This document shows, piece after piece, positions 1 to 45,437 of a DNA stretch of 45,437 nt. The notes below the pieces were generated by a model that worked only from the letters and a program-made list of their open reading frames with translations, searched no databases and was not told the DNA's origin. Within the stretch, counting starts at the first letter, position 1. The number at the start of each line of letters is the position of its first letter. The DNA comes from Promethearchaeati archaeon (GTDB lineage Archaea > Asgardarchaeota > Heimdallarchaeia > JABLTI01): NCBI GenBank assembly GCA_013166835.1, contig JABLTI010000012.1, positions 1 to 45,437 of the forward strand. The letters are read 5' to 3'. The translations under genes were made by a program, and so were the position numbers.

Positions 1-4
1 TGAT

Positions 5-3000
5 TTAGCGTTTTAATCGTCTGATAAGAATAATGGAAATACCAACGAAACCTATGGTTGCAAAGACTACCAGCATTTCTATACCAATTGATGGAGTAGT
101 AGTAGTTATCGTAGGAAAGTCTAATGGGTCAGTGGGATCATGTCCTCGGTCTAACTCAGTTGAATCGAGCCAGCCATCATTATCGGTATCAGGATCTGTT
201 GGATCTATCGCATAGAAATTTGGTGCAGTGATAAGTTGAGTATATTCCTCTAAATTACTTAGACCATCCAAATCATTATCATTGTAAGCATCTGCACCGT
301 ATGTGGGATTCAAGTTATAATACGCTTCCCAACCATCAGGCATACCATCGTTGTCGGTGTCGGCATCGAATGGATCAGTATTCCAGAGGTATTCTTCATA
401 GTTAGATAGGTCATCATCATCTGGATCGTCATTTTCATCATCAGCAACTAATGGATTAAGACCCCAGAGAATTTCATAATCATCTGGAATGTAATCACCA
501 TCTGTATCAACCAGAATTGGACTTGTTCCATAAATTAAGACTTCATCACCATCTGATAGACCATCGCCATCTGTGTCTGGATTAAATGGATCTGAACCAT
601 AGAGAAATTCCATTGAAGCATTAAGACCATCAGAATCATCGTCAGTCGAAGCATCTGGAACTAAAGGATTAAATCCATATTGGACTTCCCAACCATCCCA
701 TAAAATATCAAAATCAGTATCAGGATTAGTGGCGTTTAATCCTAAATCTAATTGCCCTGGAATATATCCGGTACTATTCGCAGCAGGATTTGTTGGGGCA
801 TAATAACCAAAAATTTCACCATAGTCATCAAGTTCATCATCATCTGTATCGCTTTTTGCTGGATGCGTGAAATAAGTATTAACTTCATCTTCATCGCTTA
901 TATTGTCATCATCTGTATCTAAATTATTGGGATCTGATCCCCAGAAATAAACTTCTAGCCCATCAATTATTGTATCATCGTCAGAATCAATATCCAAAAG
1001 ATTTCCGAAGGTATCTCCATCGAAATCAAATAATGGATTGATATCTCTATCCAGCCAATAATCGACTTCATCGCCATCGAGTATTCCATCTGCATCTGTG
1101 TCAGCAATATTTGGATCTGTTGTCCAAATATTATTTTCTTCAAAATCCGCTAATCGATCATAGTCGGTGTCTTTCCCAATCACTTCAAATGAATCCAAGT
1201 CATCAGCTACATAGAGAATATTGTCATAAACCATTAGATTTACTGATGATCCACCATCATTGAAATAACCATAACCACCCAAAGCTGAAGGATCACTTGC
1301 TTCAATTATGAAGACACCATCTTCTTTAGCTGTAACATAAAGATCATCACCGTTATAAACGACTTTTGTTACATTATGAGTTCCTACTAATTTGCTATCT
1401 AGTGATGTTATAGAGTTTATATCAGATATATTGTATAGTTGTACTCCATTTGTAAATTCAGCAATTGATAAGACTGAATTGTTCACATCAATACCATTTG
1501 CACTAACAGTAACAGCATGTGTTGAATGAATGCTTAATGCTGCTGGATTACTGATATCTACTATAGAGTAACCATTTGATCCCATGGTAACAAAAGCATA
1601 ATTACTATTTATCGATACATCTAAGAGACCATTTACTATTCCAGCATTATCCAATTGTACTGGAGCAGTGGGTATTGTCACATTTATAGTTAGAAAATCA
1701 TCGCTTTCTGTAGCAAGATAAACTATATTATCAGCGAATTCCAAAGCTTTTGCTTTCCCAACAGCTAAGGTTGCTAAACTTGTTGGATTACTTGTGTCTG
1801 AAATATCTATTACTTCTAATCCTTCACTTGTCGCACAATAAGCAAGAGTATTATTTATAATTGACTCATAATATGAAACTCCTTCTTGGTCATATTTTGA
1901 GATAATAGTTGGATCTGTAATATCAGACAAATTAATCAGATCAAAACCAATTAAACCGTTTGAGAGTATTCCTATTTCATCGAAGACATAAGTTGAACTC
2001 GGTTCTCCGGCAAATATTACCTCTGATTCTAGAATTGGAGGATCAGGATGTTGCGAATCGAAAATTTTCAAATCGAAACTATTCGCAAGATAAATTGTAT
2101 TTCCATCAATTTTCATATCATTTGCAGAACCTGGCTCATTTGCTATTCGCCAATTTCGGGTTATATCAGATAAGTTATTGAGATCCAACGAGTACAAGTA
2201 TCCGTCATCTCCTGTGGAAAGATATCCTTTTCTACCTATATCCCATTCAAAGAATTCAGCATACTCATAGATACCTACATCATAGGATCCTAAAAGAGTG
2301 ATATTGGTTTGATCAGTATAATTGTAAATTTTCAAACCACTAGCTCCTTCAGCAACATACAAATATGGCCAACTGAAGTCACCATTACGAGCATCTGATG
2401 AAACATCAGATAGGATAGTAATCAATGATGGATTCAAAGGAGTTGTTATATCAATCGCAGCAATACCTTCATCCCCTGCCATAAGAAAGGCAATATTGTT
2501 TAGAGGATCAGCAACTACTCCGATAATCTCATCTAATCCGAAATCATCTGTTTTAATCCTAGTAAAGTTTCTATCATTATATCTGAAGTTAAAAATCTCA
2601 AGTCCACCAGTTCCATCAGCTACATATAAGAAATCATAACCCATGAACTCTAAATCATAAGCTTCTCCGCCATCATCGTGTGTGGCTACGCTTTCTATAT
2701 CATCCCAATCACTCACATCTATGATTTCAAGACCGTTTTCATATGAAGCAAGATAAACTAAACCTGCATGTACTGCTGCATCATAGACTGTCCCACCACT
2801 ATAATAACTGCCTAAAACCTCTGGGTTCTGGGAATCAGACACATCTATGAATGTAACTCCACCGCCTAAACCTGATACAATTAGTACATCATCTTCGCCA
2901 GATAAAGAGTTTACAGTTTCGATTCTATAGGCATTTCCAAAATCAACATCCAAAACACCCATTTTGGTTAAACCATTTGATGTTGCCTCTAATTCTAAAT

Positions 3001-3184
3001 AATGATTCCAAAGTTCTTCTCTTTTCTGTATTTCTACAAGAGAATCATCTTGTCCTTCGATTTTATCCCTTATTGGAACTCCTTTATTCACTGCGATAAA
3101 GGATACTGATAACAACATTAACATTACAACACTTAATACAATGAAAAAGCTCTTGTTTCGCTTCATATTTTTCACCAGTTTCAT
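5..3184 (-). CDS. Large cell-surface protein: LVIVD beta-propeller repeats, DxDxDG (thrombospondin type-3-like) Ca-binding repeats, C-terminal TM anchor
   Basis: N-terminal signal/TM; repeated (V/L)Y(L/V)A....GL.I.D(V/I)S..P motifs; many DTDxDG/LxDxxE repeats; ends TTTTPSIG-hydrophobic-RRLKR. Confidence 0.85.
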   Translation of the reverse strand: MKLVKNMKRNKSFFIVLSVVMLMLLSVSFIAVNKGVPIRDKIEGQDDSLVEIQKREELWNHYLELEATSNGLTKMGVLDVDFGNAYRIETVNSLSGEDDVLIVSGLGGGVTFIDVSDSQNPEVLGSYYSGGTVYDAAVHAGLVYLASYENGLEIIDVSDWDDIESVATHDDGGEAYDLEFMGYDFLYVADGTGGLEIFNFRYNDRNFTRIKTDDFGLDEIIGVVADPLNNIAFLMAGDEGIAAIDITTPLNPSLITILSDVSSDARNGDFSWPYLYVAEGASGLKIYNYTDQTNITLLGSYDVGIYEYAEFFEWDIGRKGYLSTGDDGYLYSLDLNNLSDITRNWRIANEPGSANDMKIDGNTIYLANSFDLKIFDSQHPDPPILESEVIFAGEPSSTYVFDEIGILSNGLIGFDLINLSDITDPTIISKYDQEGVSYYESIINNTLAYCATSEGLEVIDISDTSNPTSLATLAVGKAKALEFADNIVYLATESDDFLTINVTIPTAPVQLDNAGIVNGLLDVSINSNYAFVTMGSNGYSIVDISNPAALSIHSTHAVTVSANGIDVNNSVLSIAEFTNGVQLYNISDINSITSLDSKLVGTHNVTKVVYNGDDLYVTAKEDGVFIIEASDPSALGGYGYFNDGGSSVNLMVYDNILYVADDLDSFEVIGKDTDYDRLADFEENNIWTTDPNIADTDADGILDGDEVDYWLDRDINPLFDFDGDTFGNLLDIDSDDDTIIDGLEVYFWGSDPNNLDTDDDNISDEDEVNTYFTHPAKSDTDDDELDDYGEIFGYYAPTNPAANSTGYIPGQLDLGLNATNPDTDFDILWDGWEVQYGFNPLVPDASTDDDSDGLNASMEFLYGSDPFNPDTDGDGLSDGDEVLIYGTSPILVDTDGDYIPDDYEILWGLNPLVADDENDDPDDDDLSNYEEYLWNTDPFDADTDNDGMPDGWEAYYNLNPTYGADAYNDNDLDGLSNLEEYTQLITAPNFYAIDPTDPDTDNDGWLDSTELDRGHDPTDPLDFPTITTTTPSIGIEMLVVFATIGFVGISIILIRRLKR

Positions 3185-3459
3185 TGATATAATCTTAGAT
3201 TGGATTTCGGTCTCTTCTTATACTTTATTGACTGAAAGGTTTTCAGTTGATAAACTTTTCTTATTCTCTTTCAATCTCATTTTTCTTTTTAAGTATTTAT
3301 TCCATGTAATTAATAACGTCTATATATTCTTCTTCTTATTATCTTTTTTTCAGTCTCTGATATTCGCTTTGAAACTATAAAAACAATGAAATTCTTACTT
3401 TTCACTTAAAACGAGGGAAAATTTCATTTTCTATTAATGAATTCTTTAAGTGAAGAATT

Positions 3460-4260
3460 ATGAGCTCAGAAACTAGAATCTATTTGCATGAGTTAAGGTT
3501 TGATCTTTATTATTCTCTTGAGGAATCGCCAGTAGAAGAAGTTGAAAAAGTGTTAGGATTACTTGAGAAAGTAAAACAATCTAAAAAGATCAAGTTCAAT
3601 AAAATTACAAACATCACTGAAAATAAATATAAGAAGCTTAAACGAGAAATTAGTGCTGCTGCTGGTCCTGGGAAATTCAAAATTGTTAGTGGAGGAGGAG
3701 CTGCACTTGCAATTTCCAAATCTAAAAAGCTGAATTTCAAACAAGGACCTATTTTAGTCATTCTCTATAAAGATGAAATCATACGAGTTTGTCCATATGG
3801 AGAACAAGGCGTGAAAGGAAGTAGAATTAGCCCTTTTGATTTTTTAACAGAGATCATAAATAGCAAAACAGATTTTTTCTCTGATTTGGATGAAAAATCA
3901 TTTACCGAACAAAATCTTCGTAATTTAATTATTAGAAAACCTTCACTTTTAGGTGAAGAATTGGAGTATCTCGAGGTAGAAGTGAGTTTAGATTCTGCGA
4001 TAATAGATTTGGTTTTAATTGATAAAAATATGAATCATTTATTATTAGAAATAAAACTCGATGCGAAAGATAGAACTATTGGTCAAGTAACTCGATATAA
4101 TATTGTTGATTATGCTAAAAAGAAAGGAATAGAACCCGAGAATGTACGTAAAGGCATAGTGACCCTAAGTTATACTGGTCAAATTGCTAAAGCATGTAAA
4201 GAAAATAAGATTGAACTTTTTATTGTTAAATTTGAAAACATTGGATATATCTCCAAATAG
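3460..4260 (+). CDS. Protein with C-terminal NucS/DUF91-like PD-(D/E)xK nuclease domain and an unrecognised N-terminal domain
   Basis: EQNLRNLI..KPSLL..ELE....E......IDLVLID......LEIK......IGQVTRY matches the NucS C-terminal catalytic pattern. Confidence 0.7.
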   Translation: MSSETRIYLHELRFDLYYSLEESPVEEVEKVLGLLEKVKQSKKIKFNKITNITENKYKKLKREISAAAGPGKFKIVSGGGAALAISKSKKLNFKQGPILVILYKDEIIRVCPYGEQGVKGSRISPFDFLTEIINSKTDFFSDLDEKSFTEQNLRNLIIRKPSLLGEELEYLEVEVSLDSAIIDLVLIDKNMNHLLLEIKLDAKDRTIGQVTRYNIVDYAKKKGIEPENVRKGIVTLSYTGQIAKACKENKIELFIVKFENIGYISK

Positions 4261-4367
4261 AAATTAAATGTAAGACAAAATTTTTCAAGCTGATGTGTAA
4301 TTTAATATATTATAATTTCCAGCGATAATTCAATAAATATAGTATTACATAATGGCAGGATTCAATA

Positions 4368-5183
4368 ATGGTTGAAACAGGGATAGAGAAGTTTGAAAAT
4401 GCTTTGAAATGCACTAAAAATGGTGACTACCAAAAAGCATGTACACTTTATGATGATCTTATACAATCCTCGGTTTCAGTTTATAGTATTGTTTCTCAAG
4501 GTATTTTTAAGATAAGTGAATGGGAGTATTTACAAGACATTTCCGATTGTGAAAAGAAAGTCAATACAGATGAACCAAATTTCAATGCTTATATGGCTTT
4601 AGCGCTATTATTCAAAATTGCTGGGAATAAAGAACGAAGAAATATGTTTGTTCAGAAAGCTTTGAAGATCAATAGTAATAATGCTCGTGTTTGGCGAGAA
4701 TATGGGGAGTCAGAATTTCATTTAGGAAATATAAGACAATCTCTTTTACATTTCCAGGAAGCAGTAAATCTTGATGCTGTCGATTGTATCTCATATGAAG
4801 GCATTGGTTTATGCTTTTATTACTTAGATGAACCAATTAAAGCTATTACCCCACTAAAGAAATCCCTGTCTCTTTTTCCAAATAATCATATTGTAATGAA
4901 TCATTTATCTTTTATTTTATCTGAGCTGGGAGAATTATGTGAAGCTGAAAATTTAATTAACAAAGCTCTGAAGTTTGAAGCGAATAATAATGTATATCTT
5001 GATACTTATGCTTGCGTTCTATTTTTGAAAGAAAAATACCAAGAATCACTAAAGATTTTCGAGAAGATTCTTGTTAACAAACCAAAAGAATGGGAAGTTT
5101 CTTGGGATATCTTATCCCATCTTTATGAAATTCTAGGTTTGCATGTGAAAGCAAAACAAATCGAAGAAAAACTTTACCTTTGA
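4368..5183 (+). CDS. Tetratricopeptide repeat protein
   Basis: Tandem ~34-aa helical repeats (VWREYG..., SYEGIG..., VMNHLS..., YLDTYA...). Confidence 0.85.
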   Translation: MVETGIEKFENALKCTKNGDYQKACTLYDDLIQSSVSVYSIVSQGIFKISEWEYLQDISDCEKKVNTDEPNFNAYMALALLFKIAGNKERRNMFVQKALKINSNNARVWREYGESEFHLGNIRQSLLHFQEAVNLDAVDCISYEGIGLCFYYLDEPIKAITPLKKSLSLFPNNHIVMNHLSFILSELGELCEAENLINKALKFEANNNVYLDTYACVLFLKEKYQESLKIFEKILVNKPKEWEVSWDILSHLYEILGLHVKAKQIEEKLYL

Positions 5184-5195
5184 TTAATTGTATTT

Positions 5196-5648
5196 CTAAA
5201 AAACAAATGCTTTATCGCATTGCACCATAAGCTTTATTGCATTATGTAAATGAATCAATTCTATTCCATCTATAATATCTTCCTCTTTTAGACCTGTTAA
5301 TGCTAAGGAGCTTCTACAAGTCATAACATGTCCACCAAAAGAAATTATCCCTTCTATTAATTCATGGGGAGTAAAACTTACATCATCTTCATCGGGTGAT
5401 ATTTGTTCTCCTATTTTCGAAGATGATTTATCTTTTTGACTAAACTGATCCAAAGTTTTTTGCGTCATATCTTCAGGATTGGTTGCTAGCCAAATTGCTT
5501 CTTCTGTTAAAAGAACATGAACTTCGTACTCTTCCATCAAAAGTGTTAGACCAATTCTTAAACCAGCATTGATACTGTTTCGATGAATTCCTTCCTTTGG
5601 GGAATTGGCAAATAATAGAAAGTACTTTGCTGGAAAGTTAGTTGACAT
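5196..5648 (-). CDS. DsrE/DsrF-like sulfur-relay family protein
   Basis: SP....., V.VLLTEEAIWLA, V.TCRSSL...GL...D.IDG, ends CDKAFVF; ATG at 5648 preferred to GTG 5657. Confidence 0.75.
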   Translation of the reverse strand: MSTNFPAKYFLLFANSPKEGIHRNSINAGLRIGLTLLMEEYEVHVLLTEEAIWLATNPEDMTQKTLDQFSQKDKSSSKIGEQISPDEDDVSFTPHELIEGIISFGGHVMTCRSSLALTGLKEEDIIDGIELIHLHNAIKLMVQCDKAFVF

Positions 5649-5863
5649 AGGAAACACAACAAGTTAAGTCTTAACAAAGAAAAAACAGCAATACCATTTA
5701 AAAATCATTCTGGAAAATGCAAAATTGGTTTAAACAAACTCAACACTTTAATTGGAAATTAAAACCAAAGCACTCGATCGAATTAAAGTATATAAGAACA
5801 TGTTTATATTTCAGAATAAGTTAATTTATTTGAAATTTAAAGAACAAGGGGAAATAATGACAT

Positions 5864-6100
5864 TTGTCTTTTGTATCTGATAGAAAAAAACAGTTAATGA
5901 GAATATTAATTGCAGGTTCAGCATTAATTCCAGTGTATGTTATTTACATCACTTTTGCTTCTAAACCATTACCTGTTGGTATATTCACATTTGTATATTC
6001 CATTTTTATTGTTATAACTTGGTTCTTATTCTACTTCGATTTCTTCATAAAGAAACCAACATTCAATGGCACCACATCAAACGGAAATCCAAGTAAGTAA
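5864..6100 (+). CDS. Small 2-TM membrane protein, unknown function
   Basis: Two hydrophobic segments with basic flanks; fills the intergenic space. Confidence 0.6.
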   Translation: MSFVSDRKKQLMRILIAGSALIPVYVIYITFASKPLPVGIFTFVYSIFIVITWFLFYFDFFIKKPTFNGTTSNGNPSK

Positions 6101-6249
6101 GAAAATATACAAAATTTCGAATAGAAACACGCTTTTTACTAATATTTTATTTGTGAATATCAAATTTAAATTAGGTTAAACTGAGTTATCCAAAGATTAA
6201 AAATAAACAGACAAATTTATGAATTACTTGTGAATGGTAAGTGTTGAAT

Positions 6250-6255
6250 GAGGTG
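6250..6255 (+). promoter_or_regulatory. Shine-Dalgarno site GAGGTG upstream of the ABC exporter
   Basis: Close match to the archaeal SD consensus GGAGGTGA, 6 nt before an in-frame ATC at 6262. Confidence 0.5.
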
Positions 6256-6312
6256 TAGATAATCTCTCAAGGAAATACCAAAACCAATGCAAACAATAAT
6301 CAACTTTCTAAA

Positions 6313-8226
6313 TTGCAATTGGATATTAGAGAAATTCCAGATTCTCACATAAAATGGTTATTTCAACAAGTTTTTAGAAAACCAGCTATTGCCATCACAA
6401 TTATTATTGGAACCATAGTGTCAATAGCCATAACTATGGCTAGACCATTTCTAACTGGACTCTTATTTGACTTATTATGGTCAAAATACGAACAAATACC
6501 AACTACACCTGTTGTAGATTTCTTATCATTAATTATAGTTGATTATGAGGCACTCTGGTTAATTTTTGGGATTTTTCTAACCGGAATTGTAGGTTTCGTA
6601 GTTAACGTAATTATTGGAATATTAAATGAATACCTTGCACAACATACTGAAAAATCAATTAGAGAGGATTTCTACGCTTCTGTGCAAAGTAAATCGATGG
6701 CTTTCCATGATACTACTAAAGTTGGGGAGCTAATGTCCCAAGCAACTTTTGATGTTAGAATAATTAATGCAACTATATCACCAGGAATACGAATGATAAC
6801 TCAGGCAATAGTTACAGCTGGTGTTGCTTTTGGAATGTTATTTTGGTACAAATGGGAAGTTGGTCTTATGGTTATAGCATTTATTCCGTTTTACATTTGG
6901 ACACTTCGTAGATATGCTAGAAATATGGCCCCTTTAACACAAAAAGTTCAAACACAATTTGGTATTTGCAATGCTCATTTACAAGAAAATGTTTCTGGTA
7001 TTAGAGTAGTTCGAGCTTTTACAGCGGAAAGACATGAAGCTAAGAGATTTCAAAAAGAAGTAGATACATTAAGAGATGATATAATAGATCGTGGTGTGCA
7101 ACAAGCACGATACTTCCCACCTTTAATTCTCTCTCTTTCAATAACTGCTGCAATAGGATTGAGTATCTGGTTTATTACACAAGGAATGATGACCGGCGGT
7201 GAAGCAATAATAATTAATGGAGCATTAATGCAGTTATATAATCCAACCTATATGATCTCCTGGGTATTATTCTTAACTCATATGGGAATTGCTGGAGCGA
7301 AAAGAATTACTGGAACAATGAAAGAAGAAGAAATCATAATAGAGAAACCCGAAGCAGTCAAATTAGAAAATGTGAAAGGCGTTATTGAATACAAAGATGT
7401 AGATTTCAGCTATCATAAGCTAAGAGATAAAAAAGTCACGAGTAAAAAGGACAAAACAGAGACTATTGAACCAGAAAAACCTGAAATAATAATTCGAGAT
7501 ACTTTGGAAAGTATTAACTTTATAACACAACCAGGAGATATTGTGGCAATTCTTGGACCAACAGGTTGTGGGAAATCAACTATTACAAAATTATTAGCCA
7601 GAATGTATGATGTTGATTCCGGAGAGATTTTAATTGATGGTCATAACATTCAAGATCTTACTCTCGAGTCATTAAGGAAAAATATTGGAGTAATTGAGCA
7701 AGATATCTTTCTATTCTCAACCACTATAAAGGAAAACATAAGTTATGGCGTTGATCGTGAAGTTTCGGATGAAGAGATTGTGGAATATGCAAAAGCTGCT
7801 CAAGCTCACGAATTCATTATGACTTTCCAAGATGGTTATGAAACTCTCGTAGGAGAAAGAGGTGTTACATTATCTGGAGGTCAAAAACAGAGAATTGCCA
7901 TTGCTCGAGCGTTTCTAGCTGATCCAAAAATATTGATACTTGATGATTCTGCTTCAGCTATTGATGCGCAAACAGAAGAGAAAATACAGAAAGCAATGGA
8001 TAATTTACTTAAAAACAGAACTGTGTTTATTATAACTCATAGACTTGCAACAATTAAGCGAGCCAATAAAATTATCGTTTTACGAAAAGGAGTTATCGTA
8101 GCTCAAGGATCTCACGAGAAGTTACTTAGATCCAGTGAAGATTACCGAAGAGTATTTGGTCGTCACTTAGATTTGCCACCAATAGAACCAGAAACTGTTG
8201 GAAGTGCTGCAGGAGGATCAAAATAA
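6313..8226 (+). CDS. ABC exporter TMD-NBD subunit 1 (TM287-like, degenerate Walker B); real start possibly ATC 6262
   Basis: Multi-TM domain; GPTGCGKS, LSGGQ, ILILDD (Glu to Asp), THR. Confidence 0.93.
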   Translation: MQLDIREIPDSHIKWLFQQVFRKPAIAITIIIGTIVSIAITMARPFLTGLLFDLLWSKYEQIPTTPVVDFLSLIIVDYEALWLIFGIFLTGIVGFVVNVIIGILNEYLAQHTEKSIREDFYASVQSKSMAFHDTTKVGELMSQATFDVRIINATISPGIRMITQAIVTAGVAFGMLFWYKWEVGLMVIAFIPFYIWTLRRYARNMAPLTQKVQTQFGICNAHLQENVSGIRVVRAFTAERHEAKRFQKEVDTLRDDIIDRGVQQARYFPPLILSLSITAAIGLSIWFITQGMMTGGEAIIINGALMQLYNPTYMISWVLFLTHMGIAGAKRITGTMKEEEIIIEKPEAVKLENVKGVIEYKDVDFSYHKLRDKKVTSKKDKTETIEPEKPEIIIRDTLESINFITQPGDIVAILGPTGCGKSTITKLLARMYDVDSGEILIDGHNIQDLTLESLRKNIGVIEQDIFLFSTTIKENISYGVDREVSDEEIVEYAKAAQAHEFIMTFQDGYETLVGERGVTLSGGQKQRIAIARAFLADPKILILDDSASAIDAQTEEKIQKAMDNLLKNRTVFIITHRLATIKRANKIIVLRKGVIVAQGSHEKLLRSSEDYRRVFGRHLDLPPIEPETVGSAAGGSK

Positions 8227-10034
8227 TGTCTTGGTTTGGTGTAGGTAGAAGTGAAGAAGAGGGTGAAAGAAAATTCACTGATAAAGAACTTACTCAAAAA
8301 ATGATTCATTATATTTCTCCTTACAAACGAGCTATCTTAATCACGACAATATTTATTGTAATAAATACTGCTTTGACACTTGCTCCCCCTTACATTATTG
8401 GTAGATTATTTGATATGGCACTAGAAATAGATGCTTCTATTAGGATAATTATTGCTCTAGTTATCACAAATATGGTTCTTAATTTTCTTACATGGTTTCT
8501 AGGGGAGTATTTGACTCGAGTAATTACTATACGAGCCATTACAAAAGCAACAAGAGATATACGAATGGATATGTTTAATAAAATCCAGAATCATGATTTC
8601 AGATTCTTTGATTCTCATATCACAGGAAAAATCATGTCTCGAGTAATGAATGATACAGACACTCTTAGAGATACCCTTTTCTTCATAACTCAATTAATTG
8701 GTAATGTCTTATTGGTCTTAGCTTCGACAGGATTACTCATTTACTTGAATTGGCAATTGGCATTAATTTCCCTCTCATTAACACCACTATTGTTTCTGCT
8801 TATGTACATCTTTAGAAAATTCGTCAGAAGAACAATGCTAAATTGGCGAAAAACTGTAGCGATTGTTAATGCTGCTATGGGAGAAAGCATTTCAGGGATA
8901 GCGGTTAGTAAATCTTTCTCAAGAGAAAAACAAAATTTGGAAGATTTCAAAAAAGTGAATCATAATAATTTTGTAGCCTCATTCAAACGAGCTCTAACTT
9001 TTGCCACTCTTTGGCCCATTGTAACGCTTCTACAGATCATAGTTTTAGTATTATTGTATCTCTATGGACAAAACTTAGTTCTCTTTAATTCAGCCGTGGT
9101 TATCACCCCAGGTCTTTTGTACAGTTTCACTATCTATCTTTGGAGATTTTTCTTCCCATTAACACAAGTTGCTAATTTCTATTCACAATACCAAGCCGGA
9201 CTTGCAGCAATGGAGAGAATTTTCGGATTAATGGCAATAGAGTCAGAAGTACAACAGTCAGAAGAACCAATTATAATCCCTGAATTTAAAGGAGAAATCG
9301 AATTCAAAAATATGGATTTCTGGTACAATGAGGAAGAAAAGGTATTCGAAAAATTCTCCTTAAAAATCGAACCAGGAGAAACAGTAGCAATTGTGGGGGA
9401 AACTGGAGCTGGAAAAACAACTTTGGCTTCTTTACTCTCGAGATTTTATGAAATCAAAGGAGGAGAAATCCTCATCGATGGAGTGGAAATTCGAAAACTT
9501 CACATCGAATGGTACAGACAACAAGTTGCTTTAGTTTTACAAGACAGTTTCTTATTCGCAGGTTCTATAAAAGATAACATAAAATTTGGTCGGATATGGG
9601 ATGATCCTACTGATGAAGAGGTTCATCTAGCTGCTAGAGCAGTCCAAGCAACTGAATTTATCGAAGATTTTCCTGATGGTTTTGAGACTGATGTTTTGGA
9701 ACGTGGTAAAAGATTATCCACTGGACAAAGACAATTAGTTACTTTCGCTCGAGCATTACTTGCTGATCCTAAAATCTTAATCCTTGATGAGGCCACTGCG
9801 AGCGTTGACGCGTACACTGAAGCCATGATTCAAGATGCTCTTGAGATGATCATGAAAGGTAGGACCTCAATAATTATTGCCCATCGACTTTCTACAATTA
9901 AAAATGCTGATAAAATTGTTATGATTGAACATGGTAAAATTGTAGAAATGGGAAGCCACGATCAGCTTTTGAAGGAGAAAGGCCACTATGCAAATCTCTA
10001 TGATACTTACTTCAAGCACCAATCTTTGTTCTAA
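8226..10034 (+). CDS. ABC exporter TMD-NBD subunit 2 (TM288-like)
   Basis: GETGAGKT, degenerate LSTGQ signature, ILILDE, AHR; TAATG stop/start overlap with subunit 1. Confidence 0.93.
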   Translation: MSWFGVGRSEEEGERKFTDKELTQKMIHYISPYKRAILITTIFIVINTALTLAPPYIIGRLFDMALEIDASIRIIIALVITNMVLNFLTWFLGEYLTRVITIRAITKATRDIRMDMFNKIQNHDFRFFDSHITGKIMSRVMNDTDTLRDTLFFITQLIGNVLLVLASTGLLIYLNWQLALISLSLTPLLFLLMYIFRKFVRRTMLNWRKTVAIVNAAMGESISGIAVSKSFSREKQNLEDFKKVNHNNFVASFKRALTFATLWPIVTLLQIIVLVLLYLYGQNLVLFNSAVVITPGLLYSFTIYLWRFFFPLTQVANFYSQYQAGLAAMERIFGLMAIESEVQQSEEPIIIPEFKGEIEFKNMDFWYNEEEKVFEKFSLKIEPGETVAIVGETGAGKTTLASLLSRFYEIKGGEILIDGVEIRKLHIEWYRQQVALVLQDSFLFAGSIKDNIKFGRIWDDPTDEEVHLAARAVQATEFIEDFPDGFETDVLERGKRLSTGQRQLVTFARALLADPKILILDEATASVDAYTEAMIQDALEMIMKGRTSIIIAHRLSTIKNADKIVMIEHGKIVEMGSHDQLLKEKGHYANLYDTYFKHQSLF

Positions 10035-10040
10035 TTAATA

Positions 10041-11018
10041 TTATAATTTCATTTTTCTAAATATGAAAATAATTAGTACAGTTGCTATCAAGATTGTTCC
10101 TATAAAAGTCCAGAAAGGCCAAGACTTAATGATTTCCAGTCCATTATTGGCAAATTCTACGAAGTTTATTCCTCCAAAAGAAGCGATTAAATTAGGTATA
10201 GTAATCACTGCTGTTAAGACTGCAATTAATCTCATGGTATCATTCATTTTGTTAGATGCTGAGGATAAGTAAATATCAACGATGCTACTTAATCTGTCCC
10301 TTAAAGTGGAGCATGTATCGTTTGCTTCTAGGATATGATCATAGACATCAGTGTAATATGTTTGGGCAACTTCACTGATGAGGGGAGAATCATCTATTGC
10401 TAGCTCTCGCAAGACGATTCTATGTGGACGAATTGCTTTCAATATAATCAAAATATTAGTTCGGAGATCAAAAGTTTGGTCCAGAATATCTCGTTCAGGT
10501 TTATGAACGACTATCTCTTCGATTTCTTCAATTTTATCCTCAATTTCCTCTAGGACATCAAGATAACCATCTATGAAAGTATCAGCGATAGTATAGCTCA
10601 TAAATCCTGCTTTATGACCGAGGATGCGTTTGTTCTTTAACAAAATTCTATTGTGGACTGCTTTTAAACTTATACCACCACGCTTTTCTCTCACTGTAAT
10701 AATGAAGTTCTCGCCCAAATACATGGCGAATTGATAGGGTTCAAGTTCATCTTGATCTAGAACCTCCCGAACACCAACCAGTATAATGAACATGTATCCC
10801 GAGTACTCTTCAATTTTCGGCCTTTGATTTGCTTCCATACAATCTTCAATTGTTAAAGAATGAAAATTAAAGATTTCTTGAAGATTGTTTAATTCCTCTA
10901 CAGTTGGTTCAATAATATCTATCCAGAGAGTGCCCAAATTTTCTTTTATAGCTGATTCAATATCGAGTTCATGCAATTTCGAATCTTTCTTTGAGAAAGA
11001 CAATATGCGTTTTATCAT
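10041..11018 (-). CDS. corA: CorA/ZntB family divalent-cation transporter (GIN signature)
   Basis: LWIDI..P, FHSLTIEDC...QRPKIEEY, DVYDH, SNKMNDTMR, GGINF, two C-terminal TMs; ATG 11018 (or TTG 11039). Confidence 0.9.
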   Translation of the reverse strand: MIKRILSFSKKDSKLHELDIESAIKENLGTLWIDIIEPTVEELNNLQEIFNFHSLTIEDCMEANQRPKIEEYSGYMFIILVGVREVLDQDELEPYQFAMYLGENFIITVREKRGGISLKAVHNRILLKNKRILGHKAGFMSYTIADTFIDGYLDVLEEIEDKIEEIEEIVVHKPERDILDQTFDLRTNILIILKAIRPHRIVLRELAIDDSPLISEVAQTYYTDVYDHILEANDTCSTLRDRLSSIVDIYLSSASNKMNDTMRLIAVLTAVITIPNLIASFGGINFVEFANNGLEIIKSWPFWTFIGTILIATVLIIFIFRKMKL

Positions 11019-11069
11019 TATTAGACACTTCCTAATCAACCACAGACTCTTTGATAGTTTATAAACAAG

Positions 11070-11438
11070 CTATTCCTTTTGTTGAATTATTTCGAATAAA
11101 TTTCCATCGGGGTCTTCTAATAAGAAGGATATGAAGTACTCTTGTGCAAATATTTCAGTATCAGGATTGCAAATACTTGCATCCTTGCATTTTTGCAACA
11201 TTGTAGCAATATTATCCACTTCAATAGAGAAAACTCCGCCTTTTCTTAGAGGAGCACCATCGTTTAATGGTTCAGGATAAAGATAGTAAGCAGTATTTGG
11301 TCCCCCTTCGGGATAAGTGAAGATAATTAAGCTTTCAGTTTCAGCTGTTGTTGAGAGTCCTAAATTCTCCATAAATTCTTTTGTTCTTTCAAGGTTGCTG
11401 GAATGCAACCAAGTGGAAACTATTTTCTTGAATTTCAT
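11070..11438 (-). CDS. VOC/glyoxalase family protein
   Basis: SNLERTKEF...LGL, FSIEVDNI, LEDPDGNLFEI; GGAGG RBS before ATG 11438. Confidence 0.85.
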   Translation of the reverse strand: MKFKKIVSTWLHSSNLERTKEFMENLGLSTTAETESLIIFTYPEGGPNTAYYLYPEPLNDGAPLRKGGVFSIEVDNIATMLQKCKDASICNPDTEIFAQEYFISFLLEDPDGNLFEIIQQKE

Positions 11439-11672
11439 GATAACTTCCTCCGAATTACTAGTTAGAATGGTTGAACTTTTCATTTAAAAGTTATTATCAT
11501 TGAATTACCTTTGATTTAGTTCGTTTTTCTAATGAAAAACATTGTTTCCAGTCTCTCTTTTTCTTACACTTGAAAGCAGAAAGTAAATTAACGATAAAAC
11601 CATTTTCTTGAATGTATATGGAGATAGTCTAAATATGTGATACTCTTCTTGCCTTAGGTAACTCCACAAAAA

Positions 11673-11951
11673 ATGGAAAAGTTATTTTTGCGAAAAATAG
11701 TGATCGAGAACCCGATGAACCGGCTGAAATATTACAAATTCCCAGAACAAAACATTCCGTTGAATCGGAAGTTGCCACGACATATATATGAAATTACTCA
11801 TTCAGCGAGAGCAAGAGATTTTGTTACGGATTTATCTAATTTTACTAAAGAGAAATATCTGGAAATTCGCGAAGCTGAATTACGATGGATAGAGCAAATA
11901 AAAAACATGCCAATTAAGAAAAAAACAGGAATATTTTATCGAAGAAAATAG
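11673..11951 (+). CDS. Small basic hypothetical protein
   Basis: 92-codon ORF in otherwise empty space; no recognisable motif. Confidence 0.5.
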   Translation: MEKLFLRKIVIENPMNRLKYYKFPEQNIPLNRKLPRHIYEITHSARARDFVTDLSNFTKEKYLEIREAELRWIEQIKNMPIKKKTGIFYRRK

Positions 11952-12201
11952 GTGAAGATTTCAAAACGAAATAGATTACCTTTACAAGAATAGCAAAAGA
12001 ACTTTATAACTCAATTATGTGTATATTACATAGTAATAAAAGGTCGTCCAAATATTATTGTGCATAGATGGATAAGCCTTTAATATAGCATACAAAAAAC
12101 GGTTCAGTTTAAGCTGGAAATGTAAGACAATAATGAATTGAAGTTTTATTAAATAAGGTTTCAGCGAGAAAAATAACTTATTTACACATCAAACCAGTTA
12201 A

Positions 12202-12711
12202 AAAAGGGATGGTGTATTAGAAACGACAAATATAAACTCAAAAAAGCACAACCGAATACATGTTGATGGAATATCAGATGATATAGATCAAGTCTCGGCA
12301 GGCGGAGTTGTTTACAGAGAGTGTACAGACAAGATAGTCAGGGTTGCGCTAATCAGAGATCAAAATACTCACAAATGGATTTTACCAAAAGGCAGGATAG
12401 AGGAAGGAGAGTCTTTAGAAGACACTTCACTTCGGGAAGTTAAAGAAGAAACAGGTTTGCATAGTATAAAATTAGTGCAAAAAATAGACAAAACGAACTA
12501 TTGGTTTAGAACCAAGCAAAAAGAAAAACTAACAAAAGAAGTTCATTTCTTTTTATATAAAGATGAAGAAGGAAATGAAGATATTTGCGTGGAAGAAACT
12601 AATTTCGATAAGGGCCAATGGTTCACTAAAGATGAAGCAATAAAAAGAATTGGCTTTCCTGCTCAAAGAAAAATCCTACACAAAGCATTCAAAATAATTG
12701 AAAATAGTTGA
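12202..12711 (+). CDS. NUDIX hydrolase (Ap4A-hydrolase-like); start codon uncertain
   Basis: Frame is open from 12202 and reads SAGGVVY...WILPKGRIEEGESLEDTSLREVKEETGL (complete Nudix box) upstream of the tracked TTG at 12457. Confidence 0.85.
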   Translation, partial: KRDGVLETTNINSKKHNRIHVDGISDDIDQVSAGGVVYRECTDKIVRVALIRDQNTHKWILPKGRIEEGESLEDTSLREVKEETGLHSIKLVQKIDKTNYWFRTKQKEKLTKEVHFFLYKDEEGNEDICVEETNFDKGQWFTKDEAIKRIGFPAQRKILHKAFKIIENS

Positions 12712-12803
12712 TCAAACTATTTTCTTTTCTTTATTTCAATTTTTGTTTTCTAAGAAAAGATTAAATTTAGATTGAATTGTAATTATATCATAAACTCGCA
12801 AAA

Positions 12804-13856
12804 ATGATTTCGATGGCAAAAATAACAGGAAAGATCTTGGTAACTTTTACTTTGTTTATTTTATGTGGCACACTAGTCACTGTAACTAATACTTCTACAA
12901 CTGTTACAACAAATGGACCACTAAATATTGTAGCATCCATTTCCATTGTTGCTGATTTTGCTTCACAAATAGGTGAAGGATTATTCAGTGTACCAAGTAT
13001 CGTTACAGGTACTGAAAATCCACATATCTACGAACCAACTCCCAGTGAAATTGAGCTTGTAGCTTCTGCTGATTTATTCATTAGATTTGGATTAGAAGAC
13101 CTTGAACCTTGGGTTGATGCAGTACTTCTGGCAAATCCATTTGTTCCTGTTCTTACTCTCGTTAATAGTTCACTGATGCGATTTGATCCATTAATTGAAG
13201 CTGATAATCCTCATGTTTGGTTAGATCCAAATATTGCTAAAATCTTTGTAGGTAATATTTATGATGAAATTGCTAGTTTAGATCCAAGTAATAATGCCAC
13301 TTACTTAAGTAATCGTGATGATTATTTTGATGAGCTTGATAATCTTCTTGCTGACATAAGTATAGCAGCAACAGAATTTTCAGGTCTAAAGGTAGTTGTG
13401 CATCATCCAGCTTTTATGTATTTATTTGATTTACTAGGCATCGAAAGAGTTGCTACGATAGAAGAGCATGAGGGGGAAGAACCATCAGCAGAACATATCG
13501 CTGAAGTGGTTCAAGCTATAGTAGCTGAAAACGCTTCGATTATTATAAATCAGCCACAGTTAGAAGAAGAAGAAATTATTGAAATTGCACGAGATACTGG
13601 AATTCTTATCACTGAATTAACTCCTTTATTAGGAATAATTGATGAGAATGGTTATGTTGTTTCAAATGGTTCTCTTATTGAAAGCTACATAGATATGATT
13701 CTCTTTAATCTTGAAGCATTACGAAATCCCCATGAACCTGCTGTTGCGAATCTCAATTGGTATTGGTGGACATTAGTAGGTTTTGGCGCAGCAAGCTTTG
13801 TCGGAACATGGATTACAGTTTTCATAGTTCGAAGTAAAAAACCCTCATATAGATAA
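12804..13856 (+). CDS. Zn/Mn ABC transporter substrate-binding protein (ZnuA/TroA family) with C-terminal TM
   Basis: NPHIYEPTP, DNPHVWLDP, HHPAFMY, EPSAEH; N-terminal signal; C-terminal hydrophobic helix plus basic tail. Confidence 0.92.
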   Translation: MISMAKITGKILVTFTLFILCGTLVTVTNTSTTVTTNGPLNIVASISIVADFASQIGEGLFSVPSIVTGTENPHIYEPTPSEIELVASADLFIRFGLEDLEPWVDAVLLANPFVPVLTLVNSSLMRFDPLIEADNPHVWLDPNIAKIFVGNIYDEIASLDPSNNATYLSNRDDYFDELDNLLADISIAATEFSGLKVVVHHPAFMYLFDLLGIERVATIEEHEGEEPSAEHIAEVVQAIVAENASIIINQPQLEEEEIIEIARDTGILITELTPLLGIIDENGYVVSNGSLIESYIDMILFNLEALRNPHEPAVANLNWYWWTLVGFGAASFVGTWITVFIVRSKKPSYR

Positions 13857-13870
13857 AAGCATAGTAAAAA

Positions 13871-14899
13871 ATGAAGGATAAAATAATGTCAAAAATAGCA
13901 GAATTCTTTCAAGCGTTTCAATATCCATTTATGCAATATGCCTTAATAGCTGGAGTAGTTATTGGTATAGTCTGTTCAATCATAGGCGTTTTTGTTTTGC
14001 TTCGTGGTATGGTTTTTCTTGGACAAGCTATTGCTCATTCTTCTTTTGCTGGAGCTGCATTAGCAATTTTACTAAATGTGCAACCTACAATGATAATAAT
14101 GGCTTTTTCAATTATCTCAGCTGTTACTATAGGTTACGTTAACCAGAAACGTCTTATGAAAGATGAAGTGATTATCGGTGTTGTTTTTTCCTTTTTTGTT
14201 GCACTTGCGGCATTACTAATAGGATTAAAACGCGAATACACATCAGATATTAAGTCAGTCCTTTTTGGCAATTTACTAACAGTAGATAGAGAGGATTTTA
14301 TTTTACTCATAATCTTTTCAGCATTAGTTATCATGCTAATTTTTCTAATTAAGAAGGAACTATATTTTATAACATTTGATTCTGAATTAGCAAAGATTTC
14401 AGGGATACCAGTTAATTTCTTGAGTTATCTATTCTTAATCTTGGTTTCAATTACTATTGCTGTTTCATTAAAGGCAATTGGAGCTATCTTAGTTTTTGCT
14501 ATGATAATAACTCCAGCAGCAGCAGCTTATCAATGGACTCATCGTCTTAATAGAATGATTCTGTTATCAGCTATCTTTGGAGTTACTTCAGCTGTGATAG
14601 GATTATTCATGTCTTATATGTTAAATCTTGCATCCGCAGCATCTATAGCTATAACAATCACATTAATTTTCCTAGTCTCATTCATCTTTTCTCCGAAACG
14701 TAGATCGCTAAAGAAAAGCATCACTGAATGTCCATTCTGTAGAGATCACTTTGATGATACAGGTCATTGTCAAAATCCTGACTGTAAATTTGGAGATATC
14801 CCTCATGTCCATGATCATGATAGAGTAGGAATAAGCATCGAACATTTGCCGGAACGTGAACCCACAGTTCACAAACATGAGATGGAGGAGGAAGCATAA
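13871..14899 (+). CDS. Zn/Mn ABC transporter permease (ZnuB/ABC-3 family) with Cys/His-rich C-terminal tail
   Basis: GVFVLLRGM.FLG.AIAH, LFGNLL, TFDSELA, GAILVFAMIITPAAAA. Confidence 0.92.
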   Translation: MKDKIMSKIAEFFQAFQYPFMQYALIAGVVIGIVCSIIGVFVLLRGMVFLGQAIAHSSFAGAALAILLNVQPTMIIMAFSIISAVTIGYVNQKRLMKDEVIIGVVFSFFVALAALLIGLKREYTSDIKSVLFGNLLTVDREDFILLIIFSALVIMLIFLIKKELYFITFDSELAKISGIPVNFLSYLFLILVSITIAVSLKAIGAILVFAMIITPAAAAYQWTHRLNRMILLSAIFGVTSAVIGLFMSYMLNLASAASIAITITLIFLVSFIFSPKRRSLKKSITECPFCRDHFDDTGHCQNPDCKFGDIPHVHDHDRVGISIEHLPEREPTVHKHEMEEEA

Positions 14900-14900
14900 G

Positions 14901-15671
14901 ATGAATTCAAAGACATCAGATACTGATTGCCATATGGATGAGGACAGCAACATTCTCATTTGCATTAAGGATTTGGCAGTAGCATATCAAACAAATGTAG
15001 CGATTTTCGACATTAACTTGGATGTTTATCGACAAGATTTCCTAGGAATTTGTGGTCCGAATGGTTCTGGAAAAAGTACTTTACTGAAAGCAATTGTAGG
15101 AGCTATCAAACCTTTTCAAGGAAATCTACGTCTCTTTAATAAGGATGTAACGAAAAGTGAAATTAGAGAAATTCAGAGCAAAATAAGCTATCTTCCACAA
15201 ATTGAACAAATAGACAGGAATTTTCCTGCTTTAGTTAAAGATGTTGTTGGGATGGGATTATATGCTCAAAAAGGATTTTTCAGAAGATTATCAGAAGAAG
15301 ATAACCAGCGTATTATGGAAGCCCTTGAGACCGTCGGTATGGCTAATCTTTCAGAGCGACCAATAGGACATCTTAGTGGTGGACAACAACAAAAAGTGAA
15401 AATCGCTCGAGCTCTTGTGAATAACCCAGAAATTCTACTCATTGATGAACCTTTCAGTGCTCTTGATTTTAAAATAGCTAAGGAATTAGGGGAATTACTG
15501 GCTAAAATTCACCAAGAAACTAAAATCACTATAGTCTTGGTGAGTCACAGCATAGCTATTATTCGAGATTATTGTAATCGGGCAGTCTGTATGAATCGCA
15601 GGATTATCTGGGAAGGAAAACCACAATCAGACGATTTTGATAAAGCAATTCACAGAGTATTCCATTTTTAG
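14901..15671 (+). CDS. Zn/Mn ABC transporter ATPase (ZnuC-like)
   Basis: GPNGSGKST, YLPQ, LSGGQQQK, IDEP, VSH; GGAGG RBS before ATG 14901. Confidence 0.93.
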   Translation: MNSKTSDTDCHMDEDSNILICIKDLAVAYQTNVAIFDINLDVYRQDFLGICGPNGSGKSTLLKAIVGAIKPFQGNLRLFNKDVTKSEIREIQSKISYLPQIEQIDRNFPALVKDVVGMGLYAQKGFFRRLSEEDNQRIMEALETVGMANLSERPIGHLSGGQQQKVKIARALVNNPEILLIDEPFSALDFKIAKELGELLAKIHQETKITIVLVSHSIAIIRDYCNRAVCMNRRIIWEGKPQSDDFDKAIHRVFHF

Positions 15672-15870
15672 TTTAATGAAAATGGAAAGATGGAAAAACT
15701 GGTCATTTGTTATTTTCAAATATGCTTTTTTTCCCAGTAAAAACATATGTTTATATGAGAAAAAACAAAGAAATAGCTATGTTTTGTAAAAAACTATTTA
15801 TAAAGCAATCATACATAAACAATTAATTTACATAAAAATTGTGAGGCAAAAATTTAAAGGAAAAAATACT

Positions 15871-16179
15871 ATGCCAGGAACCTGTCCAAAATGTGGACTT
15901 CCAAAAGAGCTATGCATGTGTCAAGCCATAGCCAAGGAAGAACAGAGAATAAAAGTGCGTATTGAGACGCGCAAGTGGGGAAGAGAAGTAACTTTGATTA
16001 TGGGGATTAATCCCAAAGAAGTTGACATTAGTTCTTTAACTACCAAGTTAAAAAATAAGTGTGCCTGTGGTGGAACCGCCAAAGAAGGGATTATCGAATT
16101 ACAGGGAGATCATCGTCATAGAATCAAGGATTTGTTATTAAAGGAAGGCTATGATAGTACAAATATTGACATTCAATAG
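15871..16179 (+). CDS. sui1: Translation initiation factor aIF1 (SUI1 family)
   Basis: CPKCGLPKELCMC N-terminus, RKWGREVT, LK.KCACGGT, IELQGDHR. Confidence 0.96.
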   Translation: MPGTCPKCGLPKELCMCQAIAKEEQRIKVRIETRKWGREVTLIMGINPKEVDISSLTTKLKNKCACGGTAKEGIIELQGDHRHRIKDLLLKEGYDSTNIDIQ

Positions 16180-16207
16180 AACCTAATCCTTCTATTTAAG
16201 ATGATAA

Positions 16208-16277
16208 TTTTGAAGTAAAATGTAAATTGCTTCAAAAAAACCAAAAATCGGAAGTTAATAATTATTGTTTCTTCCGA
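16208..16277. terminator. Two inverted repeats between convergent sui1 and rqc2, possible terminator region
   Basis: TTTTGAAG(16208)...CTTCAAAA(16237) and TCGGAAG(16248)...CTTCCGA(16277). Confidence 0.35.
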
Positions 16278-16304
16278 ATCCTTATTTCTAATTAGATAAT
16301 AATC

Positions 16305-18323
16305 TTATTCCTTTTTGATGTAACAATCACCCGGTAAGATTGATATCAATTCATTTAATGCTGTAGCATTAATTTTCGCAGTATCCTTTTCATCCAAACC
16401 CTCTAAGAATTGTGAAACTATTATTTTCGCAATCTTGCTTTTAGTTGTGTCTCCAGGAACAACTCTTACTATTTTAGCATTATTTATATCCTTAAAGGCT
16501 TGAATGGCTGATAAAGGTCCACTAATTACGTAAGACCATTTCTCCTCAATTATTGGGTAAACTGCTATTTCTAGAGGAATGTTTCGAAGAATATTTTTCT
16601 TACCTTTAATTATGAAACTGCCTTTTGCCAAGTACTCACCAGATGGAGCTGAAAATGATACTTGATCTGGTGTTACCCAGTAAGTATTTTCTGTACTACT
16701 CCTGTCTTTCCATGCTTTAGAATACGTTACAGAAAATATCGCTGCTTCATTAATTGTTGTTTCAGGTATTGGTTTCCCTTCACTCTTAATTATAACGACA
16801 GCAGCCCCATGAATTTCTGCATGTAAGAAAAGATCATCTTTCTCAAGATACTTTTTAACGAGTTCGTTATTTGTTCTCATATCTTTTCCCGCAATGACAA
16901 GAAAACCATCTGTTGATTTAAACCAATGGAACTTTTCATACCAGTCTCTTTTCCTTTTCTCAATCAAAATTTTCTCTTTCTTACTTAGTACCTCAATACC
17001 CATTTCTAGTTTCTTGATTTTTTCTGTAAACTCATCGATTTTCTTCTGTGTCCCAGGTGCTTTGCCTTCAGCTTTCTTAGCTTTTTTGTACATTTCATTA
17101 GCATTATCTGATGCTGTTTTTAGGAAATCTAACTCAACATCAACACCATCAAGCTCTACAATGATAATTTTACTTTTCTCTTGTATTTTCTTTAGAAGAC
17201 GGGCTCCTTTCACTTTGCGTTCTTTGGCATCATCTAATTTTTCCTTAATATCTTTCCATGGAATATTTTTTCTCCGTGCATTAGTTATTGTGAGGAGTAA
17301 TTCATCTATTTCAGCTAAGTAAAGATAAATGCGATTTCCCTTATCCTTTTCTTTCTCCACTTGTTCTAATAGAGTTTCAAGATGATCTTCTTGTTTCTTT
17401 CGCACCTTTAGTAATTGTGTGATTTTCTGCTCCTCAACTTTAAATTCTACAGAAGAAACGGCATCAGAATCTTGGGTACTGAAATGAAGATCTAAAGCCT
17501 CTGAAAATGATTCATGTTTTTCTTTTTCAAATTCATTATATACTTTCATTGGAAATGGAGAAATTTCAACAACCTCTTTTGTTTTTGAATCTCGATATGT
17601 TAAAGGTTGCAACTTTGAGCTTTTTGCATCTTTGCGTAATTTCTTCACTCCAGTAATTATTTTATCAATTATCTCGTCAGTTATATCTTCTGACTTTAGC
17701 TTTGGATCAAGATCCATTCTCATACAAATTTCTTGAGCAAAAATCTTACCAATATTCAAAGTCTTTGATATTAAAGGAATAATGTCTTTTTCTCCTCTCT
17801 CTTGCAATTTTTCTTTTGCCCAATCAAGATCTGCTTCGATAAAATTTCTTCCTGAACTGGGAGGAAATTTAAACTCAATCCCTGGGTGAATGTCTCTATC
17901 TCTCATTTTCTTGTAATTCTTAGCAACAAGAATTCTATCTGACGGACTCACTAATATAAGATTACCTTTACCAAAGAGCTCAACAATCAGTGTGTAAACT
18001 TTCTCATGGGCTTCAAATTCAAGAACACAGATTCGATCGAAATCATATTGATAAATAGATTTCAACCATTTACCTTTAATGTGAATCCTAAATGCTTTAC
18101 ACAAACCAGAAGGAGAAGGAGGAAAATCTCGTTTAAATTTAGTGATATGAATCCTTTTACCTGGTTCAATAACTAATAATTGAGTTCCTTCGGTTTTAGT
18201 TCGGAACCTAAAAAAGAACTTATCATTAAGTTCAAAAATGTTTTTAAGTTCGCTACTCCTAAATCGCTGTGTAAGTTCACTGATGATTGCATTTATGTCG
18301 AAATTGCTCATTGAATCTTTCAT
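16305..18323 (-). CDS. rqcH: Ribosome quality-control factor Rqc2/NEMF (archaeal RqcH): NFACT-N, coiled coil, NFACT-R
   Basis: MSNFDI, QYDFDRI, ELFGKGN, WYEKFHWF.S.DGFLVIAGKD..TN..LVKKY, HAEIHGA, QVS..APSGEYL.KGSF; GGTGA RBS before ATG 18323. Confidence 0.95.
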   Translation of the reverse strand: MKDSMSNFDINAIISELTQRFRSSELKNIFELNDKFFFRFRTKTEGTQLLVIEPGKRIHITKFKRDFPPSPSGLCKAFRIHIKGKWLKSIYQYDFDRICVLEFEAHEKVYTLIVELFGKGNLILVSPSDRILVAKNYKKMRDRDIHPGIEFKFPPSSGRNFIEADLDWAKEKLQERGEKDIIPLISKTLNIGKIFAQEICMRMDLDPKLKSEDITDEIIDKIITGVKKLRKDAKSSKLQPLTYRDSKTKEVVEISPFPMKVYNEFEKEKHESFSEALDLHFSTQDSDAVSSVEFKVEEQKITQLLKVRKKQEDHLETLLEQVEKEKDKGNRIYLYLAEIDELLLTITNARRKNIPWKDIKEKLDDAKERKVKGARLLKKIQEKSKIIIVELDGVDVELDFLKTASDNANEMYKKAKKAEGKAPGTQKKIDEFTEKIKKLEMGIEVLSKKEKILIEKRKRDWYEKFHWFKSTDGFLVIAGKDMRTNNELVKKYLEKDDLFLHAEIHGAAVVIIKSEGKPIPETTINEAAIFSVTYSKAWKDRSSTENTYWVTPDQVSFSAPSGEYLAKGSFIIKGKKNILRNIPLEIAVYPIIEEKWSYVISGPLSAIQAFKDINNAKIVRVVPGDTTKSKIAKIIVSQFLEGLDEKDTAKINATALNELISILPGDCYIKKE

Positions 18324-18337
18324 TGGAGTCACCAATT

Positions 18338-19048
18338 ATGTCAAAAAAGAAACCTAAACAAAAAGGTTCCTCAAAGTCTAAAAAGGAAGCCCCAAAAAAA
18401 GAGGAGAAAGTAGATCTTAGCGAATATGAAAATAGCTTTGATGGGGACACAGAGGACATACCACCGAAAGAAGCTGATGACATAGATTATGATCAATATG
18501 AGCTCCCCGAGGATTTCGTTCGTGATGAAAAGGAAGAAATTCCTGAAGAAGATATGAATTGGTTCCAACGTAGAAGAAAAGCTTTAGATGATATGGCTAA
18601 TGACCAAAGATTGTATTGGATAAAAATTCTATCTGGATGTATAGCAGGTATTATTCTTGGTTTTGCTGGAGCACAAACAGGCTGGTGGCTGCTCTTAATG
18701 ATTGGTTTGTATGCTGGTATAACTGCAGGTGGATTTTTCTTGTTCAAACTTGAATGGAGTATTAAAGGAATACTTCTCAGTGGATTCTTTCCTTATCTTG
18801 CATTATTCACCATGTTCTGGACATTAATGTTTACATCTATTTATGCCCCCTCAATGACTGATTGGTGGCCAATCCTGATTTCAACATTTACTTACACAAA
18901 CAACGGGACTGAGATAATTACCACTCATACAAATACTACATCCGCAGCAGGAGTCCCCTGGTTAGCATTTGTAATAATTATTGTTTCGTCATTAGGTTTA
19001 TTGCAATTCTTACTCCGACATCAGGACAGAAGAGAAAAAATAGAATAA
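18338..19048 (+). CDS. EMC6/RAB5IF(OPTI)-like membrane protein with charged N-terminal tail and an additional C-terminal TM
   Basis: LYWIKILSGCIAGIILG ... SGFFPYLALFTMFWTLMFT resembles the first and last TMs of the Rab5ip/EMC6 family; ATG 18338 avoids overlap with rqcH. Confidence 0.65.
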   Translation: MSKKKPKQKGSSKSKKEAPKKEEKVDLSEYENSFDGDTEDIPPKEADDIDYDQYELPEDFVRDEKEEIPEEDMNWFQRRRKALDDMANDQRLYWIKILSGCIAGIILGFAGAQTGWWLLLMIGLYAGITAGGFFLFKLEWSIKGILLSGFFPYLALFTMFWTLMFTSIYAPSMTDWWPILISTFTYTNNGTEIITTHTNTTSAAGVPWLAFVIIIVSSLGLLQFLLRHQDRREKIE

Positions 19049-19050
19049 TC

Positions 19051-19081
19051 ATATGAGTTTTTTCGACTCATATTCCTTTTT
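19051..19081 (+). terminator. Hairpin plus T-tract after the EMC6-like gene
   Basis: ATATGAGT-7 nt-ACTCATAT followed by TCCTTTTT, between convergent genes. Confidence 0.5.
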
Positions 19082-19100
19082 ATTATTATCATTATACAAA

Positions 19101-20216
19101 TCAATCTTCACATAATGGTAGATAGATATCTAAGATATTTCTCTTAGCTTCAAAAGGTAATGCAACAAATCCATTGTAGAATCTGATTAATGAATTAATA
19201 ACAAACGGTCCTAAATCTTGGAATTCTTGTTCTGTTGCAGAGGTTTTCAAATCAGTAGGGTGTTCAACATCTTTTTGATCAAATATGTAATTAACCTGAA
19301 ATGCTTCTACATTGACTTTCAAATAGTCAGTTTCATCTTTCTTCACATTTTCAAAATCAACATTGATTCTTATCTTGGGTTTTGGATCATTCAAAATAGA
19401 CATTAAGAGTAATTCAGTTATCATATGATTCAAATCATTGTCTGCGAGAACCAATCGTGGCTGATTGAAATTACCTGTGACTTCGAAGTTTTTATCACGA
19501 TAATCACTTCTCAATCGATTCACAACAGTTGCAAAAGTCCTCGAGATATCAATTTCTGTTATGTTGTCTCTTGTTTTTTCAGAAATTGCTTGTAATTTTT
19601 TAATATTGCGAGTTAATCTTGCATTCTTTCGAATTGCTTCTTGGAACAAACTAAGAACCTTCTTTTGCTCCACGGTTGGGTTTAATTTATCAATTTGAAC
19701 CATAGTTAATAACAAGGATTGATTTAGTTCATCCACATTGTTAACCAAGAGATCGTTTAAGTAGAGAATTTCTTTGTGAGCTATTCCTAAATCCTTTAGA
19801 TATTTTTGATTATCAAGTTTTAATATGTGTTTTACAATAACTTCATTTAATGTTCGAAGAATCTTATCTGGACTAACTGGTTTTTCCAGGTACCCTCCAA
19901 CATCAAATTGCATAGCTTTTATGGCAGTATCCAAAGTTCCATATCCAGTGATAACTATGAATTCGGTATCAGGACTGATAGATCTTAATTGGGAAATCAA
20001 ATCCATACCATTGATATCTGGAAGCTTTAAATCAACCATAGCGATATTAAAGAATTCATCTGAAAGAACTGCTCTACCCTCTTCACCAGTTCCTACGCAG
20101 CGAACATTCTGATAACCATTTCTGTTTAGAATTTCAACGAAAAGATCGCCTATATCTTGATCATCATCAATTATCAAGATGCTGATTCTTTCCTTGACGG
20201 ATCCATTAGCACTCAT
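19101..20216 (-). CDS. Response-regulator receiver fused to a degenerate histidine-kinase-like (DHp/HATPase) region
   Basis: LIIDDD, MVDLKLP, VITG, YLEKP receiver motifs; C-terminal part has kinase-like layout without H, N or G boxes. Confidence 0.8.
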   Translation of the reverse strand: MSANGSVKERISILIIDDDQDIGDLFVEILNRNGYQNVRCVGTGEEGRAVLSDEFFNIAMVDLKLPDINGMDLISQLRSISPDTEFIVITGYGTLDTAIKAMQFDVGGYLEKPVSPDKILRTLNEVIVKHILKLDNQKYLKDLGIAHKEILYLNDLLVNNVDELNQSLLLTMVQIDKLNPTVEQKKVLSLFQEAIRKNARLTRNIKKLQAISEKTRDNITEIDISRTFATVVNRLRSDYRDKNFEVTGNFNQPRLVLADNDLNHMITELLLMSILNDPKPKIRINVDFENVKKDETDYLKVNVEAFQVNYIFDQKDVEHPTDLKTSATEQEFQDLGPFVINSLIRFYNGFVALPFEAKRNILDIYLPLCED

Positions 20217-20387
20217 TTCGACACTATCCTTCCTATAGAGCAAAACAGCTAAACTATACCCACATATAGCAATACCAATTTCCTTTTTGCTCACGCAAAT
20301 TACCCTTGTTAAAGGTTAATTCACTAAATGTATTCTCGTCTTTTAAAACTTATTAAATTAACAAATAACAACCAACTAGTAAACATA

Positions 20388-21020
20388 TCATCCAAAGATT
20401 AGAAGATGTTGAGTTCCCCAAATTATAGTTGCTAAGAGGCTAAAAACAAAAACAATAATCGATTTTTTTCTTTGTCTTGGAGTAAATAATGAGATAAAAC
20501 TACAAATAATTGCTATAACTCCAACTGGGAAACCCCCGTATAATGAAACACAAGGCATAGGAACACCATAGAGAATAACAGCTATAATCAAGAATGCTAT
20601 ACCCACATTCGCCCAGCAATTACGTTTAATAACTAGCTTCTTTCGCAATTCCCCTGTTGTAATTGGTTTCCTTGGAGGAATCTTAATGGCTACATGTCCT
20701 TCCTCTGTCACAATCTCAGGGGCAAAAATAAATTCACCGTCATTTCTTAAACGAAGTTCACTACAAGCAGAAATAACTTCCTCAATAGAAAGACTAGTAG
20801 CTGTTGCTATCAATTTGACACTTACTATTTTCTTTTCCTTAACAAGTTCCTCGATTTTAAGTAGCTTCTTAGCAGAAATTGTGCTTTCATAAGGAAAACC
20901 AACTGAAGGCAACACCTCAATTTCTTCTTTGATCATTCCACCACAATTAGAACAAAAAGCATCATCATGATTTATTAACTCACCACAATGAGGACAAGAA
21001 TTCTCAGAATCTAGTACCAC
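20388..21020 (-). CDS. Zinc-ribbon membrane protein (paralog A, with helical insert)
   Basis: CPHC-x10-CSNC; three C-terminal hydrophobic segments. Confidence 0.75.
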   Translation of the reverse strand: MVLDSENSCPHCGELINHDDAFCSNCGGMIKEEIEVLPSVGFPYESTISAKKLLKIEELVKEKKIVSVKLIATATSLSIEEVISACSELRLRNDGEFIFAPEIVTEEGHVAIKIPPRKPITTGELRKKLVIKRNCWANVGIAFLIIAVILYGVPMPCVSLYGGFPVGVIAIICSFISLFTPRQRKKSIIVFVFSLLATIIWGTQHLLIFG

Positions 21021-21105
21021 GTTTTACTCAATTCCGAAATAACAATATGATAGGCAAATGTTAAATTTATCTGCTTATAGGGATACATCACAAATAGTTT
21101 GTTAA

Positions 21106-21567
21106 CTATAACCAATATATCCCAAGAAACATGAATTGTGTAATCCAGACAACGGGGGCAAGAAAAGCTATGATGATTGCCCAAATCTTACGAGTTTTCA
21201 AATATGGATTAAACATACCTATAATTGCTGTAATTATTGCTAGAACACTAAATGGTACACCACCATATAATGAAATTGCAGGCATTGGAATTGCATAAAG
21301 AAGTGCAGCAATAACTGTAAAAATTATTGATAGATTAGTAGGTATGTTTTGTTTAAACTTCCCTTGGGTAACCCCTTGTTTAGTTATCTCATCAACCATA
21401 ACTGAGCGAGTGAAATCTTTTTTCTCTTCCTTAGAGATATCCAAAGTTTCAATTTTTTGACCAAGCAGTTGTTCTTTTAAATGACCTCCACAATTATTGC
21501 AAAAATCATGATCAGGATCAACTGATTCAAAACAATGAGGACAAGAATTTTCAGATTCAATAACCAT
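21106..21567 (-). CDS. Zinc-ribbon membrane protein (paralog B)
   Basis: CPHC-x10-CNNC; shares SENSCPHC and PMP..SLYGG.P with the neighbouring gene. Confidence 0.75.
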   Translation of the reverse strand: MVIESENSCPHCFESVDPDHDFCNNCGGHLKEQLLGQKIETLDISKEEKKDFTRSVMVDEITKQGVTQGKFKQNIPTNLSIIFTVIAALLYAIPMPAISLYGGVPFSVLAIITAIIGMFNPYLKTRKIWAIIIAFLAPVVWITQFMFLGIYWL

Positions 21568-21654
21568 TTTTTACTCCATCCCTGTAAATAGGATTCTCAA
21601 CTCACAATAAAAATCTTTCATAAAAAAGAATGAAAGAGAAAAAAAAACATTCAG

Positions 21655-21807
21655 CTATAATTTTTCTGATATTCTCTCCATCGCTCGAGCAATTCTCTCG
21701 AGATAACTTTCTAGATTCCGATTCATCTGTTCCAAAGTTCGTTGAATATCATCCATATTTCTTTGTAAGCCTTCAATTTCGCGTTCAATATTGTCTAAAT
21801 CACCCAT
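21655..21807 (-). CDS. 50-aa coiled-coil microprotein (not in ORF track)
   Basis: MGDLDNIEREIEGLQRNMDDIQRTLEQMNRNLESYLERIARAMERISEKL*; GATGGTG RBS 5 nt before ATG; continuous heptad pattern. Confidence 0.75.
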   Translation of the reverse strand: MGDLDNIEREIEGLQRNMDDIQRTLEQMNRNLESYLERIARAMERISEKL

Positions 21808-21898
21808 AATAGCACCATCTAAATTTTCCATTTGATTTTTTTACTTTCATTTATCTCCCTAAGCGCTCTTTATTATAGTTTTTTGTGAAAGGATAGCT

Positions 21899-22156
21899 AT
21901 GTCCGGACATCATACGTACATTCCCTGGTTTCAAAACGATCATACAGAAGACCCAAAAGAATGGAGGAAAGAAGCTATGGAGTTGATGAAGACACAAAGA
22001 CTATGCGTTATGTGTGGACAATTCCACTATTTTCAATTTTTTAAGAAAGAAACTTATTACATTCATCTTAATTGTCCCAGTTGTCAAGAGGTACTCAAAT
22101 TACCTCGAAAAAAAAATCGCATGGAAACTAAGTGGGCAAAACCGAAATGGAAGTAG
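21899..22156 (+). CDS. Small zinc-finger protein
   Basis: CVMC...CPSC pairs, basic C-terminus. Confidence 0.65.
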   Translation: MSGHHTYIPWFQNDHTEDPKEWRKEAMELMKTQRLCVMCGQFHYFQFFKKETYYIHLNCPSCQEVLKLPRKKNRMETKWAKPKWK

Positions 22157-22216
22157 GATTTAGTTTCTCAGCAATTTAAAACAGCAACAGATATAAAAGA
22201 AACAAACTTTGTTGAC

Positions 22217-23089
22217 TTGATTAAAGTGGAAAATTTTGAATCAGTTACAAAACATATAGTAGTTGATACCTCTACCCAAAGAGTTAGCAGATCCTGCGTT
22301 TTAGGAGGAATCTCTTTGGGAAATTATTCAATAGCTATTGATAGTGGTGATTCTTTAGAAGTTGGAACCGCTTTTCACAAAGGTTTAGAATCTCATTTCA
22401 AAGTTCCGGTAAAATACCTCTTTTTTACACACACGCATAATGATCACAGAGGCGGTAGAGAAGCATTCTTTGATAGTGTTTTTCTGATGAGTCAGAAATG
22501 CAGAGAAAACATGCCAAAAAGTGTAAGATTGAGTAAGTTTGCTGTAGAAACCTTTGAGGAGAAATTTGTCCTCGAAGAAAGTGATTTGTCAGTAGAATTT
22601 ATCAAAGTAAGTGGACACAGTATAGGATTCAGTGTTGCTTATTTTCCAAAAGAGAAAGTGCTATTTGCTGGGGACCTCTTCATTGTGGGTTCAGTCAATT
22701 TTGGGTTGCCATTCATGAGTTTTTATCAGAATAAACCAAAGAGAACCGGGAATCCTGAAGAATATCTTGTAGCTTTCGAGTTATTCAAAAAAATGGATCT
22801 AGAGGTAATTATTCCAGGACATGGAGATCTTGTGTATGACCCACAAAAATTCTTGAAGACACAGACAGCATTCTTTAATGGATTAAAGACTCATTTCATA
22901 GCAGCTATTGCGGAAGGTAAAACTGTTGAGGAGATTGATATGCCACAATTAGAACCAATCATTAAAGCATATAATATAGCAGAAAAAAAGAAACCTAGAA
23001 GTAAAAATATTCGATTTCTAGAGCACTACTTGGATACTTTGAAGACAAGTTTCTATAATTATTACAGCGGGAAATTCCATCAAGTATAG
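22217..23089 (+). CDS. MBL-fold metallo-hydrolase
   Basis: IDSG, THTHNDH, GHS, LFAGDL, IPGHG. Confidence 0.9.
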   Translation: MIKVENFESVTKHIVVDTSTQRVSRSCVLGGISLGNYSIAIDSGDSLEVGTAFHKGLESHFKVPVKYLFFTHTHNDHRGGREAFFDSVFLMSQKCRENMPKSVRLSKFAVETFEEKFVLEESDLSVEFIKVSGHSIGFSVAYFPKEKVLFAGDLFIVGSVNFGLPFMSFYQNKPKRTGNPEEYLVAFELFKKMDLEVIIPGHGDLVYDPQKFLKTQTAFFNGLKTHFIAAIAEGKTVEEIDMPQLEPIIKAYNIAEKKKPRSKNIRFLEHYLDTLKTSFYNYYSGKFHQV

Positions 23090-23090
23090 T

Positions 23091-24848
23091 TTATTCTTCA
23101 TCAGTCGATTTTTCTTCGCTTGATTTGGCAGGAGTTTTCTTACGGTAGAAAAATGCAAGAATTAGTGTTAGAGCAAGCACAACCAAAAAACCAACAACTA
23201 TGTATATAGGAGTAGCATCAAATGGTTGATCATTTGGATCAAGGGGATCTGTCCCAGCTGCAATTTCCTCTGCATCAGTATAACCATCTGCATCTGTATC
23301 AGCCGCAAGCGGATTAGTATTATATTCGTTTACTTCAGCACCGTCCAGCAAAGTATCTCCATCGGTATCCTCATCCAAAGGATCTGTATTATGGATAAGA
23401 AATTCGTCACCATCAGACAACAAATCATCGTCTGTGTCATCATCTAGAGGATCAGTTTCATGAATGAATAATTCATCACTATCAGACAGACCATCGATGT
23501 CTGTATCACTTATTCTCGGATCTGTGAGATAGATGAAAATTTCATCCCAGTCTGTTAAGTCATCAGAATCTGTATCCTCATTATTAGGATTGGTTCCGCG
23601 ATTATGTTCATCTATATTTGTTAATCCATCCCCATCAAGGTCTTCGTCTGCATCTGTTGGATCGAGAGGATTCAAACCAGAAGTATATTCATAATAATCA
23701 GACATCTCATCACCGTCGGTGTCTGGATTAGTAGTATTTGTTCCTATAATTTTTTCTTGGTAATCTGTTAGTTTATCATTATCAGCATCAGAACCTATAA
23801 TCAACAAACCATTAATATCAGCTGTACAGAAAATGAGTTCACCGGAAATAAAAAGCTGACCATTGCCATCATAACCGGTATTATAATTACCAATTCCTTT
23901 AGGATTATCAGGATCTGATATATCTACTCCAACAACTGTAAATGAATCATAAGTGGTCACATAAATCATTGTATCATTGACATAGAGGTTTGATAATCGG
24001 CTTTGGGGATAGACTCCTCTTATTACTGGATTAAGAAGATTACTTTTATCATAGATAACTAGTCCATCATCATTTGTCACAAAAACTAACGAACCAACAG
24101 CACGAACATCTATAAAATTAGTTCCGCTATAGGTAGTAGTATGTGTGGGAGATGCAGGATTGTAAACATAAACAAGCTCTAATCCATCATAATCACAAAT
24201 GAAAGCTGTGTTGGATTGAACAAAGATATTTCCATACCAATCTCCCATTGCTAATTGACCTACTTTAGTTATAGATGAAGGAATATCTGTCTTGTAAATT
24301 ATTAATCCATAATAATAATCTACAATGTAAGTGTAGTTTCCTTTCACAAAAAAATAATGATAATATGGTGGATTAGCATCTTGATACTCAGCTAGCATAA
24401 TGGGATTTGTTACATCAGTAATGTCTATTATCCACAGATAAATATAACTCAGTAAATATGCACGATTACCTTGTACAGAAATCTGCTCTATCCAATAACC
24501 AAAACCTAAATGTCCAACCTCTGTCGTATCAAGAGGATCCGAAATGTTCACAATTGAAATACCATCAATGAGTGCGAGATAAGCAAAATCACCTACAACA
24601 AATACATCCGTAACTGTTCGACCTCTAAATGATCCAATTAATCCATAAAAGTAGTGATTCGGTGTTAACTCAATAGGATCTAAAACATTTATTGCTTGAA
24701 TCTGACAGTTTTTTCTTGGAGCTATTAATAATTCTTCGTTGGATTGTAAAATATTGATACTTGTAAATGAAAAGACTAAAACAAAAGCAATTATGAATGT
24801 GTTAATTTTTCGTTTTCTGATTCTTTTTCTAGGAAAAAGCATTTTCAT
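23091..24848 (-). CDS. Surface protein with LVIVD repeats, DxDxDG repeats and C-terminal TM
   Basis: Same architecture as 5..3184 but shorter; GGGAGGG RBS before ATG 24848. Confidence 0.85.
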   Translation of the reverse strand: MKMLFPRKRIRKRKINTFIIAFVLVFSFTSINILQSNEELLIAPRKNCQIQAINVLDPIELTPNHYFYGLIGSFRGRTVTDVFVVGDFAYLALIDGISIVNISDPLDTTEVGHLGFGYWIEQISVQGNRAYLLSYIYLWIIDITDVTNPIMLAEYQDANPPYYHYFFVKGNYTYIVDYYYGLIIYKTDIPSSITKVGQLAMGDWYGNIFVQSNTAFICDYDGLELVYVYNPASPTHTTTYSGTNFIDVRAVGSLVFVTNDDGLVIYDKSNLLNPVIRGVYPQSRLSNLYVNDTMIYVTTYDSFTVVGVDISDPDNPKGIGNYNTGYDGNGQLFISGELIFCTADINGLLIIGSDADNDKLTDYQEKIIGTNTTNPDTDGDEMSDYYEYTSGLNPLDPTDADEDLDGDGLTNIDEHNRGTNPNNEDTDSDDLTDWDEIFIYLTDPRISDTDIDGLSDSDELFIHETDPLDDDTDDDLLSDGDEFLIHNTDPLDEDTDGDTLLDGAEVNEYNTNPLAADTDADGYTDAEEIAAGTDPLDPNDQPFDATPIYIVVGFLVVLALTLILAFFYRKKTPAKSSEEKSTDEE

Positions 24849-24957
24849 TATAACCCTCCCACAGGCAACTAATAATCTATGTACCAATAGTAACTACTAC
24901 TTTTATCTTTTATCTAGGTGAATAAAAGAAATTGACAGAAAAGATTTTTAGAATACC

Positions 24958-26133
24958 TTATTTACTTTCGAATTCTTTCTTCATTGCCTTAACCAAATCC
25001 GGATTAGTTAGAACATCGATTGCAGTCATAGCAAGTGCTTTTGCAGCATTTATCATTGCTTCATGACCTTTCTCTGAAGAAGAAGCCTTTGCAAATTGTT
25101 TGGAATGTCCCGGTATAGACTCATCACTTACTCGTATGTATGGATGAATTGTTGGAACTATCTGACTTACATTACCAATATCACTTGATCCTAGACCCGC
25201 TCCAGGTTTCATTGGGAAGATTGGAACATTTATGATTTTAAGATTCTTAAGAAATGCTTCACCTAATACTCGATTTATTTTCCTTGAAGCATACGAAGGT
25301 TCGATGATAGAAAATTTTAGTTCAGCACCTGTACTCAATGCAGCTCCTTTTGCACAAGCTTCTACTTTCTTAACTAATTCTTTGCAATAGTTAGTATCCA
25401 AAGCACGAACATAATAGGATGCAGAAGCATAATCAGGGATAATATTTGCTTTCACGCCACCGTTTGTTATTATTCCATGAATTCTAGCATCACTGGTTAT
25501 ATGCTGACGTAATGCACTTATCGCATTATACGTTTGAACTACAGCATCAAGAGCATTGATCCCACTTTCCGGATCAGCAGAAGCATGAGCGGTTTGACCA
25601 AAGAATTCGATTTTCACTTCAGATAATGCTAATCCACCTCTGCCAACCATTGTATAAGTTGCTGATGGGTGAAACATCATTGTTGCATCAACTTCTTTGA
25701 AAAGACCTGCATCAATCATGAAAATTTTACCTCCTCCTCCCTCTTCAGCTGGAGTACCCATAAAGATCAATTGACCGGGGATCTCAGACTTTATTTGTCC
25801 AATAGCTAAAGAAGCTCCTAAAGCAGCTGTCGCAATTAAATTGTGACCACACCCATGTCCTACTTCTGGTAATGCATCATATTCAGCTAAAATGGCTACT
25901 GTTGGACCTTTACTAATTTCAGGATGTACTGCTTTTATTGCAGTTTCTAAATCTGCTACACCCAATTCAACAGAAAATCCGGCTTCTTCTAGTTTCTTTG
26001 CGAGTAATTTTGATGCTTTAAATTCCTTGAAGTTTAATTCAGGATTGTTAAAAATCTCTAAGCTAACTTGAATTAATTCATCCTTGATTTCATCAATATG
26101 TTTGATTATTTTCTCTTTCGACATCCTACTCAT
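24958..26133 (-). CDS. M20 family amidohydrolase (AbgB/PM20D2-like)
   Basis: NPEL.F.E, AEYDALP.VGHGCGHN, GTPAEEGGGGK, MFHP, GSSDIGNVS. Confidence 0.92.
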   Translation of the reverse strand: MSRMSKEKIIKHIDEIKDELIQVSLEIFNNPELNFKEFKASKLLAKKLEEAGFSVELGVADLETAIKAVHPEISKGPTVAILAEYDALPEVGHGCGHNLIATAALGASLAIGQIKSEIPGQLIFMGTPAEEGGGGKIFMIDAGLFKEVDATMMFHPSATYTMVGRGGLALSEVKIEFFGQTAHASADPESGINALDAVVQTYNAISALRQHITSDARIHGIITNGGVKANIIPDYASASYYVRALDTNYCKELVKKVEACAKGAALSTGAELKFSIIEPSYASRKINRVLGEAFLKNLKIINVPIFPMKPGAGLGSSDIGNVSQIVPTIHPYIRVSDESIPGHSKQFAKASSSEKGHEAMINAAKALAMTAIDVLTNPDLVKAMKKEFESK

Positions 26134-26324
26134 ATCCTAAATACATAAGAAGATGAACTTTAAGAATTATGTGGAAAGAAACTTTAAAATTTATGATGAT
26201 ACAAATGAATCGTTGTTAATAGCAAACTAATCATTTTTTAAATCAAATTGAGGAGAATTCTTCTTTAGAAATTAATTAGGAAATGCTTTAGAATCAAGAA
26301 GAATACATAAAATAGGTATATTTC

Positions 26325-27350
26325 ATGCAAATTAATTCAGCTTTTATTACAGGTGCCAATGGATTTATTGGTAGTTACTTGACAAAATTCCTTGCAGAAC
26401 AAGGTATTGAAACTACTGCTTTTATTTTAAAAGGCACTGATTGTAATTTACTTCGGAGCATTTATCCTTCTCTTAAGAATGTCAAAATTGTTGAAGGCAA
26501 CATCCTTGATAAGAAATCTTTGCAGAAGCATGTCAAAGGAATGAATTTTATTTTTCATTTAGCTGGTATAATACAAGGTTATATTCAAGAGGATTATGAT
26601 CGAGTCAATGTTTTTGGTACAAAAAATCTTTTAGAAATTTGCTCAAACAATTCCCAAGAGCTTGAGAGTTTAGTAATTGTATCTTCAATTTCTGCTGCAG
26701 GATATGGAACACCAGACAACCCTTTGATTGAGGATAAAGTTGAAGAACCAATTTTAAATGATTATTATGGGATTTCAAAATATAGGATGGAGTGTTTAGC
26801 TAAATCCTATAATGAAAAATTACCAATAAGCATTGTTCGACCTTGTTCAGTTTTAGGTCCAGGTAATTTTGTTATACTTGATAATTATAAATCAGTGAAA
26901 CTTGGTATTAAGCTAATGATGGCTGGACCAAAAAGATACATAAGTATTATTGATGTTGAAGATATAGCGAGAGGTATTTATCTATGTGCTGAAAATCCAA
27001 AAGCAGTTGGAGAAGTTTTCTATTTTAGCAGTGATGGTCATATATCATTTAATGAAATGAGTGAAATTATGAATTATAAAATATTTAAGCGCAAATATGG
27101 TAGTTTGTTAAGTATTACAGTTCCAAAATTTATGATACATATTATTACATTATTTTCTGAGCTCTACCATAAAATGCAAAGAAAACCTGCCCCTTTCATT
27201 AATCGCTCAAAATTACTAGGTGCTTATGCACCTGGACAAGTTGTTAATTCAGAAAAAGCAAAAGAGATTCTCGGTTGGAAACCAAAATATACAATAGTGG
27301 AAACAATTACTCGAGAAGGCAAATGGTTCCAGGATCATGGGTGGATATAA
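26325..27350 (+). CDS. Extended SDR, NAD-dependent epimerase/dehydratase (3-beta-HSD-like)
   Basis: TGANGFIG, HLAG, NVFGT, SS, YGISK, RP. Confidence 0.88.
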   Translation: MQINSAFITGANGFIGSYLTKFLAEQGIETTAFILKGTDCNLLRSIYPSLKNVKIVEGNILDKKSLQKHVKGMNFIFHLAGIIQGYIQEDYDRVNVFGTKNLLEICSNNSQELESLVIVSSISAAGYGTPDNPLIEDKVEEPILNDYYGISKYRMECLAKSYNEKLPISIVRPCSVLGPGNFVILDNYKSVKLGIKLMMAGPKRYISIIDVEDIARGIYLCAENPKAVGEVFYFSSDGHISFNEMSEIMNYKIFKRKYGSLLSITVPKFMIHIITLFSELYHKMQRKPAPFINRSKLLGAYAPGQVVNSEKAKEILGWKPKYTIVETITREGKWFQDHGWI

Positions 27351-28085
27351 TTGGCAGAAGAGCTAGTCAAGACTAATGTGGAAAAAATACTGGATGAGGT
27401 TCCGGTCAAAGAACTTTTGCTCTTGAGTATTCCAATTAGTATAATCTTTGCTGTTTCTGGAATGGACTTCATTGGTTGGTTCACATATCTTGCAACCAGA
27501 GCATCCAACGAGGAAATTTATACTCGAGGCATTCTTAATGTAATGTTATTGGGATTTCTGTTTACTACTGTTTCACTAGTTATCATTCCAGTTATTGTTA
27601 ACAAAGTTCGCTGGAAAAAACCTCTAGCATATTTTGGAACGCAAAAAGGTGAACTCAAGATTGGTTTAATCATAGTGGGAGTATTCTTATTGGCTACACC
27701 ACTTTTCTATTTTAGCACCAAAGATCCAAAACTCGTCAATACCTACCCACTGACAAAAGACGTTCAAGGCAGATGGTCATTTTTCGCTCTCTACGAGATG
27801 AGCTATATATTATTCTATTATATTCCATATGAATTCTATTTCCGAGGAGTATTGCAATTAGGGTTAAGCAAAACATGGAAAACATGGCAGAGTATACTTT
27901 TTGTTACAGTACTTACTACTCTTCTTCATATAACAAAGCCATGGACAGAAATTCTTGCAGCATTTGCATTTGGATTTGTGTTTGGAATTATAGCTGAAAA
28001 AACGAAATCTTGGTATTATGTCTGTGCTATTCATTTCACAGCTGGTGTATTAACCGACACTTTCCTTTCAATAGGAGTGATATAG
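27351..28085 (+). CDS. CPBP (Abi/Rce1-like CAAX) family intramembrane protease
   Basis: Multi-TM; YEFYFRG, LLHITKPWTE, KSW....AIH. Confidence 0.82.
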   Translation: MAEELVKTNVEKILDEVPVKELLLLSIPISIIFAVSGMDFIGWFTYLATRASNEEIYTRGILNVMLLGFLFTTVSLVIIPVIVNKVRWKKPLAYFGTQKGELKIGLIIVGVFLLATPLFYFSTKDPKLVNTYPLTKDVQGRWSFFALYEMSYILFYYIPYEFYFRGVLQLGLSKTWKTWQSILFVTVLTTLLHITKPWTEILAAFAFGFVFGIIAEKTKSWYYVCAIHFTAGVLTDTFLSIGVI

Positions 28086-28086
28086 A

Positions 28087-29145
28087 ATGAGTGATTCAAT
28101 AACTAAGAGAAGAAAACGAGTTATAATCACAGGTGCTAATGGTTTTGTTGGTAGTAATCTAACAAAATACTTGAGTCTAGATCCTTCTCTTGAAGTCTAT
28201 GCTATGGTTCGTCCAAAAGCGCCTGTTAATTTCTTGAAAGATTTTCAATATAATGATGATTCTGGAGAAAAGTTGTTTGAGATAGTTGAATGTAACTTAT
28301 TAGATGAAGATTTAATTGTTAAAGCATTTGAAAATAAAGACATAGTAATTCATTTAGCAGGTTATGTTAGTGATTGGGGTAGCAAAGAACGCTTTTGGAA
28401 ATTGAACGTTGAAGGCACAAAATTAGTTCTCCAAGCAGCCTATAAATCAAAAGTATCAAGGGTTCTTTATTTGAGTTCATTAACTGTACATGGTCTTGGA
28501 GGTCATAAATATGATAATGAAGATGCTCCATACGCGAAGAAGAATAATGCTTACGGAGAATCAAAGAAAGTTGGAGAAGAACTCTTATTAAAGTGGATCG
28601 CTAATAATCCTGAATCGGATGGAGCGATTATTAGACCTGGTTTTATAATCTATGGTAGGTTTGATAAAAACTCATTCATTCTTGCTCTTGATGCTATGGC
28701 CAAAGGAAGATTCGGTTTTATAAATAGAGGTAAACGATTAGTTTCATATGTATTTGTAGAGAATTTATGCTATGGTATCAATCAACTAATCCAAGCAGAA
28801 GAATTAAGTGGAGCATACAATATTCTCGATGGAAATATGACTTGGAAGGAATGGGTTGCTAAGTGGGAGAAAGCTATAGGAAGAAAAGTAACAAAAATTA
28901 GTGTACCTTATGCTTTTCTTGTGCCAATTACTGCAGTAATGGTTGGATTTTATAAATTATTTCGAATTAAGAAATCACCTCTATTGAATTTTTATCGGAT
29001 AAATGTAATGCGAAAAGACTTAGCTTTCACAAATACTAAAATCAAAACGGAAATTGGTTATCACCCACCAACAGAATTAGATGAGAGTATGCAGCAAACT
29101 TTGGAATTTTATTATGAATCAAAAACAAAAAAAGAAAAAAAGTAA
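28087..29145 (+). CDS. Extended SDR (3-beta-HSD/OleD-like)
   Basis: TGANGFVG, HLAG..SDWG, NVEGT, YGESK, RPGFIIYG. Confidence 0.88.
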   Translation: MSDSITKRRKRVIITGANGFVGSNLTKYLSLDPSLEVYAMVRPKAPVNFLKDFQYNDDSGEKLFEIVECNLLDEDLIVKAFENKDIVIHLAGYVSDWGSKERFWKLNVEGTKLVLQAAYKSKVSRVLYLSSLTVHGLGGHKYDNEDAPYAKKNNAYGESKKVGEELLLKWIANNPESDGAIIRPGFIIYGRFDKNSFILALDAMAKGRFGFINRGKRLVSYVFVENLCYGINQLIQAEELSGAYNILDGNMTWKEWVAKWEKAIGRKVTKISVPYAFLVPITAVMVGFYKLFRIKKSPLLNFYRINVMRKDLAFTNTKIKTEIGYHPPTELDESMQQTLEFYYESKTKKEKK

Positions 29146-29173
29146 GATTGAATTAAATCACTAAATACTACTT

Positions 29174-29947
29174 TTAGGAAATATTGATGTCTGAGATTTT
29201 TGGCAAATGAATTTTAAGGTATCTGAATGCTCCGAATGCTTGTATTATGTATAGAATAGCTTCTAAATAGAATGTCAATTTTTGTCCTATAATACTTGTT
29301 TGTAAATATGGAACTAGAATATCGAACAGAGAAAAGATAAGGAAAACTGTAAATAGGAGAAAAATACTGAGATATGTCAAATAAATATAGGCATACACAT
29401 TTGGATAGTTTTCATCCTTTAAAATTGTAAGAATAAATAAAATAAGTAAAACTAATTTAAAGAAGAAAGCAAAAACAACAAACACATTATGAGGGAGAAG
29501 ATAAATATCCATAGGTAAAAATCCTATAATCATATAAGTGATACCATTCAAAACACCGAAGACTAATATGGTGGTTCCGAATTTAGATAAATTTGTTTTT
29601 TTATAAAAATCTGAAAATACAATACCGAAAGCAAGTGCTGCAAAACCAACAATTACTAGAGTTGTAGTAAAAATTATTCTAGATACCAGATTTAATTCAC
29701 CAGAAATTGAGAACGTCATACCTAAATCACTTATATAATTCCACAAAAATGAATAACCAGGATTGTTGACATCTACATGTGACCCTCCCTGATAGAAGAA
29801 AGATGCTATTAAATTATTAAGAAGAAATAGAAATGAGCTACAAATACTAATTACTAAAAAAGCCTCTCTCCAATATCTGAAAAAAAATGTTATTTTTTCA
29901 AATCTAGATTTTCTTAAATCTGATGTAGGATTTTCTTGTTTTGACAT
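29174..29947 (-). CDS. Multi-pass membrane protein (DUF998-like)
   Basis: Y.GG......PGYSF..NYISDLG, G..P.D....H; about six TMs. Confidence 0.65.
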   Translation of the reverse strand: MSKQENPTSDLRKSRFEKITFFFRYWREAFLVISICSSFLFLLNNLIASFFYQGGSHVDVNNPGYSFLWNYISDLGMTFSISGELNLVSRIIFTTTLVIVGFAALAFGIVFSDFYKKTNLSKFGTTILVFGVLNGITYMIIGFLPMDIYLLPHNVFVVFAFFFKLVLLILFILTILKDENYPNVYAYIYLTYLSIFLLFTVFLIFSLFDILVPYLQTSIIGQKLTFYLEAILYIIQAFGAFRYLKIHLPKISDINIS

Positions 29948-30092
29948 GAAGTCCCCCTCCCATGGTAATCATAAACCATACAAATAAAATAACTTATTGT
30001 TGAAAAAACAATGATTCGTTTATTACCAAAACTTTTCGTCTCTTGGCATAAATGTAATCATTCTGATTTTAGGGTAGGAGTTGAAATGAATA

Positions 30093-30620
30093 TTATTTAC
30101 TCAGTTGCTTTTTTTTCTTCTTCTTTTCTATTTCATTCATGTCAAAAGCTTCGGTTGTACACATAGATGCTGGAGAAACATCTTGGAATCGTTTTTCTTT
30201 GACCACAAACAATTCACCTTTTCCATCTTCTGTGAATGTCTTCACTGTGCGACCTTCATGATGACCGAGAGGCCCTGGATATTGAACATAACGAAAAGTA
30301 AGCCGATAATATGCTGAGAGTAACGCCCAACTATCAAGCTCATCGGAATGAGCAACTTTTTCAAGAGCATTTTCAGGCAAACCAATCCAATTATACCATG
30401 CATGAACATCTTCGGGATCACCTGAGGCACGATCAGTACTTGGATCCATTGTCGCACCAGTATAATTTATCAGTGCTTTAAGGCACAACTATTTACCAAC
30501 CATAACTTGAATCATCTCACAAGTAACAGGACCAGATTCTGTAAATCCGGATCCAAACTCATCATCAACTTCAGATACAAGTTTCTCTTTAAGATATTTC
30601 TCTAATTCCTTTGTTTTCAA
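30093..30620 (-). pseudogene. Hypothetical protein interrupted by an in-frame TAG (30489-30491): nonsense lesion, sequence error or readthrough
   Basis: TTG 30620 with AAGTGA RBS gives MKTKELEKYLKEKLVSEVDDEFGSGFTESGPVTCEMIQVMVGK*LCLKALINY..., continuous with tracked ORF 30093..30488. Confidence 0.65.
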
Positions 30621-30651
30621 TTAAATCACTTACAAACAGGATTTTTACACA

Positions 30652-32553
30652 TTATAGGTTTTGCTCTTTGCTAATTTTCTCAATCATTTCCTCTGCTTTC
30701 TTATCTTCTTTATCTAATGAAACAAGCTTCTCAAAACACTTCTTTGCATTTTCTATTTTTCTATAGGCGTATAGCTGATTTCCAAAATTTCTTAGATTAT
30801 CTTTGAATATCTCATCAATTTCAATTGTCTTTAGAATGAAATCGTAGGCTACATCAAATCCTTTTTGAAGATTTAGTATTTCTGCAATACCAGAGTACGA
30901 TACTTTAAATCCATGCTTTTTGTGTATGTTTGATTTACATTCTTCAAGTAATTCATCAATATTCAATTCAGTTTTAGTTAATGGAATATTTCCGTAATTT
31001 ATCTTATCTTCATCTAAGAGAAATGATTCTCCATCCCCTGTAAAGAATACATTGTTTTGATATTCTTCTAATTTCAAGTTATCAGACAAATATAAGTAAA
31101 GATAACCATTGGAGATATTCAAAATTGTATGATGATCTATGCCATAAATAGTAAACTTATATATTCCAAGGAATTTCTCCCAAAATTGCTTATTTGGACC
31201 AATCTCATCATTTGGAGTATCATTCTGTTTTAAATGGAAAAGAAAATCATTAGTTATCCACTTCAATAATTTTACTTTTTCTTGCTTGTCCAAAATGAAG
31301 GTAAACTTGTTTCCGTCTTCAGTTAAGTATTCTAGTTCATTTTGTGGATATAGAATTTGCTTCTTTCCAAAAGTATTGAAAACATATAGCTTCTCATCCT
31401 CGTAGACAATGTTTCGCATACTTATTCTATGACCAAAATACGTTCCTACAAGTTTTTTCAGCTTCCTAGGTTCAACATATACGACTTTTGGTTTGGTTTT
31501 CTCCTTATACATTAATCCTAATGCTTTTCTTGCAAGCTTTACTTGCTCTCCGGAGTGATGTGCAGAATTAGTGAAAACAATAGCGGAAATTTTGTGATCC
31601 AATATCCAACTATGCTGTGTCTGATATCCGTAGCCCCCACCTCCATGACAGTAAACTTCAACACCATTAATTGGATTTTCTTTGTAAATACCCAAACTAT
31701 ATTTGTTTTTCACTCCATCCTCTTCAAATTGAGGTTTATACATTTCCTCAAAATGCTCTTTGGAAATTAGCTGTTTACCATTAGCTTTTCCTTTATTCAG
31801 ATGTAACATTGCTATTTTTGCTTGTTCATTAACCGAAATGTACACACCGCCAGCTCCCAACATTGGAACTTGAACAGTAGGTGTTTGAAATTCGCCAATA
31901 GTGCCTTTAGCAAATGAATGAGATAAAGCTTCATCAATATCTAATGTAGCTTTTTTAATTCCTATAGGTTGAAATAATTCTTCTTTTACGACATCTGGAA
32001 AAGTTTTCTTCATAATTTTACCTAGAACGTATCCAGTTAAATCAAAACCAATATTAGCATATGCAAATTCAGAACCAACTTTACTTCTCAACCAGGTATC
32101 TGCAATACTTGCTATATGCTCTTCTTTGGTACAAGGGGCATCGTCAAAATTGTTCCCAACAGCTGCTTCATGAGTGAAGCTTGCTGTATGGCTAAGCATT
32201 CTTCTAAAAGTTATTTTCTCAATTTCTTTATCTCTATTGCCAAATTTTGTATTAACAACAAATTCAGGATAGTGTTTTCTTATCGGATCATCGAGATCTA
32301 TTAATCCTTTACTTGCTAATATCATGAAAGTTGTTGCAGTAACAGTCTTTCCCATTGATTGAGTACTAAAGAGAGTATCAGCAGTAACCTTCTCTTTCTT
32401 TGTTATATCTGTGAAGCCAAAACCCTCTGACCAAATAATTTTATCATCATCAACTAATGCTATGGCTAGTCCACAGATTTTTTCTTTTGTAATAACTTCC
32501 TTTACTTCTTCTCTCATTTCTTCGATTAGAGTATTGTAATTAATTGAATCCAT
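30652..32553 (-). CDS. Serine hydrolase (beta-lactamase class C/PBP-like) with C-terminal accessory domains and a TPR-like end
   Basis: F...SMGK (SxxK), LSHTA, YAN, HGG. Confidence 0.88.
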   Translation of the reverse strand: MDSINYNTLIEEMREEVKEVITKEKICGLAIALVDDDKIIWSEGFGFTDITKKEKVTADTLFSTQSMGKTVTATTFMILASKGLIDLDDPIRKHYPEFVVNTKFGNRDKEIEKITFRRMLSHTASFTHEAAVGNNFDDAPCTKEEHIASIADTWLRSKVGSEFAYANIGFDLTGYVLGKIMKKTFPDVVKEELFQPIGIKKATLDIDEALSHSFAKGTIGEFQTPTVQVPMLGAGGVYISVNEQAKIAMLHLNKGKANGKQLISKEHFEEMYKPQFEEDGVKNKYSLGIYKENPINGVEVYCHGGGGYGYQTQHSWILDHKISAIVFTNSAHHSGEQVKLARKALGLMYKEKTKPKVVYVEPRKLKKLVGTYFGHRISMRNIVYEDEKLYVFNTFGKKQILYPQNELEYLTEDGNKFTFILDKQEKVKLLKWITNDFLFHLKQNDTPNDEIGPNKQFWEKFLGIYKFTIYGIDHHTILNISNGYLYLYLSDNLKLEEYQNNVFFTGDGESFLLDEDKINYGNIPLTKTELNIDELLEECKSNIHKKHGFKVSYSGIAEILNLQKGFDVAYDFILKTIEIDEIFKDNLRNFGNQLYAYRKIENAKKCFEKLVSLDKEDKKAEEMIEKISKEQNL

Positions 32554-32709
32554 TTTTATCACATATTTTATTTTTAAATGAATAGATTTAGAAACCAAGC
32601 ATGTTTGATAAATTCAGAACCATTATATAAATAATTATTACAATTCTTGGTTTTCTAATTATATACTATAACTATAAAAAAGAAAATTCAGTAATACATT
32701 TGAAGAAAA

Positions 32710-33987
32710 TTGTTAAGAGAACTAAACGATTTAGAATTTATTAGTTTAGCAGTAGGGCAACCATTCAACATAGCTGTCATGCTAAAGATAAAAGGTTGTG
32801 TAGAGATAAAACTTCTTGAATCTACATTCAACAAACTACAGAAAAGGCATCCTTTGTTGCAAGTAAGAATTTTTTCTGATGAAAATGATCGTCCCTGGTT
32901 TACATCTGAAGGTGTTGGAACGATACCAGTTACGGAAATTAAAAGAACAGATGATTCTCAAGCTTTACTTGAATTTCACAGACAACTTTCTACGCCATTT
33001 GATTTAGAGAGGGAGAAATTACCTTTAATCAGGATTTCAGCGATTTCTTCTCCTGAAATTACTGAAATAATTATCTGTGCTTCCCATACTATTTCTGATG
33101 GTTTCTCTTTGGTTTTCTTATTTCGAGACATGATTAAATATATGGTAAATCCAGAGGAAGAAATAATACCACTTGATTTTCCGAAAAAGGATGTTGATAT
33201 TTTTACTCCAAAAATTAGAAGAATGATGCCAAAAACATCATTTTTCGCTTATATAGTATATGCTCTACTGAGATTCTATTATTTTCTTCGATATGTGTTT
33301 ATAGGAAAACGGAAACCGGCTGATATTAATATAAAGGAAGATGACTTGGAGATTCACTTCTGTAAACTTACTGAAGATCAGACTGCTGAATTATTGAAGA
33401 GATGTAAGAAGGAGAAAGTCTCCGTTCATAGTGCCATAAGCACAGCATTTTCTCAAGAATATCCTATTTTTGGTAGTCCGGTTAATTTACGAGGAAGACT
33501 GAATCCGCAAATTGGCGAATCATTTGGTTTTTACTCAGGTGTTGCAGTTTACAAGAAGAAATACCGAAAATCACTCAATTTTTGGCAAAACGCACGAAGA
33601 TTACAAAAGAGATTAAAGAAAGGTTTACGAGATAGAAAGCTCTTCTTAGTTCAAAAATTATTATCTAAAAGGATCTCTTTGGAATTACTACGAAAAATTG
33701 GTACGTATTATATTGAGATAGTAACTAAGAAACAACCCTTTTCAGTTGACAATTTAGGACTATTAGATAAACACATACAAGATATTGGATTAGAGAAATT
33801 CCCTACTATTGAGAGATTTTTTGGTGGAACAACAAATTTTCTTGATACATTCATTGTTCTATTTTACACTCTTAGAAGTGAAATGCATTTTTATTTCCAT
33901 TATACAAAAACGAAATACTCACCTGAAGAAATCAGGTCATACGCTGAAACGGTTATGAAAAGATTAGTAGATGCAATAGAAAAATAG
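32710..33987 (+). CDS. Condensation-domain/alcohol acyltransferase (PapA5-like)
   Basis: LQKRHPLL, SHTISDG (HxxxDG), PVNLR, DNLG. Confidence 0.8.
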   Translation: MLRELNDLEFISLAVGQPFNIAVMLKIKGCVEIKLLESTFNKLQKRHPLLQVRIFSDENDRPWFTSEGVGTIPVTEIKRTDDSQALLEFHRQLSTPFDLEREKLPLIRISAISSPEITEIIICASHTISDGFSLVFLFRDMIKYMVNPEEEIIPLDFPKKDVDIFTPKIRRMMPKTSFFAYIVYALLRFYYFLRYVFIGKRKPADINIKEDDLEIHFCKLTEDQTAELLKRCKKEKVSVHSAISTAFSQEYPIFGSPVNLRGRLNPQIGESFGFYSGVAVYKKKYRKSLNFWQNARRLQKRLKKGLRDRKLFLVQKLLSKRISLELLRKIGTYYIEIVTKKQPFSVDNLGLLDKHIQDIGLEKFPTIERFFGGTTNFLDTFIVLFYTLRSEMHFYFHYTKTKYSPEEIRSYAETVMKRLVDAIEK

Positions 33988-34052
33988 TGATACAATAATT
34001 GGAAAATTTTTATTAGTAGAATTAATCATTTTTAGTATTGTGGGTGATTTTC

Positions 34053-34831
34053 TTGAGTCTCTTAAAAGATGATAGAAAAACATTGACTGAAAAAGAAGCA
34101 GCAATAATTTTTGATGCAGAAGCAATAAACATTATTTATGAAACCAAACCTGAAATTGTTGAACGTTTATTACCACCGCCTTTAGAACCGTTTGAGATTC
34201 CATTAGTCAGGGTGTATATCGCTAATTTCCCAAGAACTAACTTTGGGATAATATACAAAGAAGTGGCATTATTACTAGTTTGTAAATATAAAGGAGAAAT
34301 AGGAGTCTACACTCTCAGCATGCCTGTGGATAATGATATGGCTATGGTGCTTGGAAGGGATATTTTTGGATATCCGAAAAAAGTAGGCAATATCCATTTG
34401 GAAAAGAAAGGCAACAATGTTCATGGTTGGGTGGAACGCAACGGAGTTCGATTTGTAGAGATTAATGCAAAAACAGGAATCAAAATACCTGAAAAACAAG
34501 CAATAAAACACGGGTTAGGAGCAAATAAAAGTTAAGGAATTGGATTCAACTTTAAGCATTTTCCTGCACCAGATGTGAATGGTTTTGATTATAATCCGCG
34601 TTTAGTTAGACATCCTTTAGATTTTGAAAGAAGAACCTTGTTGAATGCTAAAGCAACTATTAAATTTAATCCATCAAAGGATGATCCTTGGTTTGAAGTT
34701 GTTAAGATGATTGGAGCATACTATGCAGTTCAGACAATAGGAATGTTAAAAGCTATAAAGTCGTAGCAGAAGTAGATCAAAATACTTTCATACCGTATTC
34801 TTTTCTGAAATGGGATGAAGAAAATATCTGA
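34053..34831 (+). pseudogene. Acetoacetate decarboxylase family gene, disrupted
   Basis: LLPPPL, Y.E, GRDIFGYPKK; in-frame TAA at 34533 then GIGFNFKHFP...; frameshift near 34755 to KVVAEVD..FIPYSFLKWD, TGA at 34829-34831. Confidence 0.8.
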
Positions 34832-34855
34832 AGATAGAGCATGATTGAATAATGA

Positions 34856-35680
34856 TTATTCTTTCTGAAGAACGTATTGGAAATAAATCATTGTACCATC
34901 AGCAAACTCTGCGTATCTTTGTGATTCTTTAGTGCTTGAAAATTCCTCTGCCAACCCATGAAACATTTTAGGGGTTTTCTTCTTAATGAGTTGACATCGT
35001 CTTTCGGAATCCAAATCCAGAGCTTTGACAACATTCTGAATAATATTAACTTCTTTTTTAACCTCAAGTCCGACCCTCTTGAATCGCTCTCGTAACTGCT
35101 CATTTTCTTCTTCTGTTCGTATGTCTGCAAACAAAAGATGTCCGCCAGGTCGAAGAACACGATGAACCTCAGATATGAAAGCATCCATATCATTGTAACT
35201 TCTTGAAGATTCAACATTAACTATCGCATCAAATGATTGATCTTCAAAAGGAAGCTTCTGAGCATTCCCCTCCACAAAAGAAAGACCAGGTACCTTGTGA
35301 AATTTAGTATTAAATTTAATAACATCCTTAGACATGTCTAAGCCAATATAGGAGGTTGGTTTGAAATACCGAGTAATATACGAAGCTCCACCACCACGAC
35401 CACAGCCAACTTCGAGAACATCTTTGTTTTCAAGGGCAACATCTACTACTGTTGAGTGATATAACTGAAGACAATATCTCTCCTTTTCATCATTAGCCTG
35501 TAATTTTAGAGATTCGTGCTTGGAATCTAAATACTCGTAACCGTAATTCAAGAAAACTAATTCAGATCCATCATATTTTCTGATAATGAATCGATGCATT
35601 GATCGCCATAATAGTTTTTTTAAAAACATCGATGCAGAAAGATAAAAAGTAATGATTTTCCTCATTTTTCTAACCAACAA
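34856..35680 (-). CDS. Class I SAM methyltransferase (phthiotriol/fatty-acid O-methyltransferase-like)
   Basis: FLNYGY, RYCLQLYH, LEVGCGRGGGASY, NVESS, LRPGG. Confidence 0.85.
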   Translation of the reverse strand: MLVRKMRKIITFYLSASMFLKKLLWRSMHRFIIRKYDGSELVFLNYGYEYLDSKHESLKLQANDEKERYCLQLYHSTVVDVALENKDVLEVGCGRGGGASYITRYFKPTSYIGLDMSKDVIKFNTKFHKVPGLSFVEGNAQKLPFEDQSFDAIVNVESSRSYNDMDAFISEVHRVLRPGGHLLFADIRTEEENEQLRERFKRVGLEVKKEVNIIQNVVKALDLDSERRCQLIKKKTPKMFHGLAEEFSSTKESQRYAEFADGTMIYFQYVLQKE

Positions 35681-35765
35681 TTTTTAATGTACATTATAAT
35701 GTTTGATAAAAGAAGATTCCATTTATACTTCTTTCTAAATAAACCAAAAATACTCTTTTTTTAGC

Positions 35766-36272
35766 TTATTTTATCTCTGAAGCTTCAATTATGGCTTGTG
35801 TTGGTATACGTTGTAAACAATGAGGACATGTTCCCTTTGTTTTCACCCATTCAAATAGATGTGCGAAATGTCCTTTTGATTCACAAAGGCTGCATTTTCC
35901 AATTTCATCACCAAAGGAGATGGGTAATTTGCATACTGTACATCGGAGTATTCTTTTCCCACAATCAGGACAAAATTCACTATGCTTTTTAAGAGGAAAG
36001 CCACACCAAAAACAAGTTTGATACTTTTTTTCAGTATAATTAGCAAATTCAGATTGAGAAGATGCAAGAATAGGAAGATCTTCTTGAGTTTTTCTTTTTT
36101 TAGCATAAATAACAACAATACCAACAATTACAGATATTATTCCTACAATCGCGATTATTGGCCAAATGGAAAAACTAAAAGTACCTCTCAGATAAATAAA
36201 AGCAAAAATTCCACCTAAGAAAGTGAGACCCAAACCACCAATAGTAATTGATAATGTTTTATTATTAACCAT
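35766..36272 (-). CDS. Membrane-anchored zinc-ribbon plus RING-like protein
   Basis: Two N-terminal TMs; CFWC/CPDC ribbon; CTVC..CSLC..H..H...W......CPHC. Confidence 0.75.
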   Translation of the reverse strand: MVNNKTLSITIGGLGLTFLGGIFAFIYLRGTFSFSIWPIIAIVGIISVIVGIVVIYAKKRKTQEDLPILASSQSEFANYTEKKYQTCFWCGFPLKKHSEFCPDCGKRILRCTVCKLPISFGDEIGKCSLCESKGHFAHLFEWVKTKGTCPHCLQRIPTQAIIEASEIK

Positions 36273-36435
36273 TATTTTTCATCCGAACAATATTCAAGTT
36301 AATAATTAAGCAATCAATAAAATAAAACTAAACATAACTCTGGGAAATCAAGAATAAAAATTGTGATTTTTCTTCTTTTTTCTCTATAATACCCAGATTA
36401 ATCCAAACTTTAACTTATTTATTTACTAAGCTAGT

Positions 36436-37314
36436 ATGGGATGTAAAATAATAATGAGTCTTGACAAGAAAAAAGAAGCAGAGTTATTCTATGAGAAAGC
36501 CGTTGAACTGCATAAAGAACATAAGAAAGAGCAGGCGATTGAATACATAGAAAAAAGTATCAAGATAAATCAAGAAATTAATTATCTACCGGGTTTAGCT
36601 GAAACTATTTACTATGAAGGGATAATATATCATGAAACAGGACATGATGTAGAAAAGGCTCTAAATTTCTTTGAGGAAGCACTTCGACTTTTTAGAAAGA
36701 TCAATGATGAGAAAGGCATTGGGAAAGCATTATACAATATTGGTTGGACCTATCGAGATATAGGGAAGCTAGAAAAAGCATTAGAATACACTAAAGAAAA
36801 TTTAGCACTCCAAGAAAAAATAGGTGATGAAGATAGAACCGCTTGGGCGCATGTAAGTATTGGATGGGTATACACTGCAAGAAAAGAATATGATCTAGCT
36901 GAAGAGGAATATCAAAAAAGCATTGAAATCTTCGAGAAAAGAAAGGACGACAAAGGATTAGCTTTTACCTTGAGATTTCGAGCAACTAATCTAAAACACA
37001 ATGAAGAACTTCAAAAAGCATTGAAGTATTTCCAGGAATGTTTGAAGTTATTTGAGAAAATTGAAAATAAATGGCAAATGGCTTTGACTCTAAATGAGAT
37101 TGCTGAAATTTATGAGGAAGAGAAAAATAATGAGCAAGCAATTGAATACTATGAGCAGATGTTATCCATTTGTGAAGAGCTTGAAAAAACAGATGTTGTT
37201 TTGAATATTCTAAAGCACCTGAAAGAGACAAGTTTGAAAATAAATAATCAAGAAAAAGCAAAAGAATATACCAGAAAACTGAGAAAAGCAAGTGAAGGAA
37301 ATTCTGTTAACTAA
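36436..37314 (+). CDS. Tetratricopeptide repeat protein (~40-aa repeats)
   Basis: Repeated A..L..IG..Y...G..EKAL.Y....L.L. Confidence 0.88.
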   Translation: MGCKIIMSLDKKKEAELFYEKAVELHKEHKKEQAIEYIEKSIKINQEINYLPGLAETIYYEGIIYHETGHDVEKALNFFEEALRLFRKINDEKGIGKALYNIGWTYRDIGKLEKALEYTKENLALQEKIGDEDRTAWAHVSIGWVYTARKEYDLAEEEYQKSIEIFEKRKDDKGLAFTLRFRATNLKHNEELQKALKYFQECLKLFEKIENKWQMALTLNEIAEIYEEEKNNEQAIEYYEQMLSICEELEKTDVVLNILKHLKETSLKINNQEKAKEYTRKLRKASEGNSVN

Positions 37315-37348
37315 GAATCTCCTACGTTGATTATCAGACATTCAGTTT

Positions 37349-38704
37349 TCAAGTTCTTTTCAGATATTCATTCTTTTGTAGTAATTCCTCTGCTAATCTT
37401 TGTTGTGTAATATCCTCACCAGAACTAATAATGGCTTCGATTTCATTATCTTCATTTAATAAAATTGCATTTTTCCAAGAAATCAAACGTTCTTCTCCAT
37501 CTTCTGTTAGAATATAGTTTTCGTAATCATCTTGAGAACTAACTTCTCCAGCTATAGCTTTAGCAAATTTAATCCTTACAGTTTCACGAATCGTTTCAGG
37601 AAGAAAATTATCAATCCAATTTTTACCAATTATTTCTTCCTTGGGATATTTCAGAATCTCACAACCACGTTTGTTTATCTGAACAACTTTACAATCTTTG
37701 TCTAAAACCACTAGAAGAGTTCCGGCAACATCAAAGTATTTCTGGGCTAAGTTTCGTTCTCTTCGCAATTTCTGTTCTAATTCGACTCTTTTTGTTACTT
37801 CAACCATGATAACAGCAATTGTAGAACCATTTTCATGATTAAATTTCTTTAATTGAGATGAAAGCCATTTCACTTTCTTACATGGAGAAATTATTCGATA
37901 ATAGAACTCAGGTACAAGTTCTTTCTCTTCAACTTTTCTAAATTGCTCCATTACAAAATCAAAATCATCAGGATGGATTATTTTTTCTAAATCCTCAAAT
38001 CTCAGAGATGAAATTGTGGATTGGGAATAACCAGAATGCTTGAAAACAACATCATTTGCAAAGATGATTTTTTCATCTTTGACTATTACAATCCCTGCTA
38101 CAGATTGTTCAACAAGTGAACGGAATCTTTCTTCACTTTCTTTGAGCTTCAATTCGGTAATTTTTCGATCAGTATTATCAATGATTATAGCAGAAACTGA
38201 AACTAGTTTTCCATCAATACTGTAAGCACCAATATTGAATTGTAACCACCAGCGTTCCTCGCCATCTTTTCTAATAATTTTATAATCCATTACCTTAGGA
38301 ATAACTCCACGTTTCATCTCATCGCAACAACTAAGAAAGTAATCTTTGAATTTCGGATGAACAATTGATGAAACGAAATTTGGTGTTTCCAGCCATTTTT
38401 CAACAGGAAAACCACTTAAATGTTCCAGAAATTTATCTGTGATTGAATATTTACAGGAAGGCAATTCCATTTTAACAAATCCTCTAACCCTTTTAGATAA
38501 AGTCTGATATAGACTTTCAAGCTCAGATATTTGTTGCTCTAATTGATTGACTTGAAATTGTAATTCCTTTTCAGCTATTAATTTATCCATTTCTGCTAAA
38601 TGCTCAAACTCTACATATGAGCAATTGAATCCATTTTCCTCTAGCAAAGATTTTGCATCTGAGATTTTGTCACTCGCACAGTCTTCTAATTGTATTAATT
38701 TCAC
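37349..38704 (-). CDS. Multi-PAS domain protein with no output domain
   Basis: HP..., I.RKDGEERW, DNTDRK; SEERFRSLVE, IHPDD; EIIGKNW, GEDITQQR. Confidence 0.85.
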   Translation of the reverse strand: MKLIQLEDCASDKISDAKSLLEENGFNCSYVEFEHLAEMDKLIAEKELQFQVNQLEQQISELESLYQTLSKRVRGFVKMELPSCKYSITDKFLEHLSGFPVEKWLETPNFVSSIVHPKFKDYFLSCCDEMKRGVIPKVMDYKIIRKDGEERWWLQFNIGAYSIDGKLVSVSAIIIDNTDRKITELKLKESEERFRSLVEQSVAGIVIVKDEKIIFANDVVFKHSGYSQSTISSLRFEDLEKIIHPDDFDFVMEQFRKVEEKELVPEFYYRIISPCKKVKWLSSQLKKFNHENGSTIAVIMVEVTKRVELEQKLRRERNLAQKYFDVAGTLLVVLDKDCKVVQINKRGCEILKYPKEEIIGKNWIDNFLPETIRETVRIKFAKAIAGEVSSQDDYENYILTEDGEERLISWKNAILLNEDNEIEAIISSGEDITQQRLAEELLQKNEYLKRT

Positions 38705-38866
38705 TACAGATTCTCCCTCAAATACATGGGATATTGTTACGTTAATGAGAATTAATAATCTTCAAAACGCTCATGGAATTACGAACCAAACAAGTATATA
38801 AACATAATAAAAGATTTGATTTTTCAAAGTAATCTTCAAGTCATAAGGCAGATAGAAAGAATAACA

Positions 38867-39385
38867 CTAACGCTTGTCAATTGGTAATTCAACAAAATAA
38901 GAAGTATGTTCATGATCTTTCCTTTGTTTAAGAAGACCAATACCTACTCCATGACAAATAATCTTTTTCGGCTTAATCTCAATAAAAACATATGATTCTT
39001 TTTCCTTCTTAGATATTTCACCCTTTGGGATTACTAATCTTAAAATCCTCTTCTGCTTAAAGACTTCTTGAGGAATAGGATCTTCAAATTGAAGTAATCT
39101 AGCAGTAGCTTGAAAATAAATTGTTGCTGCAGGTACAAAACGTAACCAATAATGTGGATAAGTTATTGTCAAGGAAACATAAGGATTTTTCTGGATATTC
39201 TTAGCCTTGAAATAGTCATTTTTTGTTAAAATGTATAATCTAAATTTCTCTTGTGGAGGAGAAACTCCATAGACTATACCTGAGGTATGTGCCCTTCCAA
39301 GAGGTGAAACTGTTCCGAGTATACCAAAGGTTTTCTTCCTAATTTGTTTCTCAACAAATTCCCAAGATTTACCGTAATCACTCAT
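38867..39385 (-). CDS. Pyridoxamine 5'-phosphate oxidase-like (split-barrel flavin-binding) protein
   Basis: FGILGTV...GRAHT.G..Y, KAKNI..NPYVSL; ATG 39385 avoids overlap with the next gene. Confidence 0.78.
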   Translation of the reverse strand: MSDYGKSWEFVEKQIRKKTFGILGTVSPLGRAHTSGIVYGVSPPQEKFRLYILTKNDYFKAKNIQKNPYVSLTITYPHYWLRFVPAATIYFQATARLLQFEDPIPQEVFKQKRILRLVIPKGEISKKEKESYVFIEIKPKKIICHGVGIGLLKQRKDHEHTSYFVELPIDKR

Positions 39386-39461
39386 TTGTTTCAAGAATAT
39401 GTTATCGATTATGATTTTAAATGTTAAGAATTGAATAATTGGAGAAAAAAAAGAGAAAATG

Positions 39462-39803
39462 TCAAGCAACATCTTCAATTATAAAGAGAATGCCTGAAAC
39501 GATTCCAAGAATTTCAGCAATACCAGGGATAAAGAGGGACAAGATTATCACAACGATACCAATGACCAAACCACGAACACCTATGAAAAGTGAACCAAGA
39601 CCAACAAGCAAGACAAGCACTGCACAGACGATTGAAACGATGAATTGTCCAGCATATTCGATACCAAAGCCACCTTCCCAGATCCAACTATCACCAATCG
39701 CTTGTCCAAGGAGAGATAATATAGCAAAGACAATCCCAAGAATTCCAGCAATTAAAGCAAGTACTTCAGCAACACGATATAAACTAGTTCTTTTACGGGC
39801 CAT
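39462..39803 (-). CDS. Small Gly-rich multi-TM membrane protein
   Basis: Basic N-terminus followed by about four hydrophobic segments. Confidence 0.7.
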   Translation of the reverse strand: MARKRTSLYRVAEVLALIAGILGIVFAILSLLGQAIGDSWIWEGGFGIEYAGQFIVSIVCAVLVLLVGLGSLFIGVRGLVIGIVVIILSLFIPGIAEILGIVSGILFIIEDVA

Positions 39804-39876
39804 AATAAGCACAATTTACTCATCAAGAAAAAAGAATAAAAGGTTTTGGTAAAAAGAAGAAAGAAAAAGGAGTTAC

Positions 39877-40416
39877 TCATTTCTTCTTTTTCTTCGATGT
39901 TTTCTTACCTGACATTGAAGTTAATAGTATAATGGCTCCTATTAGTATGAATAATCCCATAATAACTGTTGGTATAATGTAACCAGAAGCGTAGCTATTA
40001 AAACCACCGGTAACATCATTTCCATACGGGATGAAGACCATTGAACCAATAAAACCAACAAGACCACCAAATCCCAAAAGAACACCAACAATTGGTCCTG
40101 GCAATTTAGATTTGGATAACTTACATTTCCTCTTCCCAGTAAGTTCATGAATGAGCCAGTAAATTGCACCCAAAACAATGAAGCCTATCCCAATTAGAGC
40201 TAAATAGGTAAAGGCTGTTTGAAAACCAGACGCGGAATAGATTGAAGTAACCCCAAGAACTCGCCACTTAGTAATACCATTAAAGAAGATTCTATACCAG
40301 TTATCACTGTCAACATAATTTTGTACCAAAGCAACTGTTGTTAAGATAATCAATCCCAATGCACCTAAAATAAAAGTAAGAATTGATAATAACAGATTTC
40401 TACTTTTTTTCTTCAA
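39877..40416 (-). CDS. Four-TM membrane protein
   Basis: GGTG RBS 5 nt before TTG; four TMs; Lys-rich termini. Confidence 0.75.
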   Translation of the reverse strand: MKKKSRNLLLSILTFILGALGLIILTTVALVQNYVDSDNWYRIFFNGITKWRVLGVTSIYSASGFQTAFTYLALIGIGFIVLGAIYWLIHELTGKRKCKLSKSKLPGPIVGVLLGFGGLVGFIGSMVFIPYGNDVTGGFNSYASGYIIPTVIMGLFILIGAIILLTSMSGKKTSKKKKK

Positions 40417-40572
40417 AAAAACACCAACTACGTTAGATAATTAATCTACTAACAAATCACATAATAAATTTTCTAGACTAAATTGATGGTTTGGGATTAC
40501 GGATTACATATTTACGTTAAATCTATATCTTAGAAACAAGTAGGATATGTTTATTGTAAAAAATATTCACAG

Positions 40573-41265
40573 TTAACCACAAATTCTCCCTAAGAATCTT
40601 TCAAGTAAGTAACCAATTAACCAAATTATTCCTCCAAGAAAAGCAGAAATTCCAAAGGTAAAAATAAGGAGAAATGAAAATTTCTTTCTTTTAACTTTAA
40701 CTGAGGTTTCATACTTCATATTACTAAAGAACAGCAAGAGACCAAATCCAGCTATCACAGAAAAACCGCCAACACCAATTATGAGGTAAAACACATAGCT
40801 TTCTAGATTAGGATTAATGATTTCAAATATTGAAATAATAGTACTTGCTACAATACCTACACCAAACAAAAAGTAAGAAGCTTGTTTAGCTGCTGGTGGC
40901 ATATTCTTTCCCAGTTTCCGACCTCTTTTAATGGATGAACTATAACTGTCTATTGCTTTCACATTACTAATTTTCCCACAATTAATACAGTATCGACATT
41001 CAGCAAAAGTGGGTTCTTGACATTCATTACAACGAGCAATTGTGAAATGCCCTTTCTGATAGCTATCCCAATATTCACTTACTCTCACCAAACATTTACC
41101 GCACAGAAAGCCTTGAGCTGTACCATAAGTTCTCATAGTGACTCTAATAGCTGCACTACATTTTGGACAATAAATCTTATCAGTAGTTTTTCTAGGTATT
41201 GGTAAGACTAACTCAGAATCAATTTCAATGTCTGTATTCTCTTCAGAAGTAAATGACAAATTCAT
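40573..41265 (-). CDS. Zinc-ribbon (four CxxC) membrane protein
   Basis: CPKC, CGKC, CNEC, CINC followed by three TMs. Confidence 0.72.
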   Translation of the reverse strand: MNLSFTSEENTDIEIDSELVLPIPRKTTDKIYCPKCSAAIRVTMRTYGTAQGFLCGKCLVRVSEYWDSYQKGHFTIARCNECQEPTFAECRYCINCGKISNVKAIDSYSSSIKRGRKLGKNMPPAAKQASYFLFGVGIVASTIISIFEIINPNLESYVFYLIIGVGGFSVIAGFGLLLFFSNMKYETSVKVKRKKFSFLLIFTFGISAFLGGIIWLIGYLLERFLGRICG

Positions 41266-41348
41266 CCCACCCAATAATATCAAGATACTGTAACCTTGAG
41301 ACTTCTTGTTTGTTTCGCAAAAATTGGGTAGAGATTACAAGAAACAAA

Positions 41349-41417
41349 AACTCAAAATCAATAGCACAAAACGAAAACCGGACGAGGGTAAACCAGCCCC
41401 CGTCGCAGGAAAAGGGA
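41349..41417. repeat. Intergenic hairpin repeat, copy 1
   Basis: AACTCAAAATC...AACGAAAACCGGACGAGGGTAAACCAGCCCCCGTCGCAGGAAAAGGGA. Confidence 0.85.
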
Positions 41418-41479
41418 TTATGATATCCTAAAAAAATTATAATAAAGCTTAAACAATAAAAGCATATACTATTCTAATT

Positions 41480-42151
41480 ATGAATAATGAATATTCAATA
41501 ATTGAATATTATCGAAGAAGAGCTCCAGAATATGAAGCTATTTATGGAAGACTTGATTCTGAAATTCAGAAAGAAAATCAAGAAACAGCAGAAATTCTGA
41601 AACAATATTTTATTGGAAGAAAAGTCTTAGAAGTTGCTTGCGGGACAGGTTATTGGACGCAATTATTAGCGAAAACCGCAATGGATATTACAGCTACAGA
41701 TATTAACAAAGAAGTATTGGACATAGCGAAACAAAAAAAATACAAATGCCCTGTTTCCTTCCAAATAATGGATGCCTATCAGCTTGCTTTTGAAGATAAT
41801 AGATTTAATGCCGGATTAGCGAATTTTTGGTTTTCTCACATTCCTAAAAATAAGATTAATCACTTCTTATCAGAGTTTCATCGAGTCTTGCGACCAGGTT
41901 CGAGAGTATTCTTTACAGATAATCACCACAAACACCTTTCTGATTCATTAGGACCAATTAAAACCAAAAAAGAAGATAAAAATACCTACAAATTACGGTT
42001 ATTGAGAGATGATAGTGAATATCTTGTTATAAAGAACTATTACACAATGAAGGAACTTGTAAAAATTTTTAGTAAACATGTAAAGGGATTTTCTGAATTA
42101 AATGTTAATTTTGGTAAATATTTTTGGAGAATTACATACGAATTGGATTAA
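41480..42151 (+). CDS. Class I SAM-dependent methyltransferase
   Basis: YY..RAPEYE.IY, LEVACGTGYWT, FWFSHIP, LRPG. Confidence 0.9.
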   Translation: MNNEYSIIEYYRRRAPEYEAIYGRLDSEIQKENQETAEILKQYFIGRKVLEVACGTGYWTQLLAKTAMDITATDINKEVLDIAKQKKYKCPVSFQIMDAYQLAFEDNRFNAGLANFWFSHIPKNKINHFLSEFHRVLRPGSRVFFTDNHHKHLSDSLGPIKTKKEDKNTYKLRLLRDDSEYLVIKNYYTMKELVKIFSKHVKGFSELNVNFGKYFWRITYELD

Positions 42152-42197
42152 TTTTTTCTTTTAGTTTATAATTGCTTTTTCCTCTCATAAGGACATC

Positions 42198-42767
42198 TTA
42201 CTCTTTCTTTTCATATTCCTTACCGATAGAAAACGCTTTAGCTATTCGTTCACCTATTTTATAATAGTGTAAATCAGATGCATAAAGAAGAGGATCAACA
42301 GTGAGAGCATCAGGTCTTTTTCGATCAGAAACCAAATCTTCATTCACAAAAGTTTCATCAACCTTACCAACAAAAACATCCATGCCACCAACTGGAAATT
42401 CTTTGATAACGTTACATGAAATATTAATTGAGCATTCCTCAATAAGAGGAGCAGTTTTAATGTTTCCAAAAAAGGTTTTGAAGACTTCAGACTTGTCAGT
42501 TTTATGGCCAGTAGCTATGCCACAAAAATCAGATTCGACAACTAAATCCGATGAGGGAAAATTAATACTAAAAGTCTTGTTTTCTCGAACACCTATATTG
42601 GTGTAATGACTTTTGTGCGAAGAAATATACATAGTTGCAGGTCCCAAAGACATAATCCCTACATTACCAACAAGACTATAGTTTGGTTTCTCTTTAACAA
42701 CAGATCCAAAAAGTGCAATGGGGATAGGATACATCAAAACTCTAGAACCAAGGTTTACTTTTTTCAT
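42198..42767 (-). CDS. Flavin reductase family protein (flavoredoxin-like)
   Basis: YP.P, KPN, HYTN.G......FSINFP, DFCG..TG...DK, APLIEEC. Confidence 0.88.
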   Translation of the reverse strand: MKKVNLGSRVLMYPIPIALFGSVVKEKPNYSLVGNVGIMSLGPATMYISSHKSHYTNIGVRENKTFSINFPSSDLVVESDFCGIATGHKTDKSEVFKTFFGNIKTAPLIEECSINISCNVIKEFPVGGMDVFVGKVDETFVNEDLVSDRKRPDALTVDPLLYASDLHYYKIGERIAKAFSIGKEYEKKE

Positions 42768-42814
42768 AGAAAATGATTGTAAATAAATAATAAAAGAATT
42801 AAGTTGAATCTAGT

Positions 42815-42878
42815 AAAATCAATTAGATGGGTGAAAAACCGAACAGAGGGAAACCAACCACAGTCGCGTGAAAAGGGA
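42815..42878. repeat. Intergenic hairpin repeat, copy 2 (diverged)
   Basis: AAAATCAAT...AAAACCGAACAGAGGGAAACCAACCACAGTCGCGTGAAAAGGGA. Confidence 0.75.
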
Positions 42879-42954
42879 GTTTAGCTTCGTTTTTTAAGGA
42901 AATATAATTGAATGATATTTGTGTATAATAGAGCTAGTTTGGGGTGGGTGTTAA

Positions 42955-43305
42955 ATGAGTGAAAAATCCGAAGAACAAAAGACAGAATTCAAACTAGCTT
43001 ATTTTCCGAAAATTTGTGCTGCCGTTTCAAGTATACCTATTTTAGGATTTTTGATTGTAATTTTAGTTGTGTTTGTAGGCGATGCACATCCATATGCGTT
43101 TTTTATTTATGGTGCATTATGTGGAATCATGTTCGGAGTTGGCATCATAGTAAGTATAATAATAAGCATCATTGTGTTTAATATTCAGAAAAAGAAGAGA
43201 ATCGCTAGAAAAATAACTTGTCCAACTTGTCAAGTTAAACATGAACCGAGTACCGAATTTTGTAGTTATTGTGGAACCGATTTAACTGTAACCGAAACAA
43301 GTTAA
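42955..43305 (+). CDS. 2-TM protein with C-terminal zinc ribbon
   Basis: GGTG RBS; two TMs; CPTC-x10-CSYCG. Confidence 0.75.
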   Translation: MSEKSEEQKTEFKLAYFPKICAAVSSIPILGFLIVILVVFVGDAHPYAFFIYGALCGIMFGVGIIVSIIISIIVFNIQKKKRIARKITCPTCQVKHEPSTEFCSYCGTDLTVTETS

Positions 43306-43326
43306 TCGAACTTTTATTTTCATCTG

Positions 43327-43388
43327 AACTCAAAATCCTTACACAGAACGAAAACCGGACGAGGGCAAAGCAGCACCCGTCGCGGGAA
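43327..43388. repeat. Intergenic hairpin repeat, copy 3
   Basis: AACTCAAAATC...AACGAAAACCGGACGAGGGCAAAGCAGCACCCGTCGCGGGAA. Confidence 0.85.
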
Positions 43389-43416
43389 TCTTTTTACATT
43401 GTGGTTTATTGGTTAT

Positions 43417-45437
43417 TCATTCAATAATCGCTTGAATAACTAAATTAGCTATAGTTCGGGCTCTATATTCTTCCATTCGTGCAGTTGATATAACAACCAA
43501 ATTGTATTCTGGGAGTACTTGTATCATTTGACCACCCCATCCCATAGCATAGTACCTATCAGCTTCTACCCAGAAGTGATATCCATAACCAGGAGGTGAC
43601 CAAGGTCCATAAACAGAAACATTTTGCATATAGTCTATTGTTGATAACTGAATCCATTCTTCAGGTATAATCTGAGCTCCATCCCAAGTTCCGTTATTAA
43701 GATAAAGTTGACCAAATTTTGCTAGATTTCGAGGAGTTAAAAATAATCCAATTCCTCCATGATGTACTCCATCCGAACTTGAAACCCATACTACGTCTTC
43801 TTCTTCTATACCTATTGGTGAGAATAAATTCTGAATAGCAAATTCATATGTTGATTGATTTGTTGCTCGTTTTATAATTGCAGATAATAATTGAGACGAA
43901 CCAGTGTTGTATTCATAATAATCTCCAGGATTACCATACATACTTCTGGTTATAATATGTTCAACACTGTCATTTTCTACGCCCATAGCCCAAATATCAT
44001 CGTATTCATCATAGCTAAGGCAAGAAGTCATGGTAAGAAGATGATGAATGGTGATATTTTGTACACGACTATCCATGGGAGCTCCGCTTAATTCGGGGAA
44101 ATAATCCAGTAGTTTATCATCGGTGCCATTTATGTATCCTTTATCAATAGCAATTCCAACTAAAGCTGAAGTAAAACTCTTGGTGGCAGAAAACAAGGTA
44201 TGTTTGGTTGTAACTTTGAAATTTTGTTCTTGAGTATCAAGAAAATAACGTTCATAAATTAATTTGCCGTCCTTGAGAACTAAAATGGAATGAAACTTAA
44301 AATAATCAAATATACTTAAATTATCTTCCAATATATCCGGATCAATTCCAACTTCATCGGGTGTTCCAAGGATCCATTCATCTATTTCCTCAGTTGTATT
44401 TAATTTCGAATGTTTTCCCCATAATTTAATCGTCCAATCCCAACTTGCTGAGGCAAGGTATTGACCATCAGGGGAAAATTTCACAGCTTCAATAGTGTTC
44501 TCATGTCCCGTTAACTCTTCCTTTAGCTTGTATTTCTCCATATCCCAGATCTGTATACTGCAATTATGCATATTCCCAAAAGTTAACCAATAGACATCAG
44601 GCCATTCTAAATCTGAATCCACTGCAATAGCAAGTTCATAATTTAGTGGAGATTGACTAATCGACCAGATTGGTTGCCCTGATTGTAATTCCTTAATCAT
44701 CTCACCCGATTGGTAATCCCATAATTTTACTGTCCCATCAAGACTTGCTGACATAATAGATGACTGGTCAATTGAGAAAATAACTGAAGTTACTATGTCA
44801 GTATGACCTTGAAATACATTTATCTGGGTTCCGGATTCGATATCCCATAAACGAACACTATTGTCCTTTGAACCTGATAGTAAATAGACTCCATCATCAG
44901 ATATTGAAATAGACACTACTGCTTCCTGATGTCCGAGAAATTGCTTCAATATTTGACTATTGCTAGTATTCAAAATTTGCAAGTACTTTTCAGGTTGTCC
45001 ATAATCAGTTTCTACTCCCATGTATTCTCCACCAGCAACCACAAGGGATTCTTCATCAGCCAGCCACTTTAAATCAGTGACTCCCATTGGATAGATAGAA
45101 AATGTCTTAATGTGTTCTCCTGAGGAGACATTCCAAAGATTAATTTTGTTATCATATCCTCCAGAAGCGATAATTTTTCCCGAAGGAGAAAATGCAAGTG
45201 CAATTACTCCGTAGTGGTGTCGAGATAACACATGCAAAGTTTCACCTGTTTCTATATCCCATATTCTTACACTGCCATCAGAGGAACCAGTTGCTAAGAT
45301 TGGATCTACTGGTGAAAAAGCGACTTCCCTTACACGCCAACCATGCCCTCGCAACGTAGCAAAATTATTATTGTAAACACCTCTATCTACTAGAAGAAAA
45401 ATACCAAGAATTCCAGAAGAAACAACAACAAGAATGA
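43417..45437 (-). CDS. WD40 beta-propeller fused to a serine hydrolase (beta-lactamase class C-like); 5' end lies outside the window
   Basis: GH...V..V.FSP....LA.GS.D..VR.WD repeats; FSATK, LLTM, YNT, G.GGQ; frame stays open to the window edge through a hydrophobic segment (ILVVVSSGILGIFLLV). Confidence 0.9.
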   Translation of the reverse strand, partial: ILVVVSSGILGIFLLVDRGVYNNNFATLRGHGWRVREVAFSPVDPILATGSSDGSVRIWDIETGETLHVLSRHHYGVIALAFSPSGKIIASGGYDNKINLWNVSSGEHIKTFSIYPMGVTDLKWLADEESLVVAGGEYMGVETDYGQPEKYLQILNTSNSQILKQFLGHQEAVVSISISDDGVYLLSGSKDNSVRLWDIESGTQINVFQGHTDIVTSVIFSIDQSSIMSASLDGTVKLWDYQSGEMIKELQSGQPIWSISQSPLNYELAIAVDSDLEWPDVYWLTFGNMHNCSIQIWDMEKYKLKEELTGHENTIEAVKFSPDGQYLASASWDWTIKLWGKHSKLNTTEEIDEWILGTPDEVGIDPDILEDNLSIFDYFKFHSILVLKDGKLIYERYFLDTQEQNFKVTTKHTLFSATKSFTSALVGIAIDKGYINGTDDKLLDYFPELSGAPMDSRVQNITIHHLLTMTSCLSYDEYDDIWAMGVENDSVEHIITRSMYGNPGDYYEYNTGSSQLLSAIIKRATNQSTYEFAIQNLFSPIGIEEEDVVWVSSSDGVHHGGIGLFLTPRNLAKFGQLYLNNGTWDGAQIIPEEWIQLSTIDYMQNVSVYGPWSPPGYGYHFWVEADRYYAMGWGGQMIQVLPEYNLVVISTARMEEYRARTIANLVIQAIIE

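Follow-up and report, generated by a model that had tools for sequence, protein, structure and literature searches.

Truncated, co-oriented copies of a predicted small-RNA gene end separate variable genes in arrays of one Heimdallarchaeia family

The DNA analyzed here, a 45,437-nucleotide contig of a Heimdallarchaeia metagenome-assembled genome (hereafter the window), carries three co-oriented copies of a repeat element, probably the recombination scars or att-like repeats of a site where genes have accreted beside a predicted small-RNA gene that serves as its anchor. We describe the anatomy of the copies, the intact anchors, co-orientation within arrays, gene-content breaks at elements, chimeric copies and the decay of partial copies, and we infer that the arrays were built by recombination at the conserved block. 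A first-pass annotation, made from the letters of the window, had offered three readings of these copies: recombination sites of a cassette-like gene-capture array, a REP/MITE-like element moved by an HUH nuclease, and a multicopy small RNA.

A covariance model with 24 members of the element family as input, scanned over the window with filters off, matched only the three copies, each ~83 nt and all on the minus strand, which is the folding strand; the next best match scored 16.4 bits (E 1.3). The three co-oriented placements first proposed are thus borne out. The exact 19-mer said to be common to copies 1 and 3 was found in the sequence, and gene calls agree that flanking genes are divergent at copies 1 and 2 and convergent at copy 3, with one or two unrelated genes bracketed. 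Copy 1, between divergent genes, has an intact hairpin (41378-41408) of 11 bp, with one bulged C, one G-T pair and a T run. Copy 3, between convergent genes, has its hairpin at 43355-43385 and is missing the C/T-rich stretch ahead of the stem, which forms the 5′ part of the block. The stem of copy 2 (~42838-42869) contains 4 non-pairs. The 3′ end of this copy is uniquely shared with a copy in a related genome (L026:452-534; blastn 87%) that adjoins the orthologous flavin reductase gene. The proposal that the minus strand folds better held for copy 1 (-16.8 versus -13.4 kcal/mol) and copy 3 (-19.4 versus -17.0 kcal/mol), but not for copy 2, whose fold is poor on either strand. None of the three copies folds better than its shuffles (z -0.9 to +1.3).

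Table 1. Element copies and neighboring genes in the window, and full anchor genes of the same genome (G000)
Feature	Position	Strand	Evidence and remarks
Anchor gene	G000:C142 ~15790-15915		Contig other than the window's; window copies are of the C142 type
Anchor gene	G000:C77 ~77247-77374		Contig other than the window's
Gene 3′ of copy 1: membrane protein, 236 aa	40573..41283	-	Pfam DZR (double zinc ribbon), weak, E 6e-4, below cut-off
Partial copy 1, subfamily A	41343..41426	-	Covariance model 93.6 bits, E 6.5e-16; fold -16.8 kcal/mol; alignments
Cassette gene: SAM-dependent methyltransferase, 223 aa	41480..42151	+	Pfam Methyltransf_25/11; blastn 76.8% to L019
Cassette gene: flavin reductase-like, 189 aa	42198..42767	-	Pfam Flavin_Reduct
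Partial copy 2, subfamily A, degenerate	42804..42887	-	Covariance model 65.1 bits, v marks in alignment; no stable fold
Cassette gene: small membrane protein with C-terminal zinc ribbon, 116 aa	42955..43305	+	Pfam Zn_Ribbon_1/DUF7575
Partial copy 3, subfamily A	43321..43400	-	Covariance model 68.9 bits; fold -19.4 kcal/mol
Probable further cassette gene: WD40 propeller fused to beta-lactamase-like domain	43417..45354	-	Pfam

Strand preference is a property of the element family. Across 51 copies, the stem contains 406 Watson-Crick and 71 G-T pairs on the folding strand versus 406 and 33 on the complement, and pairing is better on the folding strand in 32 copies, equal in 13 and worse in 6. The conserved block starts sharply at an AAC triplet (43, 44 and 42 of 51 copies) and ends after a GATTTTGAG(TTT) box, having continued for ~35 nt past the T run; at ~90 nt, it is longer than the ~65 bp first estimated. 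The stem has one bulged base, on the 5′ arm, and is bordered by unpaired stretches of ~8 nt (5′) and ~25 nt (3′). Pairing of an outer AAACTC with GAGTTT is kept in only 63% of cells, and subfamily B lacks it. Covariation, which the first-pass annotation had named as a check, was weak for this hairpin: not significant on 24 copies and borderline on 52 copies aligned to the model. RNAalifold returned a poor consensus with a differing fold from the 24-copy alignment. Comparison with Rfam revealed no gathering-score match anywhere in the window, chance-level matches off the elements at E up to 10, and no match at E up to 1 in four loci holding full anchors; within these searches the element corresponds to no Rfam family.

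The element is confined to one taxonomic family, occurring in 11 of 11 relatives and in 0 of 71 genomes from the remainder of the class. The source genome contains 12 matches on five contigs, which belong to two array types and are not scattered. A conserved 24-mer had 0 matches among viral contigs, ARAGORN found no tRNA or tmRNA in the window or in 7 array loci, and an archaeal SSU model found no rRNA in the source MAG. A literature search yielded no account of this element or of a small-RNA-anchored array.

In 11 genomes, a shared upstream sequence precedes 17 element copies, which fall into two orthologous groups (8 and 9 genomes). Folded one by one, all 17 of these anchors form a 5′ hairpin, a long single strand and a 3′ hairpin. 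A full anchor gene spans ~115-125 nt and consists of a TATA-like box ending ~20-22 nt ahead of the covarying 5′ hairpin, a near-invariant C/U-rich single strand of ~40 nt, a GC-rich 3′ hairpin and a T run. Pairing in the 5′ hairpin is kept through quite different sequences, with G-U pairs that suit this strand only. We relied on per-sequence folds, as MAFFT did not bring the 5′ hairpins of the two anchor groups into register, which accounts for the low pair count of its alignment (46.5%). Exact 11-mer complements of the putative seed, which would mark targets in trans, numbered 80 genome-wide, self sites included, versus 121 for the reversed control. By its sequence and predicted folding, the anchor is a family-specific predicted small-RNA gene, previously undescribed. 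The predicted gene family is strongly conserved: two hairpins surround the near-invariant strand, in genomes of one taxonomic family only.

The arrays follow the anchors. Each genome has two arrays and ~12 copies, with subfamily A copies behind anchor 1 and subfamily B copies behind anchor 2. In 9 multi-copy loci, both members of all 27 adjacent element pairs face the same way irrespective of gene direction, and all copies are co-oriented within each of 7 multi-copy metagenome contigs, some of which are perhaps the same DNA as the genomes. Co-orientation is strict over arrays of up to ~11 kb, with up to 7 repeats in a row and modules of 0.5-3 kb that hold one or two cargo genes each. The gene 5′ of the element lies on the same strand in 30 cases and on the opposite strand in 19 (n = 49); for the gene 3′ of it, the counts are 29 and 22 (n = 51), and in 9 of 51 copies both neighbors are on the other strand. 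With the 5′-side gene in the same direction in only 30 of 49 cases, a plain terminator is insufficient, as had been argued at the outset.

We compared related genomes for breaks in gene content. Because all of them are MAGs of one family, and incomplete (64-92% complete; the source genome 84.75%), the comparisons are not independent. Orthologous anchors match at 0.89-0.96 identity as far as the 5′ arm; this drops to 0.81 across the loop and 3′ arm and to 0.62, equal to background, in the tail. Consistent with this boundary, 48 inter-genome pairs share only the 5′ flank, 4 only the 3′ flank and 4 both (pairs not independent). The DNA 3′ of the anchor hairpin differs among genomes and holds co-oriented partial copies between one or two unrelated accessory genes. 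Intergenic regions with an element were collinear in 8 of 82 genome comparisons, versus 164 of 447 for those lacking one. Several comparisons resolve single events. On contig C142 of the source genome, the anchor is followed directly by gene B, while its counterpart, G007:C142, has three more copies, with 4.4 kb between; the single copy in the source genome is chimeric, its 5′ half matching the first G007 copy and its 3′ end the fourth. Relative to G008, G010 has an extra 1.45 kb directly after the anchor, closed off by a partial copy in which the G008-type tail is preserved. Two species with ~85% identity in the flanks of gene B have 97.8% identity in the gene itself, and the same cassette genes occur in differing neighborhoods with element copies at the borders. 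Gene-content breakpoints between relatives do therefore fall at elements, and the cassette-like array first proposed is supported by these breaks together with the co-orientation. Several breaks within the island, for example at window positions 30637/32642, 33992/34847 and 42152-42197, are without an element. We found no clean pair of filled and empty sites with a target duplication; wherever a copy is present, the neighbors differ too.

The cargo of the window fits this pattern. In a related genome, element copies at L019:14790 and L019:15624 enclose the methyltransferase orthologue, and in a related genome the flavin reductase-like orthologue likewise lies between two (L026:452 and a weak copy, L026:1205); in the window the two genes adjoin, with no element between them (42152-42197). 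To the left of the gene at 40573..41283, the filters-off scan found no further copy in the window. Across arrays, the cargo is integron-like and includes methyltransferases, hydrolases, surface propellers, a ParE toxin and DUF433. Logan contigs contained two backward joints, each with 43 letters on the shorter side. One, 45437 -> 43327, seen in one contig of run X1, leads from the last base of the window to the start of another element copy, which suggests that the array continues beyond the contig. The other, 43759 -> 41370, probably comes from a paralogous gene.

A model that accommodates these data is that accessory DNA is gained or lost through recombination within the ~90-nt block, with the crossover at or just 3′ of the 5′ arm of the hairpin. 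Such a crossover would leave the anchor gene whole and end each inserted module in a partial copy of the same direction. The window copies would then derive from the final ~55 nt of the small-RNA gene and the ~35 nt behind it, duplicated, cut down and partly decayed, and the outcome would be a variable island of one- or two-gene modules in either orientation with co-oriented repeats between them. The array would work as integron arrays do, with attI replaced by the 3′ end of the small-RNA gene. Recombination could proceed through a site-specific enzyme acting in trans or by a homologous (Campbell-type) route, and the differences between genomes could reflect insertion or deletion between repeats.

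A linked tyrosine recombinase, which the first-pass annotation had advised looking for, did not turn up. PF00589 had no match on the array contigs of five genomes (G004, G005, G007, G009 and G010), and Pfam revealed no recombinase domain in ~50 array-associated proteins. In the source genome, we found one tyrosine recombinase, a XerA-like protein that has a Cys-rich insertion and is encoded on a contig other than the window's (C61). This protein scores 33 bits against TIGR02249 (cut-off 265) and is thus no integron integrase; as a phmmer query, a weak single-sequence search, it found no relative among the 969 ORFs of all fetched loci. Searches of the same genome, 84.75% complete, found no serine recombinase (PF00239) and no Y1 transposase (PF01797). 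Circular junctions were likewise not seen: metagenome contigs of four runs and 25 metagenome loci yielded no excised circle, circular contig or clean excision joint. The Logan contigs of these four runs (in run X9, parts of the window are without cover) had no well-supported joint at any element, and the 25 loci had no terminal overlaps.

Four other explanations deserve weight. We consider it unlikely that the copies function individually at the RNA level, whether as transcript 3′ ends or terminators or by offering a binding platform in common with the small RNA, and that they spread by duplication because of their use to neighboring genes, with variable gene content incidental. This explanation would account for the T runs behind a GC-rich hairpin on the folding strand, for G-T pairs that favor one strand, for a 5′-side gene that runs in the same direction in 30 of 49 cases and is often near, and for a same-strand 3′-side gene whose start codon often lies 26-110 nt behind the copy. 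Yet 19 of 49 copies have no same-strand upstream gene, 9 of 51 have both neighbors on the other strand, orientation tracks the array and not the genes, and the conserved block continues past the T run. The inner stem, moreover, is imperfect in 17 of 32 partial copies (perfect in 15), whereas it is perfect in 19 of 19 anchors. This decay also counts against the window copies being independent genes of a multicopy small-RNA family, which is highly improbable. The element does form the 3′ domain of an sRNA-like gene, so that part of the early suggestion stands, and the hairpin and T run of copy 1 are intact. However, the window copies have neither the TATA-like box nor the 5′ hairpin, little of the single-stranded region, and no copy of a conserved 19-nt upstream motif that occurs at only 2 places in the source genome, neither in the window; lacking promoter, 5′ hairpin and most of the single strand, they are fragments rather than genes.

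Mobility raises two further explanations. That the copies are genuine attC sites in a CALIN (an attC cluster without integrase), recombined by an IntI encoded elsewhere or in another cell, is very unlikely, although archaeal integrons are reported to be enriched in Asgard archaea and to be mostly CALINs (PMC9668308). As defined in PMC5027507, the R′ box (5′-RYYYAAC-3′) on the folding, or bottom, strand of an attC site pairs with R″ (5′-GTTRRRY-3′). In attC sites, R and L boxes are split by an unpaired central spacer of 5-6 nt per arm, 2-3 extrahelical bases lie on the L″ arm, one strand folds better than the other, and length is 57-141 bp. The block has a suitable length, a preferred folded strand, one bulge, co-orientation, cassette contents, an AAC triplet at its 5′ edge and GTT inside the 3′ box. 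A search for two R boxes 50-145 nt apart on either strand, within each element +/- 30 nt, found RYYYAAC ... GTTRRRY in 0 of 51 copies, in line with the early remark that R boxes are absent; of R′, only the AAC triplet is conserved. The unpaired flanks are of ~8 and ~25 nt rather than 5-6 nt each, the single bulge is on the 5′ arm, the outer pairing fails in many cells and throughout subfamily B, cassette ORFs have no orientation bias, the one recombinase found is far below the integrase cut-off, and the block is the 3′ end of a predicted RNA gene, unlike attC sites. A non-autonomous mobile element, MITE- or REP-like and derived from the small-RNA gene end, might instead have been placed into intergenic DNA by a transposase such as an HUH enzyme acting on single-stranded hairpins; this we regard as very unlikely indeed. 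It would explain the strand-preferring hairpin, the short terminal inverted repeats (AAACTC/GAGTTT), the intergenic position, and the genes that are flanked by copies in one genome but not in another. Against it, the copies are few, sit in two arrays behind their own anchor types and are strictly co-oriented, Y1 transposase was not found in the source genome, and clean filled and empty sites with a target duplication were not seen. The early suggestion of HUH-driven movement thus fares poorly.

On the preferred reading, a gene-accretion site at the end of a predicted small-RNA gene, the finding is a sequence-defined site at which accessory genes are gained, lost and swapped between species, as the near-identical gene B in more divergent flanks illustrates. 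Having neither canonical attC boxes nor IntI, the site would escape integron finders. Site-specific recombination there would imply an enzyme, still to be discovered, that acts on a structured target of ~90 bp; homologous recombination would mean that the short, conserved end of an RNA gene can serve as a portable landing pad. Among known organisms, Asgard archaea are most closely related to eukaryotes, and their uptake of foreign genes is an open question. We raise, tentatively and as the less likely outcome, the broader possibility that Heimdall-group archaea, perhaps Asgard archaea generally, capture genes by means of a platform distinct from both integrons and classical integrative elements. 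Its insertion site would be the 3′ end of the small-RNA gene, and promoter-bearing single-gene modules from relatives would be stacked there by a recombinase in trans or an RNA-gene-guided process, in which the C/U-rich small RNA could take part, for example by marking or regulating the site.

Several known systems resemble these arrays in part. Hairpin repeats of the intrinsic-terminator or REP type share a GC-rich stem, a T run and an intergenic position; here, in contrast, orientation follows the array, there are two loci per genome and conserved sequence lies on both sides of the stem. REP/RAYT or IS200/IS605 elements also fit poorly, given no PF01797 match in the source genome (84.75% complete) and 12 hits confined to two array types on five contigs. 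Aloposons, which PMC8813620 describes as large tRNA-targeting transposons with giant genes, were rejected as relatives.

Integron arrays and CALINs are alike in more respects. As reported in Asgard and other archaea (Ghaly et al. 2022; PMC9668308), they too are rows of one- or two-gene cassettes with co-oriented, imperfect palindromic repeats of ~90 nt that are closer within than between arrays, include toxin-antitoxin genes in cassettes, differ between relatives by whole cassettes and have one conserved end at which variable DNA starts. Here, however, the repeat copies a small-RNA gene 3′ end, has no R′/R″ boxes, and has asymmetric unpaired flanks and one bulged base only, on the other arm; cassette genes face either way, and repeats away from the anchor decay. 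No IntI or other recombinase gene lies at the conserved end, and the array contigs of five genomes had no IntI next to an array with attI (genomes 64-92% complete).

The pdif/dif modules of Acinetobacter plasmids are Xer-dependent and have pdif sites of 28 bp in alternating orientation. They share small gene modules, short recombination sites and a host recombinase encoded elsewhere, and the sole tyrosine recombinase found in the source genome is Xer-like; the sites described here differ in being ~90 nt, of one orientation and RNA-gene-derived. Integrative elements also accrete in tandem at the 3′ ends of tRNA, tmRNA and other small RNA genes, with attL and attR as duplicates of the gene end. 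Unlike such islands, the arrays have modules of 0.5-3 kb with one or two cargo genes, up to 7 repeats in a row and no integrase of their own next to the att-like site (~50 proteins by Pfam; phmmer), and the target is an undescribed predicted small RNA, not a tRNA (ARAGORN found none). In both, a structured RNA gene is targeted at its 3′ end and stays intact at one end of the inserted DNA (here 17 anchors of a predicted RNA), a truncated co-oriented copy lies at each far border, and serial insertion would produce an array.

The three co-oriented hairpin repeats that the first-pass annotation had picked out in the window were confirmed by alignment of their minus strands, across ~85 nt, and by a covariance model built on 24 family members and run over the whole window with filters off. 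Only three copies were found; the fourth-best match scored 16.4 bits (E 1.3). The proposed hairpin with a bulge and a G-U pair held for copies 1 and 3, whose 11-bp stem has a single bulged C and a single G-U pair, and failed for copy 2, which has lost the stem. Folding z-scores were not significant for any of the three copies taken singly, and no Rfam family matched them. Reading frames and Pfam matches bore out the layout of flanking genes described earlier. The ORF at 43417-45354 joins a WD40 beta-propeller (residues ~1-313) to a serine beta-lactamase-like domain (~356-622).

Repeat copies in the window and full sRNA-like genes (anchors) in the source genome, G000
Feature	Position	Strand	Evidence	Neighbouring genes (ORFs and Pfam)	Gene layout
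Copy 1	41343-41426	minus	covariance model, 93.6 bits	zinc-ribbon membrane protein / methyltransferase	divergent
Copy 2	42804-42887	minus	covariance model, 65.1 bits	flavin reductase / small zinc-ribbon protein	divergent
Copy 3	43321-43400	minus	covariance model, 68.9 bits	small zinc-ribbon protein / WD40-beta-lactamase-like fusion	convergent
Anchor 1	G000 contig C142, ~15790-15915 (locus L023, 9788-9915)		upstream unit present		
Anchor 2	G000 contig C77, ~77247-77374 (locus L022, 7247-7374)		upstream unit present		

The window is the whole of contig C185 in a MAG of 3.56 Mb (84.75% complete, 33.7% G+C). Here the covariance model found 12 copies: three in the window, two on C121 (2.2 kb), one on C142, five on C77, and a weak one on C74. 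The element is present genus-wide, in all 11 genomes at 1-13 copies each, and occurs in 11/11 other genomes of the family versus 0/71 genomes from the six other families of the class. Orientation was uniform on every multi-copy contig, with 27 of 27 adjacent pairs co-oriented (36 copies, 9 multi-copy loci); the same was true of 7 multi-copy metagenome contigs, some of which may be the same DNA as the genomes. By a crude ORF caller, the neighbouring gene ran in the direction of the copy in 30 cases and opposite to it in 19 on the 5′ side (29 and 22 on the 3′ side), and both neighbours opposed the copy in 9 cases. Since co-oriented copies stand amid genes running either way, a plain terminator or operator is insufficient to explain them, as had been argued from the window. 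In a contig from metagenome run X1, the last base of the window is joined to the start of another copy; thus, the array probably continues past the contig end.

Comparison of flanks between genomes revealed that the 5′ flank alone was shared by 48 element pairs, the 3′ flank alone by 4, and both flanks by 4. The 48 pairs resolve into two sets of orthologues, one from 8 genomes and the other from 9. Alignment of 200 nt upstream showed that in these copies, the anchors, the element is the terminal part of a longer conserved unit. This unit consists of an A/T-rich TATA-like box ~20-22 nt before a 5′ hairpin; the hairpin itself (9-13 bp), which varies in sequence by genome and group with pairing kept; a predicted single strand, ~40 nt long, C/U-rich and near-invariant; and the GC-rich 3′ hairpin of the repeat, followed by a T run. 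G-U pairs in the 5′ hairpin are compatible with one strand only, which is that of the gene, and folding gave two hairpins around a single strand in 17/17 anchors. This layout is the anatomy of a putative small-RNA gene of ~115-125 nt. Neither Rfam nor ARAGORN returned a match at the anchor loci. A look for RNA sequencing runs covering the window found none.

Such sRNA-like genes number 2-4 per genome, are restricted to one family, and in the source genome comprise the two anchors only. A search of 400 genomes from the phylum for the 19-nt single-strand core at 0-1 mismatch placed it in this family only (12/12 genomes, G000 included); at two mismatches it appeared in 8 other genomes, on par with a reversed control (9 genomes). 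Sites complementary to the single strand were not in excess in the genome. In 8/8 genomes, a palindrome, TTCCG-N8-CGGAA, lies ~100 nt upstream of the anchor-1 gene (L023 ~9700-9720 and seven other loci) and could be a terminator of the upstream gene or a regulator's binding site. Anchor 1 of one relative, G006 (L038:4705-4860), carries an extra 26-nt perfect hairpin within the conserved single strand, just 5′ of the AAC triplet at which partial copies begin.

In non-anchor copies, including the three in the window, the promoter-like box and the 5′ hairpin are missing, as is the greater part of the single strand. The earlier guess of a multicopy small RNA was therefore right in that the repeat is the tail of an sRNA-like gene, and wrong for the window copies, which are fragments of it. 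Conservation starts abruptly at the AAC triplet (letters kept in 43, 44, and 42 of 51 copies), continues across the hairpin and T run and a variable segment of 12-14 nt, and stops after a GATTTTGAG(TTT) box. This gives a block of ~90 nt, reaching ~35 nt past the presumed RNA end, which retains the hairpin core described before and replaces its ~65-bp length. Subfamily A, with one loop and 3′ arm common to copies behind the C142-type anchor, includes all three window copies; subfamily B has a different loop and 3′ arm, common to copies behind the C77-type anchor, and a third form occurs in three genomes. Pairing across the 8 inner bp of this stem was complete in 19/19 anchors versus 15/32 partial copies, indicating that the hairpin is constrained at the end of the RNA gene and relaxed elsewhere.

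From these sequence comparisons, we favor, with moderate confidence, a model of a gene-accretion site whose anchor is the 3′ end of the sRNA-like gene and at which recombination acts on the block. Identity among orthologous anchors was 0.89-0.96 up to the hairpin 5′ arm, fell to 0.81 across loop and 3′ arm, and dropped in the tail to 0.62, no higher than in flanking DNA that is unrelated. Breaks in gene content between relatives fall at elements. On C142 of the source genome, the anchor is followed by a gene, B; at the same place in G007 (its contig C142), the two are 4.4 kb apart, with four genes and three further copies in between. The single G000 copy is chimeric, its 5′ half being that of the first G007 copy and its 3′ end that of the fourth. 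Gene B (L019:9324-11207; L023:9959-11833; 624-627 aa, no Pfam match) is 97.8% identical in DNA between two species, compared to ~85% for neighbouring DNA, and looks like a recently exchanged cassette. Similarly, an extra 1.45 kb, absent from G008, immediately follows the anchor hairpin in G010; this insert terminates in a partial copy with a G008-type tail, and the G010 anchor tail differs.

The window methyltransferase and flavin reductase genes adjoin with no element between them; in G007 they are on separate contigs, each between two copies. Window genes 34856-35680 and 35766-36272 are element-free here and element-flanked cassettes in G004 and G005. In a synteny test, intergenic regions with an element were collinear with another genome in 8/82 comparisons, and element-free regions from the same loci in 164/447 (8/14 versus 164/182 when both neighbouring genes could be located); the contrast is not a clean one, given that the loci were picked around elements and the genomes are related. 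Gene content in this island also changes at several breakpoints that lack an element; thus, the block is not the sole route of change. A beta-lactamase-like gene (window 30652-32598) and a 165-aa gene (34038-34535) are absent from the otherwise collinear contig C136 of G007 (L026), with no element at either junction.

Exchange at or just behind the hairpin 5′ arm would leave the RNA gene whole and close off the far side of each module with a partial copy in the same orientation. Its agent could be a site-specific enzyme acting in trans or homologous, Campbell-type recombination. The sharp left edge that the two paralogous arrays have in common, and an architecture in which inverted arms flank an asymmetric spacer of 7-8 nt, argue for a dedicated enzyme; the decayed partial copies, together with the lack of a linked recombinase, argue for homology. 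A search for a linked recombinase, as the first-pass annotation proposed, found no tyrosine recombinase on any array contig in five genomes, and the ~50 array-associated proteins scanned contained no recombinase domain. These include methyltransferases, hydrolases, SDR, phosphotriesterase, FG-GAP/LVIVD propellers, ParE toxin, and DUF433 proteins, among others. In G000 (84.75% complete), we found no Y1 transposase or serine recombinase, and the single tyrosine recombinase detected is XerA-like (contig C61, L021:934-1992; NF040815, 117 bits, below the cut-off of 220), with a Cys-rich insertion of ~90 residues holding several Cys pairs. G005, G007, and G010 encode proteins about as long as this recombinase (351-360 aa); in a single-sequence search, 0/969 ORFs across all the loci compared resembled the XerA-like protein. 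The block was absent from viral contigs, and no circular contigs or clean excision joints were seen.

By either agent, a gene-accretion site at the block would explain the truncation point, orientation by array rather than by genes, the pairing of each array type with its anchor type, chimeric copies, decay of distal copies, and integron-like cargo. The cassette-array idea put forward from the window was largely right, given the co-orientation, the content breaks at elements, and this cargo. New here are the anchor structure and the recognition that the repeat is the tail end of an sRNA-like gene. Literature searches turned up neither the element nor an array anchored on an sRNA gene; the sites may already be listed as integrase-less attC clusters in the archaeal integron survey PMC9668308.

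We rejected the attC family, as defined in PMC5027507, because R boxes occur in 0/51 copies (their absence had been noted in the window), the unpaired spacers and extrahelical bases are a misfit, and no IntI was found. A ParE-family toxin gene and a DUF433 gene form one small cassette each (L019:8718-8969; L017:15718-15969); likewise, chromosomal integrons carry toxin-antitoxin genes as cassettes. In its way of working, the array is closest to sedentary integrons and CALINs (attC clusters without an integrase), which PMC9668308 reports in Asgard archaea, and it also resembles islands that accrete in tandem at RNA genes.
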